Shown: one piece after another, positions 1 through 64,000 of the stretch
How positions within the stretch are numbered: position 1 is the first letter of the stretch
Layout: every line of letters starts with the position of its first letter
IMG/VR virus record: IMGVR_UViG_3300028534_000016
Span: 28,152-92,151 of that record
Reading direction: 5' to 3' (one strand)
Source: a virus
Length of the DNA stretch: 64,000 nt
Notes under the pieces: generated by a model
Told to the model about the DNA's origin: nothing
Database searches by the model: none
Seen by the model: only the letters and a program-made list of their open reading frames with translations
Position numbers and translations under genes: made by a program

Positions 1-1
1 A

Positions 2-670
2 TCTGATTTATCAGTAGGAGGAATCATATCTGGACAAATAGGTGAAACTTATAATAAGCCTACTGTTTGTTTTATTAAAGGAGAAAACGGAGAAGCTACA
101 GGTAGTGCTAGAGGAATAGTTAATAATGTTAATCTTGTAGAAGTATTTAACGATATACATAATGAAGATAACAGTATCTTTGTTAAATTCGGTGGACATA
201 AACAAGCAGCCGGTTGTTCTATCAAATACGAACATATTGACAAATTCCGTGAATTGTTTGATAAGTATGTTGAAAAACAAACTAAGAACAACCCTGTTGA
301 TAATACTCTTTATGTAGATGACTATGTAGACAGCGTAGACTTAACACCAGCATTACCATTAGAAATTAGTAGGTTAGAACCATATGGTAAAGATTGGGAT
401 TTTCCAGTATTTGTTTCAGTATTAAGAATAAAATATTATAGTATTTATTCTAATATATGCATGTTTACATTTATTACGAGAGATGGTAGAGAAATTAAAT
501 CTATGTATTTCTTTAATAAACATAGCACATATACAAAAGAAGAATTGGATAAGTATGTCAGAAATGGAGATACTGTATTAGTCGCTTACAAAGTAAGTTT
601 AAATAATTTTAATAATAAAGTTTCATTACAACTTAATATTATAGATATAAGGAGTTTAGATGGCCGGTAG
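2..670 (+). CDS. recJ: RecJ-like ssDNA exonuclease, C-terminal part (5' truncated by window edge)
   Basis: Frame 2 is open from base 2: GIISGQIGETYNKPTVCF, GSARGI, FGGHKQAAG (DHHA1 motif), LEPYGKDWDFPVF. All match RecJ C-terminal motifs. The ORF track starts it too late, at 254. Confidence 0.85.
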   Translation, partial: SDLSVGGIISGQIGETYNKPTVCFIKGENGEATGSARGIVNNVNLVEVFNDIHNEDNSIFVKFGGHKQAAGCSIKYEHIDKFRELFDKYVEKQTKNNPVDNTLYVDDYVDSVDLTPALPLEISRLEPYGKDWDFPVFVSVLRIKYYSIYSNICMFTFITRDGREIKSMYFFNKHSTYTKEELDKYVRNGDTVLVAYKVSLNNFNNKVSLQLNIIDIRSLDGR

Positions 671-1058
671 TATACCACACCTATCTGTTGAAGGATGGAT
701 AAAGAATAGTGAACAGAAGTTATTGAAACTCTTTGAGTATTTCTTAACTTCAGAATATTCACAAACAAATATATATTTTGGTAACATTGCTAGTTTAAAA
801 TACATTTTACAAAATGCTACGGAAGTACAAGAGATAAAAGAAGATATTTCTAAATCACTTTATAACATGTACGAACGTTATTTTACTAATGTTGATATCA
901 CTGTAGATATTAACGAAAATGGCAATAGTGTTGAATATTATGTTAACATTGTAGTTATAGATGAGAACGACAATACTTATCGTTTAGATAAAAGTATTAT
1001 GGTTACAGATAACAATATTAAAAATATGGACGAATTAATGTCCGGTATAAGGGAATAA
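660..1058 (+). CDS. phiKZ-like conserved virion protein, possibly gp25-like baseplate wedge/sheath initiator
   Basis: 132 aa; IPHLSVEGWI...YFLTSEYSQTN..GNIASLKY pattern recalled from phiKZ-like phages; size fits a gp25-like protein. Confidence 0.5.
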   Translation: MAGSIPHLSVEGWIKNSEQKLLKLFEYFLTSEYSQTNIYFGNIASLKYILQNATEVQEIKEDISKSLYNMYERYFTNVDITVDINENGNSVEYYVNIVVIDENDNTYRLDKSIMVTDNNIKNMDELMSGIRE

Positions 1059-1059
1059 G

Positions 1060-1620
1060 ATGAGTGCTCTTAAAGAATATTCAGAAAAATTAACAACTAT
1101 TAAAACAGAAGCCGTTAAAGAACAAATAAACGAAGTAGCTAATGAGTTACTTCTTGTTGAAAATGCTAAACTATTAGAATCAGTATTCGTAGAATACTTT
1201 CTAGACCATTTTAAAAGTGGACAAAATGATATACATAGTGCATTAACACTTAAATGGATTGAGTTAGCAGGGTCACCGTTTAATGAAGTAGATATCGTTG
1301 ACGATAATGGAAATATTATTTATAGTGTACCTCCTATTATGGCGCGTCCTAATATTGATGAAGCTGTTGAGAATATGGATTTCAATAACATTATGGCTAC
1401 TTATCAGTTAAAGAAAAATAATATAGCTGCTTTAGGTGCTAATTATATTAATACACAACTCAATAACGTAGGTAAAAATATTAAAGCTGATAATAAAAAT
1501 ATATATACCGAAAGATGGTTATCTATCTTTAATAGATATATTGAACAAGAAGAACATATTGACAGTGTTCCCAAAATAAAAATAAATACATCTTTAGATA
1601 CTATGATTGATTACGACTAA
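1060..1620 (+). CDS. conserved hypothetical protein (phiKZ-like)
   Basis: 186-aa ORF with AAGGGA SD; WIELAGSPFNEVDIVD...VPP motif. Confidence 0.65.
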   Translation: MSALKEYSEKLTTIKTEAVKEQINEVANELLLVENAKLLESVFVEYFLDHFKSGQNDIHSALTLKWIELAGSPFNEVDIVDDNGNIIYSVPPIMARPNIDEAVENMDFNNIMATYQLKKNNIAALGANYINTQLNNVGKNIKADNKNIYTERWLSIFNRYIEQEEHIDSVPKIKINTSLDTMIDYD

Positions 1621-1630
1621 TAAAGTTAAA

Positions 1631-1660
1631 TACTACTAAGAGCTATTGCTCTTAGTAGTA
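1631..1660. terminator. palindromic hairpin between convergent genes
   Basis: TACTACTAAGAGC-TATT-GCTCTTAGTAGTA, 13-bp arms. Confidence 0.75.
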
Positions 1661-1975
1661 TCATAGTTCTATTATTCCATTTAAATATTTAAGTTGGTCT
1701 TTCATATTGAACGTACCAACAGTAATATTGTAGTTTGTATTATTTATACTAATAGTTATACTAGTATGGTGTTGGTCATTAAGTTCACCTATCTCTTCTA
1801 AAAATATTGAACTCACATATCTAGATAATAGTTGTTCATAAAGCATCTTATTTAATACTTCATTATAATCATCCATCTTGCCTAAACTTATTTTATTTAT
1901 TTGTTCTTTAATAAAAGAATCTATTTTATTTACATCTTTACATATGTAATGTGTGTTATTTACCTTCTCAAACAT
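1661..1975 (-). CDS. hypothetical protein
   Basis: 104-aa ORF with AAGGA SD; last gene of the minus-strand operon. Confidence 0.7.
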   Translation of the reverse strand: MFEKVNNTHYICKDVNKIDSFIKEQINKISLGKMDDYNEVLNKMLYEQLLSRYVSSIFLEEIGELNDQHHTSITISINNTNYNITVGTFNMKDQLKYLNGIIEL

Positions 1976-1985
1976 TTCTTTCCTT

Positions 1986-3326
1986 CTATCTTCTATAATA
2001 CGGTTTCTCTACCATAATATTAACTAAAGCAGATACACTATTCATTCCTTCAGTGTATAACGTGTATAAAGACTGTACTGTTCCTTTTAATTTAACAATA
2101 CCATGTTCACCATCCTTAAAAACAAACATAACCGGCATTCCTGGATATATTAAATCAGGGTCACAAAAGTTCCATTGTATAGTATACGGCATCATAGTAT
2201 TTTTAACTATATCTGACCTATATTTAAAATGATTTGCGTCAGGACCAATATATTGTGTTGTGTTAAGTTTGTCTTTTCTATCTTTATCTAATGTAGTTTG
2301 ATTAAGAGATTCAGCATCTACATAACTACTATTATCGTTAGTGATATTATTAGAAGTTAATAATGCTTCAGGATTACTTGTTGTAAACCCTACTCCTTTA
2401 TCCATTAGTTTATTTTCAGCATCATCATAACTAGTAGTACCAACACCAGCAATAATACTCAATACATCACCATCTTGTAAGTATGTATTTTCAACATGGT
2501 TAAATTTAGCAGAACTAACTCCGTATATAATTAACTTACGTTTACTATTATCAAATATCTTACTATCGTATAGAGGATATACGTATATGTTATTTAATGT
2601 ATTATACTTATCTTGATTCCATTTCTCATGTATTTTTACATAAGTGCCTATATTTCCGTTATACACACCGTAATCATTATTCTGTAGATATGTTGGTAGT
2701 TGGAGTATATTAGTCCCTGTAGGTACCTTAATGTGATTGTAAACCTTATTGTTGTCTGGTTTAACTAAATGGTACTGTATTTTAATATTACCTAATACAC
2801 TTTTAGCAGTTCTAATGTTACTCAGCAACATACTCTTTAACATATCTTCAACAGTAACATCTCTATATATACCACTAACAAATTGTAATCGTAATGTTTC
2901 TGATATTCTATCAACACATTGACCGATAACTCTAACTTGTTCTAATTTGTTAAGTTCATCTCTACTACTTTGGTTATATCTAGTACCACTAATATTTCCG
3001 TTATTGTTTAATAAAACAAATCTATAGGTATACGTTGACTTTACTTTACCAATTATTCTAGTTATTGTAAGATTAAGATTATCTCTATATGGATAAATAT
3101 CTTTAATAAAGTCACCCATCCCCATAAGGAATGAGGCAACTATATAATCGCTGGTATTAGAGTTAAAGTCACTTAGTATCTCTATAGATTCGACTAAAGG
3201 TATGTTGATATCATACTTTTCAGTATGTAAAATTACTTTATGTTTTACATGGTTAACACCACTTTTAACATTACTTGTTATTTTAAGAATATCTTTACCT
3301 ATTGGTGTCTGTTCTATAGGTTTCAT
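1986..3326 (-). CDS. virion structural protein, phiKZ gp101-like (possible baseplate hub)
   Basis: 446 aa; C-terminal QWNFCDPDLIYPGMPV motif; position in the gp98-101-like block. Confidence 0.6.
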   Translation of the reverse strand: MKPIEQTPIGKDILKITSNVKSGVNHVKHKVILHTEKYDINIPLVESIEILSDFNSNTSDYIVASFLMGMGDFIKDIYPYRDNLNLTITRIIGKVKSTYTYRFVLLNNNGNISGTRYNQSSRDELNKLEQVRVIGQCVDRISETLRLQFVSGIYRDVTVEDMLKSMLLSNIRTAKSVLGNIKIQYHLVKPDNNKVYNHIKVPTGTNILQLPTYLQNNDYGVYNGNIGTYVKIHEKWNQDKYNTLNNIYVYPLYDSKIFDNSKRKLIIYGVSSAKFNHVENTYLQDGDVLSIIAGVGTTSYDDAENKLMDKGVGFTTSNPEALLTSNNITNDNSSYVDAESLNQTTLDKDRKDKLNTTQYIGPDANHFKYRSDIVKNTMMPYTIQWNFCDPDLIYPGMPVMFVFKDGEHGIVKLKGTVQSLYTLYTEGMNSVSALVNIMVEKPYYRR

Positions 3327-3328
3327 GT

Positions 3329-4447
3329 TTATCCTTTAAAGCAATAACCTAATAATTTATTGTTAAGGTCAATACTTTCACTTACTAGAATAAGTCTACT
3401 ATTGATATTTGTAGCTAATTCAGTAATGTTATTATTAACGATAATAGTATTATTAATAATATAAGCTAATAAGTAAACTAATGATTCTGGTTTAGCATTG
3501 TCAGTACCTTCTTCTAAGTATGTTTCTACTTCTTTTAAAAGTAGTTCTTGGTAATCATCAAGGTATTTACCAAAACTATCTGATTCAAGGACATATTTAT
3601 TCATAAGTGATTCAAATGCCTTTACCGTATCTTTTAAGTTAGTTACTTGTGCTAAGATAATCGAATTAGTTTCTTTAAATGTATTAAAGATATCTTTATT
3701 TTCTATTTCGTTACTAATAGACAATACTGCTTCTTTTAAATTAATATCGTCATTCGGTAATAATGGAGTAACTTCTTCTACATTAAGTAACTTATAAATA
3801 TCTTCTAAGTTCTCTGATTTCTCAATCATTCCTTTAGCAGTAACATAAAGTAAATCATTAGTTAAACGTTTAAAACCATCTTCTACTTTAGTAGTATCTG
3901 TTTTTAGATTTTCTAAAAGGTATCTATAATCAGTTATGAGTTTAGTAGGTGTTTTTTGTACACTAATATCACTAGCAAACAATGATCCTGTGTGGTTCTC
4001 TAATACAGAACTAATAAATTTAATTCTTAATGTGCTAATATCGTTAAACTTAGAGATATTATCTTTAAGTTGGTCAGTGACTTCTACAATTTTAAGATTA
4101 GATTTTAATGTATCGATATAATCTTTAATACCATTAACAATATCTTGTTTTTCATCTGTAATTTCATTAAGTTCATGTTTGTATCTGTTCTTAATGAATT
4201 CTTTAGCGATAACTAAAGCTTTCTCTCTTGTAAGCTCTCCGCTTAAACCTTCTATAATAGAGTTAACTTCTTTAACAGTATCTTCTTCTAATTCTTCAGT
4301 AGATTTAAGATACTCTACATAGTTCTTAAATGCTTTAATAGGGTCTTTTTTAAATTGTACCATTAAGATACTTACTGGCAATAACTCAGTAGCTTCCTCT
4401 ACTAACTCATTTAGTTCTTCACTAACGTCTTTTGTTAATCTTTTCAT
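3329..4447 (-). CDS. hypothetical helical protein, probably virion-associated
   Basis: 372-aa ORF tightly packed in the structural operon. Confidence 0.6.
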   Translation of the reverse strand: MKRLTKDVSEELNELVEEATELLPVSILMVQFKKDPIKAFKNYVEYLKSTEELEEDTVKEVNSIIEGLSGELTREKALVIAKEFIKNRYKHELNEITDEKQDIVNGIKDYIDTLKSNLKIVEVTDQLKDNISKFNDISTLRIKFISSVLENHTGSLFASDISVQKTPTKLITDYRYLLENLKTDTTKVEDGFKRLTNDLLYVTAKGMIEKSENLEDIYKLLNVEEVTPLLPNDDINLKEAVLSISNEIENKDIFNTFKETNSIILAQVTNLKDTVKAFESLMNKYVLESDSFGKYLDDYQELLLKEVETYLEEGTDNAKPESLVYLLAYIINNTIIVNNNITELATNINSRLILVSESIDLNNKLLGYCFKG

Positions 4448-5166
4448 TATTTAAATTCCTTGTTTAATTTGTTTAAGTCTTCTAAGGTAAAATTACTATT
4501 ACCGAAGTTGTTATTACCAAAACCTGGTTTAACTGCAGATTGTCTTTCTATAGTAGACATATCTATATTAGGTAAGTTAGGTTGTTGGTATCCATGTTGA
4601 TTTTGTTGCGACCTAGGAACATATTCTGTTACCTTACGATAACCATCTTCTTGCTCCTTTTCAACCGCTACTAAATCATGTACACCGAATGGATTATTGG
4701 TGATTGTTCCAGGTGTGTGCATTAGCCCAAAGTCGATAGCATAACCATTAGTAGGTTTAATAATGTCTTGTACAATAGTGTTTTTATTATAGCCAAACAT
4801 TTCACTAACAAACTTATCTATTTCATGTAACCGTTTCTCTTCATACGTAGGAGTATTTAAAGAATGTGAAACTTTATTATTTTGTATAGCAATGTACTCT
4901 TCTAATATTTTAAAGATTTCTTTACTGTCATTAGGGTTAACTATATAAATAGGATAACCATTAATATACATATCGATTATCTTATCTAAATTAAACATAG
5001 CAACAGTCATCTCTTTAAATGTTTCTTTATTAGGCTTACCTTCTGTAATATCTACAGGTAACCCATATACCTTCATTTCTTCTTCAGTATACGTAGCTAT
5101 AATAGGTACTCTAACTTTAAATAATCTATTAGGTAACTTAGTTGTTTTTTCAAAATAACTCATCAT
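4447..5166 (-). CDS. virion structural protein, phiKZ gp100-like
   Basis: 239 aa; synteny; IYIVNPNDSKEIFKILEEY pattern. Confidence 0.5.
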   Translation of the reverse strand: MMSYFEKTTKLPNRLFKVRVPIIATYTEEEMKVYGLPVDITEGKPNKETFKEMTVAMFNLDKIIDMYINGYPIYIVNPNDSKEIFKILEEYIAIQNNKVSHSLNTPTYEEKRLHEIDKFVSEMFGYNKNTIVQDIIKPTNGYAIDFGLMHTPGTITNNPFGVHDLVAVEKEQEDGYRKVTEYVPRSQQNQHGYQQPNLPNIDMSTIERQSAVKPGFGNNNFGNSNFTLEDLNKLNKEFK

Positions 5167-5200
5167 ATTATCCTTGTCATATAACTCTGATATTTAAATA

Positions 5201-6484
5201 TTATATCGGACTAAATGTGTTATTTATTTTATCTTTAATTAAAAGCATGAGTACTGGTATTAATCTAAATTGATCTAATGTAGACCAATATCGATATTGT
5301 GCTATTAGGGTATTCATAACTTCATCATCGATTACTTCATTACGTAAGTATTGTAATACTGCTTTTTCTAAAATACCACAGTTATCAACATCTTCCACGT
5401 AGAATGCAGGACTAAATATGTAATCTGTTTCATCAGCGATTATAGGGTCTTGGAAATCAGCTGGAATAGGTATATCATTCTCTTTAATATCTATACTGTA
5501 GTCAACTACATAATCTGGATTAATTTCACCTGTTATAAAATCGATACCTAACCAACCCATATGTCTCATAGTAGGATTACTCGTACTGTATGGAATATCT
5601 ACAAAATCAATATCTCTTTTAATAAAAGGTAAATCAGTTTTGTTTCTTTCTAATAATAAATCCCATATAGTTCTGTTTATATCTAATGTAATATTGAATC
5701 TATTAATAAGATTACTATTAGGGTATCCACTATAACCTACTATCTTATAAAGAAACTCCATAATATATTGGTCGAGATAGGTTACTCCTGTTATAGTAGG
5801 TAAAGAAATAACTCTTTTCTCTTTATTAAACATATTAGTAAAATAGTAATCTCTTACTGTTTCAAATACTTGTTTGTAATTAAGTTTCTCTTTGTAGTCC
5901 TGTGCTAAAATTATAGGTGAAGATTTACTTTCTACGTAATCTTTGTCATAGATGTATTCTTTCATTGTTTTAGCTAAGAGGTCTCTATAGAGTAAAGAGT
6001 CCCTGTCTAAGAAAGCAAATAGTTTAAATTCTATTTCATAAACATCATGTAGACTGTACATCTTTTTATTAACAGAAGTAACTACAAAGATAGCTTCTCT
6101 ACTTCCTGCTAATGTAGCTATAAATGGATCACCATAACTAGGTAAGAACCCAGCATTAATGGTTGCTTCACCAGTAATATTATCTGGATCATCTTGATTA
6201 ATAGCTGAACTTAAAAAGATAATAAGTTTATTTATTCTATCGTATTTAAGAGTAGTTGAAGATACATTGATATCCGGCATCAATGCTTCATCATTAATCT
6301 CTCTAATTTGTTTAAAGTAATCAACGGTCCATTTGCTACCTTCTACATATTGTATAATAGTATCTAGCTCATGGTCATCTGCAAATAGTGTTGATGTTTT
6401 AAAATCTGGTCTAGTATATAACTTTCTATCAGGGGTTATTGTATCAACATTAGTGATAGCTTCATTTGTGTCCAATATAGGCAT
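5201..6484 (-). CDS. virion structural protein, phiKZ gp99-like
   Basis: 427 aa; YVEGSKWTVDYFKQ and GFLPSYGDPFIA motifs; synteny. Confidence 0.6.
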   Translation of the reverse strand: MPILDTNEAITNVDTITPDRKLYTRPDFKTSTLFADDHELDTIIQYVEGSKWTVDYFKQIREINDEALMPDINVSSTTLKYDRINKLIIFLSSAINQDDPDNITGEATINAGFLPSYGDPFIATLAGSREAIFVVTSVNKKMYSLHDVYEIEFKLFAFLDRDSLLYRDLLAKTMKEYIYDKDYVESKSSPIILAQDYKEKLNYKQVFETVRDYYFTNMFNKEKRVISLPTITGVTYLDQYIMEFLYKIVGYSGYPNSNLINRFNITLDINRTIWDLLLERNKTDLPFIKRDIDFVDIPYSTSNPTMRHMGWLGIDFITGEINPDYVVDYSIDIKENDIPIPADFQDPIIADETDYIFSPAFYVEDVDNCGILEKAVLQYLRNEVIDDEVMNTLIAQYRYWSTLDQFRLIPVLMLLIKDKINNTFSPI

Positions 6485-6518
6485 ATTGTCTCCTTATATA
6501 ATCAATGAAAAAGAGAGC

Positions 6519-6540
6519 AGTTAGGAGAATTCTCCTAACT
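6519..6540. terminator. perfect 22-bp palindrome downstream of an internal-head gene
   Basis: AGTTAGGAGAATTCTCCTAACT. Confidence 0.65.
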
Positions 6541-6545
6541 ACTGT

Positions 6546-7847
6546 TTAGTCTCTGTTTTCTTTTAAAATTTTAATTTGTAGTTCTGCTAAATCAACATAT
6601 TTCTTCATTACGTTAATAGCATAAACTACACGTTTAATACCATATAGATCTACTAGTTTAGAATGTAGAGCGTATGAATTACGCAGACATAAAGTAACAT
6701 CTTCACGAATATCTCTATAGATTAAACCATTAATAACTCCAGCATTGTCGTCAATATTAGAATGTGTTTGGTTAAAAATCTTTTTAAGTTTACTTCCATT
6801 ATTAATGATAACATCTAAAACATCAAACATTTTTTGTTTAGAAGGATAAGCCATAAGATTCATTTGTTCTACTGCTACAGGATTAAGATATAGTGTTTTA
6901 TTAATAAACTCTCTTTTGCTTAAGCGGTCTATTACTTCTTTATCTTCTTTAAATTCAAGAACACTAAATGTAGCATTATCTAAACCAGTACTAACAAGAA
7001 TACCATATTCTAATATTTTATCTACGTCATTACTGTCTCCTAAAAATACGTTTCCTTGTAAATTAGGTTTATGTATTCTTTCTTTAGTTAACATGTCTAA
7101 AATATTCTCTGGAAATATTTGTAATCTTGTTTCTATATCATCTAATGTATCAGTAGTTTTTGCGACATATTCGATATCTTCAGTATTTTTAGCAATAGCT
7201 CCTTGTAACGGTGCAATTTGTACTGAGACTAATAAGTCTCTAATTAATTCAGGATTAATTTCTCCATTTAAATGGAACACCGTATTGATTGCCATTGTCA
7301 TGTTACTAATACTAGTGATATCTTCCTCATTTAGTTTATCAAAAGGATACGATACAAACTCTTCACCCTTTAAACTATCTTTGATAGCTTTAGCTCTTTT
7401 AACATTACTATTAAACAACATAACAAGTTTAACATAAAGTTTCTTAATAGATTTAACAATCTTCTCAATTACAGCTTTAAGTGCTTTAAAGATTTTCTCA
7501 ACATAACCTTCTACTTCTTCTTTACTAAGAACAGCATCATCTGGTAACTCGACACCAACAATGGTTAATGCTGTTTTCATTCTATCGCTATCAAGCTTAT
7601 AGAGAGCTTTTTTAACTTCTTCGTCTTCTACACTAAGTGATTCAAGATCAAGAGTTGTAGATAGCTTATTTAACGTTTTAAGACCATCTTCATAGTTTTG
7701 TAAATAAGTTTCTACAGTCTTCTCTTCTTGAGATACCTCTAAAGCGATTAATTTATATTCTGTTTCAGAAAGTAGTTCACCTTCAAATGTTTCTTCTTGA
7801 GATACTTCAGGTTCTACCATATCAAATATTTTAATTGTTTTTTCCAT
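6546..7847 (-). CDS. phiKZ internal head protein family (gp93-like paralog)
   Basis: Acidic N-terminal propeptide with S-x-E sites, followed by the basic amphipathic EGYVEKIFKALKAVIEKIVKSIKKLYVK segment typical of the family. Confidence 0.7.
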   Translation of the reverse strand: MEKTIKIFDMVEPEVSQEETFEGELLSETEYKLIALEVSQEEKTVETYLQNYEDGLKTLNKLSTTLDLESLSVEDEEVKKALYKLDSDRMKTALTIVGVELPDDAVLSKEEVEGYVEKIFKALKAVIEKIVKSIKKLYVKLVMLFNSNVKRAKAIKDSLKGEEFVSYPFDKLNEEDITSISNMTMAINTVFHLNGEINPELIRDLLVSVQIAPLQGAIAKNTEDIEYVAKTTDTLDDIETRLQIFPENILDMLTKERIHKPNLQGNVFLGDSNDVDKILEYGILVSTGLDNATFSVLEFKEDKEVIDRLSKREFINKTLYLNPVAVEQMNLMAYPSKQKMFDVLDVIINNGSKLKKIFNQTHSNIDDNAGVINGLIYRDIREDVTLCLRNSYALHSKLVDLYGIKRVVYAINVMKKYVDLAELQIKILKENRD

Positions 7848-7856
7848 TATATTTCC

Positions 7857-9383
7857 TTATTTTGGTTCTAATACACTTGTTAGTGTAACGTATTCTTGTT
7901 GAGTATAAAACTTAACCCAACTGTTGTCTGTTATTTTTAATAAGACACTTATGTCATTGTTATGTGTTGGTAATATACTACTAGGTATGTTAAAAATACC
8001 TGCGTAATATTCCACTAACGACGGAACTTCACCTATAGGATATTTGCTTTTGACATATTCATTTATCCTATTATAATCACTATACTTAAGTATGTTTAAA
8101 TCTGTTAATGCGTTTATACAAACTCTATAAAGTGATTTATTGTCTAACGGGTACTCTGACCTAAGATTTAAGTTTTCGTCCATTATAATACGGTTATTGT
8201 AATCCTTAACACCATCTTTATATAAATCAAAATAAAAGATACTGTTATACGGAATACCGACATACGGATAATCACTCTCTTTCCAAAAATCTAAAATTTC
8301 TTGTTTAAAAGTAATGTCAGGAATATCCATTATATTAAATAATGCGGTAAGGTCATTATCGTCTACTAATGTTATAATACTCATCAATCTAGCATAGTCA
8401 GGATAAGGTTTAGGTAACTTATATGTATCTTCTTTAGGTATACTTAAATAATAACTATTAGTTAATTTAAATGTATCATCATAGATACTACTATTAAGGT
8501 CCATCAATGCTTGACTTCCAGAAGTAAAGTTTCCTTTGTACTTAAAATCGTTTTTAGGTATAACTTCTCTAAATCTTTTATCTATAAGTTGGTTATAGAT
8601 AACTATAGGGTACTTAGTTAATAACTCTACAGGAGTTTCATATTCAAATACATAACTAAACTCAACAGACCACGCATTTTCTTCATCTATCTTATTTTTC
8701 TTAATATCACCAACATTACCTTCTATCCATCCCATAACACTATCTTGTTGTTCACGTATAGCCAAATCAACTTTATAACTATCACCGTCAACAGGATTAA
8801 CTGTAGTTACTCCTAAATCAAAAGTATTATTAATATAATCAGTAATCTCTACTGGGGTATCTAACTTATTATTTTTCTTAGTATTAATTTCATTTACTAA
8901 ATCAAATATGATAGTAGGTAAAACATAATGATATTCTAGATTGTGTACTATATATTGTCCATCGCTACTAGGTAGTGTTCTTAACTTATTAATAAGAGCA
9001 CTTACTTTGCTACGTGACTTATTGACATATTTAAAATTAATAGTCATTCTTCGTTTCAGATGGATAGGGATAATACTGGCATCTATTTCTTCATCGTTAT
9101 AAATAGCATTGTAGTCAGGTCTTCTTACCTGTAAGCTGATATCATAACCATCACTAGCTTCTTCGTCGTAATCAATTAGTATATGTTCTGTTCTAGGTGA
9201 ACTATAGCTCTCTATTTGACCTAACGGATTCTTGATACGGTCTACTAATTCATTTTCATCCATAGTATAATAGATGTCGTGATTCATACCTAAGAATCTT
9301 ATGATATCTTCTGTTACTTTAATAATAACAGGTCTAGTGATAGTTTCTTCGGCACTGAAGATTCCTATCTTAGTTTTCATCAT
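7857..9383 (-). CDS. virion structural protein, phiKZ gp98-like
   Basis: 508 aa; ETITRPVII N-terminus, YPIVIYNQLI motif; synteny. Confidence 0.6.
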   Translation of the reverse strand: MMKTKIGIFSAEETITRPVIIKVTEDIIRFLGMNHDIYYTMDENELVDRIKNPLGQIESYSSPRTEHILIDYDEEASDGYDISLQVRRPDYNAIYNDEEIDASIIPIHLKRRMTINFKYVNKSRSKVSALINKLRTLPSSDGQYIVHNLEYHYVLPTIIFDLVNEINTKKNNKLDTPVEITDYINNTFDLGVTTVNPVDGDSYKVDLAIREQQDSVMGWIEGNVGDIKKNKIDEENAWSVEFSYVFEYETPVELLTKYPIVIYNQLIDKRFREVIPKNDFKYKGNFTSGSQALMDLNSSIYDDTFKLTNSYYLSIPKEDTYKLPKPYPDYARLMSIITLVDDNDLTALFNIMDIPDITFKQEILDFWKESDYPYVGIPYNSIFYFDLYKDGVKDYNNRIIMDENLNLRSEYPLDNKSLYRVCINALTDLNILKYSDYNRINEYVKSKYPIGEVPSLVEYYAGIFNIPSSILPTHNNDISVLLKITDNSWVKFYTQQEYVTLTSVLEPK

Positions 9384-9392
9384 GATAGATTC

Positions 9393-9887
9393 CTAATATG
9401 GCGTTATTGTTAGTAATAGTATAAGATATCCTGTCTCTTCAATACCTAATGTATTGAATAAGAAATTAAGTTCATCAGATGGTCTTAATAGTACACTCTC
9501 ATCTCTAACTACAACTTTTTCAGTATATCTAGTTTTGATAGTATTATTGTCATTTTCAGGATCTATCAAATCAATATACATACCAAATGTTGAAGTAGGT
9601 TTAGTATTCTTAGTAAGTAGATTAAAAATATCTGTAAGAATAATTTTCTCTAACCCAGTATACTTTCTATGTGGTAATTTAACATTTTCTTGTAGCTTAC
9701 GTAAAAGAGTTTTACCATTAGTAAGACTTTTATATAACGCAGTAATTAGTTCTACCATTTCTGCTTTATCTTTTACATACTCTTGTGTTTTTAACATAGC
9801 AATAATTTCGTTAACTCTATGTGTTCTATCTTTATTATCTAAACGGTCTCTATTCTTAGCTGTTGCTACTACTGCAATATCATTCAT
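9393..9887 (-). CDS. hypothetical protein
   Basis: 164-aa ORF with AAGGA SD. Confidence 0.7.
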   Translation of the reverse strand: MNDIAVVATAKNRDRLDNKDRTHRVNEIIAMLKTQEYVKDKAEMVELITALYKSLTNGKTLLRKLQENVKLPHRKYTGLEKIILTDIFNLLTKNTKPTSTFGMYIDLIDPENDNNTIKTRYTEKVVVRDESVLLRPSDELNFLFNTLGIEETGYLILLLTITPY

Positions 9888-9948
9888 ATTGTATCCTTAT
9901 TTTGCATAATATATCCTTCTTAGGAATTTCATCAATGAAAAGAACATA

Positions 9949-9978
9949 GTAGTATAGTTGCAATTGCAACTATACTAC
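9949..9978. terminator. perfect 30-bp palindrome
   Basis: GTAGTATAGTTGCAATTGCAACTATACTAC. Confidence 0.65.
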
Positions 9979-10144
9979 AGTTATGTTATGGACTATGGTT
10001 ATCTTACTTACTAGTAGGATCACTCTCCTCAAGGACTATGTGTCTTTTTTCTGTATGTAGCAACATATCTTATATTAGTATGCGGGTGGAGATATTTTGT
10101 GCTAACATTTTTCATCTTGACATCCTTTGATTTTAGTCAATGAA

Positions 10145-11686
10145 TTATACTTTAAATTCTTTTAATTTCTTTAAGTTTTTAATATTCTTAAATTCTTTTA
10201 ATTTTTTTAAAGTAGCTGTTTCAAATAATAAAATACCTAAATCACACATTTTATTAATTGCTTTAGATACTTCACCCATTGTTAAAATCAATATTTTAGC
10301 AGATTTAGATTCATTTATGTAATATGTTTCTATTTTTTCAAATGTATATTCACCATATACATCATCTAATCGATATTGTTCCCAGTATTTTCTTAAACTA
10401 TCGTCAAATAATTCTGGTTTTCTTTTTCTTTTTTCAATTGTTTCACCTATTGTTTTTAACTTATCAAATATAACTAATGCTTCAGTATACTCTATTATAG
10501 TATCTATAGTTTTTTGTATTTTATATGTCTCTTTTTCAAAATCTAATTTAATCCCGTGCAATAATACATCGCTATATTTAGGGAATTTTATGTTATCGAT
10601 ATATTTTTCTGCTTCTTTAATATACCTTGTATTATCGGTATCTATATTTTGAAAAGCTAAAGCTGATTTATCTCCAATATTATATTCATTTAATATAATT
10701 TTATATTCACCAATTGCGTTAGTTAGTGTTATAACACTATTCCCATCTTTATCATGATTAATTATTTTATTTAAATAATTAAAATCGCTTAAAGTACGAT
10801 AATCTCTCTTTACGGAAATAAGTACCATTTCTAAAAAATCTGGAATAGTTTTAGTTAAAGAATCGTATATTCTATCAACTATAATTAATACATCCACATC
10901 ACCATTCTTATCCACTATAACATTAGGAGATAATTCTATTAATCTTTTTTTGTAATTCTCAAAAATTTTACGGATAACATATTTTTTATTATCATCAATA
11001 TACATTTCTGCTTCAAATTTTTCAAAACGCTCCATTATCTCATCCATTTTCGAGGTTACATTAACTGTAGTATTTGTATCTTTTTCTGGTTCTGGAGGAA
11101 TATTTTCTTCAGTAACATTAATACTATAATTAATTACTTCTTCTACATCATTAACATATTCGTTATATTTATTATTTGCTTCTTCTTTAGCTTCCTCATA
11201 TGTCTTATCTGCTTTTTTAGCTTTATTGAAAATCAAATTATATATTTTCTTTAAAAATTTTTTAATTTTTTTAATTAATTTAATAATAGCTTCAATAAGT
11301 GCTTTTCCTATCATTTTTAATTTATCTGTGATTCCTTCTAAAGAAATTTTTATTTCATCAATATCCTCAGTAGAAATAGTTTCATTTTCGATACCTATTA
11401 TGTTATATATATAATTAATGTGTTCTAGTCCAATAACAATTACGTTAGGGTCTATATTATCATTTCCGTTAATATAGATATTTAATTTATTATATACATT
11501 ATCTAATGATTCTTTAGCTAATGTAGCTTCAGTTATCATATTTGAATATTTATCTATCTCATTATCCAGTGTTATTACTTTTAATTCTAATTTATGTAAT
11601 TCTTCGACGCCTATACTTAATTCATTATTTTTCTTTTCCGCATCGATATCTATGATATCGAATATTTTAGTTGTAGCTGTAGATAT
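10145..11686 (-). CDS. phiKZ internal head protein family paralog (probable ATA start at 11686; first ATG at 11539)
   Basis: ISLEGITDKLKMIGKALIEAIIKLIKKIKKFLKK segment; the frame stays open 49 codons upstream of the ATG and includes KIFDII, matching the paralog N-termini. Confidence 0.7.
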   Translation of the reverse strand: MSTATTKIFDIIDIDAEKKNNELSIGVEELHKLELKVITLDNEIDKYSNMITEATLAKESLDNVYNKLNIYINGNDNIDPNVIVIGLEHINYIYNIIGIENETISTEDIDEIKISLEGITDKLKMIGKALIEAIIKLIKKIKKFLKKIYNLIFNKAKKADKTYEEAKEEANNKYNEYVNDVEEVINYSINVTEENIPPEPEKDTNTTVNVTSKMDEIMERFEKFEAEMYIDDNKKYVIRKIFENYKKRLIELSPNVIVDKNGDVDVLIIVDRIYDSLTKTIPDFLEMVLISVKRDYRTLSDFNYLNKIINHDKDGNSVITLTNAIGEYKIILNEYNIGDKSALAFQNIDTDNTRYIKEAEKYIDNIKFPKYSDVLLHGIKLDFEKETYKIQKTIDTIIEYTEALVIFDKLKTIGETIEKRKRKPELFDDSLRKYWEQYRLDDVYGEYTFEKIETYYINESKSAKILILTMGEVSKAINKMCDLGILLFETATLKKLKEFKNIKNLKKLKEFKV

Positions 11687-11741
11687 AAGCTAATCCTTTT
11701 TTTTTTATTCAATAAAGATATGCTAAAAAATAAACAGAAGA

Positions 11742-11773
11742 TAGTTACAGTAGCTTATTAGCTACTGTAACTA
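11742..11773. terminator. hairpin after the major internal-head gene
   Basis: TAGTTACAGTAGC-TTATTA-GCTACTGTAACTA. Confidence 0.7.
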
Positions 11774-11816
11774 GATATGTCGTTAATAAAAGACAAGATT
11801 AAAAGATTAGTAAATA

Positions 11817-13124
11817 CTATTTACCTTCGTCTTCTTCTTTACCTTCTTTTTTCTCTTCACCCATAGCAGCTTGTCCAAGTGTATTAGCTACACTTAAGAT
11901 ACCATTGATATTGTTAAGAGCACCAAGAACAAGATCCATAGCAGCAGAACCAACAATTACATTACCAAATTTAACAACTGGCATGTAAACTTCTTCACCA
12001 TTTTTAGCAGCTTCTTCAACTTTAGCTTCAGCTAGTTTAGTTGTTTCTTCTACTTTACCCATAAATGATTTGATATTTTTAGCAGGTTTAATTACTGCTT
12101 CAGCAATAGCGATGATATCAGTATATTTAACTTCTTCAGTTTTAAATTCTTTACCATCTACAGTTTCAGTTTCAACTTTACAAGTTACTTTAGCGATAAC
12201 TTTAAGAGCTTCTTCTTTAGTAAAATCTTTACCTTCATCAACAGAAGGAACAGATACTACAAGTTTTTTAGCAGTCATAGCTGAAAATTTAACATATGTA
12301 CCACCGAAACCTTTGATGTCTTTTAGTGCGTCAGCAAGTTCTTTACCTTTAACTTCATCACCAAATCCATCAGCAGCTTTTTTGATTCTGTCAGAAAGAC
12401 CTTTAATGCTTGAAGCAATAGCAGTAACCATAGTTGCATTCTCAGCATTATTAGCTACTTGTTTAGCGAATGCAGCATCTAGTTTACCGCCACCAATTTT
12501 AACAACTACAGCACCGATTTTACCTTCAACTTTAGATTTAAGTTTATCATCAAGCTTAACAGTTTTTTCAGCTTCTTTTTCATTTTCTTTAAGTTTAGCA
12601 ACAAGAGCCTCAGCTTTCTTAGCAGAACCATTCATAGCTACTACAGCTTTAGTGTAAAGTTTCTTAAGCATGTTAACAAACTTTTTGAACATAAGCTTGA
12701 TAGTATCAATAGCTTTTTGCATAAAGTTTTCTTTTGCTTCTACAGCAATAGTAAGAGCTTCAGCAGGGTTAGTGTCGATGTCTTCAACAGAGATTCCGTC
12801 TACATCTACTTTTGCTCCAAGGATAGCAGCAGAAGTTTTAAGTGTTTCCATACTAAGGATAACAGTTGCAGTAGTTACTTGTTCTGGTTTAGCAAGAACT
12901 TGTGATTCAACAGCAAGTTGTTTACCAAGACCGTCTACTACAGTTTCAGCAAGAGCGATTGCTTCTTGTCCAACATTGTATTGGTTTTCAATGTCCATAA
13001 TTTCAGCCATAGCTTCTTCAGCTAGGATAAGTTCAGTTGGGTCTAACTCAACAGCAACCACTTCTGGTTGTTTTTCTTCCTCTACAGAAAGATTCACTTG
13101 ATCAAATAATTTCATACCATTCAT
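11817..13124 (-). CDS. abundant internal head protein (phiKZ gp93-like family)
   Basis: 435 aa; LSVEE and ISVED cleavage-like sites; ENFMQKAIDTIKLMFKKFVNMLKKLYTK segment; strong GCT/AAA/GAA codon bias suggests high expression. Confidence 0.75.
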   Translation of the reverse strand: MNGMKLFDQVNLSVEEEKQPEVVAVELDPTELILAEEAMAEIMDIENQYNVGQEAIALAETVVDGLGKQLAVESQVLAKPEQVTTATVILSMETLKTSAAILGAKVDVDGISVEDIDTNPAEALTIAVEAKENFMQKAIDTIKLMFKKFVNMLKKLYTKAVVAMNGSAKKAEALVAKLKENEKEAEKTVKLDDKLKSKVEGKIGAVVVKIGGGKLDAAFAKQVANNAENATMVTAIASSIKGLSDRIKKAADGFGDEVKGKELADALKDIKGFGGTYVKFSAMTAKKLVVSVPSVDEGKDFTKEEALKVIAKVTCKVETETVDGKEFKTEEVKYTDIIAIAEAVIKPAKNIKSFMGKVEETTKLAEAKVEEAAKNGEEVYMPVVKFGNVIVGSAAMDLVLGALNNINGILSVANTLGQAAMGEEKKEGKEEDEGK

Positions 13125-13277
13125 TAGTATTTCCTTTTATAGTGTTATGTATCGTGCACGAAACACAGTTTATTTTAAGTTAGGATTTAATAACATGTTA
13201 TCTTCCATATCGTTATACACAATATAGCACCAACGACGCTCCTATTGGCGCCGCGAAGTTATAACTAGAGTTTCGTG

Positions 13278-14153
13278 CTACTCTTCTTCATATCTAGCAA
13301 TCTGATATTCTATCTTAGCTATTTTGTTCTCATAGTATTCTATTCGTTTAGCTAATTTAGGATTATCTTCTTGCTTTTGTTTTAATTTAAGCTCTAATAA
13401 CTTAAGCTCAATTAACTTCTTTTTATCTTTAAGTAATTCATACTTAGCAATATCTCTATCAACTAACCACATTCTAATATGGTAAATAGGATTACCATTA
13501 AAGTTGTTAGTATCGACAGTATCAATAGTGCTTCCTTTTTTAGAAAGTAACTTCTCAAGGAATGGTATCTTTTTAGGTTCAACATTAATTAAATCATCAC
13601 TGAGCTTAGTAATGTTATCTAATTGTTTAGAGAAATCTCTACTAAATTGTTTTAAGATATTAGCGTATGTAGGAATACTATCTTGAATCTCTTTAAGTCT
13701 AGCTTTTGTTAAATCAGTACTAGTACTATCTCCCTTTAAAAGAATAACATATAAGATATCGTTAGTATACATAGTAATGATGTTAATATCGTTTACTAGT
13801 TTAATAATAGCAGCATCTTTAACTGTAGCCGTTTTGTCTGTAACAATATCATTAAGTTCATCATTAACTAAAGATTCGATTTTCTTAGAGAATTTATTTA
13901 CGTTATTGAGAATACCTTTAATTTTAACTAAAGTATCTCTTCCTGTTCCTTTTACACCTAACAACATAGTTAAGCGTTTAAGTACTTGGTTATTATCTAA
14001 AGTATCTTTAGTACTATCTTTAATAACAGCATCTAGTGTCGGTAGTACAGTATTATTTAAACTATCTAAAGTTTCGTCAATAACAGTTACTACATCCTCT
14101 TTTTTAATAGTGTGATTTAATTTATCAAAATAATCTATTAAGTTTTTTAACAT
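13278..14153 (-). CDS. major head protein, phiKZ gp90-like
   Basis: 291 aa; GNPIYHIRMWL...IELKLLEL...IEYYENKI motif; synteny. Confidence 0.65.
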   Translation of the reverse strand: MLKNLIDYFDKLNHTIKKEDVVTVIDETLDSLNNTVLPTLDAVIKDSTKDTLDNNQVLKRLTMLLGVKGTGRDTLVKIKGILNNVNKFSKKIESLVNDELNDIVTDKTATVKDAAIIKLVNDINIITMYTNDILYVILLKGDSTSTDLTKARLKEIQDSIPTYANILKQFSRDFSKQLDNITKLSDDLINVEPKKIPFLEKLLSKKGSTIDTVDTNNFNGNPIYHIRMWLVDRDIAKYELLKDKKKLIELKLLELKLKQKQEDNPKLAKRIEYYENKIAKIEYQIARYEEE

Positions 14154-14161
14154 AATGGTCC

Positions 14162-15301
14162 TTATATAACTGGTGGTCTACCAGAGAGTAGTGCTTTAAA
14201 AATTTCTGAATAATCATTAGTACTTGCTTTACGTTTTGTGAGTGACTTATAACTTACATCAGTATACCCGTGTAAATCTTTAATAAAGATAGCTACACGC
14301 TCATAGTCTCTATCTATAACAGTAACCATAAGAGAAGAGAATCTTTCTAACAAGTCTTCTTTGTACTTATCTTTATTAAGTTTACCTCTTAATGCTTTCT
14401 CAATAAGAATTTTATCTTCTTCACTAATGATAAGCATATTATAATATCTTTCAAAACCAGCCGCACCTGATGTCGCTGCAGTAATATTACTAGATGAACG
14501 TTTACTATCGATAATCTCTAAAAGACTATCTTTATCTTTAAGTTTGTTCTTCTTATATTTTTTAATAAGGTCACTAGCAAATAACAAATCTGTTAAAGTG
14601 ATACTTCCAGCTCTGTACTCATCTACTCTTTCCCAAAAATCATTATCTTTACTATGTGTATCTAATACTGTCATAATATTACTAATAGGAGTATAGACTA
14701 CATTAAGTTTAATAAGTACAGGAACAGTAATAGTATATGAATTACCATCTTTAACTACTCTAAGTGTTAAATTAAGTTCTCTTTGAATAGCACCAGGAAT
14801 AGTTTTGTATAGGTCATTATCAACAACACTTGTTGATCTACCAGTTCTATCTTTTGCTTCAGTACTTAACGTTGGTAGTTTATCAGACTTAAATAATTCA
14901 CCAACATAATCAATTTCAATATCTTCATGGTTGAGCACATAACTGTTAGCTGCTTTAAAGATACTGTTATTAGTAGAGAGTAAATCAATAGCCATAGTAC
15001 CTTCTAACCCGTGTAAATTTGTCATAATGTCAAATACTTGCATGTAAAAAGATGCAAACATATCAGCTTCTAACTCTAATACTTTTTCAGTTACTTCTTC
15101 ATTCTTTAAAGAATCACTAATAATAGCTGTTGGTTCAACTATGAATTTATTTAAGAACTTAATCATAGACCCGCCACTAAGTGCTACATTGATTTTGTTC
15201 TTATTGTCATTGAGGTGTTTTTTCATATCCTCACCGTTATCGTATGCTTTGATAGCTCCAAGAGCTAGACTTATACCAGCTAATAATGTTCCTGCTGCCA
15301 T
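14162..15301 (-). CDS. major head protein, phiKZ gp89-like
   Basis: 379 aa; VEPTAIIS, EYRAGSITLTDLLFASDLIKKYKK motif, LSTEA site; synteny. Confidence 0.65.
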   Translation of the reverse strand: MAAGTLLAGISLALGAIKAYDNGEDMKKHLNDNKNKINVALSGGSMIKFLNKFIVEPTAIISDSLKNEEVTEKVLELEADMFASFYMQVFDIMTNLHGLEGTMAIDLLSTNNSIFKAANSYVLNHEDIEIDYVGELFKSDKLPTLSTEAKDRTGRSTSVVDNDLYKTIPGAIQRELNLTLRVVKDGNSYTITVPVLIKLNVVYTPISNIMTVLDTHSKDNDFWERVDEYRAGSITLTDLLFASDLIKKYKKNKLKDKDSLLEIIDSKRSSSNITAATSGAAGFERYYNMLIISEEDKILIEKALRGKLNKDKYKEDLLERFSSLMVTVIDRDYERVAIFIKDLHGYTDVSYKSLTKRKASTNDYSEIFKALLSGRPPVI

Positions 15302-15432
15302 TACTTCTCCTATTTTCTCTTTAATATATTTTTAAAATATGTTAGTCGCACAATATATGCTTAAATATCAATTAATATGGTATATCTATTAAAAGCCATT
15401 TTTAATTGATTAAACATAGGAAGGAATAATCT

Positions 15433-16509
15433 ATGACAGAACAGATAGCAGATATTAATAATATAGATACTTTAGATGAATTTTTAGAGTTAACACAACC
15501 TATTGGTAGTGTTGAAAAAGCTTTATCAAATAACTTATACGGTATTAACCACCAACAAACAAAATCAGTTTTACAAGAGAACAGAGATAGTTATGGATAT
15601 GTATTCTTTACAAGACCGCAACTTAATATGTCGTCTCCTAACTTAAGAAACATTAGACAAATGTATTCGTTATTAACAAACAATCCTTTAACTATACAAA
15701 GATTTGTAAGAAATACATTAGACCCTAGATTAGCTAGAGGAATTGGTCCTGAGTTATTAAAGACTCCGCTAGTAGATGATATGAACGGTTTCATTCCTGT
15801 ACTCACTAACAATATTAAAAATATGAGCGGGTGGCCTGATATAGTTGCACCTACATATACTTCAGCACAAGGTGTTCGTAAAGAACAATGGAGTATTGTA
15901 GATGGTGCTATTGAAATTTATGATAGTTTTGATTTAGACTGTACTTTCCGTAATGTTAAAAATGAACCTATTATTATGTTAATGCAAACTTGGTTATTAT
16001 ATATGGCTAAAGTATTTGAAGGAATGATGTCTCCTTATTTAGATATGATTGCTGCTAATGAGATAGACTATAATACTAGAATATATAGATTAGTAATGGA
16101 TGAATCTAAAAGGTACGTCACTAAGATAGCTGCAACTGGAGCTAGTTTTCCTATTAATGTTCCGGTAGGTAAATTCTTTGATTTCTCTTCTGAGAATAAA
16201 TACAATTTACAAACTAAAGATATCAATATTAGATTCAAATGTAATGGTGCCATGTATAATGATGATATTCTCGTAAAAGAGTTTAACGAAGTAAGTGCTA
16301 TTTTTAATGGTGACGTTAGACGAATGTTGAATGGACAAGTACATAACTTAGAAGTAATACCGCATAATTTACTCAACATATTCAACCATAGAGGTTATCC
16401 TATTATTAATACTGATACCTATGAACTAAATTGGTATATTAGTAAAAGCAGTAATGCTTACAGAGATTTATTAAAATTAAAAGATGAGGAACAATATAAT
16501 GTTAACTAA
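15433..16509 (+). CDS. virion structural protein, phiKZ gp88-like
   Basis: 358 aa; GINHQQT and GYVFFTRPQLNMS motifs; divergent from the gp89-like gene. Confidence 0.65.
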   Translation: MTEQIADINNIDTLDEFLELTQPIGSVEKALSNNLYGINHQQTKSVLQENRDSYGYVFFTRPQLNMSSPNLRNIRQMYSLLTNNPLTIQRFVRNTLDPRLARGIGPELLKTPLVDDMNGFIPVLTNNIKNMSGWPDIVAPTYTSAQGVRKEQWSIVDGAIEIYDSFDLDCTFRNVKNEPIIMLMQTWLLYMAKVFEGMMSPYLDMIAANEIDYNTRIYRLVMDESKRYVTKIAATGASFPINVPVGKFFDFSSENKYNLQTKDINIRFKCNGAMYNDDILVKEFNEVSAIFNGDVRRMLNGQVHNLEVIPHNLLNIFNHRGYPIINTDTYELNWYISKSSNAYRDLLKLKDEEQYNVN

Positions 16510-19348
16510 AGAAGATATATCAAAATACATATATGACCCTAATAGCATACAAAATTATGTATTAGACAGTATAGAACAAACACTAACTGAACCAATAGAC
16601 ATAGTAGATCCTACTAATCCATTTACAATGTTATTAGAAGCTTCAGTAGTTACGCCTAGTAGTGCTGTTATTGAAACACAAAATGGTATGCGTAGAATGT
16701 ATCCTAACTTATCTGTTTCTAAAGAAGATTTATATCCGCACTTAACAGATGATGTAGTCGCTAATATGTTCGCTGTTCCTAGCGAAGCAAATATTGTATT
16801 TTACATTAACATTTTAGATTTAAAACAAAATGGTTATCGCCCTATTGATGCAGATTATGTAGAAATGGTTTTACCGGAGTTTACAGAAGTAACAGTAGTT
16901 AATACCACATTTACATTGCTTAACGATATTAATGTAAGACTATATGATAATGGTTCTATTTTTATAGAGCAACAAATTAGTCCTAACGATATCGGTATTA
17001 ACGATATTAGTATTTTAAACGGTGTTATCACTACTGGTGCAGATGGTGACTCATGGATACTTTTTGAAACGAAAGTTAAACAAGTAAAACGAATAGTACA
17101 TAATGATACAGTTATGGCTTCTGAAGGATATTCTGTAAATATCGCTTTAACAGATCAATATTTCTATATAGATGTCATGTATAAAAATGCTGATACTAAT
17201 AATGAGTATGTGCAACTTAAAAGATTACATGATGATGCGTATATTGATCCCTATACACCAACAGCGATTATTAAAGAAATTGACGGAGGAGTTAATGTAA
17301 CTATTCCTGATGTTTATTTATATTCAGGATTGGTAAGTGGTAATATTGAAATAGTTGTTTATGAAACAAAAGGTAAATTATATTTACCTATTAATAACTA
17401 TGTATTAGAAGATTATAATTTAGTTTTAGGTAATACTGGTAAAACTACTGCCAGTGCTGTTTCTCCGAATATTACAATACTAGCAAATAGCAGGTATGTT
17501 GTAGATGGTGGTGCTGATTCATTATCTTTCGAAGATATGCGTGAAGCAGTTATTTATAATAGTACAGGCGATATTGATTTACCTATAACAGATTACCAAC
17601 TTAAACGTAAAGCTACTTTTAATGGATTTGAACTTTTTAAAGCTATGGATGTTATTACTAATAGAACATTTATTGCTTCCAAAAACACTACAGCATTTCA
17701 AACTAACGCAGTAAATGCTAGAGCAGATATATTTAATAATACTACAAGAGTTATCTTAGCTGATCTAGTAACGAATAATAATGTTTATATAGATGACGAT
17801 ATTTTTATTATTAAATCAGGAACACTATTTAAAGAAGATAATGGTGTAGTTACTATTTTAGATAATAATGAAGTAGCATATATTAATAGTTTAGATAGCT
17901 TAGGTAAAACTACTTATTTTAAAGATAAACGTATTTTTTATACTCCGTTTTATTATATCTTAGATAAAATATCCGATATCGTTACTAGTAGAGTATACGA
18001 TCTAGATAATCCTGTTATGGAAAATATACGCATCTTAGATAAAAATGTTAATATTAAACAACGTGTTAATATTGATAAATATCTATTAGAAAAAGTAGAT
18101 ACAGGTTACAAAATAACTATCTTACCAATATTGGATAGTAATTTTTCTGATATTGATCTAAACAGTTTAAAGATGCAGTTAAGATTAAGCATTGTAGATA
18201 GTGAAGAATATGTTTATTTTCAAGGTAGTTATGATACAGTTACCGGATATATCGTTTTTAATATAGACACTAACTTTTACATAAATGAAAAAGGATATTT
18301 ACCATTAAGTAATGGTGTTTCTAATATTAGTAATCGGGTTATCGATATTCATAGTGAAGCTATTTTTCATTTTTACTTAGAAAACACTAATATTGTAGAT
18401 GAATTACAATTCTTACGTAATGAAGTCAGTATAAATTCAGATATCGTAGTACTTACTAAAGAAAGAGCTGATTTAACTTTAGGTAACGAATTAAAATACT
18501 TATGGAATAAAATACATAACGAATACAGTGAAAGGTTATATCTTAAATATACAGAAGATGTACCACTACTATACGATAAAGATATATACGAAGAGAATCC
18601 TGAAACTGGAGCTATCTTTGATGTAGTTGAAACTGAAGACGGGAAAACTTTGGTATATAATAAAATTCATTCTGAGGGTGATCCGGTATTAGATGCTGAT
18701 GGTAATCCTGTTTATAAATACAAAACTGGTGACATAGTTATTGGTGAAGATGGTTTACCGGTTATAGACCAAATGAATGGAATTATAAGATATATAGATA
18801 TCTTAATGATTGAAGCAGAGTATAAAGTAGCTAATACACTTATACATAAGAACTATTTAGAACTACTAATGGATACTATTAAAAATTGGTTATTGGTAGA
18901 AATGCAAGATTTAAATAACGATACATTGGAAAATACTATTATCTTATTTAAGTCGTATAAATCATCATTGCCTATTAAGGTCAATGTAAATAATGTTACA
19001 TATAGTACTAATTATAGCATATCACCAAATGTAACACTATATAGTATTCGTAATGATTATAGTTTAGAAGAGATAAGTGCTATGAAAGTTACTGTAGGTA
19101 ATATAGTACACGACCAATTAGATACTGTAGAGATTAAGTTATCTGAAATTAAAGATAAAATTATTGCTGCATTAGGTAATGATATAGTGGGTGTTAAGAT
19201 TACTGGATTAGATAGTATAGGAGACTTAGAGGTATTTACTATTAATGATAAAGCTACTCGTTTAGTTATGAATAAACATTTAGTTGTTAATCCTAATAAT
19301 GAATTAATTGTAGAATATGATTTAACTTTAAATATCCAAAAAGTATAA
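16499..19348 (+). CDS. large virion protein, phiKZ gp87-like (probable baseplate wedge)
   Basis: About 950 aa; VDPTNPFTMLLEAS and YPNLSVSKEDLYPHL motifs; ATG at 16499 follows GAGGA SD. Confidence 0.65.
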   Translation: MLTKEDISKYIYDPNSIQNYVLDSIEQTLTEPIDIVDPTNPFTMLLEASVVTPSSAVIETQNGMRRMYPNLSVSKEDLYPHLTDDVVANMFAVPSEANIVFYINILDLKQNGYRPIDADYVEMVLPEFTEVTVVNTTFTLLNDINVRLYDNGSIFIEQQISPNDIGINDISILNGVITTGADGDSWILFETKVKQVKRIVHNDTVMASEGYSVNIALTDQYFYIDVMYKNADTNNEYVQLKRLHDDAYIDPYTPTAIIKEIDGGVNVTIPDVYLYSGLVSGNIEIVVYETKGKLYLPINNYVLEDYNLVLGNTGKTTASAVSPNITILANSRYVVDGGADSLSFEDMREAVIYNSTGDIDLPITDYQLKRKATFNGFELFKAMDVITNRTFIASKNTTAFQTNAVNARADIFNNTTRVILADLVTNNNVYIDDDIFIIKSGTLFKEDNGVVTILDNNEVAYINSLDSLGKTTYFKDKRIFYTPFYYILDKISDIVTSRVYDLDNPVMENIRILDKNVNIKQRVNIDKYLLEKVDTGYKITILPILDSNFSDIDLNSLKMQLRLSIVDSEEYVYFQGSYDTVTGYIVFNIDTNFYINEKGYLPLSNGVSNISNRVIDIHSEAIFHFYLENTNIVDELQFLRNEVSINSDIVVLTKERADLTLGNELKYLWNKIHNEYSERLYLKYTEDVPLLYDKDIYEENPETGAIFDVVETEDGKTLVYNKIHSEGDPVLDADGNPVYKYKTGDIVIGEDGLPVIDQMNGIIRYIDILMIEAEYKVANTLIHKNYLELLMDTIKNWLLVEMQDLNNDTLENTIILFKSYKSSLPIKVNVNNVTYSTNYSISPNVTLYSIRNDYSLEEISAMKVTVGNIVHDQLDTVEIKLSEIKDKIIAALGNDIVGVKITGLDSIGDLEVFTINDKATRLVMNKHLVVNPNNELIVEYDLTLNIQKV

Positions 19349-19353
19349 CATAG

Positions 19354-19385
19354 TAACTAGTATGGACAATTGTCCATACTAGTTA
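19354..19385. terminator. perfect 32-bp palindrome between convergent genes
   Basis: TAACTAGTATGGACAATTGTCCATACTAGTTA. Confidence 0.75.
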
Positions 19386-20273
19386 TTTAATATCTAAACT
19401 AACTGTGTTTAATACTAATCTACTCATTCTACAATCTAATATACTTCGTAATTCGGTATACATTTTATGTAAACGCTTAGTATTCTTAAAAGAAAGATAT
19501 TCGTTAGTATCTAGGTATCTGTATTGTGAAAATAACATTTCTTTAAATACTTCCATATTTTGTCTATGTTTACTTATATCGTTAACTAAAGCAACAACAT
19601 CACCTACTGTATAATATTTAACTTCACCTTTAATAAGTGCTGTCGGATTAAAATCATCTACATCAAAGTTATTTAAGAAGTCAAGAGTTTTAAGGAAAAC
19701 CATTTCATAAGTCATCTCTTTTTCAGTTAACTCTCTTCTAATTTCTTCATTAATTTGTGGTGATAATAATACATCAGCATCACGATAATTGAGTATGAAA
19801 TCAATAATATTGATGTCATTAATAGTAACTAAATCATTAGATTCACTATACACTTTTAAATCTGCTTCTAAACGTTTTAGTTTTTCAATATCCATAAGTC
19901 GTTCTATGTTTATAAAGCTATTAATAAGTTCATTAGTTACATTAAGAACCTTATGAAAATCTTCTTTAATGGTATACATATCGATAACTTCATCTGTTTT
20001 TAATTCTATATTAGAGAGTAAGTTATCTAAATGTTTGTTAAGATCATTAACGCCAGCTTTACTAGCTTGTTCAGAAAACATATTAGGATAAAGAGTATCT
20101 GTAATAATAGTATCTGCTAAGAATTCTTCTAACGCTAATACTTCATGTTTACTAACAACACCATTATTATTTAACTTTTCTTTAAATTCTTTAAGGTGTT
20201 CTACTTTAACAGGGTCTTCTAAAACTGAAGACTCTGTTTTATCTTTTGGTTCATTTTCTATATTAAAAGACAT
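19383..20273 (-). CDS. virion protein, phiKZ gp86-like
   Basis: About 296 aa; ATG at 20273 after AAGGA; GVVSKHEVLALEE and FSEQASKAG pattern. Confidence 0.5.
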   Translation of the reverse strand: MSFNIENEPKDKTESSVLEDPVKVEHLKEFKEKLNNNGVVSKHEVLALEEFLADTIITDTLYPNMFSEQASKAGVNDLNKHLDNLLSNIELKTDEVIDMYTIKEDFHKVLNVTNELINSFINIERLMDIEKLKRLEADLKVYSESNDLVTINDINIIDFILNYRDADVLLSPQINEEIRRELTEKEMTYEMVFLKTLDFLNNFDVDDFNPTALIKGEVKYYTVGDVVALVNDISKHRQNMEVFKEMLFSQYRYLDTNEYLSFKNTKRLHKMYTELRSILDCRMSRLVLNTVSLDIK

Positions 20274-20274
20274 A

Positions 20275-20709
20275 TTACATTCCTTGTTTATATGTTTGCT
20301 CATACCATACATTAAATGCAGCAGCAGCTGAGTTAAAGATTAAGATATTGTTATTAATGTTTTTTATATCTTCTGTTGTAAAATAATTTGGGTACTTAAA
20401 TAAATCACCAAACTCTTTAGCTGTAAATGCAACACTAGGATTCTTTCTAGTATTTTCAATCTTAATAGAAACCATATCAAGAATTGTTTTCTTAAGTAAA
20501 TCATAATCTACAATAGCTAATTCTACAATAGGGTCTAAGATATTAGCCAACTTAAGTCTGATTCTATTAGTGGTAAGTTCTTTACTCTCTTCTGTTACTA
20601 AATCTTCTGCTAGGATATATCCGATAGCAGTATAGATTACTTTACGTTGTGATGTTTCGCTAGTATTAAGTACGTTAGCTAGTTTAATACTGTTTTTATT
20701 TAAATTCAT
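20275..20709 (-). CDS. hypothetical protein
   Basis: 144-aa ORF, stop/start coupled to its neighbours. Confidence 0.65.
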   Translation of the reverse strand: MNLNKNSIKLANVLNTSETSQRKVIYTAIGYILAEDLVTEESKELTTNRIRLKLANILDPIVELAIVDYDLLKKTILDMVSIKIENTRKNPSVAFTAKEFGDLFKYPNYFTTEDIKNINNNILIFNSAAAAFNVWYEQTYKQGM

Positions 20710-22193
20710 TAGGCGTCCTTCATTTTTATTTTTAAGCTTAAAGCATGTAAGTTATTTTCAGATAGATTTTCCATAAGTTGTTCTATTTGTTTATATGTAC
20801 CATAATTGATTACATATGGATTAAATATCTCGTAAATCTTCTCACTGAATGATTTATCATAGTTCCATTTGGGTACTTCTTTTAAGATAGTATCAATAGT
20901 ATCTAAACTAGATAACATTTCTTTAGTAACAGCCTTATCGAAACTATTAGTTCTTAATTGTCTGACTATGTCGTTACGTATACGTTTATATCTTACATAA
21001 TCTTCATCATATGTAGATACTTTATATGCAAATACTTTACCCTTACCATCTAAGTATTTAAATGCACCAAAAATTATAGCACCCATAATACCAGCAGCCA
21101 CAGGCGAACCAATAGTAATTAATGTAATAGCTGCAAACGTGATAGTTACATATAATGTAGTCAATGTTTCCATTACGAATAACCCTAATTTAAACATTTC
21201 ATAATCAGGATAACCACCCAATACTTTTGTCCATTTATCTAACACTATGACTATCTCATCACCAAGACCAAATCTTGTAGCAAACTGATCTGCTAATGCT
21301 TCACTATCTGTAAGACTATAAGCTGAGTCATTATGGAATGCTGTGCTAGCAGTATATTTATTCAATGTTTTAACCGCAGCAATAACTAGATTATCATTTT
21401 CAATATCTTTAGGATTACCATCTAACACATCTTCATAAATTAATTTAAGAGTAGCTTTCTTACTCTTATTTTTAACTAAAAGATTTTCATGTAACGTATC
21501 TAAAAGAACGCTATCCACATGTAATTTACGATAACTATATTCAATATGTGTAAAAGCATGACCTACCTCGTGTAATAATAGTGCAGTGATTTCTCTTGCA
21601 TTTAAGTTTAGTTTGTGTACTAATGTACCAATATTCGTAGCAACAGCAACTTTATAATCTTTAGGTAAACCTGAAATAGTTGCTTTTTCTAAATCAATAA
21701 GAACACCATCTGCATTAAGTTTTTTACTTAGTTCAGACATACTCTTGACTGTTGCTTCTACGACCGTTTTAATATCTTGTTCAAAATCAATTACTTCTTC
21801 TAGTTTCTTACCAGAAGAACCATTTTGTTTAAGCATTTTAACAGTATTGTTATAGGCTGTTATTGCGTTAGTCTTTAAAATATGATATACATCTTTAGGT
21901 GGTGCAGTAAATATACCATAAGGAGTTTCACTGGCACCGTGTACTACAGGTAATCCTGTTCGTTTTAAAACTAATTGATCTATGCGTTTATAGTGATTTT
22001 TTATAGTTTTATCTTTAAAGTATTTATTACTATCAGTATAACCGATTACTTTAACTTCTCTAATAATTGCTTCGAACTCTTTCTCAAGAGCAGGAACCAA
22101 CCAATCATTTGGTTGTGATGCAATCATTTCTGTAGAGAGCATATGTGGATTATAGTTAATCTTAACTGTTGTTCCGTCCATAATATCTAACAT
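20709..22193 (-). CDS. virion protein with HExxH zinc-metalloprotease motif, phiKZ gp84-like
   Basis: LLHEVGHAF; downstream EALADQFATRFG; hydrophobic segment near the C-terminus. Confidence 0.65.
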   Translation of the reverse strand: MLDIMDGTTVKINYNPHMLSTEMIASQPNDWLVPALEKEFEAIIREVKVIGYTDSNKYFKDKTIKNHYKRIDQLVLKRTGLPVVHGASETPYGIFTAPPKDVYHILKTNAITAYNNTVKMLKQNGSSGKKLEEVIDFEQDIKTVVEATVKSMSELSKKLNADGVLIDLEKATISGLPKDYKVAVATNIGTLVHKLNLNAREITALLLHEVGHAFTHIEYSYRKLHVDSVLLDTLHENLLVKNKSKKATLKLIYEDVLDGNPKDIENDNLVIAAVKTLNKYTASTAFHNDSAYSLTDSEALADQFATRFGLGDEIVIVLDKWTKVLGGYPDYEMFKLGLFVMETLTTLYVTITFAAITLITIGSPVAAGIMGAIIFGAFKYLDGKGKVFAYKVSTYDEDYVRYKRIRNDIVRQLRTNSFDKAVTKEMLSSLDTIDTILKEVPKWNYDKSFSEKIYEIFNPYVINYGTYKQIEQLMENLSENNLHALSLKIKMKDA

Positions 22194-23246
22194 CTATTTT
22201 CCTTTTATAAATTGTTCAGGTTTAACACCTAGTTCAATGCTTGACTTAATTTCATCATGTTTTTTATTCTTTTCTAAAACACCTACTAGTTCAGTGTATA
22301 CATTATTTATATTATTAGCTTTAAAATAACTAACTGATTCTTTTAGTGGGTCTCTTTCACCTGTAAAGATTTTACTTACAAGTTTATATACATAAAGAAA
22401 AATATTATATACTAATAAAGCTACTAATGCTATTCCTAAATAACTTATACTAAAAGCAGCATATAGTGTCATAAGTACTACTACTAATATAATTAAATAA
22501 TTTATTCTAACTAGGATATGTAACTTCTCTTTTTCTTTATCTTCATCATTGTCAGTAGCTTTATCTATGATTAAGTTACTTATTTTTTGTAGTTTGCTAA
22601 TATCACTTGTATTTTCAATATCAGTAGCTGAACCACCCAATATATTTGTGTAAACATATGTTAAATCTTTTCCTTCTTTACTAGCAGAATATATCTTGTT
22701 AGCAACATCTAGAAGTTCTTTACTATCATTTACATTTTTATAAAGTCCCTCTATTGTGTTTAAGATAATGTCTGTAATCTCTTCATCAGTTTTATTTTCT
22801 TCAAAAAGTAACTTATTAAAGTTAAGTCCTACATAGACTACACCTTTACCACTAAACTTTTTTCCGTGTAATTTAATACTGTTATCTTTTACTTTCTCTA
22901 AAGTAGTCTTAATATCTACTTTCTTTCCAGTAATAAATTTATTAATTTCTTTTAAGACGGTGTCACTATTGTTATTTTCAATACTAACCACAATATCTTC
23001 GGCAGGTATAAGTTTAAAATTTAATTTAAATTGTTTCTTAATACCTTTTTCGATAACATCGATATGTTGTTTATATCTGTCTAGCGTAAAATAGACTTGG
23101 TTATCAATATTTAATTTTTTGTCTTTACGTATAACCTCTGTAAGTTGAGCTACTTGTTTTAATAAAACACTTCTATAAAATTCAGTATATTCCTCATTAC
23201 TTAAAGAGATTACTGTATCGTCAATGTCCATGAAGTCATAAAGCAT
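22194..23246 (-). CDS. diverged paralog of the adjacent HExxH protein
   Basis: Similar order of segments (DEEITDIILNTIE aligns to AREITALLLHEVG) and a TM-like stretch, but no HExxH. Confidence 0.5.
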   Translation of the reverse strand: MLYDFMDIDDTVISLSNEEYTEFYRSVLLKQVAQLTEVIRKDKKLNIDNQVYFTLDRYKQHIDVIEKGIKKQFKLNFKLIPAEDIVVSIENNNSDTVLKEINKFITGKKVDIKTTLEKVKDNSIKLHGKKFSGKGVVYVGLNFNKLLFEENKTDEEITDIILNTIEGLYKNVNDSKELLDVANKIYSASKEGKDLTYVYTNILGGSATDIENTSDISKLQKISNLIIDKATDNDEDKEKEKLHILVRINYLIILVVVLMTLYAAFSISYLGIALVALLVYNIFLYVYKLVSKIFTGERDPLKESVSYFKANNINNVYTELVGVLEKNKKHDEIKSSIELGVKPEQFIKGK

Positions 23247-23352
23247 GAGTAATCCTTAGTTGTATATAATCAATTAATATGGTTGTTACTATTCTCTACT
23301 GTTTAAAAATCATAAATACGTTTCATCTATGAAGAAACTATAAGGAAATATT

Positions 23353-24701
23353 ATGGCAGAAATTATTGGTAAAGAGTGTAAATTTGTAGTACACTTACCT
23401 AAAATATCAGGACAACGACCTGATACTCATGTTATTAAAGAACGACTACACTATTCTGACGGAACAACAAGACCCAACTTAAAAATAATTAAAAACTTTA
23501 AACGACCATTTTGGGTAACTAAAGAACACTACAGGAAACACAAAGACAAGAAAGAAGTAGAAGAGTTAGAGAGAGTAAATGAACACTTCTCTACAGAATC
23601 TGATTTAGGAAGGAATATAGCAACTAGGTTAGGTTCTCGTTATAACGGTATTTATAAATTAAGGGATGTTATAGATTCTCCTTATATCTATGGTATTGAT
23701 ACTAAATCAGTAGCTATCATTAAGAAACTCTATATGGATAAATATCCAGATTGTATTAGTCCTTATACTGTAGCTACATTAGATATTGAAAATGATACGT
23801 TAACAAATGAAATTACTATTGTTAGTTTAGTAATGGAAGATAAGATACACACTATTTTAACACAGAAGTTTTTAGATAATAGTGATGCTAATGTAAGAGA
23901 TCCTATTAACAGGATTAAAGACCTTTACCAAAAATATATTCCTGATACCGAAATAAAGAAAAAAGCTAGTATTGAAATTGAAATAGTTAAAGACGAATAT
24001 GAACTAGTTAAGAACATATTTAAAGTAGCACATAAATGGCAACCTGACTTTGTAGCTATCTGGAATATCGATTACGATATACCTATGATGGTAGAAGTTA
24101 TTAAGAAATATGGAGGTGACCCAGCTGATATATTTTCTGACCCTAGTTTACCAAAAGAGTTAAGACACTTTGAATATAAACAAGGACAAAAGAGTAAACT
24201 AACTGAAAGTGGTAAATATACTCCTGTTAACCCAGAAGAACAATGGCATACTGTTAACACACCAGCAACCTTTTACCTTATAGATGCTATGTCTTCGCAC
24301 AGATATGTTCGTGTAGGCGGTAAGACAACTCCTGGCGGGTACAGTTTAGATAACATACTAGCACAAGAGCTAGGTGATAAATTGAAAAAACTAAAGTTCG
24401 GTGACGAGGATAAATATAAAGGTATCGAGTGGCACCAATATATGACTAAAAACATGCCTCTGGAATATGCTGTTTATAATATGTGGGACTGTATGTCAAT
24501 GATTGAGCTAGATAAGAAAACAAAAGACTTATCTACAGTATTACCAATGTTAGCAGGTTATTCACACTTTAGTATTTTTAATAGTGGCCCTAAAAAGATT
24601 GTAGACGGAATGCACTTCTACGTATTAGAACGTGGTAAAGTGTTAGGAGTAAGACCATCCAGAGTTGAAGATAATAAGATACTCGGATTGGATGATTGGA
24701 T
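23353..24701 (+). CDS. split family B DNA polymerase, exonuclease/motif-A subunit (phiKZ gp82-like), exon 1
   Basis: TLDIEND (Exo I), AIWNIDYDI (Exo II), YNMWDC (Exo III); ends GLDDW-I at the 5' splice site. Confidence 0.85.
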
Positions 24702-25143
24702 AAAAGAATCTATGATTAATAATAGATGATGTCCCTATATTAAGCAATTAATATAGAAAATAAACCTAATTGCGGGGAACCCCTAAAGCTAATAACTACC
24801 ACTTACACGTGGAAACATAGTGTAATACTAGACCCACTAATGGAAGAGTCTAGCATGGTAAAAACGTTATTAGATATATGGGTGATCGACGCAGCGAAGC
24901 ACCTTAAACAGCGAGAGCTATCCTATATGGAGCGTGTGAGTTCAACGACTATCCCTTATGGGAGTAGGGCCTAAGCAGGTGGGTGAGAATCCCTTAAATC
25001 GAAACGGTTTATTCCTATTATATTATATAACAGGAAATGATATAGTCTATTCTAACATGAAAGTGTTAGCTGATTAGTTCTACTTAACAGTAGTATAAAG
25101 CAACTAATCGTGTATGTAGTAGCGATACATACAGAATATAAAG
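24702..25143 (+). mobile_element. group I intron 1 in the DNA polymerase gene (442 nt, no ORF)
   Basis: P AATTGCGGGGAAC, Q CGACGCAGCGAAG, R GTTCAACGACTA, S ATGATATAGTC; P1 GGAT|...GTCC with G-U; P3 ATAAACC/GGTTTAT; terminal G; splicing restores WIILLPSH. Confidence 0.9.
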
Positions 25144-25246
25144 AATTTTACTTCCGTCCCATAGAATTAAAAATAATGGATTATGTCTAGTAGAAGAAGA
25201 CCCTACTTTACATATGAATACTAGGGCGTACATATACGATTCGGAT
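25144..25246 (+). CDS. DNA polymerase subunit exon 2 (103 nt)
   Basis: Encodes ILLPSHRIKNNGLCLVEEDPTLHMNTRAYIYDSD, in frame after splicing. Confidence 0.85.
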
Positions 25247-25697
25247 TTTAATAGCATTATTTCACATTTAAACTTAAAGAAAGATATATGTGCTAAGTCC
25301 TGTTACATAGTAATATGTAACTGAATTCTATCTAATTGCGGGAAACTCTCGTTATGTAACAAGTACTACTTACAGCTAGAAATAGACTGTAACATTCATA
25401 CCAGTAATGGAAGTTATGAATATAGTAAAAACCTTGTTAATAGAGACAACCGACGCAGCGAAGTACCTAACCTGTAACTACAGTATGGTATGTGTTCAAC
25501 GACTATCCCTTGGCTCGATCGTAATAAAGAGCAACAGGAGTAGGGCCTAAGCAGGTGGGTGAGAATCCCTTAAATCGAAATGGTAGACACCCTAACTATG
25601 TATATAGTGGGTGAAGATATAGTCTCGACTTCTAGTGAGAGCTAGAGAAGTTCATGAGAGAACTGCTGGGTAGTAGCGATACCTGGTGAAGATAACG
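25247..25697 (+). mobile_element. group I intron 2 in the DNA polymerase gene (451 nt, no ORF)
   Basis: P AATTGCGGGAAAC, Q CGACGCAGCGAAG, R GTTCAACGACTA, S AAGATATAGTC; P1 GGAT|...GTCC; terminal G; splicing restores motif A D|CVSSYPS. Confidence 0.9.
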
Positions 25698-25916
25698 TGT
25701 GTTTCATCATATCCTAGCGATACCATGGCTGCTAACGTTAGTAAAGACACTACGTCTAAACAACTAATAAATGTAGAAGGTATACCTAAGGATACTTTTA
25801 AGAAACAAAATATTAACCTATTCTTCGGAGAAGTTAATGCTATAGAGTATTGTAACACTATGTATAACTTTCCTGATTTAGACAAACTAAATGAAAAAAT
25901 AAAAGAGATGTTATAG
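25698..25916 (+). CDS. DNA polymerase subunit exon 3
   Basis: CVSSYPSDTMAANVSKDTT; completes PolB motif A; spliced product 556 aa. Confidence 0.85.
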   Translation, partial: CVSSYPSDTMAANVSKDTTSKQLINVEGIPKDTFKKQNINLFFGEVNAIEYCNTMYNFPDLDKLNEKIKEML

Positions 25917-25942
25917 AGTAGAACCTTAAGGTTCTACTCTAT
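25913..25942. terminator. perfect 30-bp palindrome between convergent genes
   Basis: ATAGAGTAGAACCTTAAGGTTCTACTCTAT. Confidence 0.75.
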
Positions 25943-26707
25943 GATGATTGTATCTTGTTGCGTATAAAGATACGCTGCAGCACCAGCTACCGCTAGTCCT
26001 AAGATAGTTGCACCGATTCCTACTTTGTGTTTAGCGAACTTACATTTAATTCCGCATTTATCTTCTTCTTTTGCTTCAGTCTCTTTTGTCTCGTTGTTTG
26101 TTTTGTTCTCTTTCATTGTTTCTTCCTTTTTGTTTGTTTTGTTTTCATTTTGTTTTAAATCTTCATCGATTTGATCTTTAATGTCTTTGACACGCTCTCT
26201 TGTTTTTTCCATACTTTCTTTAAGCTCATCTTTTTGTGTATTGTTTTCTTGCATCGTTTCTTCCTTTTGTTGTAGTTGTTCTTTTACTTTTTCAGGGTTC
26301 ATTTCATACCCTGCTTCTTTAATTTTTCTAGCGTATGCTACGGCCTCTTCGATTACCTCTTCTGGTAATGGAGCATATGGATGCTCTTCCCAGTATTTAA
26401 AGATAACAGTCATAGGTTCTAAGTAAGGTGTGTTAAGTACACTGTTAACCTTACGAAAGTTTTCAATGCCTCCAAAGAACTCGTTAATGAATGTATCAAA
26501 TTGTTCTTCTTTCACTAGTTTGTCTAAAATCTCTTTAGCTGCATTAGAGTTAACTAGTGCTGTTTCAGGGTCGGTATCTTCATAATGTGCTTTGTAGAAA
26601 TAGAACATTAATTTGTTATATTCCATTTCAAGGACGGTTGTGTCTTCTGTAGCAGTAATTATTTCGACTACTTCTACTTCCTCTTCTGTATTGTCGTGTA
26701 TTGCCAT
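25934..26707 (-). CDS. acidic coiled-coil protein with a C-terminal membrane anchor
   Basis: 257 aa; E/K-rich repeats (ETMQENNT, ETMKENKT); VGIGATILGLAVAGAAAYLY TM segment; GGAGG SD. Confidence 0.7.
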   Translation of the reverse strand: MAIHDNTEEEVEVVEIITATEDTTVLEMEYNKLMFYFYKAHYEDTDPETALVNSNAAKEILDKLVKEEQFDTFINEFFGGIENFRKVNSVLNTPYLEPMTVIFKYWEEHPYAPLPEEVIEEAVAYARKIKEAGYEMNPEKVKEQLQQKEETMQENNTQKDELKESMEKTRERVKDIKDQIDEDLKQNENKTNKKEETMKENKTNNETKETEAKEEDKCGIKCKFAKHKVGIGATILGLAVAGAAAYLYTQQDTIIIE

Positions 26708-26709
26708 AG

Positions 26710-26844
26710 TTAAACCTCCGCTAATAGCTCTTTGTTTGTGTTTTCAAACTCTTTCTCTTGTTCCTCAAAAGATTTTTCATTTGACATAGTTATAAAATGT
26801 CCTTCGTCATATGTCGTGAAATGTTTATATTTTTTATCACTCAT
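26710..26844 (-). CDS. small hypothetical protein (44 aa, not in ORF track)
   Basis: MSDKKYKHFTTYDEGHFITMSNEKSFEEQEKEFENTNKELLAEV; AAGGA SD; fills the gap between neighbours exactly. Confidence 0.6.
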   Translation of the reverse strand: MSDKKYKHFTTYDEGHFITMSNEKSFEEQEKEFENTNKELLAEV

Positions 26845-26847
26845 CGT

Positions 26848-27132
26848 TTATCCTTTATATTTGATTACAGGTTCACCGTATGGTGTAAACTCTGTTTGTA
26901 GCTCTCTTCTTTGTGTCTGCTTAACACAATCCCATACCATAACTTTTAAGATTTTGTTTACTTGCATAAGTTGTCTAGTAGCAAACTTAGCGTTTGTTAA
27001 TGCCATATTGCTTACTCTAGTAAGTTCATTGTTGACATACTTTTGTAATCTTAAAAAGTCGTGGTTAGACACTAACCCTTGTTGTCTTAAACCTTCTGCT
27101 ACTGTGATTGCGTTCTCTACTGTGATTTCCAT
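26848..27132 (-). CDS. hypothetical protein
   Basis: 94 aa; AAGGAG SD. Confidence 0.7.
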   Translation of the reverse strand: MEITVENAITVAEGLRQQGLVSNHDFLRLQKYVNNELTRVSNMALTNAKFATRQLMQVNKILKVMVWDCVKQTQRRELQTEFTPYGEPVIKYKG

Positions 27133-27193
27133 TGTTTACTCCTTGTTATGTTATGATGTATTAGCTATTTACATCATAATGGTCAATATACAT

Positions 27194-27219
27194 TACTGCT
27201 AGTTCTGTGACTAGCAGTA
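27194..27219. terminator. hairpin
   Basis: TACTGCTAGT-TCTGTG-ACTAGCAGTA. Confidence 0.6.
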
Positions 27220-27297
27220 TGTGAAACTTTAATGTATTTAGTTATAAGGTAACAACCCTCTTTAGTATTTAAAGTGCAGAAGAGCTACACTGTAATG

Positions 27298-27540
27298 TTA
27301 TTTGTTGTTATGAATTAATTCAGTCAACATATCTACTGTTGAGTTAGTCTTAGGTATATAACTACTAACATATGTACCATTCGTAGGTGTAATCACTGTA
27401 ACATGATTTGTTGGCCAGTTATTGCTAAGAACAGAAATACCGTTTATTTCAATAGCATATCTATTACCAAATACTACTTCTTTTACTAACGACTTAATCG
27501 CACCTTTGTTTTTCATATTTCTAATTAGTACTAATCTCAT
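27298..27540 (-). CDS. hypothetical protein
   Basis: 80 aa; AGGAG SD. Confidence 0.65.
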   Translation of the reverse strand: MRLVLIRNMKNKGAIKSLVKEVVFGNRYAIEINGISVLSNNWPTNHVTVITPTNGTYVSSYIPKTNSTVDMLTELIHNNK

Positions 27541-27612
27541 TGCTTACTCCTGTTATCGTATGTTTAATCTACCTTTATTATATGTGTTTATAAATTCTAC
27601 GAAATACAAAAT

Positions 27613-27645
27613 ATACATAGTATAGCCATAAGCTATACTATGTAT
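27613..27645. terminator. hairpin
   Basis: ATACATAGTATAGC-CATAA-GCTATACTATGTAT. Confidence 0.7.
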
Positions 27646-27650
27646 CTATA

Positions 27651-28433
27651 TTATACTGCGTAATATTTTTGAATATTTGCAATAACACCATCTGTTAATG
27701 ATGTAGTATTTTTATCAAGAGCTTTAGTAAGATTTACTTTCTTAATATTCTCTTTACGTTTACTTAGGTCAGCAAGTGTATTGATAACGATTGCTAAGTT
27801 ATGTAGTGTTTGCATATCTTTCTTATTCCAAGTCCAATAAGCATCAAATCTACAAAGTGCAGGTGTGCTAAATGCATCCTGATAATTCATAACAGCTAAG
27901 TTAATAATATCGAATTTAACTTTAAAACTATTGTAGTCTGGATCACTAAGAGCAGACTTAAGAGTCATAAGTAAATCATATTGTTTACTAGCGCCGAACT
28001 TAGGATCAGTAATTCCTGTAGAAGACATAGCTTCTCTGTATCCAATAAGTTTACTAACTAAACTTTTAAATACCGGAACACCCTTTTCAGCGATACGTTG
28101 TAGTTTCTCATCAACAGTTAATGATGGGTCTTTAAGAAGTTGAGCGATATCATCTTTAGTAAGCATAGCAGCCACAGTAGCAGCTTCTTCAGTTACTCCA
28201 GTAATGATTTCTTTATCTTGTTCAGATTTTTCTTCTGACTTATCTTCTTCAGGAGCTTCAGTTATTTCTTGTTCTTCAGAACTAGATTCTTCTACAGCAG
28301 GAATTACTTCCTGTACATCTTCAGTTTCTGTTACTTCAGATTCTTCAAGTACTTCTTGTTCTTCAGTTTCTGCTACTTCAGGAACTTCAACTGTTTCTTG
28401 TTCTTTAGGTTGTCTGTTTTTACGTTTACCCAT
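27651..28433 (-). CDS. conserved hypothetical protein with an acidic disordered N-terminus
   Basis: 260 aa; E-rich first 80 aa, then a folded domain. Confidence 0.65.
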   Translation of the reverse strand: MGKRKNRQPKEQETVEVPEVAETEEQEVLEESEVTETEDVQEVIPAVEESSSEEQEITEAPEEDKSEEKSEQDKEIITGVTEEAATVAAMLTKDDIAQLLKDPSLTVDEKLQRIAEKGVPVFKSLVSKLIGYREAMSSTGITDPKFGASKQYDLLMTLKSALSDPDYNSFKVKFDIINLAVMNYQDAFSTPALCRFDAYWTWNKKDMQTLHNLAIVINTLADLSKRKENIKKVNLTKALDKNTTSLTDGVIANIQKYYAV

Positions 28434-28485
28434 TATTTAAATCCTTTAAGGTTAAATTAAATTTCATTTAAATACTAATGAAGAC

Positions 28486-29232
28486 TTAGAAAGTCTTCAC
28501 TAATTCAACTAGTCTACTCACAGCATCTTCATTTTTAAGGTTAAAAACAGGGATACCTAATACATCACAAATACTAATAGAAAACGAAATATTTCCAGTT
28601 TTCTTATAGTCAATTTGTTTAATAGTCTCAGCACCATCTGGAGAATAACATAGCATTAGTTTAATAGGATTATCTACATTTTCACCTAAGATAACATGTA
28701 CGTCTCTAGCAAGAATAGCTCTTACTGGGTTAGGTAGTTTCTTAAATGCTTTATGGTAATACGCAGCAACATGATATGCTTTTTCATTTGGTCTTTTCAT
28801 CTTAGGAGTAATACTAGTATTGAAGCTTTTCCATGGTAAATACATTTCTACTCTAGCTAAGTCAATATCTAGTACTTGGTTAATAAATGGTTCTTGGTCA
28901 CCATTGTATCTAAGCATGAAACCTTTAGCCATAAGTATTTTACTAATGTCTACAAATTTCTTTTCAATTTCAGGTGGAATAGCGTCATCACCTTTATGGA
29001 ATACAATTGTAAAATATTTACCAAGAGGATTCATTTTACTTCTATCTAACTTAGTAGGTTCGATTTCAGTATCTTCCCATAAATTGATTTTGTTTTTATT
29101 CCCGCCTTGGTAGGTATTATTACCTTTATATTCTTGTTTGCCTGTGTCAGGCTTGCTAGCTGCTGTTTCTTCATTAGCAAATGGTTTGTCATCACTTTCT
29201 AATAAATTTAATAAATCATCTTCGTTTGTCAT
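28486..29232 (-). CDS. SLOG-family (DprA/YpsA-like) protein
   Basis: LARDVHVILG...LCYSPDG...TGN..GIPVFNL pattern of phage SLOG proteins. Confidence 0.6.
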   Translation of the reverse strand: MTNEDDLLNLLESDDKPFANEETAASKPDTGKQEYKGNNTYQGGNKNKINLWEDTEIEPTKLDRSKMNPLGKYFTIVFHKGDDAIPPEIEKKFVDISKILMAKGFMLRYNGDQEPFINQVLDIDLARVEMYLPWKSFNTSITPKMKRPNEKAYHVAAYYHKAFKKLPNPVRAILARDVHVILGENVDNPIKLMLCYSPDGAETIKQIDYKKTGNISFSISICDVLGIPVFNLKNEDAVSRLVELVKTF

Positions 29233-29322
29233 AAGAGTTCCTTGGGTTATTGTTTCAGTTAAAAGAGTCTAATAAAAAATATACATAGCTATTGTATGAC
29301 TACAAATATGAAGGATAACAGT

Positions 29323-30216
29323 ATGGAAAATGAAGAGAATCTTCCTTTTGAAATAGATGAGGCACTTGAGAGATTATTGGTTACATTATTTGGATATAAA
29401 ACTTACTTATTTTATAAGAATCTTTTTGAATTACTTTCTTATTACAATATACCTGCAGATACACTTATATTATCAGAAATAGTAAATAATGATATAGATG
29501 ATTCAGAAGTAAAAGCATATATAGTTTCTTATACTAAAGATAAAGTAAATGAAGTGTTAGAAAACAATTACGGAGTAGCTCTTTCTAAAGAAGGAACATT
29601 AGAACAGTTTTATAAAACACTTTATGTATTTAATGTATTAGAAGATATTGATGTATTAACGATAGAACCATTAATAAAACAATTGGAAGATGATACATTA
29701 GAAGACAATGACAAACTAATAGGGTTAATTAGTACACTAACAACTATTGACCCCTATGTTTATTCTTCGGTAATAGAATATATACAGCCTAGTAAATTAA
29801 ATGCTATTATAGAAACGCTTTCTAAAACATTAGAAATAATTAAAGAAGCAAATAGCGAAGACATTATTAATCAAATGAAAAAATTAGCTATATTGCTTAC
29901 AGGAACACGATACATTATGAAAACCAAACTTTATAGCATATATACAGGTAACGAAGAGATAGAAGATAATATCACACTTTATAGTAATGACATCATGAAC
30001 AATATTAACCATTATCTTAATGGTACACTTACTGAGAAACAGTTAGCAGTTATCATAGTAGGTTATCTTTTATTGTACACAGATGACTATCTTTCACTTC
30101 TAGAAGAGTATAAAGAATCAGTAGAACCTTTTATTTTAGAAGAATATGATTTAAAAACAACTGAAACTATAGCTAAAGCTGTTAAACAATATATAAACAA
30201 ATTAATAGGAAACTAA
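29323..30216 (+). CDS. conserved hypothetical protein
   Basis: About 297 aa; ATG at 29323 after AAGGA. Confidence 0.65.
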   Translation: MENEENLPFEIDEALERLLVTLFGYKTYLFYKNLFELLSYYNIPADTLILSEIVNNDIDDSEVKAYIVSYTKDKVNEVLENNYGVALSKEGTLEQFYKTLYVFNVLEDIDVLTIEPLIKQLEDDTLEDNDKLIGLISTLTTIDPYVYSSVIEYIQPSKLNAIIETLSKTLEIIKEANSEDIINQMKKLAILLTGTRYIMKTKLYSIYTGNEEIEDNITLYSNDIMNNINHYLNGTLTEKQLAVIIVGYLLLYTDDYLSLLEEYKESVEPFILEEYDLKTTETIAKAVKQYINKLIGN

Positions 30217-30217
30217 C

Positions 30218-31504
30218 ATGACTGTTTTAGAATACTTCCAATATAGTATCCGTAATGGATACCTTAATAAACTTAAATGGTATTATTCTGTTTTAAGTTT
30301 ACCTAGTAAAGATGTAGTTGAAAATGATTACTATACATATACTAAAGGTAAATATGTAGTTAAACTCAACAATGGTGAGGTAGCTACTATAGATGAAACA
30401 TTAAAAGATAGACCATTGCTTACTATTAAAGACAAAGTTCTTTTAACGAATGAGGATATGTCTAATATAGATAAAGAAGTTAAAACTAATGTAGGTATAG
30501 CTATAGCTAACTACTTATTAACTTACCATCCTTTTAAAGGAAAAATTCCTTTTATTAATGGTGAAGTAAAAGTCAAAGAGATAGAAACAATTATTAAAGA
30601 TTTATTAACTAACGATAAATCTAGCCAAGACAAAATAACTATTCCTGAATATATTGAGTTTGCCGATAATGCTATGTTCTTAATGAATATTAGTAAATTA
30701 GTAACTATTTCTGCTACCTATAAGACAATGTTACCTCCACCAGGTATTAAAGAGTATAAGAAGAAACTTATTAAAGAGTTTAAAGAAAAATACGGTGATG
30801 ATGTTTTTAAAGACTATACTAAGGTAGCTGACTTAGAAGCTAAGCTGAAAGAGTACGATGATGACTGGATTAAAGATGACCCTAGTTACGGTAAAGTACT
30901 TTCTGGTAAGATTAAGAATGTTAGTAGGTCTAAATTATTCTTAGATTACGGAGCAGAAGCAGCTTTCGATAAATCAGGTATAGCTAACTTTGTAAGTAAT
31001 TCATTATTAGAAGGGTGGCCTACGGACCCTGAACAATTAGCTAATATGTATAATGCATCTAGAGCTGGTTCCTATGACCGTGGTGCTGAAACACAAAATG
31101 GTGGTGTTGCTGCTAAGATTATTCTTAGAGCTACAAATAGTATTAAAATCATGGATACTGATTGTAAAACTAAGATAGGTAAAAAGATAGTTGTAGCTAA
31201 AAACAACAAAGAAAAACTATATGGTAGGTACATGATTATAGGTGGGACTAATGTATTGTTTACTAAAGAGAATGCTGATAAGTATTTAGGTAAAGAAGTA
31301 GAGTTTAGATCACCTGCATATTGTTTAACTAAAGACAATAATATCTGTAGAAAATGTTCTGGTGAAGAACTTTATAACTATAAAGATGGTATTAGTCTAT
31401 TAGTATTACAAGTAGGTGCTATTTTACTATATATCTCGATGTCAAGTATGCATAGCGCGATTTTAGAAACAAGAACGTATAACCCTGATGATGCACTATC
31501 CTAA
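30218..31504 (+). CDS. virion RNA polymerase beta' C-terminal subunit (phiKZ gp80-like)
   Basis: RAGSYDRGAETQNGG (bridge-helix-like), DTDCKT and RSPAYC...ICRKCSG zinc-site motifs; 428 aa. Confidence 0.8.
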   Translation: MTVLEYFQYSIRNGYLNKLKWYYSVLSLPSKDVVENDYYTYTKGKYVVKLNNGEVATIDETLKDRPLLTIKDKVLLTNEDMSNIDKEVKTNVGIAIANYLLTYHPFKGKIPFINGEVKVKEIETIIKDLLTNDKSSQDKITIPEYIEFADNAMFLMNISKLVTISATYKTMLPPPGIKEYKKKLIKEFKEKYGDDVFKDYTKVADLEAKLKEYDDDWIKDDPSYGKVLSGKIKNVSRSKLFLDYGAEAAFDKSGIANFVSNSLLEGWPTDPEQLANMYNASRAGSYDRGAETQNGGVAAKIILRATNSIKIMDTDCKTKIGKKIVVAKNNKEKLYGRYMIIGGTNVLFTKENADKYLGKEVEFRSPAYCLTKDNNICRKCSGEELYNYKDGISLLVLQVGAILLYISMSSMHSAILETRTYNPDDALS

Positions 31505-31515
31505 ATGGATAGTGT
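31493..31515 (+). terminator. hairpin followed by a T-rich tract
   Basis: GCACTATCC-TAAAT-GGATAGTGT, then TTATTTTTTT. Confidence 0.55.
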
Positions 31516-31580
31516 ATCTATACTACTTATTTTTTTAGGTTAGCTTCTTTAACTGAAATATTAAACTAGAAGGAAACTTT

Positions 31581-32096
31581 ATGAGTAAAGAACAAGTACA
31601 AGAAGAAGCTACATTAGCTGTAGATACCAGAGAAGATCAAGAACAAGAACCATTATACTGGGAAAGTCTTGTAGATTTAAAAAATGATATTGCTGAAACT
31701 ATTATTAGACAACAAGCATTCATTCTTGAAATCAATAAGCAAAATATTGAACGTTTACAAAAAGACCCAGATGCATTAGCTATGTTAGAAGGATTAATGT
31801 TATCACTTAGTGATTTAGCTAAAGAAACTGCCGAAATCTTTAAAGCACATAGTGATGAACAAGGTAATATTGTTACTGGTAAAGTAGAAGGTATTGATGA
31901 ACAGATGAAATACTTAAGTATAGCTAACCAATATATTACTATCCATGAAAATATCATCAGTACTACGAACAATGTATATTTGGATGTGTTTACTAGATTA
32001 AATCTAGACCATAATCTTTTAAACCAAATTAAAGAAACTATAGCTGCTGGTCAAACTGAAGTAAAGGAAGTTGTTGATGGAACAGAATCAAAATAA
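31581..32096 (+). CDS. hypothetical helical protein
   Basis: 171 aa; AAGGA SD. Confidence 0.65.
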   Translation: MSKEQVQEEATLAVDTREDQEQEPLYWESLVDLKNDIAETIIRQQAFILEINKQNIERLQKDPDALAMLEGLMLSLSDLAKETAEIFKAHSDEQGNIVTGKVEGIDEQMKYLSIANQYITIHENIISTTNNVYLDVFTRLNLDHNLLNQIKETIAAGQTEVKEVVDGTESK

Positions 32097-33603
32097 CGAA
32101 GAAACAAAAGTAGAAGAGGTTACTGAAGAAGTAACTGAATCTACCGAGGAAGAAATTAATCAATACGATGAACATAAAACTAATCCTATTGAAGAAGAGA
32201 AAGATATCGATCCTAAAGAGGCTGAAGAATATCTACCTTTCCCTAGTACACTATATAGTAAATTAGTAGATGCTCTTGAAAAGATTAACTCGTTAACTAA
32301 AGAAGAGTTCAATAACAAATACACTGAACGTGATGCACATGTACTTAAACTAAATGTAGATAGTACTGACTATACTAATACTGAAGATATGTTAGCAGAA
32401 CCACTTAATAAAGAAGATGGATTTATTAACAGTGTTAGTTATGGTAGTAAAGAACTAATGATAAGACCATTGCCTGTAAATAGTGCAGGTAAAGCTTTAA
32501 ATGGTGATGCTGCTATAGCTAGAATAGCATCTATACTAGGTGTTGGTGAAGTAACACAAGTACCGTTATGGCATTCAGGATTCTGGGTAACATTAAAACC
32601 AATTAAAGACGTAGAACTTATTAACCTAGATATTATGTTAACTAATAACCAAATTCAATTAGGTAGAGACACTAATACGTTAATTTTCTCTAACTACTCA
32701 GTAGTGTTTAATAGAATCATAACTAACTTTATAGTTAACCATATTCAGAATACTACCTTAGACTTACCTGCAGGTGAAGATATACGTAAATATATAGCTG
32801 TACAAGACCTCTATACGTTAGTTAATGCTTTACTATACTCAATGTACCCTAAAGGACATATCTTAACTAGAACATGCTCTAACACTACTGTAATAGACCC
32901 TGAAACTAAGAAACCTAAATGTGACAAAGTTATATCTGGTAAAATTGATTTTAGAAAACTTTTATGGGTAAATAGAAAAGGTCTTAGTAAAGAACATATG
33001 AAGATTATGTCTTCTCGTAATCCTAACTCAGTAACTATTGATGATGTGTTAGAATACCAAAACACATTGAGTATTAATAAACAACGTACTAAGAAGTTTA
33101 CTACAACTAGCGGTAGTGTTCTTGAGGTAGTATTTAAATCACCTACATTGGCAGAGTATATCGATAATGGTGAAATGTGGGTAAACAATGTTATTAAGAG
33201 TTGTGAATCTATGTTTACAGATACTACTGATGATGAAGAACGCAATATGATTATAGATAACGTAACAGCTACTATGGTTTTAGGTGTTTACAATGTATAC
33301 GTTGATAAGATTGTGTTAGAAGATGGTTCATACATTGATGATATTGATGATGCATTATCTGTCTTAAGTACAGATAATAAACTATTGAAAGAATTCTTAG
33401 AAGAAGTTAAGGATTATATCAATAGTAACAATATTAGTATTATCGGTATTCCTGACTATACTTGTAGTGGGTGTAAAGAGTCACAAATTAAGGAAGATAA
33501 GAAAGGTCCTTTTAAACAAATGATTCCTATTAATGTGCTTGAAAGTTTTTTCTCCCTATGCGTCCTCAGGATAATGAAAGCACAAGAAAACCGCATATCT
33601 TAG
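32077..33603 (+). CDS. tail/baseplate assembly chaperone-like protein (T4 gp26-like or lambda G-like)
   Basis: VPLWHSGFWVTLKP motif; C-terminal CxxC (CSGC); precedes a gp51/T-like ORF. Confidence 0.5.
   Translation: MEQNQNNEETKVEEVTEEVTESTEEEINQYDEHKTNPIEEEKDIDPKEAEEYLPFPSTLYSKLVDALEKINSLTKEEFNNKYTERDAHVLKLNVDSTDYTNTEDMLAEPLNKEDGFINSVSYGSKELMIRPLPVNSAGKALNGDAAIARIASILGVGEVTQVPLWHSGFWVTLKPIKDVELINLDIMLTNNQIQLGRDTNTLIFSNYSVVFNRIITNFIVNHIQNTTLDLPAGEDIRKYIAVQDLYTLVNALLYSMYPKGHILTRTCSNTTVIDPETKKPKCDKVISGKIDFRKLLWVNRKGLSKEHMKIMSSRNPNSVTIDDVLEYQNTLSINKQRTKKFTTTSGSVLEVVFKSPTLAEYIDNGEMWVNNVIKSCESMFTDTTDDEERNMIIDNVTATMVLGVYNVYVDKIVLEDGSYIDDIDDALSVLSTDNKLLKEFLEEVKDYINSNNISIIGIPDYTCSGCKESQIKEDKKGPFKQMIPINVLESFFSLCVLRIMKAQENRIS
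33546..33552 (+). promoter_or_regulatory. candidate -1 ribosomal frameshift heptamer T TTT TTC
   Basis: In frame with the upstream ORF; the -1 frame runs TTT TTT CTC CCT ATG into ORF 33558-34037. Confidence 0.55.
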
Positions 33604-34037
33604 ATATTGAATTTTTACACAGGACAAATGAACTTGATTACATTCTTGCAGTACGTGAGAATGTAACTCAAGTCTTGACTAGTCCAGAAACTAGAGTACT
33701 ATTTGATGTACTCTATGACAGAGAGTTCGGTTTAAGTAATCTTCATGATGAAGCAGACCAAGCTATAGGTCCTGTGTTATATAGAGAACAAGAGTCAGTA
33801 GATGATGTACACTCTTATAAATCCTTAGTAAGAATATATCTAGATAGAGATATAAATAAGTTCTTTGGTTTGAGTTTAGATGAATTTTTAAATTTATCTA
33901 GATATGAAAGAATAATGTTAGTAGAACTAGCAGAGGAACACATGATTAAAATAGACAATCGGTTAAAAGCATTAAAAGAGGGCGCTGATGCTAAAACTGA
34001 TGATTTAAGTAATTTTATGGATGGTTTAGATGGATAA
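33558..34037 (+). CDS. T4 gp51-like / tail chaperone T-like protein
   Basis: FFGLSLDEFLNLSRYERIMLVE resembles the gp51/T-type motif; no SD before its ATG. Confidence 0.5.
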   Translation: MRPQDNESTRKPHILDIEFLHRTNELDYILAVRENVTQVLTSPETRVLFDVLYDREFGLSNLHDEADQAIGPVLYREQESVDDVHSYKSLVRIYLDRDINKFFGLSLDEFLNLSRYERIMLVELAEEHMIKIDNRLKALKEGADAKTDDLSNFMDGLDG

Positions 34038-34737
34038 AGAGTTAAAAGAAACCGCACAGGATATATTTATAGATATTGATTCCTTATTTGATACTAGACT
34101 ACCTGTAGTTTATTTCCTAGATGAAGAAGTAGCTACTAGTATAGTAGAAGACGGTAGTTACTTTACTAGGAAAAGTGATAAGTTTAAATATATAGATAAC
34201 AATATTTTCAAAGCTGTTTATAAAGAAAGAAATAAAACTTTGTTAACATTAGCTACACCTACTAACATAATGGGTATTTTAAAACAATACTATAGTGAGT
34301 TAATGACACAACATAAGTTAGACGGTACTAATAAAAATATAACGATATATTTAAATATATATCCTTATGAACTAAGTTTAGAAGAGACTGATAAATTAGT
34401 GATTGGAATACAAGCTATCACTTCTAAAGAAGTAGTAGTTAAAATAGTCTCTATGGAAAAGAGAGACTTAACTGTTAAATGGGTTAACGACAACTTAGCT
34501 GTAATGGTCATGTATGATGGATTAGAGTGGTTAGAGTATTATACTGCTAACTTTGAATTGATTAACAATCCATTATTAGACGTAGGACTAATAGTTCCTG
34601 CTATAGTAACAAATAACAGTTTTAATCCAGAGAAAATAGATGACTATGAAGCATTTATAGTAGATACAGAAAAAGCTACAGAACCTTTAATTAAATTAAA
34701 GATGTTGTATGCTAAAGATTTTTCGATAGCAAATTAG
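34030..34737 (+). CDS. conserved hypothetical protein (possible HAD-like DxD)
   Basis: IFIDIDSLFDTRL N-terminus, recalled from phiKZ-like phages. Confidence 0.55.
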   Translation: MDKELKETAQDIFIDIDSLFDTRLPVVYFLDEEVATSIVEDGSYFTRKSDKFKYIDNNIFKAVYKERNKTLLTLATPTNIMGILKQYYSELMTQHKLDGTNKNITIYLNIYPYELSLEETDKLVIGIQAITSKEVVVKIVSMEKRDLTVKWVNDNLAVMVMYDGLEWLEYYTANFELINNPLLDVGLIVPAIVTNNSFNPEKIDDYEAFIVDTEKATEPLIKLKMLYAKDFSIAN

Positions 34738-34769
34738 TAACTAGTATAGCCTATAGGCTATACTAGTTA
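34738..34769. terminator. perfect 32-bp palindrome between convergent genes
   Basis: TAACTAGTATAGCCTATAGGCTATACTAGTTA. Confidence 0.75.
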
Positions 34770-34773
34770 TGTA

Positions 34774-37700
34774 TTAATACATATATTGTACTTTAGCACT
34801 TAATCCATCATAATCGTTAGTATTTAAATCAGCGATATTATCAGTAATCGTTACAGGAACAACCGTAGTCGTGCCGTCGTCATTGATTACTAATACCGTA
34901 TTAAAATTTAATACTTCATTATTAGTAGGATAATATGTTAATGTTAGTTTTCCATCACTTATAGCTAGTGTTTCGCTGTATTGTGATTCTACAGGATAAA
35001 CATATTTATAATCACTAAAATTAACATCAGGACGTGAACCATCTACAGTATTCGTCAAATACATATATTTTTCACTACGATGAATTGTTGGGTCATAATC
35101 AGGATTAACGATTTGGAGCCCTACTGGAAACTCAACTTGATATGTGCTAGTTAAATCTCTAGTCAGAACCAGATTATTTTCATTATTAATAAAGCCATTC
35201 TTAGTTTTAGTATATTTATGTTCTATAATATCATTAATATTATATCCTCTATTAGTATAAAATATACCGCCAATATATAATGTTTGCGTATCAAATCCTT
35301 CATCATTGTACTCGAATGTAAATCTAATTCTTTGTATTGTTGGAATACTATCTAAATGTGTTTCTAGACTAACTAGAATCCATTTATCGAAATCTAAAAC
35401 CTTATTAGCGGTAGTAGTACAATAATTAGTATTATGGTCAGCATCAGTAATACTAAAATCTAAACTAATATTACTACTTTCAGGAGATAAATCAATATAT
35501 TCATTATTAGGAATATATATCCATATATGACACATATATTTATCACCAGGTAACTCATCCGCATTAAAATAATTCAATAGATAAAGTTCTTCATCTGTTT
35601 CTTGCTTAGTGTATTTCGCTATATTAGATATAGAATTAATATTTGGAATATTTTCTTTTTCACAATCAGTAATTATTAAATTACCTGTATACACCCTATA
35701 TGCTGATAATCCTGCTCCAAATACCGGATTCGGATTAATATTTATAGTATCATTTACTTCCTTAATAACAGGAACAACATTTCCTTGTTTACGCATAGTG
35801 TTTATTTCTACATTAGTACTATTATCAGTTTTTGTATAAGCATTTATTCCTATGGCACTACTACTTATTGGTAAATCAGCAGTAATTCCGTCTACTTTAT
35901 CCAATATTAAATATGTAATATTTGGTATTACGTTATTAATAGCGTTTATATGTATGTCCGCACATTGAGTATAATAATCAATTAGATAATTATTGTCTAC
36001 TGATGAATCTAACGGAATTAATGTTCCAAATTTAAAAAATCCTTCTGATCCAATACCCTCGGAATAAACTCCATTAAAAGTCAAACCAGTTATTGCATCA
36101 AATGTACTAGGGAACATTGTAACAAATCCTTCTACCAGGAGATTACTGATTACATTACTATCACAACCATATGCACGTATAGGTTGTTTTATATTTTCAA
36201 AATTAATATCTAAATTATTATTATTAAACTCAAACAAATTTGCGCCAATTATAGTGCTAGTAACAAGTATATCTCTGAATGAATTTACCCATCCGGCTAA
36301 TTCCATTCCGGTGTGAAAACCTCTAATTTTAATATCGTGCATATTTCCTCTATTAAAATGATGCCTAGTACCATTGTCGTCATAACTTAATGTTCTAATA
36401 CAACATAAGTTATAAAATAAATTCAAAGTATCATCATTAGCTACATCGTTATATCCTATAATATTCAAATAAGCTATATGTAGGTTTTCACCTTTTATTA
36501 ATAATACTTCTTTATCTGGTCGTTCGTAAGTAAATAAATCAATACCCGTATTATAATGTTTATATGTATATTCAGATATAGTTTCTGTTCCGTTGTTGGT
36601 ATATTTAATTATCGTATTGGTTCTACTAGTTCCAAGTAATGAACATTCAACAACTAATGTATCGTTAATATAAATTGTTTTATCAGGAATAACAACTATT
36701 CTATCTTCTGCTTTACCTTTATCTAAAGCTCTTTGGAACTCAATAGTATTTTTAGTAATGATATCAACATCTGAAGTATATCCGAATACAATATCATAAT
36801 GTTCTAAATTTATCTCATTATATGGAGCAATTCCATTAAATGCTTTTCTTTTACCAACACCAAATACTGCTATACTGCCTACCGCTAATAAGTTACTTAC
36901 AGGAATATCTAAATTAGTTAAATCATCAGCGTCAACACCATTAGCAAAAGTTATTCTTATTTTATTTAAATCATAACCTTGTCCGCCGTTAGCTCGCCAT
37001 AGAAATGTTTGCGATAAATTATCAGTATAATTTTCTAAAGTACCCCAGGTACTGCCATTATCATTACTATATTCTATTTTAATGTCTTTAGCTATTCTTG
37101 ACATTTGAAAAAAACCAATACCTATTGCATGTACTCTTGCTTGTGGTATCGTTAACTCAAACACTATCTCACCGTCACCATTCTCTTCAGGCCACCTAAA
37201 TGTTGCTCTGTGGTTAGTTCCAGTTGGTTGTGTGAACATTTTATATGCAGTACTGCTACTTGGAGTAGAAGTGAATCCACCAAAATCAGTTAAGTTAGCA
37301 ACTAAGTTATCTTGGAACCCTATGCCATTTCTAGTATCGTCACCCCAATGATATAATGCTTTAAAATATTCAGGAGTTTCATATTGATCACCATTATCTT
37401 TAGCTGCTATACTAGCAATCATTATTTGCGACTTATAATATGGTGAATAAAATCCATCACTATATATATTTCCTTTAGTCTGTGAATCATATATCATAAA
37501 TCCATAAGCAGAATTCCAATCCCAAATAACTCCTTCAAATGTATTAGATCCGCCATTACCACTTAATTTAAGTCCTTGTGTTCCTGCAAGAGTATCTGGT
37601 TGTATGTGTAAATCAAAAATATTTTTACTTATTTCACCAGTACCTAAATTTTCTAATGTAACACTTTCGAAAGCTTTATTTATCATTCCTTTAAATTTAT

Positions 37701-38496
37701 TACTAGTTACATATGCGCCATTATCTACATTAATAGAAATAGCCCTTTTACAGTCATGGATATGTATATTTTTAATATTCCACCACGACATACCATCATC
37801 AGTATTAACTAAATCAATATCAAAAGCAGTGATGTCATTACCATATCTTCCGATAAGAGATAGTGAATCAATCCAAACATAATGTGGGTTCTTCCAATAT
37901 ACTTCTTTAATAATATCATAATCTTCTGAAATGCCTGTATCTACAGCAAATAATCTTCCGTTAAAAAGAGATTTTTTTGCAGCGGATAAATGTAATCTAT
38001 CGATAGTTATGGTATTACCAACTATTCTAACCACATCACCACTATCACTATATGGAACAAATACGCCATCCATATCCATATTTAGTCCGCTTTTTAATAG
38101 TAAATTACTTACAGCATAGTCACCTTTAGGTATGAAAATTGTATTAGTTTTATAAAATCTATCACCTATACTTTTAAATTCTTCATAAGTCGCGTCTATT
38201 ACTTTTTGAATAGCCTCGGTATCATTGGTAACACCGTCGCCTTTAGCTCCGAACCATCTTACGTCTATTGGTCCGTCATATATTGCTCTCCAACCACCAT
38301 TTTCAACATATAGTACAGTTCCTCCATTATCATCTTCAGGAGTTATATCGTCATCCCATACATATGTTAAATCTATGTCATCTTGAACTACTGCTATGTT
38401 AGCACGTCCAATGTAATGTAGTAACCTCTCTCTATCTATAGCGTGCTGAAGAGTTCTACTCTTCTCATTAACTTTAGTTATTTTCTTTTTAAGCAT
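34774..38496 (-). CDS. tailspike/depolymerase with two pectate-lyase-like beta-helix modules
   Basis: DDNGGTV...GGW anchor, DVRWFGAKGDGVTNDTEAIQKVID; second start YDIVFGY...NTIEFQRALD..IVVIPDKTIYIND; discoidin-like KIEYSNDNGSTW between them. Confidence 0.75.
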   Translation of the reverse strand: MLKKKITKVNEKSRTLQHAIDRERLLHYIGRANIAVVQDDIDLTYVWDDDITPEDDNGGTVLYVENGGWRAIYDGPIDVRWFGAKGDGVTNDTEAIQKVIDATYEEFKSIGDRFYKTNTIFIPKGDYAVSNLLLKSGLNMDMDGVFVPYSDSGDVVRIVGNTITIDRLHLSAAKKSLFNGRLFAVDTGISEDYDIIKEVYWKNPHYVWIDSLSLIGRYGNDITAFDIDLVNTDDGMSWWNIKNIHIHDCKRAISINVDNGAYVTSNKFKGMINKAFESVTLENLGTGEISKNIFDLHIQPDTLAGTQGLKLSGNGGSNTFEGVIWDWNSAYGFMIYDSQTKGNIYSDGFYSPYYKSQIMIASIAAKDNGDQYETPEYFKALYHWGDDTRNGIGFQDNLVANLTDFGGFTSTPSSSTAYKMFTQPTGTNHRATFRWPEENGDGEIVFELTIPQARVHAIGIGFFQMSRIAKDIKIEYSNDNGSTWGTLENYTDNLSQTFLWRANGGQGYDLNKIRITFANGVDADDLTNLDIPVSNLLAVGSIAVFGVGKRKAFNGIAPYNEINLEHYDIVFGYTSDVDIITKNTIEFQRALDKGKAEDRIVVIPDKTIYINDTLVVECSLLGTSRTNTIIKYTNNGTETISEYTYKHYNTGIDLFTYERPDKEVLLIKGENLHIAYLNIIGYNDVANDDTLNLFYNLCCIRTLSYDDNGTRHHFNRGNMHDIKIRGFHTGMELAGWVNSFRDILVTSTIIGANLFEFNNNNLDINFENIKQPIRAYGCDSNVISNLLVEGFVTMFPSTFDAITGLTFNGVYSEGIGSEGFFKFGTLIPLDSSVDNNYLIDYYTQCADIHINAINNVIPNITYLILDKVDGITADLPISSSAIGINAYTKTDNSTNVEINTMRKQGNVVPVIKEVNDTININPNPVFGAGLSAYRVYTGNLIITDCEKENIPNINSISNIAKYTKQETDEELYLLNYFNADELPGDKYMCHIWIYIPNNEYIDLSPESSNISLDFSITDADHNTNYCTTTANKVLDFDKWILVSLETHLDSIPTIQRIRFTFEYNDEGFDTQTLYIGGIFYTNRGYNINDIIEHKYTKTKNGFINNENNLVLTRDLTSTYQVEFPVGLQIVNPDYDPTIHRSEKYMYLTNTVDGSRPDVNFSDYKYVYPVESQYSETLAISDGKLTLTYYPTNNEVLNFNTVLVINDDGTTTVVPVTITDNIADLNTNDYDGLSAKVQYMY

Positions 38497-38544
38497 TATT
38501 TATCCTTATAAATGTTATCATTCAAATCAAAAAAAAAATAATAT

Positions 38545-38572
38545 ACTAGTAGAGACTTATGTCTCTACTAGT
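38545..38572. terminator. hairpin followed by a T-run on the minus strand
   Basis: ACTAGTAGAGAC-TTAT-GTCTCTACTAGT. Confidence 0.7.
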
Positions 38573-38580
38573 GTTATCTC

Positions 38581-39189
38581 TTATAACTCTTCACCATCCG
38601 GTGATGTTGGATCTATGTCGTCATAGATTAAATTGTTAACAGCATTCCATGTCTCTAGGATAGCTGACTTGTCTAATATGTCTAACGGCTCATAGTAATC
38701 TTCATTACTATAATGTTCAACATATCCACTTCCATCTTCTTCAAACTGCAACACGCCATCCATTACTCGTTGATAATCATATCTTTCTTTGCCGGTATTA
38801 TCAGGTTCGTAATCAATGTATGTCTCTTGAAAACCATGACACATATTTTTATCATACAACTCTCTTACATTAGGGTTAGCCATAATGTAGTGTTGCATCA
38901 TAAGGTTAGCTTCAGGTATATGTGTTTCATCTAACGGATAAATAACATCTTGACCTGCATGCATTCCTGTACCATGTATCAAAGCTTTCGTTGCGTTAAT
39001 CAATGCGCTGTTGTTGTATCTGTCATATAGATTAGTTACTGTGTTAACAAAGTTATCAGCAACTCCACTAAATGTATCTACAGCTCTCTGCATGTTTTGA
39101 TGGAAGTAATCTAATAACCGTTCATCAGGAGGTCTATAAATCAATGCGTTAAAAGCATCTGCTCCTCCTGGTATAACGTTTACTTGCAT
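38581..39189 (-). CDS. conserved chimallivirus core hypothetical protein downstream of the gp55-like gene
   Basis: GGADAFNALIY, YIMANPNVR, YQRVMDGV motifs; synteny. Confidence 0.6.
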   Translation of the reverse strand: MQVNVIPGGADAFNALIYRPPDERLLDYFHQNMQRAVDTFSGVADNFVNTVTNLYDRYNNSALINATKALIHGTGMHAGQDVIYPLDETHIPEANLMMQHYIMANPNVRELYDKNMCHGFQETYIDYEPDNTGKERYDYQRVMDGVLQFEEDGSGYVEHYSNEDYYEPLDILDKSAILETWNAVNNLIYDDIDPTSPDGEEL

Positions 39190-39207
39190 GTTTACTCCTT
39201 CATATTC

Positions 39208-39429
39208 TTATATAGCAATCTTAGTTAGTTGTTCATAAATAGGATCACTATCTTGGTTCTCTTCAGGTGTATCTAAGTAATTACTTAAAATACTTGTTAC
39301 TGATGAGAGTAATGACATATTACCACTTATACTAAATGGTTTGTTTATGTCAGTAATGTTAAAGTGTGGTTTAAACACTTCTAGTTTCTTCGCTAAATAA
39401 TTATCACCAATAATAGTGAAATTAAGTGC
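39208..39429 (-). CDS. non-virion RNAP beta' N-terminal subunit (phiKZ gp55-like), exon 3
   Basis: ALNFTIIGDNYLAKK follows NADFDGD after splicing; spliced product 488 aa. Confidence 0.85.
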   Translation of the reverse strand, partial: ALNFTIIGDNYLAKKLEVFKPHFNITDINKPFSISGNMSLLSSVTSILSNYLDTPEENQDSDPIYEQLTKIAI

Positions 39430-39954
39430 CAAATAGTTCACTAGGTATCGCTACTACCTAGCAGTCGGAATTGCACCGACATCTCTACCTTTCAGTAGAC
39501 GACTACAGTATCTCTGTAGAAGGGACTATTGTCCGTTCAGACTATATCTTATATGCATACGCATATCACTCCGTTTCGTCTTTAAGAGGACATACCTCAC
39601 CGCTTGGCGCTACTCTACTTTCTTTAATCTGCATAAGTAGACCATAGGGTTATTACATTACCTATGTGATTATCACATTGCTATGATGTGAGTTAGATTT
39701 CGATAGTCGTTGAACATATACCATACCGCAGATGCAGGTTAGGTACTTCGTTGCATCGATTCCCTATTGTTACATATATATGAGTTTTTACCTTGCCTAC
39801 TGAGAATATTACCTCGTAGGTATTACAGTCTGTTTCCAGCTGTAAGTGGTATCATATATCTTTAAGGGTTCCTGCTATTAGGAGCGTTAGGAGACACTCT
39901 CTATTAGATATCTATATAAACAAGACATTCATTAGATATCTAATATTTACGAAA
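39430..39954 (-). mobile_element. group I intron B in the RNAP gene (525 nt, no ORF)
   Basis: P1 GGAGAT|...GTCTCC; P AATAGCAGGAAC; Q CGATGCAACGAAG; R GTTCAACGACTA; S AAGATATAGTC; P3 GCTCC/GGAGT; terminal G. Confidence 0.9.
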
Positions 39955-40080
39955 ATCTCCATCAAAATCAGCATTCATAAATTTTGCACTGAGCAACGGA
40001 ATTTGTATAGTGTAATTTTTTACATTCTTATCAAACTTCGTTATGTGTACATAAAGGATAGAACCCTGTAGAAGGCTGGG
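39955..40080 (-). CDS. RNAP beta' subunit exon 2 (126 nt, catalytic motif)
   Basis: PSLLQGSILYVHITKFDKNVKNYTIQIPLLSAKFMNADFDGD. Confidence 0.9.
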
Positions 40081-40734
40081 CAGTTGTTAATTCACTAGCA
40101 TTGCCTTGTATACTAGTTAGGGAGAATTAACTCCCTATAACAACTAGGACTATATCATATACCTGATATCTATATTATTCTTTTAATGTTGACGATATTT
40201 CCAGATATTTATATCTGTATCGCGCACTTCTTTCAAATCTGAAATATTATAATATTTAACCAACCTATCAAATATTCTCTTTGTTTCGGTAAGTCTTATC
40301 GATTTAAATTTGTCACCAATATCATAATATACAATATTGTTTTGTCATAATTATCCTTATGTTAATAAAGATAATATAGATATACAGGCATCCATGCGCT
40401 TCCAACTAATTAAAGTCGTACTCTACTCGCTTGAAAGTCATATAGTCATACTATTATAACTCCACAAAGTTTTATATTTGTGTCACTCTTCTAACATATC
40501 ACTATGTTAACGCAGCTTTCGATAGTCTCTGAACCTTCACCATATAACATGTGCGCTTGTTACTTAGGTGCTTGGCTGCGGATTAGTCCGTATAACAGAT
40601 TTTTTACTCTTTAGATAGTTACTCTAAACCATTACACTATTTCTAATGTAACTTAGTATCTGTTACTTATAAACTTTCCCGTCAATTCACATGGTTTTTC
40701 TCATCGTACATTACTGCACGAGGGAACCCAGTTG
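40081..40734 (-). mobile_element. group I intron A in the RNAP gene (654 nt, IA2-like)
   Basis: P1 GGAAT|...GTTCC; P TGAATTGACGGGAAAG; Q AATCCGCAGCCAAG; R GTTCAGAGACTA; S ATGATATAGTCC; P3 CCATGTG/CGCATGG; splicing restores QRN|PSLLQGS. Confidence 0.92.
40183..40348 (-). pseudogene. frameshifted small ORF looped out of intron A P8
   Basis: AAGGA SD + ATG ACA AAA; removing one base gives about 54 aa (..NIVYYDIGDKFKSIRLTETKR..KYRQH); flanked by a ~22-bp inverted repeat at 40162-40183/40367-40388. Confidence 0.5.
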
Positions 40735-41853
40735 ATTCCTTTGCATAATAACAGCGATACCTTTACCAGGAGCTTCTTCTATTAGCTCATCAAGTATTTC
40801 GCTTATATCTTGATCATACATATTAACTGCTTTATACATTAAAGCTTTTGCTTTTTTATAAGTATAACCTCTTTGTTTAACTAACTTATTTAAGATATGT
40901 GGTCTAAAAGCAGTTACACCTATTGTCCAAGGAACATGTACTTCATCATAGTCACATTTACCTGGTATTGAAGTAATTACTCCTCTAAAAGTAAAGTGAC
41001 TTCTAAAACTAAATACATGCTTTCTAAAGATACCTACTTTAGTAGCTATATATGTATTGTAATAAGTTTCGTAAAGTGATGCTAATTTAGACTGCACACT
41101 ACCCATAGTGTTAGAAAGCTTTCTAGGTGTGTTAGTTGGGTTATTGGCAGCTTTTACCCACACCATAACTAAATCAATCATATCACTTACTGTTAAGTTA
41201 GTGAACTTACCTTTAGTAGTTACTTCCATAACAAAAAGTTTCTTATTAACAATCGGCATATAATTATTAAAAAGATTACCTCTATTAGTTTCGTATTCTG
41301 TTAATAGAAAATCTAATTCTTTTTCTTTATCAGTTCTACGGAACTTGGAAGTTTGTTTTAAGTAAGATAACACCTTACCTAAGTTAGCTATAAGATTAGC
41401 ATAGTTACGATCACCTATCATGTCTTTAATTTCATAAAGAAACGGAGGTATTTCTACAGGAGGATTATAGGAGGTATCAGATAACCATCTCAACCCATCT
41501 ATTTTAGAAGATATAATGTTACGTAACATAAGCCAATAGTGTGGGTTCATGAATCGCATGTTTTTATCTATAGCTTGCATCCATAATATAGGATCTAACT
41601 GTTCTAATGGATCAGTTACTTTAGTACCACAGGATAAACACTCTTTACCTAATAGATATTTTCCTTCTAATTCACCACAATCACATTTAGGGATAGTAGA
41701 TATGACATCGCTGTCATACACTGTCATAAGTGAATTGTTGATAGTATCTAAGTCATCTACACTATATGGGTCTAAATCGTTGATGATGATTTTAGAGCCA
41801 GTTGTAGTCATAAAGTAAGTGTCTAATGACTTAAACGTTTGGACTATTGCCAT
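40735..41853 (-). CDS. non-virion RNAP beta' N-terminal subunit (phiKZ gp55-like), exon 1
   Basis: Zinc ribbon CDCG..GKYLLGKECLSCGT; GIFRKHVFSFRSHFTFRGVITS; directly downstream of chimallin. Confidence 0.88.
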
Positions 41854-41952
41854 GGCGTCTCCTTCTTATTAATATGTAGTTGTACACCTACATATAGTTA
41901 TTAGTCCATAAGGACAAGTCGTTGCAACGACCTATGAAGTTATAAGCTTCAT

Positions 41953-41973
41953 GGTCTATTTAAATAATATATG
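41953..41973 (-). promoter_or_regulatory. candidate early phage promoter
   Basis: Minus strand CATATATTATTTAAATAGACC; near-identical copy upstream of chmA. Confidence 0.55.
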
Positions 41974-42003
41974 GTTAAAAAAATATAGAAAAAAGAATAG
42001 GAT

Positions 42004-42027
42004 GTATAGAGCTTATAAGCTCTATAC
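42004..42027. terminator. perfect 24-bp palindrome
   Basis: GTATAGAGCTTATAAGCTCTATAC. Confidence 0.65.
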
Positions 42028-42395
42028 TAATAACCGATACAGTTAGCTATTTTCATATAGTATATATCTTTTGAGTCAGTATTAATATATAAATAGTTAA
42101 TAGACTCTCCAGACTCAACTGTTTTTCTAAGAGTTTCATCATGACAAACATTAGATTTGAGGTTCTCTATAACCCTATCTATATTTTCTTCGTTAATAAC
42201 ATTGTTATAATAAAGAAACAAAACAGCAGATGGACTATCCCAATTCCCAAATAATCTGATATCATCACCCTCACCATTTAAACTTGGTAACTTATGGTGT
42301 GTAAAATAATTGACATTATCTGTTTTAATCTCACCAGCATTAATTGTTCCCGCTAATGCTACTAGCATAGCAATTAACATAAATACTTTTTTCAT
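42027..42395 (-). CDS. secreted/periplasmic hypothetical protein
   Basis: ATG at 42395 after AAGGA; Sec signal MKKVFMLIAMLVALAGTINA. Confidence 0.7.
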   Translation of the reverse strand: MKKVFMLIAMLVALAGTINAGEIKTDNVNYFTHHKLPSLNGEGDDIRLFGNWDSPSAVLFLYYNNVINEENIDRVIENLKSNVCHDETLRKTVESGESINYLYINTDSKDIYYMKIANCIGY

Positions 42396-42421
42396 AATAT
42401 TTCCTTTAAATAAAATTAAGA

Positions 42422-42455
42422 TATACACTAGTAGACTATAGTCTACTAGTGTATA
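42422..42455. terminator. perfect 34-bp palindrome downstream of chmA
   Basis: TATACACTAGTAGACTATAGTCTACTAGTGTATA. Confidence 0.75.
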
Positions 42456-42485
42456 GTGTTGTTAGTTACTTACAGCATTTACTGT

Positions 42486-44351
42486 TTAGTATCTACCATA
42501 ACCTGCATGAGAGTATGGTGTTGTCCAAGATGGACCTTGTGCAGTCGCAGTTCTTGCGAAACCAGCAACATTGTTAACACCAGCACCAGCAAGGTAGTTA
42601 TCAAGAATGCTAAGGTTAGAAGTTTCAGCAAATGTGATTGCTGGTTCATATCTTGCATCGAGACCTGCACGCATAGCTGCGTCGATAAGTGTTTGGATAA
42701 AGAATGCAGTAAATGTAACACGAGTAGCTTTACCAGTGATACGTGCATCAGGGATAAGTTTAGAAATGATATCTACTTTTGTAATGTATGGGTCCATACC
42801 TGTTTTCTCTTTAGGAAGACCAGAAAGAGCCCATTTATTAATAAGATCTACATCAGAAGTTTGTGTTGCAATAAATGCAGCATCGATATCACGAATGTCT
42901 CTTTCACCTGTTTTGTCTGCCCATTTACCCATAGGAATAGTTACACCAGAAGATACAAAGATTTGATCTAGTGGGAAATCTTTAGGGAAGTTACCATCTG
43001 TAAGATGATGTGCAGCTTTAACGATTTGTCTAGCAGCATTTTGTTTACTTCTAGAGTTTTGTGGTTCTGCAGCGATAGAGAACATAGATGTATAATGTGT
43101 TTGCGGTCCAAATGATTCAATATCAAAAGATACTACTGGATCCAGTGAAAACATTTGTTTAATTGTAGCATATACTTCATCTCTAGTAAGGTTTTTATCT
43201 GTGAGATTAAGAATGCTACCAACACCATTTTGTGCGTTCTCAAGGTTAGTGATTAGGTTAAGAGCACCGATGTTACGTACACCTTTCTTAGAATCTGAAG
43301 GCATAAGTGCAGCAACCCACATATCATTGTTAGTCATAACTAATGAAGAGATAAGTCCAAGTAACGCATAACCAGGAGTAGTAGCGAACACTGCATCAGA
43401 ATCGATAATTACATGTGGATGTAGTCTGATTTGTTGTACTGGCGGCATACCTGGAGTTGTTGGTACATTGATTGCTGTAGGAATAGCATCGATGAAACCA
43501 GCTGACTTAGTTAAAGTGATTTTAGCATTTTGTAAGTTAAGAGATGTAACATTGTTTGTTGTGTCTACAGCTGCTAACTCAATTTGCCAATCAGCTCTAA
43601 CTGGTTTATCTACTTCATCTTTTGTTGTTTGTTTAAGAAGGTTTGACTCAATCTTAAGAAGCATGTTCGGTGACTGAGCTTTAGCAACACGAATGTTAAG
43701 GTCTTCAGCTTGTCCTTCGATAAGTGCTTTTTCACTTCTACATGCATTAAAACCAATTGAAGCGATACGAATGATCATTTGTGTATCATCATGTTGTACA
43801 TCAGGAACAACAAGACCATCTACAGAAGAGAACTTAGTTAAGTTATACTCTGCATGTAATGCTTCTCTTGCTTTATCGTGAAGTACTTCATCGATAGCGT
43901 CATCTGGAGTATAGATAAATGGTACTTGGTTAGTAGCCATAAGTTTACTATTTACTTCTGCCATAATGTCTGCAGCAGTCATTGGTTCACGTCCAGTTGA
44001 CTCTAACATAACTAGGTAGTAGTTTACAATATCATTTGCTCTTAATGAGATAACGATAGTAGAGTAAGCAAGACCTGTGATTACTTCTTTATCAAGAATG
44101 TTTACTTTTGGTCTCTCAGTTTCAGGAAGAGATTTGTATACCTCGATAAGACCATTAGCGATCTTGTTAGTATATTCAGAACCTGTATTTGCAGCCATTG
44201 TAAAGATAGGGTTTACACCGAAACCAACCATTGGTTTGTTTACTGTATTATCAGTGCTAGATTGTGATGTTGTTCTAGCATTTGCAGTTGTATCGAAATT
44301 TGGTGTAGTACCAGCCTGAGTTGTGTTTGTTGATTCGTCATGAATTGCCAT
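42486..44351 (-). CDS. chmA: chimallin, phage nuclear shell protein
   Basis: 621 aa from the ATG after AAGGAG; KPVRAD, TPGYALLGL, IGAL, DPVVSFDI, GKW...ERDIRDID and TGKATRVTF..FIQTL...AGL match my recollection of 201phi2-1 gp105; disordered N-terminus; high-expression codon bias; lies between gp53-like and gp55-like genes. Confidence 0.85.
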   Translation of the reverse strand: MAIHDESTNTTQAGTTPNFDTTANARTTSQSSTDNTVNKPMVGFGVNPIFTMAANTGSEYTNKIANGLIEVYKSLPETERPKVNILDKEVITGLAYSTIVISLRANDIVNYYLVMLESTGREPMTAADIMAEVNSKLMATNQVPFIYTPDDAIDEVLHDKAREALHAEYNLTKFSSVDGLVVPDVQHDDTQMIIRIASIGFNACRSEKALIEGQAEDLNIRVAKAQSPNMLLKIESNLLKQTTKDEVDKPVRADWQIELAAVDTTNNVTSLNLQNAKITLTKSAGFIDAIPTAINVPTTPGMPPVQQIRLHPHVIIDSDAVFATTPGYALLGLISSLVMTNNDMWVAALMPSDSKKGVRNIGALNLITNLENAQNGVGSILNLTDKNLTRDEVYATIKQMFSLDPVVSFDIESFGPQTHYTSMFSIAAEPQNSRSKQNAARQIVKAAHHLTDGNFPKDFPLDQIFVSSGVTIPMGKWADKTGERDIRDIDAAFIATQTSDVDLINKWALSGLPKEKTGMDPYITKVDIISKLIPDARITGKATRVTFTAFFIQTLIDAAMRAGLDARYEPAITFAETSNLSILDNYLAGAGVNNVAGFARTATAQGPSWTTPYSHAGYGRY

Positions 44352-44408
44352 GTGAATTCTCCTTGTGTTTTGTTTATGTATTGTCGACAACACATTGATG
44401 ACCGTGTT

Positions 44409-44429
44409 GGTCTACTTAAATAATATATG
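44409..44429 (-). promoter_or_regulatory. candidate early phage promoter
   Basis: Minus strand CATATATTATTTAAGTAGACC, 20/21 identical to 41953-41973. Confidence 0.55.
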
Positions 44430-44645
44430 TTCAAATATTTTTGAAACACACTTATTTAAGATGTTATCGACCTGTTATATATAGATGTCAGAATGTTACG
44501 ACATCAAACTCTATAATACAGTGTACCTAAGCACACTGGATATAACATATCATTAATATACATACTCTTCAAAAGTTTTTTAAAGTATACTATTCTCTAT
44601 AAGCTATGCTCTTAATTGAAATTTTAACTATAGAAAGGGGGAAAC

Positions 44646-45740
44646 TTGTTTAAACTATTTACCAACAACAACGATACTACACAATTCCCTATTAAACACT
44701 ATAGTAGATTTGACTTAATCAAACGCAGATATTTAGAAGAACTTGATACTATAAAAACATATTATCGTAATAAAGATAGAGCTGTAGATAACAGACACAT
44801 ATTAAATAGAATCATCACACTATTAGCTCCTAATGTGTATCTAGATAATTATGAATACTACAAGATAGTAACAGCTTCATCAGAATTATTATCTAAACAA
44901 TTTGATATAGTTAGTAATCTACACAGCGGGAAAATACATGATAACTTATTCTTCGGAAATAATAGTAAAGAGATATTGTTATATACCGATAGTGGCTTAG
45001 ATCCATATGATATTGAAGATAACTGGATAGATATACCAGCAGTAAGAGTAATCTATACTGAAGATACTGACTTAAGTATGAACATACCTTTTAATAATAA
45101 TGATTATATTGTTCCTGTATTGCATGTAATGACTATAGACATTAACTTAATGTTATTACAATATAAATATTGGGCTATACAGCGTATTGATAACGATATG
45201 GGTATTAACCCTAATGTATTTATATCACAAATCGTATTACCTAATATGCTAGACAACATGTTAGATTTAGCTATCTATAATAGATTTAATAGTTTACTAC
45301 AAGGATTTAAAATAGAGAGTAATAAATTTAATCATCCATTTCATGTATTGGACTATAGTAAAGGAATAGATAACATTCTTAAAAAAGTTATTAAAGATGT
45401 CAAGAATACCAATATCGACATAATACAATTATATAAAACTATACCAACTATAGTAAATGATAATATGTATCAAGCTTTACAGATAAGAAAAGATTACTTT
45501 ACTAAACAATCAGAATGGGTTTTGTTTGTTTCTAGAATACCTACCATATACTATACGTTATTAGTGCTTGGTGAAAAAGGTATAAAAAGAAATAAAGATA
45601 AATTAACTAGATTACCTGCGAAGATAAAACAAATAGAACGTTCTAAAACATTAGAATCCAAATTACAACATGAAGTTGTTATTGATACAGAATTACAGAT
45701 GCAATTAGATTATATAGAATCTATTGTAGGTAAAAGATAA
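44646..45740 (+). CDS. conserved protein, phiKZ gp53-like
   Basis: 364 aa, TTG start after AAGGGGG; YRWA-type LQYKYWA, FISQIVLPNML, KQSEWVL motifs; divergent from chmA. Confidence 0.65.
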   Translation: MFKLFTNNNDTTQFPIKHYSRFDLIKRRYLEELDTIKTYYRNKDRAVDNRHILNRIITLLAPNVYLDNYEYYKIVTASSELLSKQFDIVSNLHSGKIHDNLFFGNNSKEILLYTDSGLDPYDIEDNWIDIPAVRVIYTEDTDLSMNIPFNNNDYIVPVLHVMTIDINLMLLQYKYWAIQRIDNDMGINPNVFISQIVLPNMLDNMLDLAIYNRFNSLLQGFKIESNKFNHPFHVLDYSKGIDNILKKVIKDVKNTNIDIIQLYKTIPTIVNDNMYQALQIRKDYFTKQSEWVLFVSRIPTIYYTLLVLGEKGIKRNKDKLTRLPAKIKQIERSKTLESKLQHEVVIDTELQMQLDYIESIVGKR

Positions 45741-45749
45741 GGAGTAAGT

Positions 45750-46538
45750 ATGAATGCAGTACAAAAAGCATTAGTAGATATAAAATTTAGTATACCACCT
45801 GAAGTATTAACTATAGCTTTTCAGGAATTGAATCAACAACTTAACAGTATGTTAAGTCTTGATGATAGAATATTATCAGCAGTCATAAGACCAAGAGTTA
45901 TGGTAGATTGTAACCTTGTTGGTGGTATTGAAACAAGAGTTGATTTAAACATGTGTAGTATTTCTTATTTAAGTAACAGAGAGTTTATAGCTGAAGTACC
46001 TAAAGAACAAACTAATGGTGCTAGCATTATTAGTGTATTGTCGTTAGTAAGTAATGTAATCTATACTAGAAGTACTAACTATAATGAAATGCCTGGAGCA
46101 TTGAGTGCTAGTATGAATATGATGAATAACTTAAATACTGAAACAGTAGTACAGACTAGTAGGTTAGAATTAATTGCTGATAACGTAGTACTTATAGAAG
46201 ACCCAACAATACATTTAGTTAATGGTATTTTAAGATGTGTTGTAGAGAACTCTCCTAATATGGAAAACATTAATCCTCGTTCATATAACGCATTTAGTAA
46301 ACTATGTATCTTAGCAGTTAAATCTTATGTCTACAATAGCACTATTGTTAAACTAGATAAAGGATATATCTACGGTGGACATGAATTAGGTGTTATTAAG
46401 GATATTATAGACAACTATAGTTCTGCTGAAGAAGAATACCAAGAATACTTAAATACTACATGGCGTGAAGTTGCATTTATTAATAACGGTGACCAAATGG
46501 CTAGATTTGTAAAATCTATGATAGGAAACACAATATGA
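45750..46538 (+). CDS. virion structural protein, phiKZ gp52-like
   Basis: MNAVQKALVDIKFSIPPEVL, VIRPRVMVDCNLVGG, LAVKSYVYN motifs. Confidence 0.7.
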   Translation: MNAVQKALVDIKFSIPPEVLTIAFQELNQQLNSMLSLDDRILSAVIRPRVMVDCNLVGGIETRVDLNMCSISYLSNREFIAEVPKEQTNGASIISVLSLVSNVIYTRSTNYNEMPGALSASMNMMNNLNTETVVQTSRLELIADNVVLIEDPTIHLVNGILRCVVENSPNMENINPRSYNAFSKLCILAVKSYVYNSTIVKLDKGYIYGGHELGVIKDIIDNYSSAEEEYQEYLNTTWREVAFINNGDQMARFVKSMIGNTI

Positions 46539-47596
46539 TAGATAAGGATTTAGATTCAATTTTAAAAGATAGTAAAGTATTAACTACTGCATGTGAATCA
46601 TTAGAAGATATATTGGTAGCTACAGAGAACATAGATGACCTTAATACTGTTAGAAACACTTTAGAGGTAACAAAGTCTAAGTTAGGATATAATGAAGATG
46701 TAGAGCTTACCACAGAAGGTATTAGTGAATTTGTAAATAAAATTATTAAAACTATAAAAGAATTCTTTTCTAAGTTCTGGAAGAAAGTCGTTAAATATAT
46801 TAAGAAGATATACAAATTAATCATTACTAATAATAATGATGTAGAAAAAATGTCTTCTGATTTAAAACAGAAGTTAGCTACTGAACGACTTTATGATTTT
46901 GATAAAATCGAAATAGTATTGCCTGAATTTCTTTCTAGTATAAGTGAACAAGATAAGTTAGAATTGCTTAATTATTTCTTTACTAAGTTAATGGATGTTA
47001 AAAAAGATATTTATTTAACTACGGATAGTTATGTTAAACATATTGCTAAAGAACTTAATAAAGATGAAATAAGTTATGTTCCGTATAAAGATTACTTTAA
47101 AAGTAAAGTAGCTACTAACTATGATAACGATATGAGATTAGCTAAAATATTAGCGAATTTAAGTAATATTATCGATGATAATAATGGACACAAATATGTA
47201 TTGGGCTATGATAATAAAAATATACGTTTATATAACCCAATAACAAACGATATAAGTGTAGCACCGTATAATAAAACGTTAGTGAGCATTTACCCTACTG
47301 AATACAGTAATAAATTCTTACTTAAACATCTTGACAATCTTAAAGAACTTAATAGTTTTCTTAAAAAAGAAACAGTAGTATTAGATACTATAGATAACTC
47401 TTTTAATAAAATAAAGAGTTCTATGGAAACTAAACTAAACACTGGTAAAAAAGAAGACGTTTATGTTGTTAGTAAATATGTTAAAGAGATAACAACTAAT
47501 TTACCAACATTATTGCGTACATTAGAATCATGCGGCATAGTTATGTATAGTGAGTATAAAAATATTCTTTCTAATATCTACAAAAAATCAATGTAG
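46535..47596 (+). CDS. internal head protein family paralog
   Basis: LTTEGISEFVNKIIKTIKEFFSKFWKKVVKYIKK segment. Confidence 0.65.
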   Translation: MIDKDLDSILKDSKVLTTACESLEDILVATENIDDLNTVRNTLEVTKSKLGYNEDVELTTEGISEFVNKIIKTIKEFFSKFWKKVVKYIKKIYKLIITNNNDVEKMSSDLKQKLATERLYDFDKIEIVLPEFLSSISEQDKLELLNYFFTKLMDVKKDIYLTTDSYVKHIAKELNKDEISYVPYKDYFKSKVATNYDNDMRLAKILANLSNIIDDNNGHKYVLGYDNKNIRLYNPITNDISVAPYNKTLVSIYPTEYSNKFLLKHLDNLKELNSFLKKETVVLDTIDNSFNKIKSSMETKLNTGKKEDVYVVSKYVKEITTNLPTLLRTLESCGIVMYSEYKNILSNIYKKSM

Positions 47597-47630
47597 TATA
47601 ACTACTAGGACTAATGTCCTAGTAGTTATA
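47597..47630. terminator. hairpin between convergent genes
   Basis: TATAACTACTAGGAC-TAAT-GTCCTAGTAGTTATA. Confidence 0.75.
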
Positions 47631-47973
47631 TTTTAGCTAATCTTTCTGCTACTTTACGGTCAATAATTACATCTAATTTATCGCCATATTTACTTATAAG
47701 TTCAGGATTTACATCATCAAGGTATTTTAAAGATAATTCTTTTTTCTTAATACCTTTTAATCCGTATTCCATTCCTTTCTTTTCCGCATAAACAACTGCG
47801 TCTTCTACTGCTTTTTCAGTAATGATTTTATCTAACTCATACTTCTTAGCCGTAGCATTAGTGTTTAGCCATTTATTAACATAATAAGTAGTGACTAAAC
47901 CTACTAGACCCATAACTAGTTTAAGTAGCTCATAAACTAATTGTTGTGTACCATTATCTAATACTGCATCCAT
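47626..47973 (-). CDS. putative holin (LL-H-like)
   Basis: Single N-terminal TM, then AVEDAVVYAEK..G.KKKELS pattern. Confidence 0.55.
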   Translation of the reverse strand: MDAVLDNGTQQLVYELLKLVMGLVGLVTTYYVNKWLNTNATAKKYELDKIITEKAVEDAVVYAEKKGMEYGLKGIKKKELSLKYLDDVNPELISKYGDKLDVIIDRKVAERLAKI

Positions 47974-47999
47974 ACGGATCCTTTAATTATTGAATTCAA

Positions 48000-50126
48000 T
48001 CAATAACCCATTTCAGATACTAACATATCTGGTTTTCTAAAAAACCCGCAAGATTCGAGAATTAGGTACATGATATTTAAATTAGATGTAACAACTTTAT
48101 AAAAGTTAACTGCTTGATATATCTCCTCAGGTAGTTTCTTTCCGGCTACAATATTTAAAGGAACTCTAAATGAACCAATACTGTCTTTTTTATATTTGTC
48201 CATAAATGTTCTTAAGCGTTCAGCTATCTCTCTATCTTCTAGTTTATCAAGATACTCTTGTGTTGTTCTTCTAGAAGATAAAGTAGTGGGTATATTGACA
48301 ACCATATACGTAGGTTCTCCAGGGTCACCATATTTATCTTTAAATACATATTCCCATAATAAGTGATGTATATAAGGTGACTTAGTTCTATCTAACTTAT
48401 AGGCACTTTCTTCTTTTAACTTCTCTAATTTAAATATATCAGTCTTACCATTCTTAATGTCTTCTATAATCTTTCTCTCAGTATCTGCTGTTAATGTAGC
48501 CATTTTATTTAGAGAGATTTTACCACCAGAACTTAATGTAGTATGAATATAGTCAATCATACCATAAGCTATATCCCTAATCTCTTTATTAACCTTAGAA
48601 GCAATGAGGTGTACTCCTTTAAGTTCTAAATCTGGTACAGCAAATACAGAACCCTCTTGTATTCTAACATTAGCAAAGTAGTGTTTACTAACATTAGTAG
48701 ATGTAAATAAATCCCAAAAATATTCATTTTTCATTTTAATAAGGTCTCTATTTTCAGGAGGTATGTTCATGTGTGATGTAAACATTTTTAAATAATGATC
48801 AATAACTTGTGTGGTAATAGTCATAACGGCAGCACTAACTCCTACTGCTTCATCGTTAAATACTATCTTACCAAAGTACCATTCTATCCATTTATCATAA
48901 GCACCACAAGTACTATCTGTATCTGATAATACAATAGCTTCTCTAAACATATCTTTAATATGTGCTATAGTAGGAGGCATAATCTTAGTAATAAAACAAG
49001 CTCTAATAAAGTCACTATAAGCTATAAGTGTTTTAGTAACATTTCTAGCTGTACTAGCTAAAATATTGAGTGTTTCTGTACCTGCCATCTTTTTAAAATC
49101 TACATTCATACCTTTAATATCAGGAGCACAAATATGATAAACTAAGTTCATAACTCCTTCAGGTGAATTATTAATATCTCTAATATTGTCTTCACTACCA
49201 CTAGTACATCGTTTGCTAAGAGTACCTATAAATGTTCTCATCATTTCATCATTATGATCTTTAATAGCATTCATATCGTTAGTATATAATACTGCTGCTA
49301 ACTCTACTTTAGATAACTTTTTAAGATAGTCTAATATCTTACCCTCATACTTTATAGATTCCCAGTATTTCTTTGTACTTAATAATAACCGTTTATGTAC
49401 TTCTTCAGGAGTAGGTAAATGAAGATTATACTTTTTAAGTACTTTAACGAATCTATCTTTTTCGTATGTAGTAATAACAGTTGTTATATAATTAACTGTA
49501 GTTTCAAAATCTTTAAAGTGTTTATTGCTAGCTACCATTGTTTCAGTAATAGCATTACCGATACTGGTAACTGAGCGAGTCATACTAGTTAATGTATAAT
49601 GCGCACTTGCATTATAAAGTATAGTTCCTTTAGCCGCATATGCTCCAGATAATGAGTTATTAAAAATCTTTCTAGTTTTCTGTAATGTATTATAGTACAA
49701 AAACATATCTGGGTTATTTTCTTGTTTATATACAAAAGCTTTGTGTTTGTCTTCTTTACGTTTGTTAATATTATCTTGTAAGAATTCCGCGTGTAAACTT
49801 TTCTTAACAGTAGGGTGTACATATGTTGTAAATGACGGAACAATAATCTCACCAGATTCAATAGTTTCTTTTACGTAGTTACTAAGTTTATTGGTCTCTT
49901 GATACGTGTCTCCGTTATGATCTTTAGTATAATATTTTACTTCTGGATTCTTGATATCTGATTTTTTAACAGTTTGTTTTACAAGTTTAGTAGCTTCTTC
50001 AATTGATATATTATTCATTTTAGCAACATAAGCTGCTGCTTGTTTCATATAGGTAGCTACTGTATTTGTTAATAACGTATATTCATTATCATTTTTTTTA
50101 AATATCATAGGTGTTTTATTTTCCAT
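48000..50126 (-). CDS. split family B DNA polymerase, catalytic subunit (phiKZ gp50-like)
   Basis: Motif B QKTRKIFNNSLSG; motif C VLSDTDST; 708 aa. Confidence 0.85.
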   Translation of the reverse strand: MENKTPMIFKKNDNEYTLLTNTVATYMKQAAAYVAKMNNISIEEATKLVKQTVKKSDIKNPEVKYYTKDHNGDTYQETNKLSNYVKETIESGEIIVPSFTTYVHPTVKKSLHAEFLQDNINKRKEDKHKAFVYKQENNPDMFLYYNTLQKTRKIFNNSLSGAYAAKGTILYNASAHYTLTSMTRSVTSIGNAITETMVASNKHFKDFETTVNYITTVITTYEKDRFVKVLKKYNLHLPTPEEVHKRLLLSTKKYWESIKYEGKILDYLKKLSKVELAAVLYTNDMNAIKDHNDEMMRTFIGTLSKRCTSGSEDNIRDINNSPEGVMNLVYHICAPDIKGMNVDFKKMAGTETLNILASTARNVTKTLIAYSDFIRACFITKIMPPTIAHIKDMFREAIVLSDTDSTCGAYDKWIEWYFGKIVFNDEAVGVSAAVMTITTQVIDHYLKMFTSHMNIPPENRDLIKMKNEYFWDLFTSTNVSKHYFANVRIQEGSVFAVPDLELKGVHLIASKVNKEIRDIAYGMIDYIHTTLSSGGKISLNKMATLTADTERKIIEDIKNGKTDIFKLEKLKEESAYKLDRTKSPYIHHLLWEYVFKDKYGDPGEPTYMVVNIPTTLSSRRTTQEYLDKLEDREIAERLRTFMDKYKKDSIGSFRVPLNIVAGKKLPEEIYQAVNFYKVVTSNLNIMYLILESCGFFRKPDMLVSEMGY

Positions 50127-50166
50127 GTTTACTCCTCGTCTATTAAATTAAATGAGGTCAAAAAAC

Positions 50167-50196
50167 TATACTTGTTACCAACTGGTAACAAGTATA
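50167..50196 (-). terminator. hairpin with adjacent T-run
   Basis: TATACTTGTTACCA-AC-TGGTAACAAGTATA, then GTTTTTT on the minus strand. Confidence 0.7.
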
Positions 50197-50592
50197 TTAA
50201 AAGGTACTAATTTTAAAATCGTTATAACCTAGTTCTAATAAGCGGGAACGTAAAACAGATATATCTTCAGTATTAGTATCAAATATTTCAATGCGTATAT
50301 TGGTAGTAACTACTTCTACTACAGTAAATGGATCAATGTACTCTAAAGCAAGAACCATTTCTACACCATCTTTGTTCTCGAATAGGATATATACACAATC
50401 TTCTAAATTCTGTGGTAATCCAGTAATAACCGGTAAAAGATTATTATGTAAAGTATAGATATCTCTATATTTGATAGCTTCATTTGAAGACATCATTGCC
50501 TTTACTTTCATTGTCTGGTAATCATTACCAAGTATAGACGGAGCTAGTGTGTTAAAATTATATACTTTATTAATGCTAAAGGTATCAGCCAT
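50197..50592 (-). CDS. conserved hypothetical protein (phiKZ gp49-like position)
   Basis: YNFNTLAPSILG motif; AAGGA SD. Confidence 0.6.
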   Translation of the reverse strand: MADTFSINKVYNFNTLAPSILGNDYQTMKVKAMMSSNEAIKYRDIYTLHNNLLPVITGLPQNLEDCVYILFENKDGVEMVLALEYIDPFTVVEVVTTNIRIEIFDTNTEDISVLRSRLLELGYNDFKISTF

Positions 50593-50643
50593 AGTATTTC
50601 CTTATGTTAAGTTCTTCAAAGAAGTAAAAAAAAAAATAGAACC

Positions 50644-51024
50644 CTATCTTACTGATAGGTGCTCCATTTTCTTATCTGTATTAATAACAACATTAGTATC
50701 TGTAATTTCTACAACATAAATAATGTCATTAAGTATTCCTGATGTAGTTAAGTATGTAAGATACCTTTTAGCTATATCATCACACATATAGACCATATCT
50801 TCAATATCCATACTTTGTGGTTTACATTTCATAATAGCCTTACGTAACTCATTAGTAGCTCCGTCATCATCGTATATGTTGTAAACTAAATTTCTAGCAT
50901 ATGACAATATTCCCTCTACTAACTCAGCTACTTGTATACTATTACAATTTTCACTTAGTCTAGACAATAACAGTCTAAGCAAATCGATATTGGGCAAAAT
51001 TACATTGGTGCTATTATCGGGCAT
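50644..51024 (-). CDS. hypothetical protein
   Basis: 126 aa, in the overlapping operon downstream of phuZ. Confidence 0.6.
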   Translation of the reverse strand: MPDNSTNVILPNIDLLRLLLSRLSENCNSIQVAELVEGILSYARNLVYNIYDDDGATNELRKAIMKCKPQSMDIEDMVYMCDDIAKRYLTYLTTSGILNDIIYVVEITDTNVVINTDKKMEHLSVR

Positions 51025-51584
51025 TAATACTCCTCATCATAATAATCTGGATCAGTTACAAGTATATGTATTGATTCATGATTAATCATATTATTCCATC
51101 TATATGGACGCATTTCATATCTACCCCAGTTAAGTAAGGTCTCTAATTCTACAAGTATTTCTATAGGAATGATATTTAACAAATCTCTTAAGTTAGTAAC
51201 TCCTGGGTCTTGCTCTTCATCATTACCAAATAAGATATTGTAAATAATATCCGGATTAAAATCATTATTGTTAAGTATCTCGGTATCCAGATTCTGCACT
51301 ATCATAGAGACCACATCTTCTTTATCAGAATGAGTATCTAAGTAATCTGAATAATTACTAATAGTGTATTCCATCAATACTTTAAAATAGTTAACCATCA
51401 TCTCTTCTGTCTCTATGTCTAAATTTAGATTAGCTATTATTGTTTTAAACATTTGTATGTATTTACTAACGGGATAAATCAATATATTTTTAGGTACACT
51501 ATTATTTTCAATAAGATTCCTAGCTAAATCTTCACTATACTTAGAGTATAGGTCAACTTGCTCTATTGGTATTGCTTGTTGCAT
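51024..51584 (-). CDS. hypothetical protein
   Basis: 186 aa, coupled stop/start. Confidence 0.6.
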   Translation of the reverse strand: MQQAIPIEQVDLYSKYSEDLARNLIENNSVPKNILIYPVSKYIQMFKTIIANLNLDIETEEMMVNYFKVLMEYTISNYSDYLDTHSDKEDVVSMIVQNLDTEILNNNDFNPDIIYNILFGNDEEQDPGVTNLRDLLNIIPIEILVELETLLNWGRYEMRPYRWNNMINHESIHILVTDPDYYDEEY

Positions 51585-51975
51585 ATGTATATCTGAATTT
51601 AAAAACTAAGTTATCTAAATCTACTACTTGTTTATAGTAGATATTAACAACACTAGGAGGTGCCTGTTGTAATAGTATAGTTTCTAATTTGAAAAAGAAT
51701 CTAAAGAAGATATTTATAAAAGTATCTTCATTTACTCTCTCTGTTAAATCACTATAACTATACTCTACATTTTGTGTACCATAAATCTTATTGCAAATAT
51801 AATTAACTATATCTCTTAAAGCATTTCTTTTGTTATCTACCACTCTAGCATAAAACCTAACAATAGCTAATTCTAGTTTAGTACCAGGAAATAATGCACC
51901 GATATAAGGCTTCAGTTCACTAAGGTCAACTACTTTTACATCACTACGTATTTCACCGTTTTCTCTTTTAGTCAT
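51553..51975 (-). CDS. hypothetical protein
   Basis: About 140 aa; ATG at 51975 after GGAG. Confidence 0.6.
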   Translation of the reverse strand: MTKRENGEIRSDVKVVDLSELKPYIGALFPGTKLELAIVRFYARVVDNKRNALRDIVNYICNKIYGTQNVEYSYSDLTERVNEDTFINIFFRFFFKLETILLQQAPPSVVNIYYKQVVDLDNLVFKFRYTYATSNTNRAS

Positions 51976-52469
51976 TATTTTCTCCAATAAGCATCTACTT
52001 CTATAATTACATTGTAACCAAATGAATATTTATCAGTAGTGTTAGTCAAATGTATATCAATACTCGAAACATACGAGAACTTAGTATGCATGATAAGTTC
52101 TTCTAAAGTATTTGTTTTATGTAATGACATAAATTCATATAGGTGTGTATCCATTAACTTAGAAAAACGCACATAATATTCTACTAATATAATATCTAAC
52201 TTTATCTTTGTTTCATTAGACAGTTTTAACATAACAGAAATAGAATTATTCAGCTCTTTAAGGTTTTTAATCCCGTATAGACTAAACGATTCTAAAATAG
52301 CGTTAATCAATTTAACTGTTAATCTAGGCGCAGGTTCACTATTTCCAGTAATCTCAATGTATGGGTCTACCGGAAATAGTGAATTAGCATCTATTTTATA
52401 CAGAGAAATATTATAACTATTGCTATTTATCAAACTACTTAACATTTTGTTAATTGGTGGTGTATCCAT
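51975..52469 (-). CDS. hypothetical protein
   Basis: 164 aa; AAGAAG/GGA SD-like sequence. Confidence 0.6.
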   Translation of the reverse strand: MDTPPINKMLSSLINSNSYNISLYKIDANSLFPVDPYIEITGNSEPAPRLTVKLINAILESFSLYGIKNLKELNNSISVMLKLSNETKIKLDIILVEYYVRFSKLMDTHLYEFMSLHKTNTLEELIMHTKFSYVSSIDIHLTNTTDKYSFGYNVIIEVDAYWRK

Positions 52470-53076
52470 CTTCTTTTCCTTCTTCCATTAATTCTTTAAC
52501 TATTCTTTCATTCTCTTTAATTCTCATTGCTTCATCGTACCTTATTTTAATAATAGGATCTCTGAATATAAGAATAAACTCATTTGTATCTATATCTATA
52601 TCTAATGATTTATCTATGTTTCCATTAAACACATAATCATACTTGAGTATAATAGCATCCATAAACCGTATTAAATGTTGATAATCTTCAGCACTCACAT
52701 TAGGTATGTACGCACAAATATAATCATCTACTATATGTTTGGTTCTATTTAACCCATAATAAATAGATTCAATATTATCTTTGTGCTCATTATCTAATAA
52801 TGGGTTATCTAGAATTAACTCTGGATAATTTGAAATCTCACACATATGATAATATACATATATACGCATAATCTCAGCAGCATGAATCGGGTGAAAAGGT
52901 TCATTTGATACCATATTCTTGCTAGTATAATAATCTAACATTTTTCTTTCAACCGGAGGATATCTATATCCTTTCACATAAAGACTACCTTCAGTGTACC
53001 CCATATACTTACGTATAATATTTTCCATAAAATTGAGTTCAAATTCAATATCTAAAATATATTTTTTATCATCCAA
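52450..53076 (-). CDS. hypothetical protein
   Basis: 208 aa; AAGGA SD. Confidence 0.6.
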   Translation of the reverse strand: MDDKKYILDIEFELNFMENIIRKYMGYTEGSLYVKGYRYPPVERKMLDYYTSKNMVSNEPFHPIHAAEIMRIYVYYHMCEISNYPELILDNPLLDNEHKDNIESIYYGLNRTKHIVDDYICAYIPNVSAEDYQHLIRFMDAIILKYDYVFNGNIDKSLDIDIDTNEFILIFRDPIIKIRYDEAMRIKENERIVKELMEEGKEDGYTTN

Positions 53077-53479
53077 GGTCTGTTCCTTCTAAAGATACAT
53101 TTACATGTATATTTTTACCTATAATGTGTACATCAATACATAAACTATTTGTAGAAAAATGATTGTGTTTTAACTCAAAGTTAATACTGCCATTAATCTC
53201 TCTAGCCAATAACCATAAGTTAATATTACTTAACTCATTTTTATATTTAACTATAAAACTATTTAAATCCATATTAGCTAATAACAAACTATTACCGGGA
53301 CCTATTACTATATTGCCAAAACTATATTGTAATTCATGTACTAACATAGTGTGTAATAAGTATTTAGGCAAAATACGTTCATTAACCAACATAGTATCAT
53401 TGCTATATTTGTTAATTATGCCACTTAAAATGTGCAGAGATATCTCGCCATCTATTACGAATACTTTGTCTTTAACCAT
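53069..53479 (-). CDS. hypothetical protein
   Basis: 136 aa; GGAGG SD. Confidence 0.65.
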   Translation of the reverse strand: MVKDKVFVIDGEISLHILSGIINKYSNDTMLVNERILPKYLLHTMLVHELQYSFGNIVIGPGNSLLLANMDLNSFIVKYKNELSNINLWLLAREINGSINFELKHNHFSTNSLCIDVHIIGKNIHVNVSLEGTDLG

Positions 53480-53534
53480 ACTGTTCCTCCCGTATATTCA
53501 TACAATTGAGGTAAGTAAAAAAACAATACAACCA

Positions 53535-53551
53535 CAGGAGATAACCTCCTG
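53535..53551 (-). terminator. hairpin after phuZ
   Basis: CAGGAG-ATAAC-CTCCTG, with a T-run downstream on the minus strand. Confidence 0.55.
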
Positions 53552-53560
53552 CAGCTGTTG

Positions 53561-54604
53561 TTAAAATACTAAACCATCATCAGTTGTTTCAGACTCTGAA
53601 CTACCACTAACTTCATTTACTTCAATAGCGTGCATTGCATCATAAATACTATCAGTATATTTCTTAAGTCTTGTTTCTTCGTGTGTGAAGAAGTTTACAA
53701 ATGTAACTAAATGAATAGGTACATGTTCTTTGTAAATATTAATTGCATTTTCAGCAAGAATTGTTCCTGTTTTATGGTGTAACAATGATAAGTTAATATC
53801 CGGAGATACTCCATTAACAGTTAATGTTCTAGCTACAGTAGGTACACAGTTATCAGGAAGGATAACTTCTTTACTGTAGATATTCAAACTATAAAGACCT
53901 GGCTTGATTTTGATAGTCTTATAGTTACTTTGGTCAATGATGTTAATCATATCTTGGTTGTCAATTGATTCATTCTCGCCTGATAAGAATAACGATAACG
54001 CGCTAAGACTATTGAAGATACTCTTATTAGCATTAGCGATAGCTTCATTGGTATTACCTTGCATGAATGATTCATTGTTAACATACATAATACTAATAGG
54101 TTTGCTAGTCTGCTTAGCTACATTGTGTAACGTAGCGATGCTGTTTAAAGTATTGATAGCAGATAGACCATTAGTGCTATCGCCGATAGCTACTACTACA
54201 GTAGGAATATCTCTTAACAACATATTCTTTAAAATAGTAGGCATGATGATTGAACCAGAACCACCACTAAGAGAAGCAATAACTATGTTAAAAACACCAT
54301 TCTCTTTCTCTTTGATACCATTGTTATCTAAGAAGTCTTTTACACTAGCAACTATATCACTAGCATTTGTTCTTCTTTCAGCACCACTACCACTTAACTC
54401 GTCTTTAGTAAAATCTTTGCTAGTGATATGGAAAAATTTACCATCTTGTCTCATTTCATCACTGATGTTGTTAGTAGATGTATCCAAGTAGTGTTTTTCA
54501 ACATTACAAAAACCTTCACCTAACGCACCTAACATAGTACCTACTTCACTCACTAAGTGACAACCAGCGCCACCACACCCAATTAATCTTAATTTATTTG
54601 CCAT
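53561..54604 (-). CDS. phuZ: phage tubulin PhuZ
   Basis: LIGCGGAG, SLSGGSGS (tubulin GTPase signature), IDNQD; acidic C-terminal tail ending DDGLVF. Confidence 0.92.
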   Translation of the reverse strand: MANKLRLIGCGGAGCHLVSEVGTMLGALGEGFCNVEKHYLDTSTNNISDEMRQDGKFFHITSKDFTKDELSGSGAERRTNASDIVASVKDFLDNNGIKEKENGVFNIVIASLSGGSGSIIMPTILKNMLLRDIPTVVVAIGDSTNGLSAINTLNSIATLHNVAKQTSKPISIMYVNNESFMQGNTNEAIANANKSIFNSLSALSLFLSGENESIDNQDMINIIDQSNYKTIKIKPGLYSLNIYSKEVILPDNCVPTVARTLTVNGVSPDINLSLLHHKTGTILAENAINIYKEHVPIHLVTFVNFFTHEETRLKKYTDSIYDAMHAIEVNEVSGSSESETTDDGLVF

Positions 54605-54770
54605 ACTCTTCCTTTCGTATTTTAAAGATTTTATTTAAATAACGTTTACATTCTTTCTGTAATCGTTCTATTCTAGAAGGTTCTACTTCTAAATCATAAT
54701 TAGCCAATTCTCTGGCTGCTTCCTGTAGTTTAACTACAGGATACCCGTATTGGTTTCTTTTAATAACCAT
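54594..54770 (-). CDS. small hypothetical protein (58 aa, not in ORF track)
   Basis: MVIKRNQYGYPVVKLQEAARELANYDLEVEPSRIERLQKECKRYLNKIFKIRKEEYGK; AAGGA SD; overlaps the phuZ start. Confidence 0.65.
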   Translation of the reverse strand: MVIKRNQYGYPVVKLQEAARELANYDLEVEPSRIERLQKECKRYLNKIFKIRKEEYGK

Positions 54771-54779
54771 AACTTATCC

Positions 54780-54920
54780 TTATTTGGTTAATTTAACTAG
54801 ATACCATGCGATAGACATAGTTACTGCAGCGGCACCGACATATGTTACAAAAGGTATATATGTAGCTAGCCACGCAATTGATACAGCTACACTCATTACA
54901 ATCCCTGGTAATCCTCTCAT
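54780..54920 (-). CDS. 46-aa hydrophobic microprotein (two TM-like segments; not in ORF track)
   Basis: MRGLPGIVMSVAVSIAWLATYIPFVTYVGAAAVTMSIAWYLVKLTK; TAATG coupling to the upstream gene. Confidence 0.65.
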   Translation of the reverse strand: MRGLPGIVMSVAVSIAWLATYIPFVTYVGAAAVTMSIAWYLVKLTK

Positions 54921-55663
54921 TATAATTCTCCTTTTTCCATAAGTTCTTTTATATAGTCGCCATACACGTAAACATAGTTATTGATATGTGCTGCACTATA
55001 TTCTCCGTCTTCTTCTACTATCTCTCTGTATTTTTTACCATTATCTATCATATTCACCCATTTAGCAATACGTGATAATGTTATGTTAGTATCTTCTATA
55101 CTATATAGATTACAAGATTTATGGTTCATAAGAGCATACTTAGCAATCATTTTGCTTATAGTTACTCTATTCACACCATATGTTCTAGCTATCTCCGCTA
55201 AGTTAACACCTCTCAAATGGTCTCGATATGCTTTTTCTAACTCTTCATTGCTTAACTCTATTTTAGGCTTACGAGAATATTCGCCTATCTTTTCAAACTT
55301 CATTCTCTTTTTAGTTACTTTAGTTTCAGTAACTTCTTCAACCACTTCAACATCGTCAATATCTTCTTCGCTAGTCAATGCTTCTATCTTTTTCTCTAAA
55401 GCTCTAATGTGTATATCTTTAAGAGCTAAAGTCTTTTCATGCTCTTCTAATAGCGTTTCAAGTGTATCTTGATAATCGTCTATCTTAGTAACTAAGTTCT
55501 CTATAGTGCTTAAGGCATTATCTAATTCAATCTTAAGTTTATTAACGCCACTATCATCAACTACTACCTCTTTTACATCATTACCGTTAACTACATCTGT
55601 TTCAGTTATTACAGTAACCTGACTATTACCTTCATTTACAAATATTTCTATTTTAGTACCCAT
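54920..55663 (-). CDS. coiled-coil protein with two helix-turn-helix-like motifs
   Basis: Heptad region at about aa 40-100; GVNLAEIARTYGVNRVTISKMI; GKKYREIVEEDGEYSAAHINNYV. Confidence 0.65.
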   Translation of the reverse strand: MGTKIEIFVNEGNSQVTVITETDVVNGNDVKEVVVDDSGVNKLKIELDNALSTIENLVTKIDDYQDTLETLLEEHEKTLALKDIHIRALEKKIEALTSEEDIDDVEVVEEVTETKVTKKRMKFEKIGEYSRKPKIELSNEELEKAYRDHLRGVNLAEIARTYGVNRVTISKMIAKYALMNHKSCNLYSIEDTNITLSRIAKWVNMIDNGKKYREIVEEDGEYSAAHINNYVYVYGDYIKELMEKGEL

Positions 55664-55714
55664 TGTTTACTCCTGTTTTTTATTGTTATAGATAAGTAGT
55701 AGTTTAGTATTACA

Positions 55715-55733
55715 TCTATTTTAATAATATATG
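55715..55733 (-). promoter_or_regulatory. candidate early phage promoter for the phuZ operon
   Basis: Minus strand CATATATTATTAAAATAGA. Confidence 0.5.
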
Positions 55734-56155
55734 TTTATAAAGAATTAGAAATATAAATAATAATTAATTAAATGTTATTATATGAATAGTAGTATCTTAG
55801 CATGGTATAAATCCCATAGTTTAAAAGACAGCAAGAGAACCTATTCCAATTTGATATGTATAGAGATAATCTATATAGTATGGGTTCGTTACCTCGTTCA
55901 TTATGAACAGCTACTCGCAAGTGCAGTGATACTCAACCGACTGATGACCAGGACAGGATTCCTGGGGATAGGAGGGAAGAGAGAGCAGGAGAGAGAAGAA
56001 GGGATACGATAGAAGCAGAATCACTACACTGTGTTGTAGTTAGAGGGGTGAAATAATCCTATATATAAATAAATAATCATTAAAATAGAATAGGTTATAA
56101 TTTTTATTTATATATTAAGCTATTAAATATCAAATATAATAATAGGAATAATATC

Positions 56156-56386
56156 ATGTATAATACTGTAAAAGATTGGTTAGCTATAGGTAATGAAGAG
56201 ATACATATAGATGAAAAGAATGAAGGTAAGTTTACACAATGGTGTAAGCGTAAAGGGTTTGATGGTGTAACTGATGAATGTATTGAATTAGGATTAAAGA
56301 GTAAGAATCCTAAAACTAGAAAGAGAGCATTGTTTGCTAAGAATGCTAAGAAGTGGAAACATAAGAAAGATATTACAGATAAATAG
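56156..56386 (+). CDS. small basic hypothetical protein
   Basis: IHIDEKNEGKFT...NPKTRKRALFAKNAKKWKH; AGGA SD. Confidence 0.7.
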   Translation: MYNTVKDWLAIGNEEIHIDEKNEGKFTQWCKRKGFDGVTDECIELGLKSKNPKTRKRALFAKNAKKWKHKKDITDK

Positions 56387-56416
56387 ATAGATAAGCATAT
56401 TAGCTTATCTATCTAT
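56383..56416. terminator. hairpin between convergent genes
   Basis: ATAGATAGATAAGC-ATATTA-GCTTATCTATCTAT. Confidence 0.7.
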
Positions 56417-56418
56417 AT

Positions 56419-56817
56419 CTATTTTTTATTCCAAGGTTTTTTATTTAATTTATCGTATGAGTGTTTAGCATTTTCGCTAATAGTATTCCATTCTAAGTTA
56501 GTAACGTTATTATTTTGTCTATTACCATCTTTATGGTTAACATGTGGTTTATTCTTTTTATTAGCTATGAATGATAAAGCTACTAATCTTTGTGCTTGTA
56601 CATGTTTCTTTTTATTATCGTTAGTTAAGAGTACATACTCTACATAACCATCTCTAGTAATGAATGGTTTCATTTTATGATATGTACCATTACTCTTCTT
56701 TAAAAAGACTTCACCTTTAGTATTGACGTAATACCTACCCTTAGCTAAGTTATAGCCTTTAAGAGCATCTAATGGCTTAATTAACCCTATATCTGTTTTA
56801 TTATATTCTTTACTCAT
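56419..56817 (-). CDS. free-standing HNH homing endonuclease (I-HmuI-like/HNH_3)
   Basis: YYVNTKGEV, HVQAQRLVALSFI, VNHKDGNRQNNNVTNLEW...ENAKH. Confidence 0.85.
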   Translation of the reverse strand: MSKEYNKTDIGLIKPLDALKGYNLAKGRYYVNTKGEVFLKKSNGTYHKMKPFITRDGYVEYVLLTNDNKKKHVQAQRLVALSFIANKKNKPHVNHKDGNRQNNNVTNLEWNTISENAKHSYDKLNKKPWNKK

Positions 56818-56862
56818 ATATTTCTCCTAAGTTTCAGTTAATTGAATGTGAAGGAGAATATA

Positions 56863-57732
56863 ATGGATAAAAGCCTATTACGTATTTATTCGTTAGGTTA
56901 CGTTGCTGAGGATTATGTGGAAGATAATCCTTTTTTAAATGTAGTACCTATAGAAGACATTACTGACATAACAGGAAATTTAACAGATAGTGTTTTAGAA
57001 GAAAATGAAAATATTGACAATGATAATAAGATAGAAAAAACTATTAAACAAAAAGGTTATACCGTTAGAGCTAAATGGTTTAATTTAATGGAACCCAATA
57101 GATTAACAGCGCCTAATCTTTGTAAAGGTGAAACAGTTATACTTTGGAGATACGCTAATAGCGATATCTATCTCTGGACTAATATGTACAATGAGTTAGA
57201 TAAACGTAAATTAGAAAAAGCTACTTATGTATTCTCTAATAAAAGAAGTATAGCAGGAGATATTAATGCTGTTTATTACTTTACTATAGATACCATTAAT
57301 AAAAGAATAAGATTACATACTGATGCTAGTGATGGTGAGTTAACTACTTATGATATTGATATTGACACTAAGAATGGTATTTTCACTATTATAGACGGTA
57401 AAGATAATCAAATAGAGTTAGATAGTGCTAATGATAAGTTAACGATAACTATTAACAAAGATATTGAAATGAATGCACCTAATATAGTTAGTAATAGCGA
57501 GAACTTTACCATTAATACTAAAAATTACACTCTTAATAGTGAAAATGATACTATTAACAGTACTACTAGTAAACACAGTACTACTAGCAGTACGTTAACT
57601 GCTACAAGCAGAACATTGAATACAAGTACAGTTGATATTAATGGAGGCACTATTAAACATGATGGTATCGCTATAGATAACACACATCAACATACTGGTA
57701 ACTTAGGTAGACCTACTTCACCACCAAATTAA
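56863..57732 (+). CDS. baseplate central spike (gp5/gpV-like)
   Basis: OB-like N-terminus (NRLTAPNLCKGETV), beta-repeat C-terminal half, terminal HQH iron-binding-type motif (NTHQHTGNLGRPTSPP). Confidence 0.75.
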   Translation: MDKSLLRIYSLGYVAEDYVEDNPFLNVVPIEDITDITGNLTDSVLEENENIDNDNKIEKTIKQKGYTVRAKWFNLMEPNRLTAPNLCKGETVILWRYANSDIYLWTNMYNELDKRKLEKATYVFSNKRSIAGDINAVYYFTIDTINKRIRLHTDASDGELTTYDIDIDTKNGIFTIIDGKDNQIELDSANDKLTITINKDIEMNAPNIVSNSENFTINTKNYTLNSENDTINSTTSKHSTTSSTLTATSRTLNTSTVDINGGTIKHDGIAIDNTHQHTGNLGRPTSPPN

Positions 57733-57747
57733 TAATAAGGATATATT

Positions 57748-58365
57748 ATGTTAGAAATACTTATACCACCTATAAACACTAAAGGAAATTTTAGTTTTAA
57801 AGAACCATTTGATACTCTTTTAAAAGAAGATTTAGAATATACAGTTACCTCTGTAAGAAGTCTTAGTGATTTAGTAAATAGCGAAGAAGATCCCTTAGCA
57901 GGTATTTATGTTGCTAGTGGTTTGACTGAAGAAGATTATAAATACGATGTAGACAACAATATACCAATAGTTGTCTTATTGTCTGAAGCAGGTAACTATT
58001 ATTATGTTCCTGCTAATAGAATTACTTCTATACCTAAAGTAGAAGGGGTTAGATATCAAGATAAAATCTTAGCTATACATTTGGGTTCACTACCTGTTAT
58101 TAAGAACCTAGACACACTTAAAGAGGTTATTAAGCAAGATGTATATGATATCCTAGGAGTTGAATCACAAATAGAAGTAGTTTTAGCTTCTGCAGTTAAA
58201 CTCGTCTCTAAAGAAGATGATAAGCTATATACTAATTTATTAGAAAATAGAGCAACTGTAAATAAATCATATAGAACACTTTATAAAGAAACAAAAGAGT
58301 TACTAGATGATAGAGAAATAGTAATTACTAAATTAGAAGATTACATCAAAACAAATTGTAACTAG
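57748..58365 (+). CDS. conserved hypothetical protein, probably baseplate-associated
   Basis: 205 aa; YYYVPANRITSIP motif; co-transcribed with the spike gene. Confidence 0.6.
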   Translation: MLEILIPPINTKGNFSFKEPFDTLLKEDLEYTVTSVRSLSDLVNSEEDPLAGIYVASGLTEEDYKYDVDNNIPIVVLLSEAGNYYYVPANRITSIPKVEGVRYQDKILAIHLGSLPVIKNLDTLKEVIKQDVYDILGVESQIEVVLASAVKLVSKEDDKLYTNLLENRATVNKSYRTLYKETKELLDDREIVITKLEDYIKTNCN

Positions 58366-58390
58366 TATGAGCTATAGCTCATACTAGTTA
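58359..58390. terminator. perfect 32-bp palindrome between convergent genes
   Basis: TAACTAGTATGAGCTATAGCTCATACTAGTTA. Confidence 0.75.
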
Positions 58391-60846
58391 TTAATCTTAA
58401 GTACTTTATTATACTCTATCTTTTTATCTAGGATAAGATTCTCTGTAGATAATACAGATACGTCAGCATTAGCAAATCTACCATACATACTTTCAAAATG
58501 TGATATGATAAATATTTGTTCAAATATATTACTTAATGATTTATCGATAGCCTCATAAGCATTTATTCTATGTACAGGGTCCATCGTTTTACCAAATTCA
58601 TCTAGTATTAATGGAGCACCTATAATCCCTAGATACTTCATGAATACTATTTTAAATGCTAAATCTATTATCTCTTTCATAGAGCTACTACCAAGACTTA
58701 CATCAGCAATAGTCTCATCGTTATTTACTAATACTGGAAATTTGTAATCTAAATCATTACCTTCACTAACAACACAAGGTAATAAGGTCATGTCATAACT
58801 CCAAATGCTGTTAATGATATTATTAATCTCGCTTATAAAAACATTAAGAAAACTATTGATGCTTTTAGCTATAAGTCCTTCTGTAGGACTAAGTTCTTTA
58901 ACCATAAGTTTTAGTATTTTCTCTTTCTCTTTATACTGTTCTAATTCTTTATTAATAATCTTTATTCTATCCTCCACAATATCACTATCTCTTAGTTTCT
59001 TCTCTATAGTAGATATTTCAAAATTAAGAAATTCTATTAATTCATTAAGTTTCTCATTTCTTAATTCTTCTATGCTAATCTTTAATTCTTTACTATGGTA
59101 TTTACTAATACTAACTAATTTTTTATAAACTGTTTGTAATTCTTGTAACGAATTTAGTTGTTTTTTATACTTAATAAGTTTATTCTCTAAAGAATATTTT
59201 TCATGGATAGCTTTACTTAAATCATTTTCTAATGCATCCAATGACTTTTCACTATATTGTTTCTTTAATTCGTTATTTGAATTAATAATAGTTAACTTGT
59301 TATTTAACTCGTTATACTTATCGAGATATCTATTATAATCCTTTAATCTATTAAGTACTAAATTTACCTCATTGGCATTACTGATTATTTGCGAAACATC
59401 TTTTTGTATATCTAAACCATTAATTATTACTTTAAAAACATTTAATAATGATTTATTATTAGATATATAAAGTCTTAACGATTTGATAACGGATTTCTTT
59501 TCTAATAACCTATTTAAAATAACTATCTCTTCTTCATATTGTTTTTTAAGTAACTCATACTTAGTACTTACTTCTTCTATTTTTCTAACAATATTAATAT
59601 GGTCTTGTTTATTGTAGTTAAGGTACCAACTATTGCCGCACTTGTCACAAGTTACTTTATCCTGTTTAAGATGTTCTTCCATATGGAGCTTATCATTTTT
59701 TAATTTAATAAGTAAATTATGCAGACCATCTACATTTTCTTTTAGCTTGTTTACTTTAAGTGTTAACTTTTCTTCTTCGTCCGTACTGTAATATATATCC
59801 TCGTAATCAGTAAGGTTACTTAACATACTAATAAATTCACTATAGAGATAATTGAAGTTATTAGCTATGCTTTGTATTTCTCTTAAATCAAACCCATATG
59901 TATTGATTTGTTCTAATTCCACTATTTTCTTCTTTATTTCATCTCTTTGTTTTGTTAACTCTATTAATTCTGTATTGGTAACACCAGTAGTGGATATCTT
60001 TTTTATCTCTATTATTTGTTTATTAAGAGAGTTTATTTTCTCTTCCAGTGCCTTAATATTAGCTTCAGTTTTAAACACTATTGTTTCTAGGTGATTTAAA
60101 TCTTTATTTTCTAAAGCTTCTAACTCTTTTAATATATTTTTAGCTTTTGATATATATGTTTTATTAAGCGTAACAATATCTATCTCTGGTAATTTCTCTA
60201 TGTTATTATTTTTAATATTAAGTATGTGTGTGAGCATCATTTTAAGAGCTTTTACATCTTCTTTTAACTTAACTCGATCATCAGTTGATAGTAACCGAAT
60301 ATCTTCTTGTAGTTGCTTATTTTGTGTTATTTTTATAGCACCCAATATATCTCTATGTCTTGATTTAAGTTTATTAAAAACATTGATGCTGTAACTATAG
60401 TCTATGTTAGAAATCATACTTAACCATTTCTTCCTATCGTTAACAGACATGTTAGTAAATAAAACATTACCTAAAAGTATTTCGTGTATCTGTGGTGTTA
60501 AACCGAAATGTTCTTCTACTAACTGTAGTTGTATCTTACGTATACCTGCCTGATTAAGTTCCTCTCCATTAACTCTAAAACTATGTTTCCCTTTACCAAC
60601 GACACCTGAAGTAATTAAATATTCTTTATTGTTATTTGTAATCTCTATTTGTTTGTATCCGTCTTCTTTATAGTCTTTTTTAAGGTCTGCCGGTAACGGA
60701 GTTAGCTCTCTTAATAATGAAGACTTACCACTACCGTTACCACCTAATAATATCTGAATAGGCATTTCAGGAGTATACTCTATCTTTTCTATATTGTTTA
60801 AAAACATTCTTTTATAACCAGAAAGTATTAATTTTTTTATTATCAT
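58384..60846 (-). CDS. sbcC: SbcC/Rad50-like SMC ATPase
   Basis: Walker A GGNGSGKS, zinc hook CDKC, signature SLGSSS, Walker B LILDE, H-loop ISH; ATG at 60846 after AGGAG. Confidence 0.9.
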   Translation of the reverse strand: MIIKKLILSGYKRMFLNNIEKIEYTPEMPIQILLGGNGSGKSSLLRELTPLPADLKKDYKEDGYKQIEITNNNKEYLITSGVVGKGKHSFRVNGEELNQAGIRKIQLQLVEEHFGLTPQIHEILLGNVLFTNMSVNDRKKWLSMISNIDYSYSINVFNKLKSRHRDILGAIKITQNKQLQEDIRLLSTDDRVKLKEDVKALKMMLTHILNIKNNNIEKLPEIDIVTLNKTYISKAKNILKELEALENKDLNHLETIVFKTEANIKALEEKINSLNKQIIEIKKISTTGVTNTELIELTKQRDEIKKKIVELEQINTYGFDLREIQSIANNFNYLYSEFISMLSNLTDYEDIYYSTDEEEKLTLKVNKLKENVDGLHNLLIKLKNDKLHMEEHLKQDKVTCDKCGNSWYLNYNKQDHINIVRKIEEVSTKYELLKKQYEEEIVILNRLLEKKSVIKSLRLYISNNKSLLNVFKVIINGLDIQKDVSQIISNANEVNLVLNRLKDYNRYLDKYNELNNKLTIINSNNELKKQYSEKSLDALENDLSKAIHEKYSLENKLIKYKKQLNSLQELQTVYKKLVSISKYHSKELKISIEELRNEKLNELIEFLNFEISTIEKKLRDSDIVEDRIKIINKELEQYKEKEKILKLMVKELSPTEGLIAKSINSFLNVFISEINNIINSIWSYDMTLLPCVVSEGNDLDYKFPVLVNNDETIADVSLGSSSMKEIIDLAFKIVFMKYLGIIGAPLILDEFGKTMDPVHRINAYEAIDKSLSNIFEQIFIISHFESMYGRFANADVSVLSTENLILDKKIEYNKVLKINN

Positions 60847-60924
60847 ATTTATTCTCCTCAAAATAGTAAGTGCGGTCAAAAATATAACCAGCATACCCTA
60901 AGGTATACTAGTTATAATATGTGT

Positions 60925-61138
60925 CCAAAGAAGGAAATTTGGTCAGCATACGATAGTGTAGCGCGATACACTATCGATAAAAAGGATGGGTCATCACTCC
61001 ATCCATGAACTCTTAAGGAGGTCATCAAAAAAAAAACTCGAAGGAGAACACGTACCAACAACAACACAGGCAAAGATGTTGTAACTAATCGTGAATTAGT
61101 TGCTCCGTTTATCGTCCAGCTCGACGTGTTTTTTTTAT
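60925..61138. ncRNA. candidate structured non-coding RNA
   Basis: Run of hairpins and a long-range AACACGT/ACGTGTT stem; GC elevated; no ORF. Confidence 0.4.
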
Positions 61139-61147
61139 TGTAAATTA

Positions 61148-61323
61148 AACTGTAACTAACTTAGACAGAATCCGTATATAAAATGTAAAAGATTATAATA
61201 CGATGCATGTGCATAATAAGTCGTAAATATTTAGAATATATGAATTGCGTTAGTTACAGAATATCGATTCTATCTCATATAATAAACAACTTATTTAAGT
61301 GAACTATTAAGTTAGTTACAGTT
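61148..61323. repeat. 16-bp perfect inverted repeat with a third internal partial copy
   Basis: AACTGTAACTAACTTA (61148-61163) / TAAGTTAGTTACAGTT (61308-61323); GTTAGTTACAG at 61249-61259. Confidence 0.8.
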
Positions 61324-61338
61324 AACAGGAGAATAAGA

Positions 61339-61806
61339 GTGAATTTAAAAGATACATATGATTTTTATGGTATAAATAAAGAGTTGCCTGCTAGGTTAAA
61401 AAAGGTATCTAATGGCGTATCTATTAGATATTACAGTCATAATTTAAAAAAACAAACAACTAGATTATTTAAACTCAGAAAGGGTTTTGGTAATAAAGGT
61501 ATTTTAGAAGATGCTTTAAAATTTGCATGGGCAAGTTATTTAGTTACCGATGACCCAGAATCAACTACGGGATATAAGGGTATCGAATTAAAAGAGCATG
61601 AAGGTAAATTCTACATAACTTATAGAAGAAATATGAATGGTAATTATAGAAGAAGATGTATTGAAGTTGATGAGACTAATTACAAAAAAGCTTTAGAATA
61701 CGCGGTAAATAATAAAGCAAAAGATAAAAAAATACCTATACATATTATCGTGGATACTACAAAAATAACAGAAACAATGAATAAGTTATTACATAAGGAT
61801 AAATAG
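61339..61806 (+). CDS. protein with tandem AP2-like DNA-binding domains
   Basis: Two repeats of a beta-beta-beta-alpha-like pattern ending LEDALKFA / YKKALEYA; GTG start after AGGAG. Confidence 0.5.
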   Translation: MNLKDTYDFYGINKELPARLKKVSNGVSIRYYSHNLKKQTTRLFKLRKGFGNKGILEDALKFAWASYLVTDDPESTTGYKGIELKEHEGKFYITYRRNMNGNYRRRCIEVDETNYKKALEYAVNNKAKDKKIPIHIIVDTTKITETMNKLLHKDK

Positions 61807-62471
61807 TGCGTAAAATATATTTTTTATTATTTTTATTTATATCACTACAAGGTGCAAGTATAGATCTTAAAAAGACATATAATAATTTACAATGTGATGA
61901 TCTTTATCGTATGCGAATATATAATAGTTGTTATAGCTATAGATATAGAGGACCTTTAGAAGTGGATTATACTATTTATGGTAATCTTATAGATAAAAAG
62001 AATTATGTTTCAAGTAGGTACTGGAGAGTATATCGTCCAATACCTAAAGAGTATAGACAACATAATTTTGATTATTACAAACAAGGCTACCATAAAGGAC
62101 ATTTAGCTAATGATGCAAATTTTGACTATGATAAAATACTGTCTAAATTAACATATTATCTAAGTGTAAATAGCGTCCCTATGTTACCTAGTGTAAATAG
62201 GTATTCATGGTATAAAGTAGAAGAAAGAGAAAGATATTTAGCTAGATTATACGAGAAAGTAAATGTTATTAATTTAGTAGATTACACTAGTAGCTATAAA
62301 AAATTAAATAATAATATTACCATACCTACAGGATTCTATAAAGTTATATACAATAAGAAAATGATGGAGTGTTACTATGTCCCAAATGAATTTGTTGACT
62401 ATAAGACTATTAAACTAAATGATTTTCTTATAAAATGTGATGATGTACCATACATATATTTAAAAAAATAA
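61806..62471 (+). CDS. secreted DNA/RNA non-specific endonuclease (NucA/Serratia family)
   Basis: Signal peptide MRKIYFLLFLFISLQGA; YHKGHLAND, NSVPM...NRYSWYKVE, IPTGFYKV. Confidence 0.85.
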   Translation: MRKIYFLLFLFISLQGASIDLKKTYNNLQCDDLYRMRIYNSCYSYRYRGPLEVDYTIYGNLIDKKNYVSSRYWRVYRPIPKEYRQHNFDYYKQGYHKGHLANDANFDYDKILSKLTYYLSVNSVPMLPSVNRYSWYKVEERERYLARLYEKVNVINLVDYTSSYKKLNNNITIPTGFYKVIYNKKMMECYYVPNEFVDYKTIKLNDFLIKCDDVPYIYLKK

Positions 62472-62473
62472 GT

Positions 62474-62507
62474 AGTTATAGTAGAAGCCAAGGCTTCTAC
62501 TATAACT
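62474..62507. terminator. hairpin between convergent genes
   Basis: AGTTATAGTAGAAGCC-AA-GGCTTCTACTATAACT. Confidence 0.75.
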
Positions 62508-62800
62508 TATTGTTTAATTATTTCTTCTTCTACTCTTGTGGTATTTTTATCTGATTGTTCTCTTAAACTATCTAATACATGTTTTTGTAAAGACGTACAT
62601 TCTAGTAGCTTAATAGTAGGCTCAAATCCTTCACCCTTAAAGTCACATTTAATTTTAGGTACTTTACATCCTGTTTCAATGTAAACTTTCTTAATTTTTG
62701 TAACCACAACTACATCGTGTTCTACTTCAGGATTTTTATCAGAACACCCGATAAGAAGTAATGTAGTAAAGGTTATTAACAAATATTTATAGATCTTCAT
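62507..62800 (-). CDS. o-spanin-like lipoprotein (Rz1-like)
   Basis: Lipobox LLIG|C; extra cysteines; overlaps the upstream TM/coiled-coil gene. Confidence 0.65.
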   Translation of the reverse strand: MKIYKYLLITFTTLLLIGCSDKNPEVEHDVVVVTKIKKVYIETGCKVPKIKCDFKGEGFEPTIKLLECTSLQKHVLDSLREQSDKNTTRVEEEIIKQ

Positions 62801-63197
62801 ATTTCATCTCCGATATTGCTTTATTAAGTTCTAATCCATCTTTACACAACCCATCTTGTAGTTTTTTCATATCAACATACTTACCGACTGTTTTATAGAT
62901 GTATTTGTATTTAACTTCTTTAGGTTTCTTTTTCCAAGCATTAAATTCAGATTGCACTTTAAGATATTTTTTATGGAGATCGTTTATCTCTTTATTTCTG
63001 TTATCTATCGCTATCTGTAACCCTCTTATTTCAGATTCCTTAAGAGCTAACTTAAGTTTTGTTTTATCGTGCAGGTTACTGCATTTTTCTAATTTAACCT
63101 GTAATTCCTCTATTTGGTTATTGAGACTATTGATCTTGTACCAAATAGAACCTACTATAAGTAGTACTCCAGCAATAATTGCTATTGTTCTATACAT
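62787..63197 (-). CDS. i-spanin-like protein (Rz-like)
   Basis: N-terminal TM followed by a long coiled coil. Confidence 0.65.
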   Translation of the reverse strand: MYRTIAIIAGVLLIVGSIWYKINSLNNQIEELQVKLEKCSNLHDKTKLKLALKESEIRGLQIAIDNRNKEINDLHKKYLKVQSEFNAWKKKPKEVKYKYIYKTVGKYVDMKKLQDGLCKDGLELNKAISEMKYEDL

Positions 63198-63261
63198 GTG
63201 TTCTCCTTCTCTGTATATTCAGATAATAGTATTTCGTTGATGAAATTATTAAGGAGAACAT

Positions 63262-64000
63262 ATGGTTAGTTTAAAAATTAGACCATGGGATCCTATAGAT
63301 GGATTAGAACATACAAGTACTAGTTGGCGAATAGCTACTGATATTGATATGACTAATATTCTAGAGGAGATAACAGACAGTACAATATGGTTAACACTAT
63401 GGTATAGCAATATAACGATACCAGCAAGTGTTACGTATTACGCACAAGCGCAAAGAACACTTAGTGATGGAACAGTTTTACCTTGGACAGAACCTATTCC
63501 TGTGCGTAATCATAATAACAGTACAAGTGTATTATTACATACTGAAGTTAAGATAGCTACACCTATTGTGAATATTGGCGGAGATGAAACTAATCTAATA
63601 GCTAGCACCGGAGAAGCTAAGTTAACTGCTGAAAGTCATTTTGCTACACATTGGATTATACGTAATGCTAATAAAGAAGTTATTTTTGTTAGCTTATACG
63701 ATGAAACTAATTTGACTTCATTAACAGTTAGTAAAGCATTATTAGATTATGATAATTTAGCAGGAATATATGTAGAGGCTATACATTTAACTGCTACTGG
63801 TATCGAATCTAAAATAGGATCTACATATAAAGATATACTAAGTACTAATTTTGAAATAACTACTAATTTAAAATATGTAGAACCATATACTGATTTAGTA
63901 TTGCGTTTTAGTAAGATAGATCCTACATTACCTATTGGTATTACTAAGATTAATTTAAAACCAATGTATGGCGACACAGTGTTGTACACACAGACATTTA
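63262..64000 (+). CDS. virion structural protein with repeated Ig/FN3-like units (3' truncated; not in ORF track)
   Basis: ATG after AAGGAG, open to the window end; repeated H-x-[ST/AT]-x-W-x-I units (HTSTSWRIA, HFATHWII...SLYDETNLTS). Confidence 0.7.
   Translation, partial: MVSLKIRPWDPIDGLEHTSTSWRIATDIDMTNILEEITDSTIWLTLWYSNITIPASVTYYAQAQRTLSDGTVLPWTEPIPVRNHNNSTSVLLHTEVKIATPIVNIGGDETNLIASTGEAKLTAESHFATHWIIRNANKEVIFVSLYDETNLTSLTVSKALLDYDNLAGIYVEAIHLTATGIESKIGSTYKDILSTNFEITTNLKYVEPYTDLVLRFSKIDPTLPIGITKINLKPMYGDTVLYTQTF

Follow-up and report, generated by a model that had tools for sequence, protein, structure and literature searches.

Does the open reading frame that starts at position 23353 of this viral sequence encode a truncated exonuclease of 458 aa, as reported by gene callers, or is it the first exon of a DNA polymerase gene? 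The stretch of DNA analysed here (the window, 64,000 nucleotides) is part of a 138-kb viral contig, which is judged 53% complete and comes from an uncultured phage. The sequence is found in epibiont and hydrothermal-vent metagenomes; a search for runs containing it gave no RNA run. The original prediction held that two sibling group I introns, at 24702-25143 and 25247-25697, interrupt a family-B polymerase gene around a 103-nt exon and that their excision restores a protein of 556 aa with motif A. It named intron-less homologs as the comparison to be made.

A search of the 64-kb window with Rfam models gave two matches to RF00028 (Intron_gpI), at 24718-25069 (70.1 bits, E 1e-15) and 25276-25647 (80.4 bits, E 8e-19). 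Each spans model positions 1-253 and exceeds the gathering score of 50 bits; no other Rfam family scored above its gathering score in the window. Both introns fit the covariance model over its full length, including the conserved catalytic core P3-P9. Intron 1 (24702-25143, plus strand, 442 nt) lies within codon I450 in phase 2, and intron 2 (25247-25697, plus strand, 451 nt) lies between codons D484 and C485 in phase 0. The open reading frames inside them measure 34-44 aa in intron 1 and 36-47 aa in intron 2, and no endonuclease is encoded. Exon 1 (23353-24701, plus strand, 1349 nt) comprises codons 1-449 and two nucleotides of codon I450 and covers the N-terminal and 3'-5' exonuclease domains. 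Exon 2 (25144-25246, plus strand, 103 nt) contributes the last base of codon 450 and codons 451-484, ending in the GAT codon of D484. Exon 3 (25698-25916, plus strand, 219 nt) supplies the stop and 72 codons, which encode the remainder of motif A (CVSSYPS) and the first portion of the palm-insertion segment. The 458-aa open reading frame is exon 1 read through into intron 1. A terminator-like hairpin of 17 pairs at 25909-25946 (plus strand), a pattern match from a consensus scan, overlaps the stop codon and is common to the convergent gene. Two other readings of the insertions were ruled out: an intein, since they contain stops in every frame and match an RNA model, and a single large twintron, since the 103-nt piece is coding and conserved.

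Concerning the splice junctions, exon 1 ends in TGGAT at 24701 and intron 1 in AAAG at 25143, while exon 2 ends in CGGAT at 25246 and intron 2 in AACG at 25697, so that G is the last base of both introns. The guide sequences (GTCC in the DNA) were located at 24731-24734 in intron 1 by sequence, RNAfold and duplexfold, and at 25297-25300 in intron 2 by sequence and duplexfold. In both introns the GGAU exon end is predicted to pair with GUCC, with U.G at the splice site (RNAfold, duplexfold). According to the same programs, P1 consists of a GGAUA/UGUCC pairing with an inner hairpin in intron 1 and of a GGAUUU/AAGUCC pairing in intron 2, and both introns have a weak P10 pairing with their 3' exons. 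A shift of one base at either junction leaves the mRNA unchanged; the junctions of the original prediction are preferred because they alone place a U before the 5' splice site and a G at the intron end. The two predicted introns are thus borne out by full-length RF00028 matches together with the U.G and terminal-G rules, and the GGAT ends of both 5' exons and the GTCC in both guides, likewise part of the prediction, are present in the sequence.

Phage introns of subgroup IA2 have extra P7.1/P7.2 helices between the 5' strand of P7 and the 3' strand of P3. The general RF00028 alignment, which is not a subgroup-specific model, places an insertion of 51-73 nt between these two strands. The intron cores are 73-78% identical over about 170 nt to introns of Staphylococcus Twort-like phages. 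Both introns also have a hairpin with a GUAGCGA loop about 10 nt before the terminal G (25111-25133 and 25666-25686). The same loop, on differing stems, is found in both introns of the related locus L083 (5735-5760 and 6195-6215) and in L071.

The joined exons translate into 556 aa, with the predicted sequence around motif A. Residues 1-554 of the spliced product align end to end with residues 1-560 of the intron-less homolog P0002 at 76.8% identity, and exon 2 (27 of 34 residues identical) is conserved at a level equal to that of the whole protein. At the DNA level, the alignment with the intron-less relative L089 breaks off at 24701-24703 and picks up again precisely at 25698. Over both junctions, the codons of L089 are those of the ligated exons, except for TCA versus TCG in codon S483. 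The two intron-less homologs therefore agree with the restored sequence, and colinearity of protein and DNA upholds the predicted 556-aa PolB product with motif A. The G that distinguishes TCG in codon S483 (25241-25243) from the TCA of L089 is one of the four bases pairing with the guide of intron 2 and could reflect exon co-conversion or an adaptation to the intron.

Exon 1 has a weak match to PF03104 and a strong match to phrog_3011 'DNA polymerase'. No meaningful Pfam match was obtained for exons 2 and 3 alone, and a profile of nine intron-less homologs retrieved no chain at E <= 0.001 from the PDB sequence set. With tblastn, 290 phiKZ-like jumbo phages were matched. The spliced product aligns to PhiKZ gp82 (blastp E 1e-99, 31% identity), with D484 opposite D562 and exon 3 along the gp82 C-terminus. 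In PhiKZ, the split family-B polymerase is a 1:1 complex of gp82 (DNAP-N) and gp50 (DNAP-C), in which D562 is the catalytic aspartate of motif A and the exchange D562A abolishes polymerase activity, as reported in a 2026 preprint (PMC13648687). By homology, the gene at 23353-25916 is DNAP-N, the N-terminal subunit of a chimallivirus split family-B polymerase. Intron 2, judged by the alignment to D562, directly follows the codon of the catalytic aspartate D484. The DNAP-C gene (48000-50126, minus strand, 708 aa) is present in the same window and encodes the rest of the palm, the fingers and the thumb (PF20286 with E 5e-177, PF00136, phrog_2927), as is a chimallin homolog (42486-44393, minus strand; PF25677, 46 bits). 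Due to the gp82 homology and the presence of these two genes, the phage is, by its gene content, of the nucleus-forming jumbo type. A hint of a Campylobacterota host comes from one DNAP-N homolog (P0083), whose 215-kb contig belongs to an NCBI assembly with the label Campylobacter coli.

Insertions in this part of the gene recur in related viruses. When the spliced protein was searched with tblastn against 80 related viral contigs, the match was split within the last 125 codons in 19 of them and stops there in three more, which amounts to 19-22 contigs with insertions. By junction reading, the insertions fall within a stretch of 40 codons at four distinct sites, and in 15 scanned loci RF00028 introns above the gathering score lie in the same stretch. 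Site 1, within codon I450 directly after TGGAT, is occupied in the window and in nine loci; site 2a, after D482, in L030, L040, L050, L055, L056 and L060; site 2, after D484, in the window, L036 and L083; and site 3, within Y489, in L012 and L040. L036 and L083 have the same layout as the window, with introns at sites 1 and 2 around the same 103-nt exon, and in L012 twin introns surround an internal exon of 115 nt. L040 contains an apparent micro-exon of 19 nt (LDVSAS and the first base of the motif-A Tyr codon, within L040:7035-7100), flanked by two intron cores at 6729-7034 and 7084-7352. Guides and exon ends covary in the relatives, GUUCAG with CUGGAU and GUCUGC with GCAGAU in L036 and GCCC with GGGU in L012, which supports the splice sites independently. 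At sites 1 and 2a, long introns of relatives encode HNH_3/NUMOD (I-HmuI-like) endonucleases.

The description of the two introns as siblings stood in part. They belong to one family, are 63-66% identical over the core and share an identical block of 44 nt (24961-25004 and 25537-25580). However, intron 2 is nearer to two other introns of the genome than to intron 1: it is 80-82% identical to a third intron (G000:C1:110901-111277), which also contains the 44-nt block, and 75% identical to a fourth (C1:26945-27275). The third intron (minus strand, locus L002, 85 bits) is the closest relative of intron 2 and is flanked by two fragments of the RNA polymerase beta subunit (phrog_2986, phrog_3148). 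Just upstream of it is a homing-endonuclease-like open reading frame of 269 aa (L002:1862-2668; phrog_559, E 4e-51), so that the intron family of this genome is not wholly endonuclease-free. The fourth intron (plus strand, locus L001) reaches 89 bits, the highest score of the genome, and lies about 0.9 kb before the start of the window. Within the window, a 380-aa open reading frame (in 39208-41853, minus strand) begins with a zinc finger typical of the RNA polymerase beta' subunit and stops at QRN. It is followed on the same strand by two RF00028 matches below the threshold, one of 35.5 bits at 40503-40691 and one of 29.5 bits at 39520-39928, and two introns probably interrupt a further gene in this region.

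In a maximum-likelihood tree of 24 introns, relatedness is not predicted by insertion site; introns rather group by genome. The two introns of L083 pair with support 100/100, and those of L036 group together with L075 (96/91). One lineage per site was rejected by the AU test, both for a clade of site 1 introns (p 1e-36) and for a clade of site 2 introns (p 2e-6); the site groups were taken from coordinates, but a FastTree tree had been seen before testing. Neither a clade of the window's two introns (p 0.23) nor a clade of the genome's four strong introns (p 0.32) was rejected. Such a pattern is compatible with intragenomic spread as well as with gene conversion among adjacent introns.

We regard it as highly probable that, as a whole, the locus is a two-intron DNAP-N gene, whose ORF-less group I introns are removed by sequential splicing to give a 556-aa partner of DNAP-C. 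The identity of the introns, their junctions, the colinearity with intron-less homologs and the recurrence in relatives are direct observations of this study; the self-splicing itself, its order and the assembly with DNAP-C we infer. The pre-mRNA of DNAP-N would carry two introns of a phage IA-like type, each folding into its own ribozyme, with the GGAU of the 5' exon paired to the GUCC guide. Free guanosine would then cut, and the exons would be joined. Sequential splicing would produce a protein that comprises the N-terminal domain, the exonuclease and, with motif A, the beginning of the palm, and that would assemble with the DNAP-C encoded 22 kb away. In this reading the introns are remnants of mobile elements. 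The motif-A region is a recurrent target in related phages, where longer intron versions carry the I-HmuI-like HNH homing endonucleases.

That the introns have decayed and are no longer spliced, leaving a 458-aa truncated exonuclease as the product and a dead polymerase gene, is very unlikely. Gene callers do predict exactly this protein (P0001), but exons 2 and 3 are undamaged, continue the frame once the introns are excised and are conserved like exon 1. The catalytic aspartate is encoded in exon 2, both intron cores match the model over its full length, and the gene of the partner subunit is intact. Hardly any credence is left for an assembly artefact, in which repeated intron cores would have led the assembler to stitch unrelated pieces together. 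The cores are indeed repeats, Logan contigs from the probable source sample are interrupted within them, and their depth exceeds that of the exons by a factor of 5-14; yet separate contigs covering 23000-24887, 25113-25391 and 25565-26300 span the junctions with 0 differences each, and the same two-intron layout is present in L036 and L083 from other samples. Junctions covered without differences, with breaks in high-depth cores, argue for a repeated intron family and not for a mis-join. In contigs of vent and epibiont metagenomes, the summed depth over the cores (24887-24997 and 25331-25663) is 5-14 times that of the flanking exons, so that related introns are abundant in these communities. 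No near-identical intron-less joint, neither 24701/25144 nor 25246/25698, was found among the DNA contigs of four metagenome runs; the joints found there are other copies of the intron family.

If the two-intron reading of DNAP-N is accepted, the splicing pathway could still vary. The original prediction had considered cross-pairing conceivable, and the exon end/guide duplexes of all four combinations have predicted energies of -3.5 to -4.2 kcal/mol, with cross pairing equal to cognate pairing (duplexfold). A precondition for skipping of exon 2 is therefore present, and on these modelled energies exon skipping is possible. According to the computed products, unspliced RNA, or RNA from which intron 2 alone is removed, encodes 458 aa without motif A; removal of intron 1 alone gives 509 aa; and skipping of exon 2 gives 472 aa with a frameshifted tail, again without motif A. 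Motif A is restored only by the double splice. The predicted frameshift upon skipping and the exonuclease-only product of unspliced RNA thus hold. Exon skipping was seen in Twort orf142, as summarised in PMC11878797 after Landthaler and Shub 1999, and is the dominant form in SIOphi (PMC11878797). One may accordingly ask whether exon 1 is sometimes joined to exon 3, or splicing left incomplete, to yield an exonuclease protein of 458-472 aa with a regulatory or proofreading role. The GGAU ends of both 5' exons, the GUCC in both guides, the equal duplex energies and the frame shift to 472 aa after loss of the 103-nt exon speak for it. On the other hand, a frameshifted tail is not a designed product, an N-terminal subunit alone is not known to be stable, and the arrangement is not kept for skipping, since the exon between twin introns measures 103, 115 or 19 nt and the guides of L036 differ between the sites. 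We consider this use of alternative splicing unlikely. A broader proposal is that the ORF-less introns spread in the genome without an endonuclease, by reverse splicing at (G)GAU transcript sites matching the GUCC guide, and that regulated exon skipping yields an exonuclease-only form. Twin introns as closest relatives in one gene, and introns that do not track sites, would follow from spread by reverse splicing, and regulated skipping would be possible with close, guide-compatible introns in a phage proposed to separate transcription from translation. This combination appears rather doubtful to us.

With the two-intron reading, an essential polymerase subunit is reported by gene callers as a 458-aa 'exonuclease'. 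Among the matches listed in a database search, 46 of 119 homologs measure 421-504 aa, and the same mis-annotation is therefore probably common in related jumbo phages. The N subunit of the chimallivirus polymerase joins the list of intron-invaded phage genes, and 40 codons around its catalytic aspartate form a dense hot spot with four insertion points. In the literature searched, there was no mention of introns in a chimallivirus DNAP-N gene. The phenomenon is of a kind already known; what is added here is the four-site hot spot at motif A and the grouping of introns by genome.

That phage polymerase genes contain group I introns is established, including cases of several introns in one gene, of small internal exons and of exon skipping (PMC11878797). 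In SPO1, Bastille and other Bastillevirinae, and the Twortvirinae phage K, group I introns occupy conserved catalytic positions of an essential replication gene, as they do here, and some of these polymerase genes contain two or three introns, which are separated by small exons (PMC11878797). There the host gene encodes a family-A polymerase, whereas here it encodes the N subunit of a split family-B polymerase and both introns lack an endonuclease ORF. Twort and SIOphi likewise have several related introns in one gene, short internal exons and 5' exon ends usable by either ribozyme; for these phages PMC11878797 describes skipping as demonstrated by RNA analysis, whereas here it is a possibility suggested by predicted pairing.

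Among chimalliviruses, a group I intron in an RNA polymerase gene has been studied in detail (PMC11620839, PMC12908238). In PhiPA3 gp210, as in our locus, a group I intron is inserted at a conserved aspartate codon of an essential polymerase gene in a nucleus-forming jumbo phage (PMC11620839). The gp210 intron, in a virion RNA polymerase gene, encodes an HNH homing endonuclease acting in phage competition, whereas the introns of the window encode none. PhiKZ gp82/gp50 have the same domain content and split point, with about 75 residues of the N subunit following the motif-A aspartate (PMC13648687), but gp82 is uninterrupted and 638 aa long with a 'little finger' insertion, compared to 556 aa and two introns in the gene here. 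The Jug jumbo phages of the gut offer a further parallel, since many group I introns, many of them validated by metatranscriptome junction reads, fragment their terL, nrdD and DNA polymerase genes (PMC12880540). They belong to another lineage and another habitat, and their introns average about 206 nt as compared to the 442 and 451 nt found here.

Follow-up and report, generated by a model that had tools for sequence, protein, structure and literature searches.

The tail assembly chaperones of phages lambda (gpG/gpGT), P2 (E/E+E') and Mu are made with a conserved -1 frameshift, and gene 10 of phage T7 (10A/10B) carries another -1 frameshift at G GUU UUC. For phiKZ and its relatives, which are model nucleus-forming phages and phage therapy candidates, the first-pass annotation of a stretch of viral DNA of 64,000 nucleotides (IMG/VR record IMGVR_UViG_3300028534_000016, positions 28,152 to 92,151; hereafter the window) had proposed a -1 frameshift between two overlapping genes, and knew of no such case in phiKZ-like phages. 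We found none either, as none of the genome records and papers that could be searched mentions a frameshift in the gp77 gene; the mentions of "gp77" that were found in papers concern other proteins, and neither gp77 nor gp76.4 is in the Grad-seq supplements.

Similar to lambda G/GT, P2 and Mu, the locus in the window has a morphogenesis-related gene which ends soon after a slippery heptamer, and a minority -1 slip would exchange its C-terminus for an overlapping ORF without its own start; as in those phages, the arrangement is kept despite sequence divergence and would need no stimulatory structure. The P2 heptamer, T TTT TTG, is also a T-run and is the same as that of the gp77 locus of pEa_SNUABM_54. 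Similar to T7 gene 10, the slip would take place where a late gene, close to its end, has Phe codons within a U-run, and a minor C-terminally extended form would stand beside the major one. The key differences from lambda, P2 and Mu are that the gp77-like pair has no sequence homology to their chaperones, that the upstream protein is 500-720 aa in comparison to about 100-140 aa, and that the locus has RNA polymerase and tailspike genes as neighbours (in the window, a virion RNA polymerase subunit, a 171-aa ORF, a 235-aa phrog_3328 protein and a tailspike) and is not placed between tube and tape-measure genes, in agreement with the earlier remark that no tape-measure gene is adjacent. T7 gene 10 codes for the capsid protein and has only a short extension, while the gp77 extension is a conserved 160-residue domain annotated as a separate gene.

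The gp77-like ORF in the zero frame occupies 32077..33603 of the plus strand and encodes 508 aa from an ATG with an AAGGA SD site, or 510 aa from an upstream TTG; its stop is the TAG at 33601-33603. It contains the in-frame heptamer T TTT TTC at 33546..33552 (+), at Ser490-Phe491-Phe492, where the zero-frame codons are GAA AGT TTT TTC. The -1 frame is closed by a TGA at 33540..33542 (+) just upstream of the heptamer and opens only at 33543 because of it; from there it reads AAG TTT TTT CTC CCT ATG and stays open to 34037. A gene caller would call in this frame a 159-aa ORF of the phrog_12109 family at 33558..34037 (+), so that the 46 nt at 33558..33603 (+) code in both frames. Counted from the slip, the -1 extension covers 33552..34037 (+), that is 161 codons plus the stop, and the predicted fusion has a length of 492 + 161 = 653 aa, with the predicted junction peptide ...LESFF|LPMRPQD... 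(...NVLESFFLPMR). This anatomy, which was established by re-reading the letters, bears out the first-pass annotation in the position and frame of the heptamer, the TGA and the opening of the -1 frame, the 46-nt overlap, the fusion of roughly 650 aa and the junction. The contig spanning the T-run of the window has no indel, but it is probably only the source contig and does not constitute independent evidence.

In a profile search, the 508-aa ORF matched phrog_4585 at full length (E 1.9e-83, residues 6-502) and, on this sequence evidence, it is a homologue of phiKZ gp77. By tblastn, gp77 homologues were found in 182 phage records, PHIKZ077 among them, while megablast of the window locus against phage collections gave no match and IMG/VR scans found no relatives. 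The alignment of the gp77-like protein has four invariant Cys columns (267, 282, 463 and 466), its AF2 model has a pLDDT of 85, and the slip site falls inside the C-terminal helix 487-507; the zero-frame tail beyond the slip site is itself conserved as protein (ESFF[SD]LCVLRI...). No solved structure was matched by PDB sequence-profile search, Foldseek of the model against PDB gave no match below E 0.07, and the sole match in a wide VIA-align search was to a helical hairpin (354-431).

The 159-aa ORF matched phrog_12109 with E 3e-10 in a profile search, and tblastn against phages returned no match. Its model (AF2 pLDDT 83) consists entirely of helices, the C-terminal one (115-157) being long, and a structure search with the model of the extension gave nothing beyond generic long helices and coiled coils. 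In phiKZ, pEa_SNUABM_54 and AgentSmith, phrog_12109 matches an open frame of 164-171 codons which lies directly 3' of gp77 and overlaps its end; phiKZ gp76.4 as annotated is merely the 80-aa tail of this longer -1 frame. The called proteins of the extension family are ragged at the N-terminus, with lengths of 67-210 aa in the best 150 of 199 matches, and none of these 150 is an in-frame fusion of about 650 aa; the gp77-family proteins do not exceed 616 aa in the best 120 matches.

To compare the site across phages, we used 30 loci, namely the window, 10 metagenomic relatives and 19 named phages whose hosts are Pseudomonas, Erwinia, Ralstonia, Burkholderia, Vibrio, Klebsiella, Serratia and Bacillus. 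The results showed that a run of five to eight T is present at the equivalent position, on the FF codons, in 30/30 loci, and that the long downstream ORF is always -1 relative to the gp77 gene (30/30), with a constant length from T-run to stop of 153-176 codons in all loci (27 lineages; 163 in the window). A perfect T TTT TTN heptamer is found in 26 of the 30, its last base varying over all four, and the imperfect ones are G TTT TTT (two loci), G TTT TTC (one) and A CTT TTT (one). Seven close relatives (47-100% identity) keep both TTTTTTC and the 46-nt overlap, whose length is identical in 8 of the 10 metagenomic relatives; the Ser codon before the heptamer alternates between AGT and TCT in these seven while the heptamer is invariant. 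The T-run is also kept in the next-nearest relatives (34-45% identity), where the conserved peptide FFRP[MKRL]R... spans the junction and the position of the window ATG. The alignment of homologous pairs thus supports the -1 frameshift reading of the first-pass annotation, and in this reading all of the gp77 family, in phiKZ-like and AR9-like jumbo phages, inherited the arrangement from its ancestor. Programmed -1 sites often, but not always, come with a stimulatory structure downstream or an SD-like element upstream, and no stimulatory element was seen at this site. No stimulatory RNA structure is conserved downstream (MFE z = +1.7 in the window lineage), and four predicted downstream pairs showed no covariation; the slip efficiency may be low because no such structure follows the site.

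At 30% GC, the window carries 65 plus-strand runs of T6 or longer, and its ORFs of at least 100 aa contain 12 in-frame T TTT TTN heptamers; of these, the one at 33546..33552 alone opens a long -1 frame (163 codons in comparison to 6-23 for the others). The window heptamer taken alone could thus be chance, but the comparison across phages shows otherwise. TTT is rare in the GC-rich phages, with 0/18 of the other Phe codons in RSL2 and a fraction of only about 0.11 in PhiPA3 and about 0.13 in RP12, yet the site is still TTT TTT. Just one other T6 run occurs across 21 gp77 genes, and the probability of TTT multiplied over lineages is about 10^-11.7 if independence is assumed, demonstrating that the T-run is under nucleotide-level selection against codon bias.

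Programmed -1 ribosomal frameshifting is the best explanation, to which we give a probability of about 0.75 with no protein, RNA or ribosome-profiling data at hand, and some ribosomes very probably slip at the T-run to give proteins of 508 and 653 residues from one locus. The window itself occurs solely in DNA metagenomes. The majority of ribosomes would pass T TTT TTC and terminate at the zero-frame TAG (33601-33603), producing the 508-aa protein, while in a minority the two tRNA-Phe on UUU UUC would slip in tandem by -1, re-pair with UUU UUU and go on through CUC CCU AUG... in the -1 frame to 34037, producing the 653-aa protein. The long form would be gp77 in which a helical extension of 161 residues takes the place of the final 16 residues of the C-terminal helix. 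That the slip happens on the ribosome, and that its efficiency is probably low, are both inferences.

The main rival is transcriptional slippage, in which the phage RNA polymerase would stutter on the T-run and an extra U in a fraction of the mRNAs would lead, by normal translation, to the same 653-aa fusion, and which we regard as unlikely but by no means negligible. It would fit the four loci which depart from X XXY YYZ and still have the run, and these phages transcribe with unusual multisubunit RNA polymerases of their own, the tendency of which to slip could not be judged. What is conserved is a homopolymer of 5-8 T, as slippage on a U-run needs, but these runs are short (T6 in the window and T5 in two phages), while a run of 8-9 or more is usually required at the known sites of transcriptional slippage in bacteria and phages. 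In addition, 26 of the 30 runs are in exactly the phase that tandem slippage of tRNAs requires and T6 runs are absent from phase 1, although this argument is weak because the FF codons also constrain the phase.

Another explanation is that the two ORFs are separate genes, the 159-aa ORF being initiated at ATG 33558, for example by coupling to gp77 translation or through an S1-binding U-rich leader, and the T-run being kept for that or for Phe-Phe. The first-pass annotation had noted that the second ORF has no SD, and indeed no SD-like 4-mer is found at -18..-5 of ATG 33558, while one is present in 33 of the 47 long ORFs of the window in comparison to 7% of random positions; an SD site for the second ORF was found in 0/7 close relatives. 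U-rich leaders can boost initiation without an SD site, and the window and its six closest relatives do have an ATG (GTG in one relative, L004) 6 nt past the T-run, so that separate initiation cannot be excluded for the window phage alone, because its ATG lies two codons past the slip site. In the nearest relatives the position of this ATG reads GTG, TTG, AAG, AGG or GAG, and in the next relatives with TTG, AAG, AGG or GAG the flanking peptide is nevertheless conserved. The first possible start in the -1 frame is found between codon 4 and codon 105, where conserved protein sequence already lies upstream of it, and the conserved H-x4-FG motif precedes the first start codon in several phages. 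In most of the named phages, the 100-268 nt past the run are free of start codons, with conserved protein sequence beginning at the run, and in phiKZ there is no ATG, GTG or TTG for 261 nt after ACT TTT TTT, demonstrating that the second ORF lacks a conserved start. The first-pass annotation had named homologues that lack a heptamer and carry an SD and ATG of their own as the pattern that would refute frameshifting, and no such homologues were seen. A requirement for Phe-Phe alone leaves TTT TTT in GC-rich genomes unexplained, and separate genes are improbable overall. Finally, a homopolymer sequencing error splitting a 653-aa gene, or a coincidental overlap with an unused heptamer, is scarcely credible even with T6 runs as common in the window as given above, in view of 30 independently sequenced genomes with T5-T8 and all with the same -1 relation, a zero-frame stop whose position is constant within the clade, zero-frame tails conserved as protein, and the absence of any in-frame fused homologue among the best 150 and best 120 matches.

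Regarding the function of the proposed frameshift products, T4 gp26 and gp51 are hub assembly chaperones assigned to Pfam PF12322, T4_baseplate (PMC3004832 Table 2), and the core of the gp77-like model matched BFVD models named as baseplate hub subunit, assembly protein or chaperone, all of them predicted, with probabilities of 0.9-1.0 (E 2e-3 to 4e-2, TM by target 0.4-0.54). Among further predicted models, an AFDB "Baseplate protein" matched the core with a probability of 0.94, and an Atlas cluster with PF12322 in 24% of its members scored 0.91; the AgentSmith homologue is annotated as baseplate hub assembly protein in one record, and the gp77-like protein shares a C-terminal CxxC element with T4 gp26 and gp51. 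However, gp77 is more than twice as long as these T4 proteins, and hhalign gave a probability of only 22-34% over 15-29 residues. T4 genes 26 and 51 carry no frameshift annotation, an internal gene 26' being listed for T4 instead. A direct link to PF12322 was rejected, as its HMM, which scores T4 gp26 and gp51 themselves at 216 and 178 bits, respectively, had no match in the window protein, in 71 gp77-family members or in the genome of the window, and gave none in five phage genomes where gp77 is encoded, the lone match, in RSL2, lying elsewhere.

The matches to TAC folds were weak, with a Foldseek probability of 0.30 for the HK97 TAC, 0.4-0.57 for BFVD TACs and only 0.80-0.81 for the named Atlas clusters GpE and TAC_19, and there was no Pfam match. 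The description of the pair as tail-chaperone-like thus rests on predicted fold only, by resemblance of the upstream protein to T4 gp26/gp51, and fails as homology to lambda G/T or P2 E/E'; the analogy is plausible because of this resemblance, and remains unproven. That the two forms act together as T4 gp26/gp51-like chaperones, assisting the assembly of the baseplate hub or tail, is inferred. It is possible, and we suggest it only tentatively, that phiKZ-like jumbo phages have their missing tail/hub assembly chaperone pair in the short and long forms of gp77. The G/GT logic of a chaperone core and a substoichiometric frameshifted tether would then have evolved, or been retained, on a scaffold of the T4 gp26/gp51 type, and the slip ratio would be essential for building the giant contractile tail.

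If the frameshift is true, every annotation examined lacks a conserved protein of about 650-690 aa, small downstream genes such as phiKZ gp76.4 are fragments of a long protein, and knock-outs, transposon-essentiality maps and proteomic searches at this locus need to be re-read. The conserved frameshift of tail assembly genes would also reach a group of phages and a family of proteins for which no description of it exists. A direct test of the prediction is possible in phiKZ with PAO1, for which the predicted junction peptide is ...DMLSTFFYFGGLEVK.

The gp77-like gene (32077..33603, plus strand), which starts at an ATG preceded by AAGGA (an upstream TTG would make it 510 aa), reads ...GAA AGT TTT TTC TCC... 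and carries at 33546-33552 (plus strand) the in-frame slippery heptamer T TTT TTC. The -1 frame has a TGA upstream of the heptamer (33540-33542, plus strand) and is then open via TTT TTT CTC CCT ATG up to a stop at 34035-34037, and the 159-aa ORF called in this frame (33558..34037, plus strand) overlaps the gp77-like gene by 46 nt. No SD-like 4-mer was found at -18 to -5 of its ATG; 33 of 47 long window ORFs have one, as do 7% of random positions. The in-frame heptamer, the upstream -1 TGA, the overlap and the absent SD, from which the first-pass annotation had proposed a programmed -1 frameshift, were all found as claimed. The heptamer by itself means little in a genome of 30% GC. A total of 12 in-frame T TTT TTN heptamers occur in window ORFs of at least 100 aa, but the -1 frame is long only behind the one at the gp77-like site, where it runs for 163 codons in comparison to 6 to 23 for the others. 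At its start, the gp77-like gene is overlapped by 20 nt by the upstream 171-aa ORF (31581..32096; region 32071-32096), and in most relatives the preceding gene (gp78 in phiKZ and 201phi2-1) likewise overlaps gp77 tightly or abuts it.

The window phage is an uncultured, AT-rich, phiKZ-like phage from epibiont and hydrothermal vent metagenomes. The 508-aa protein matched phrog_4585 with an E value of 1.9e-83 and, by tblastn, 182 phage records, PHIKZ077 included, all with less than 31% identity, and the 159-aa protein matched phrog_12109 (E 3e-10). The neighbours of the pair are a virion RNA polymerase beta-like subunit, the 171-aa ORF, a 235-aa phrog_3328 protein and, on the opposite strand, a large tailspike.

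Protein search with the 159-aa ORF identified eight relatives with 47% to 86% identity, and the locus was compared on contigs of six of them. The 46-nt overlap and an invariant TTTTTTC were present in all six; the preceding Ser codon is AGT or TCT, the ATG of the second ORF is replaced by GTG in one relative, and an SD site before the second ORF was absent in all close relatives checked. Four more gp77-like relatives (34% to 45% identity) have a correctly phased heptamer, either T TTT TTA or T TTT TTC, followed by a -1 frame of 154 to 172 codons counted from the T-run. At the position of the window ATG they have TTG, AAG, AGG or GAG, while the peptide spanning this position is kept (FFRPMRP.., FFRPKRSQ.., FFRPRRPE.., FFRPLHSQ..). 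Judged from these alignments, relatives do not conserve the ATG at 33558 as a start, and the -1 frame is, as far as sequence alone can tell, read as protein from the T-run onward.

A phrog_12109 search of phiKZ, Erwinia phage pEa_SNUABM_54 and Bacillus phage AgentSmith found in each an unbroken frame of 164 to 171 codons which starts within the end of the gp77 gene. In phiKZ, gp77 ends with ...LSTFFTLAASKSNRMV and has ACT TTT TTT in frame, and no stop interrupts the -1 frame between a point just ahead of the T-run and the end of the annotated gp76.4; ATG, GTG and TTG are absent from it over 261 nt. Of this 171-codon frame (L001:4098-4613, approximately 71442-71957 of the phiKZ record NC_004629.1, minus strand), the annotated gp76.4, with 80 aa, covers the C-terminal part only; the profile match begins about 60 codons upstream of the gp76.4 ATG, and the roughly 220 nt behind gp77 that appear as an 'intergenic gap' code in the -1 frame. 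Under-annotation of this kind was also found in pEa_SNUABM_54, AgentSmith, Eowyn, sm033, Haymo, EarlPhillipIV and others.

With 16 further phages from different genera added, 26 loci in all were analysed by script. All 26 have their long downstream frame in the -1 register, with 33 to 120 nt from the T-run to the zero-frame stop and 153 to 176 codons to the -1 stop. The first-pass annotation had called for a slippery heptamer at the overlap (FF codons) across homologues, and a T5-T8 run was found at the homologous [ST/V]-F-F/L position in every locus, with a perfect T TTT TTN in 22 of 26 and any of C, T, G and A as its last base. The exceptions are G TTT TTT in FLC9 and PhiPA3, G TTT TTC in Noxifer and A CTT TTT in pVp-JHP1101, and re-pairing of the A-site tRNA would still be allowed in all four. 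Homologues without the heptamer and with their own SD and ATG, which would have refuted the proposal, were not seen; start positions were not conserved, and no SD was seen in the close relatives. The first possible start codon in the -1 frame lies anywhere from codon 4 to 105, and a conserved H-x4-FG motif lies upstream of it in phiKZ, pEa54, AgentSmith, FLC9 and MadMel. Records place the start of the downstream gene very differently, the extremes being an overlap of 136 nt and a gap of about 220 nt, and none of the 19 phage records inspected has a joined CDS or an annotated frameshift at this locus.

The T-run was also compared with codon usage in the rest of the gp77 gene, where the TTT fraction of Phe codons was 0/18 for RSL2 and approximately 0.11 for PhiPA3, 0.13 for RP12, 0.17 for Haymo and 0.18 for FLC9. 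The slip site reads TTT TTT in GC-rich phages despite the rarity of TTT elsewhere in gp77, and only one other T6 run was found in 21 gp77 genes, in Wellington. Taking lineages as independent, the chance of TTT as the site's Phe codon in all 22 lineages is about 10^-11.7, and about 10^-18 if the preceding T is also required. The lineages are not fully independent, yet synonymous sites are saturated at 25% protein identity.

The simplest reading of the locus is tandem -1 ribosomal slippage, in which two tRNA-Phe would slip from UUU UUC to UUU UUU and CUC would be the next codon in the new frame. The predicted product, ...LESFF|LPMRPQD... (653 aa), agrees with the junction and the fusion of roughly 650 aa suggested earlier, for which there are no protein data. 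Transcriptional slippage with one U added would yield an identical protein and, in the absence of RNA data, remains possible, although the T-runs are short (T5-T6 in many lineages) and this, as well as their phase, speaks mildly against it. For ribosomal slippage, no stimulatory element was found, the 95 nt past the site being no more stably folded than shuffled sequence (z = +1.7), and none of four pairs predicted downstream showed covariation in a seven-sequence alignment. By analogy with lambda G/GT, we infer that efficiency would probably be a few percent.

When 1.84 billion representative proteins were searched by profile, 199 belonged to the extension family. Of these, the best 150 listed measure 67 to 210 aa, with the exception of one of 1411 aa discounted as a spurious repeat match (11 matched stretches), and no fusion of about 650 aa was among them. 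Many of the 150 begin at query positions 30 to 66, which is what gene callers yield without a real start codon. The best 120 gp77-family proteins measure 309 to 616 aa. From such records, the short form appears to be maintained, and so does the two-frame arrangement.

The frameshift logic resembles that of lambda G/GT and P2 E/E+E', as well as T7 10A/10B; there is, however, no homology, and size and genomic context differ, so that the gp77 pair lies outside these families. A full-text literature search found no description of a frameshift in the gp77 gene. Such a frameshift is of real interest, since the affected gene is a core one in a phage family that has been studied intensively, and the prediction is directly testable.

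The AlphaFold2 model of the gp77-like protein (71 homologues) had a mean pLDDT of 85 and a pTM of 0.85. The slip site falls where the last helix (487-507) begins, and the long form would therefore lose most of this helix and gain the extension, which was modelled as all-helical with a 43-residue terminal helix and for which no informative match was found. Four invariant Cys (267, 282, 463 and 466) suggest a zinc site. No solved structural relative of the gp77-like protein was found. Among predicted viral structures, the matches following gp77 homologues were T4-like proteins that carry the name baseplate hub subunit, hub assembly protein or hub assembly chaperone (probability 0.9 to 1.0, E 2e-3 to 4e-2); an AFDB match was a 'Baseplate protein' (probability 0.94), and an ESM Atlas match was a cluster with PF12322 in 24% of members. 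T4 gp26 and gp51, both members of PF12322, are listed as hub assembly chaperones (PMC3004832, Table 2). Direct tests of a link between the gp77 family and PF12322 by HMM and hhalign were negative or weak, and likeness to a gp26/gp51-like assembly chaperone is thus treated as a lead with moderate support that does not amount to family membership. In the T4 record (L030:7803-9229, genes 26, 26' and 51), gp26 and gp51 each match PF12322 over their full length and are thus paralogues; gene 26 has an annotated internal product, 26', so this kind of gene also yields two forms there, but via internal initiation.

Downstream, the 235-aa gene (34030-34737) shares 8 nt with the 159-aa ORF and likewise lacks an SD-like motif, suggesting translational coupling. 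One Erwinia phage annotates its phrog_3328 protein as a virion structural protein, and the gene follows the gp77 pair in the AT-rich clade only, its homologue lying elsewhere in the genomes of the named phages. The tailspike-like protein (1240 aa, 34774-38496, minus strand) shows a match of pectate-lyase type at its N-terminus (PF12708, phrog_4250 EPS depolymerase). Two genes, of 796 aa and at least 443 aa, are called in this region of the 86%-identical metagenomic relative, which makes the gene variable or split among close strains.
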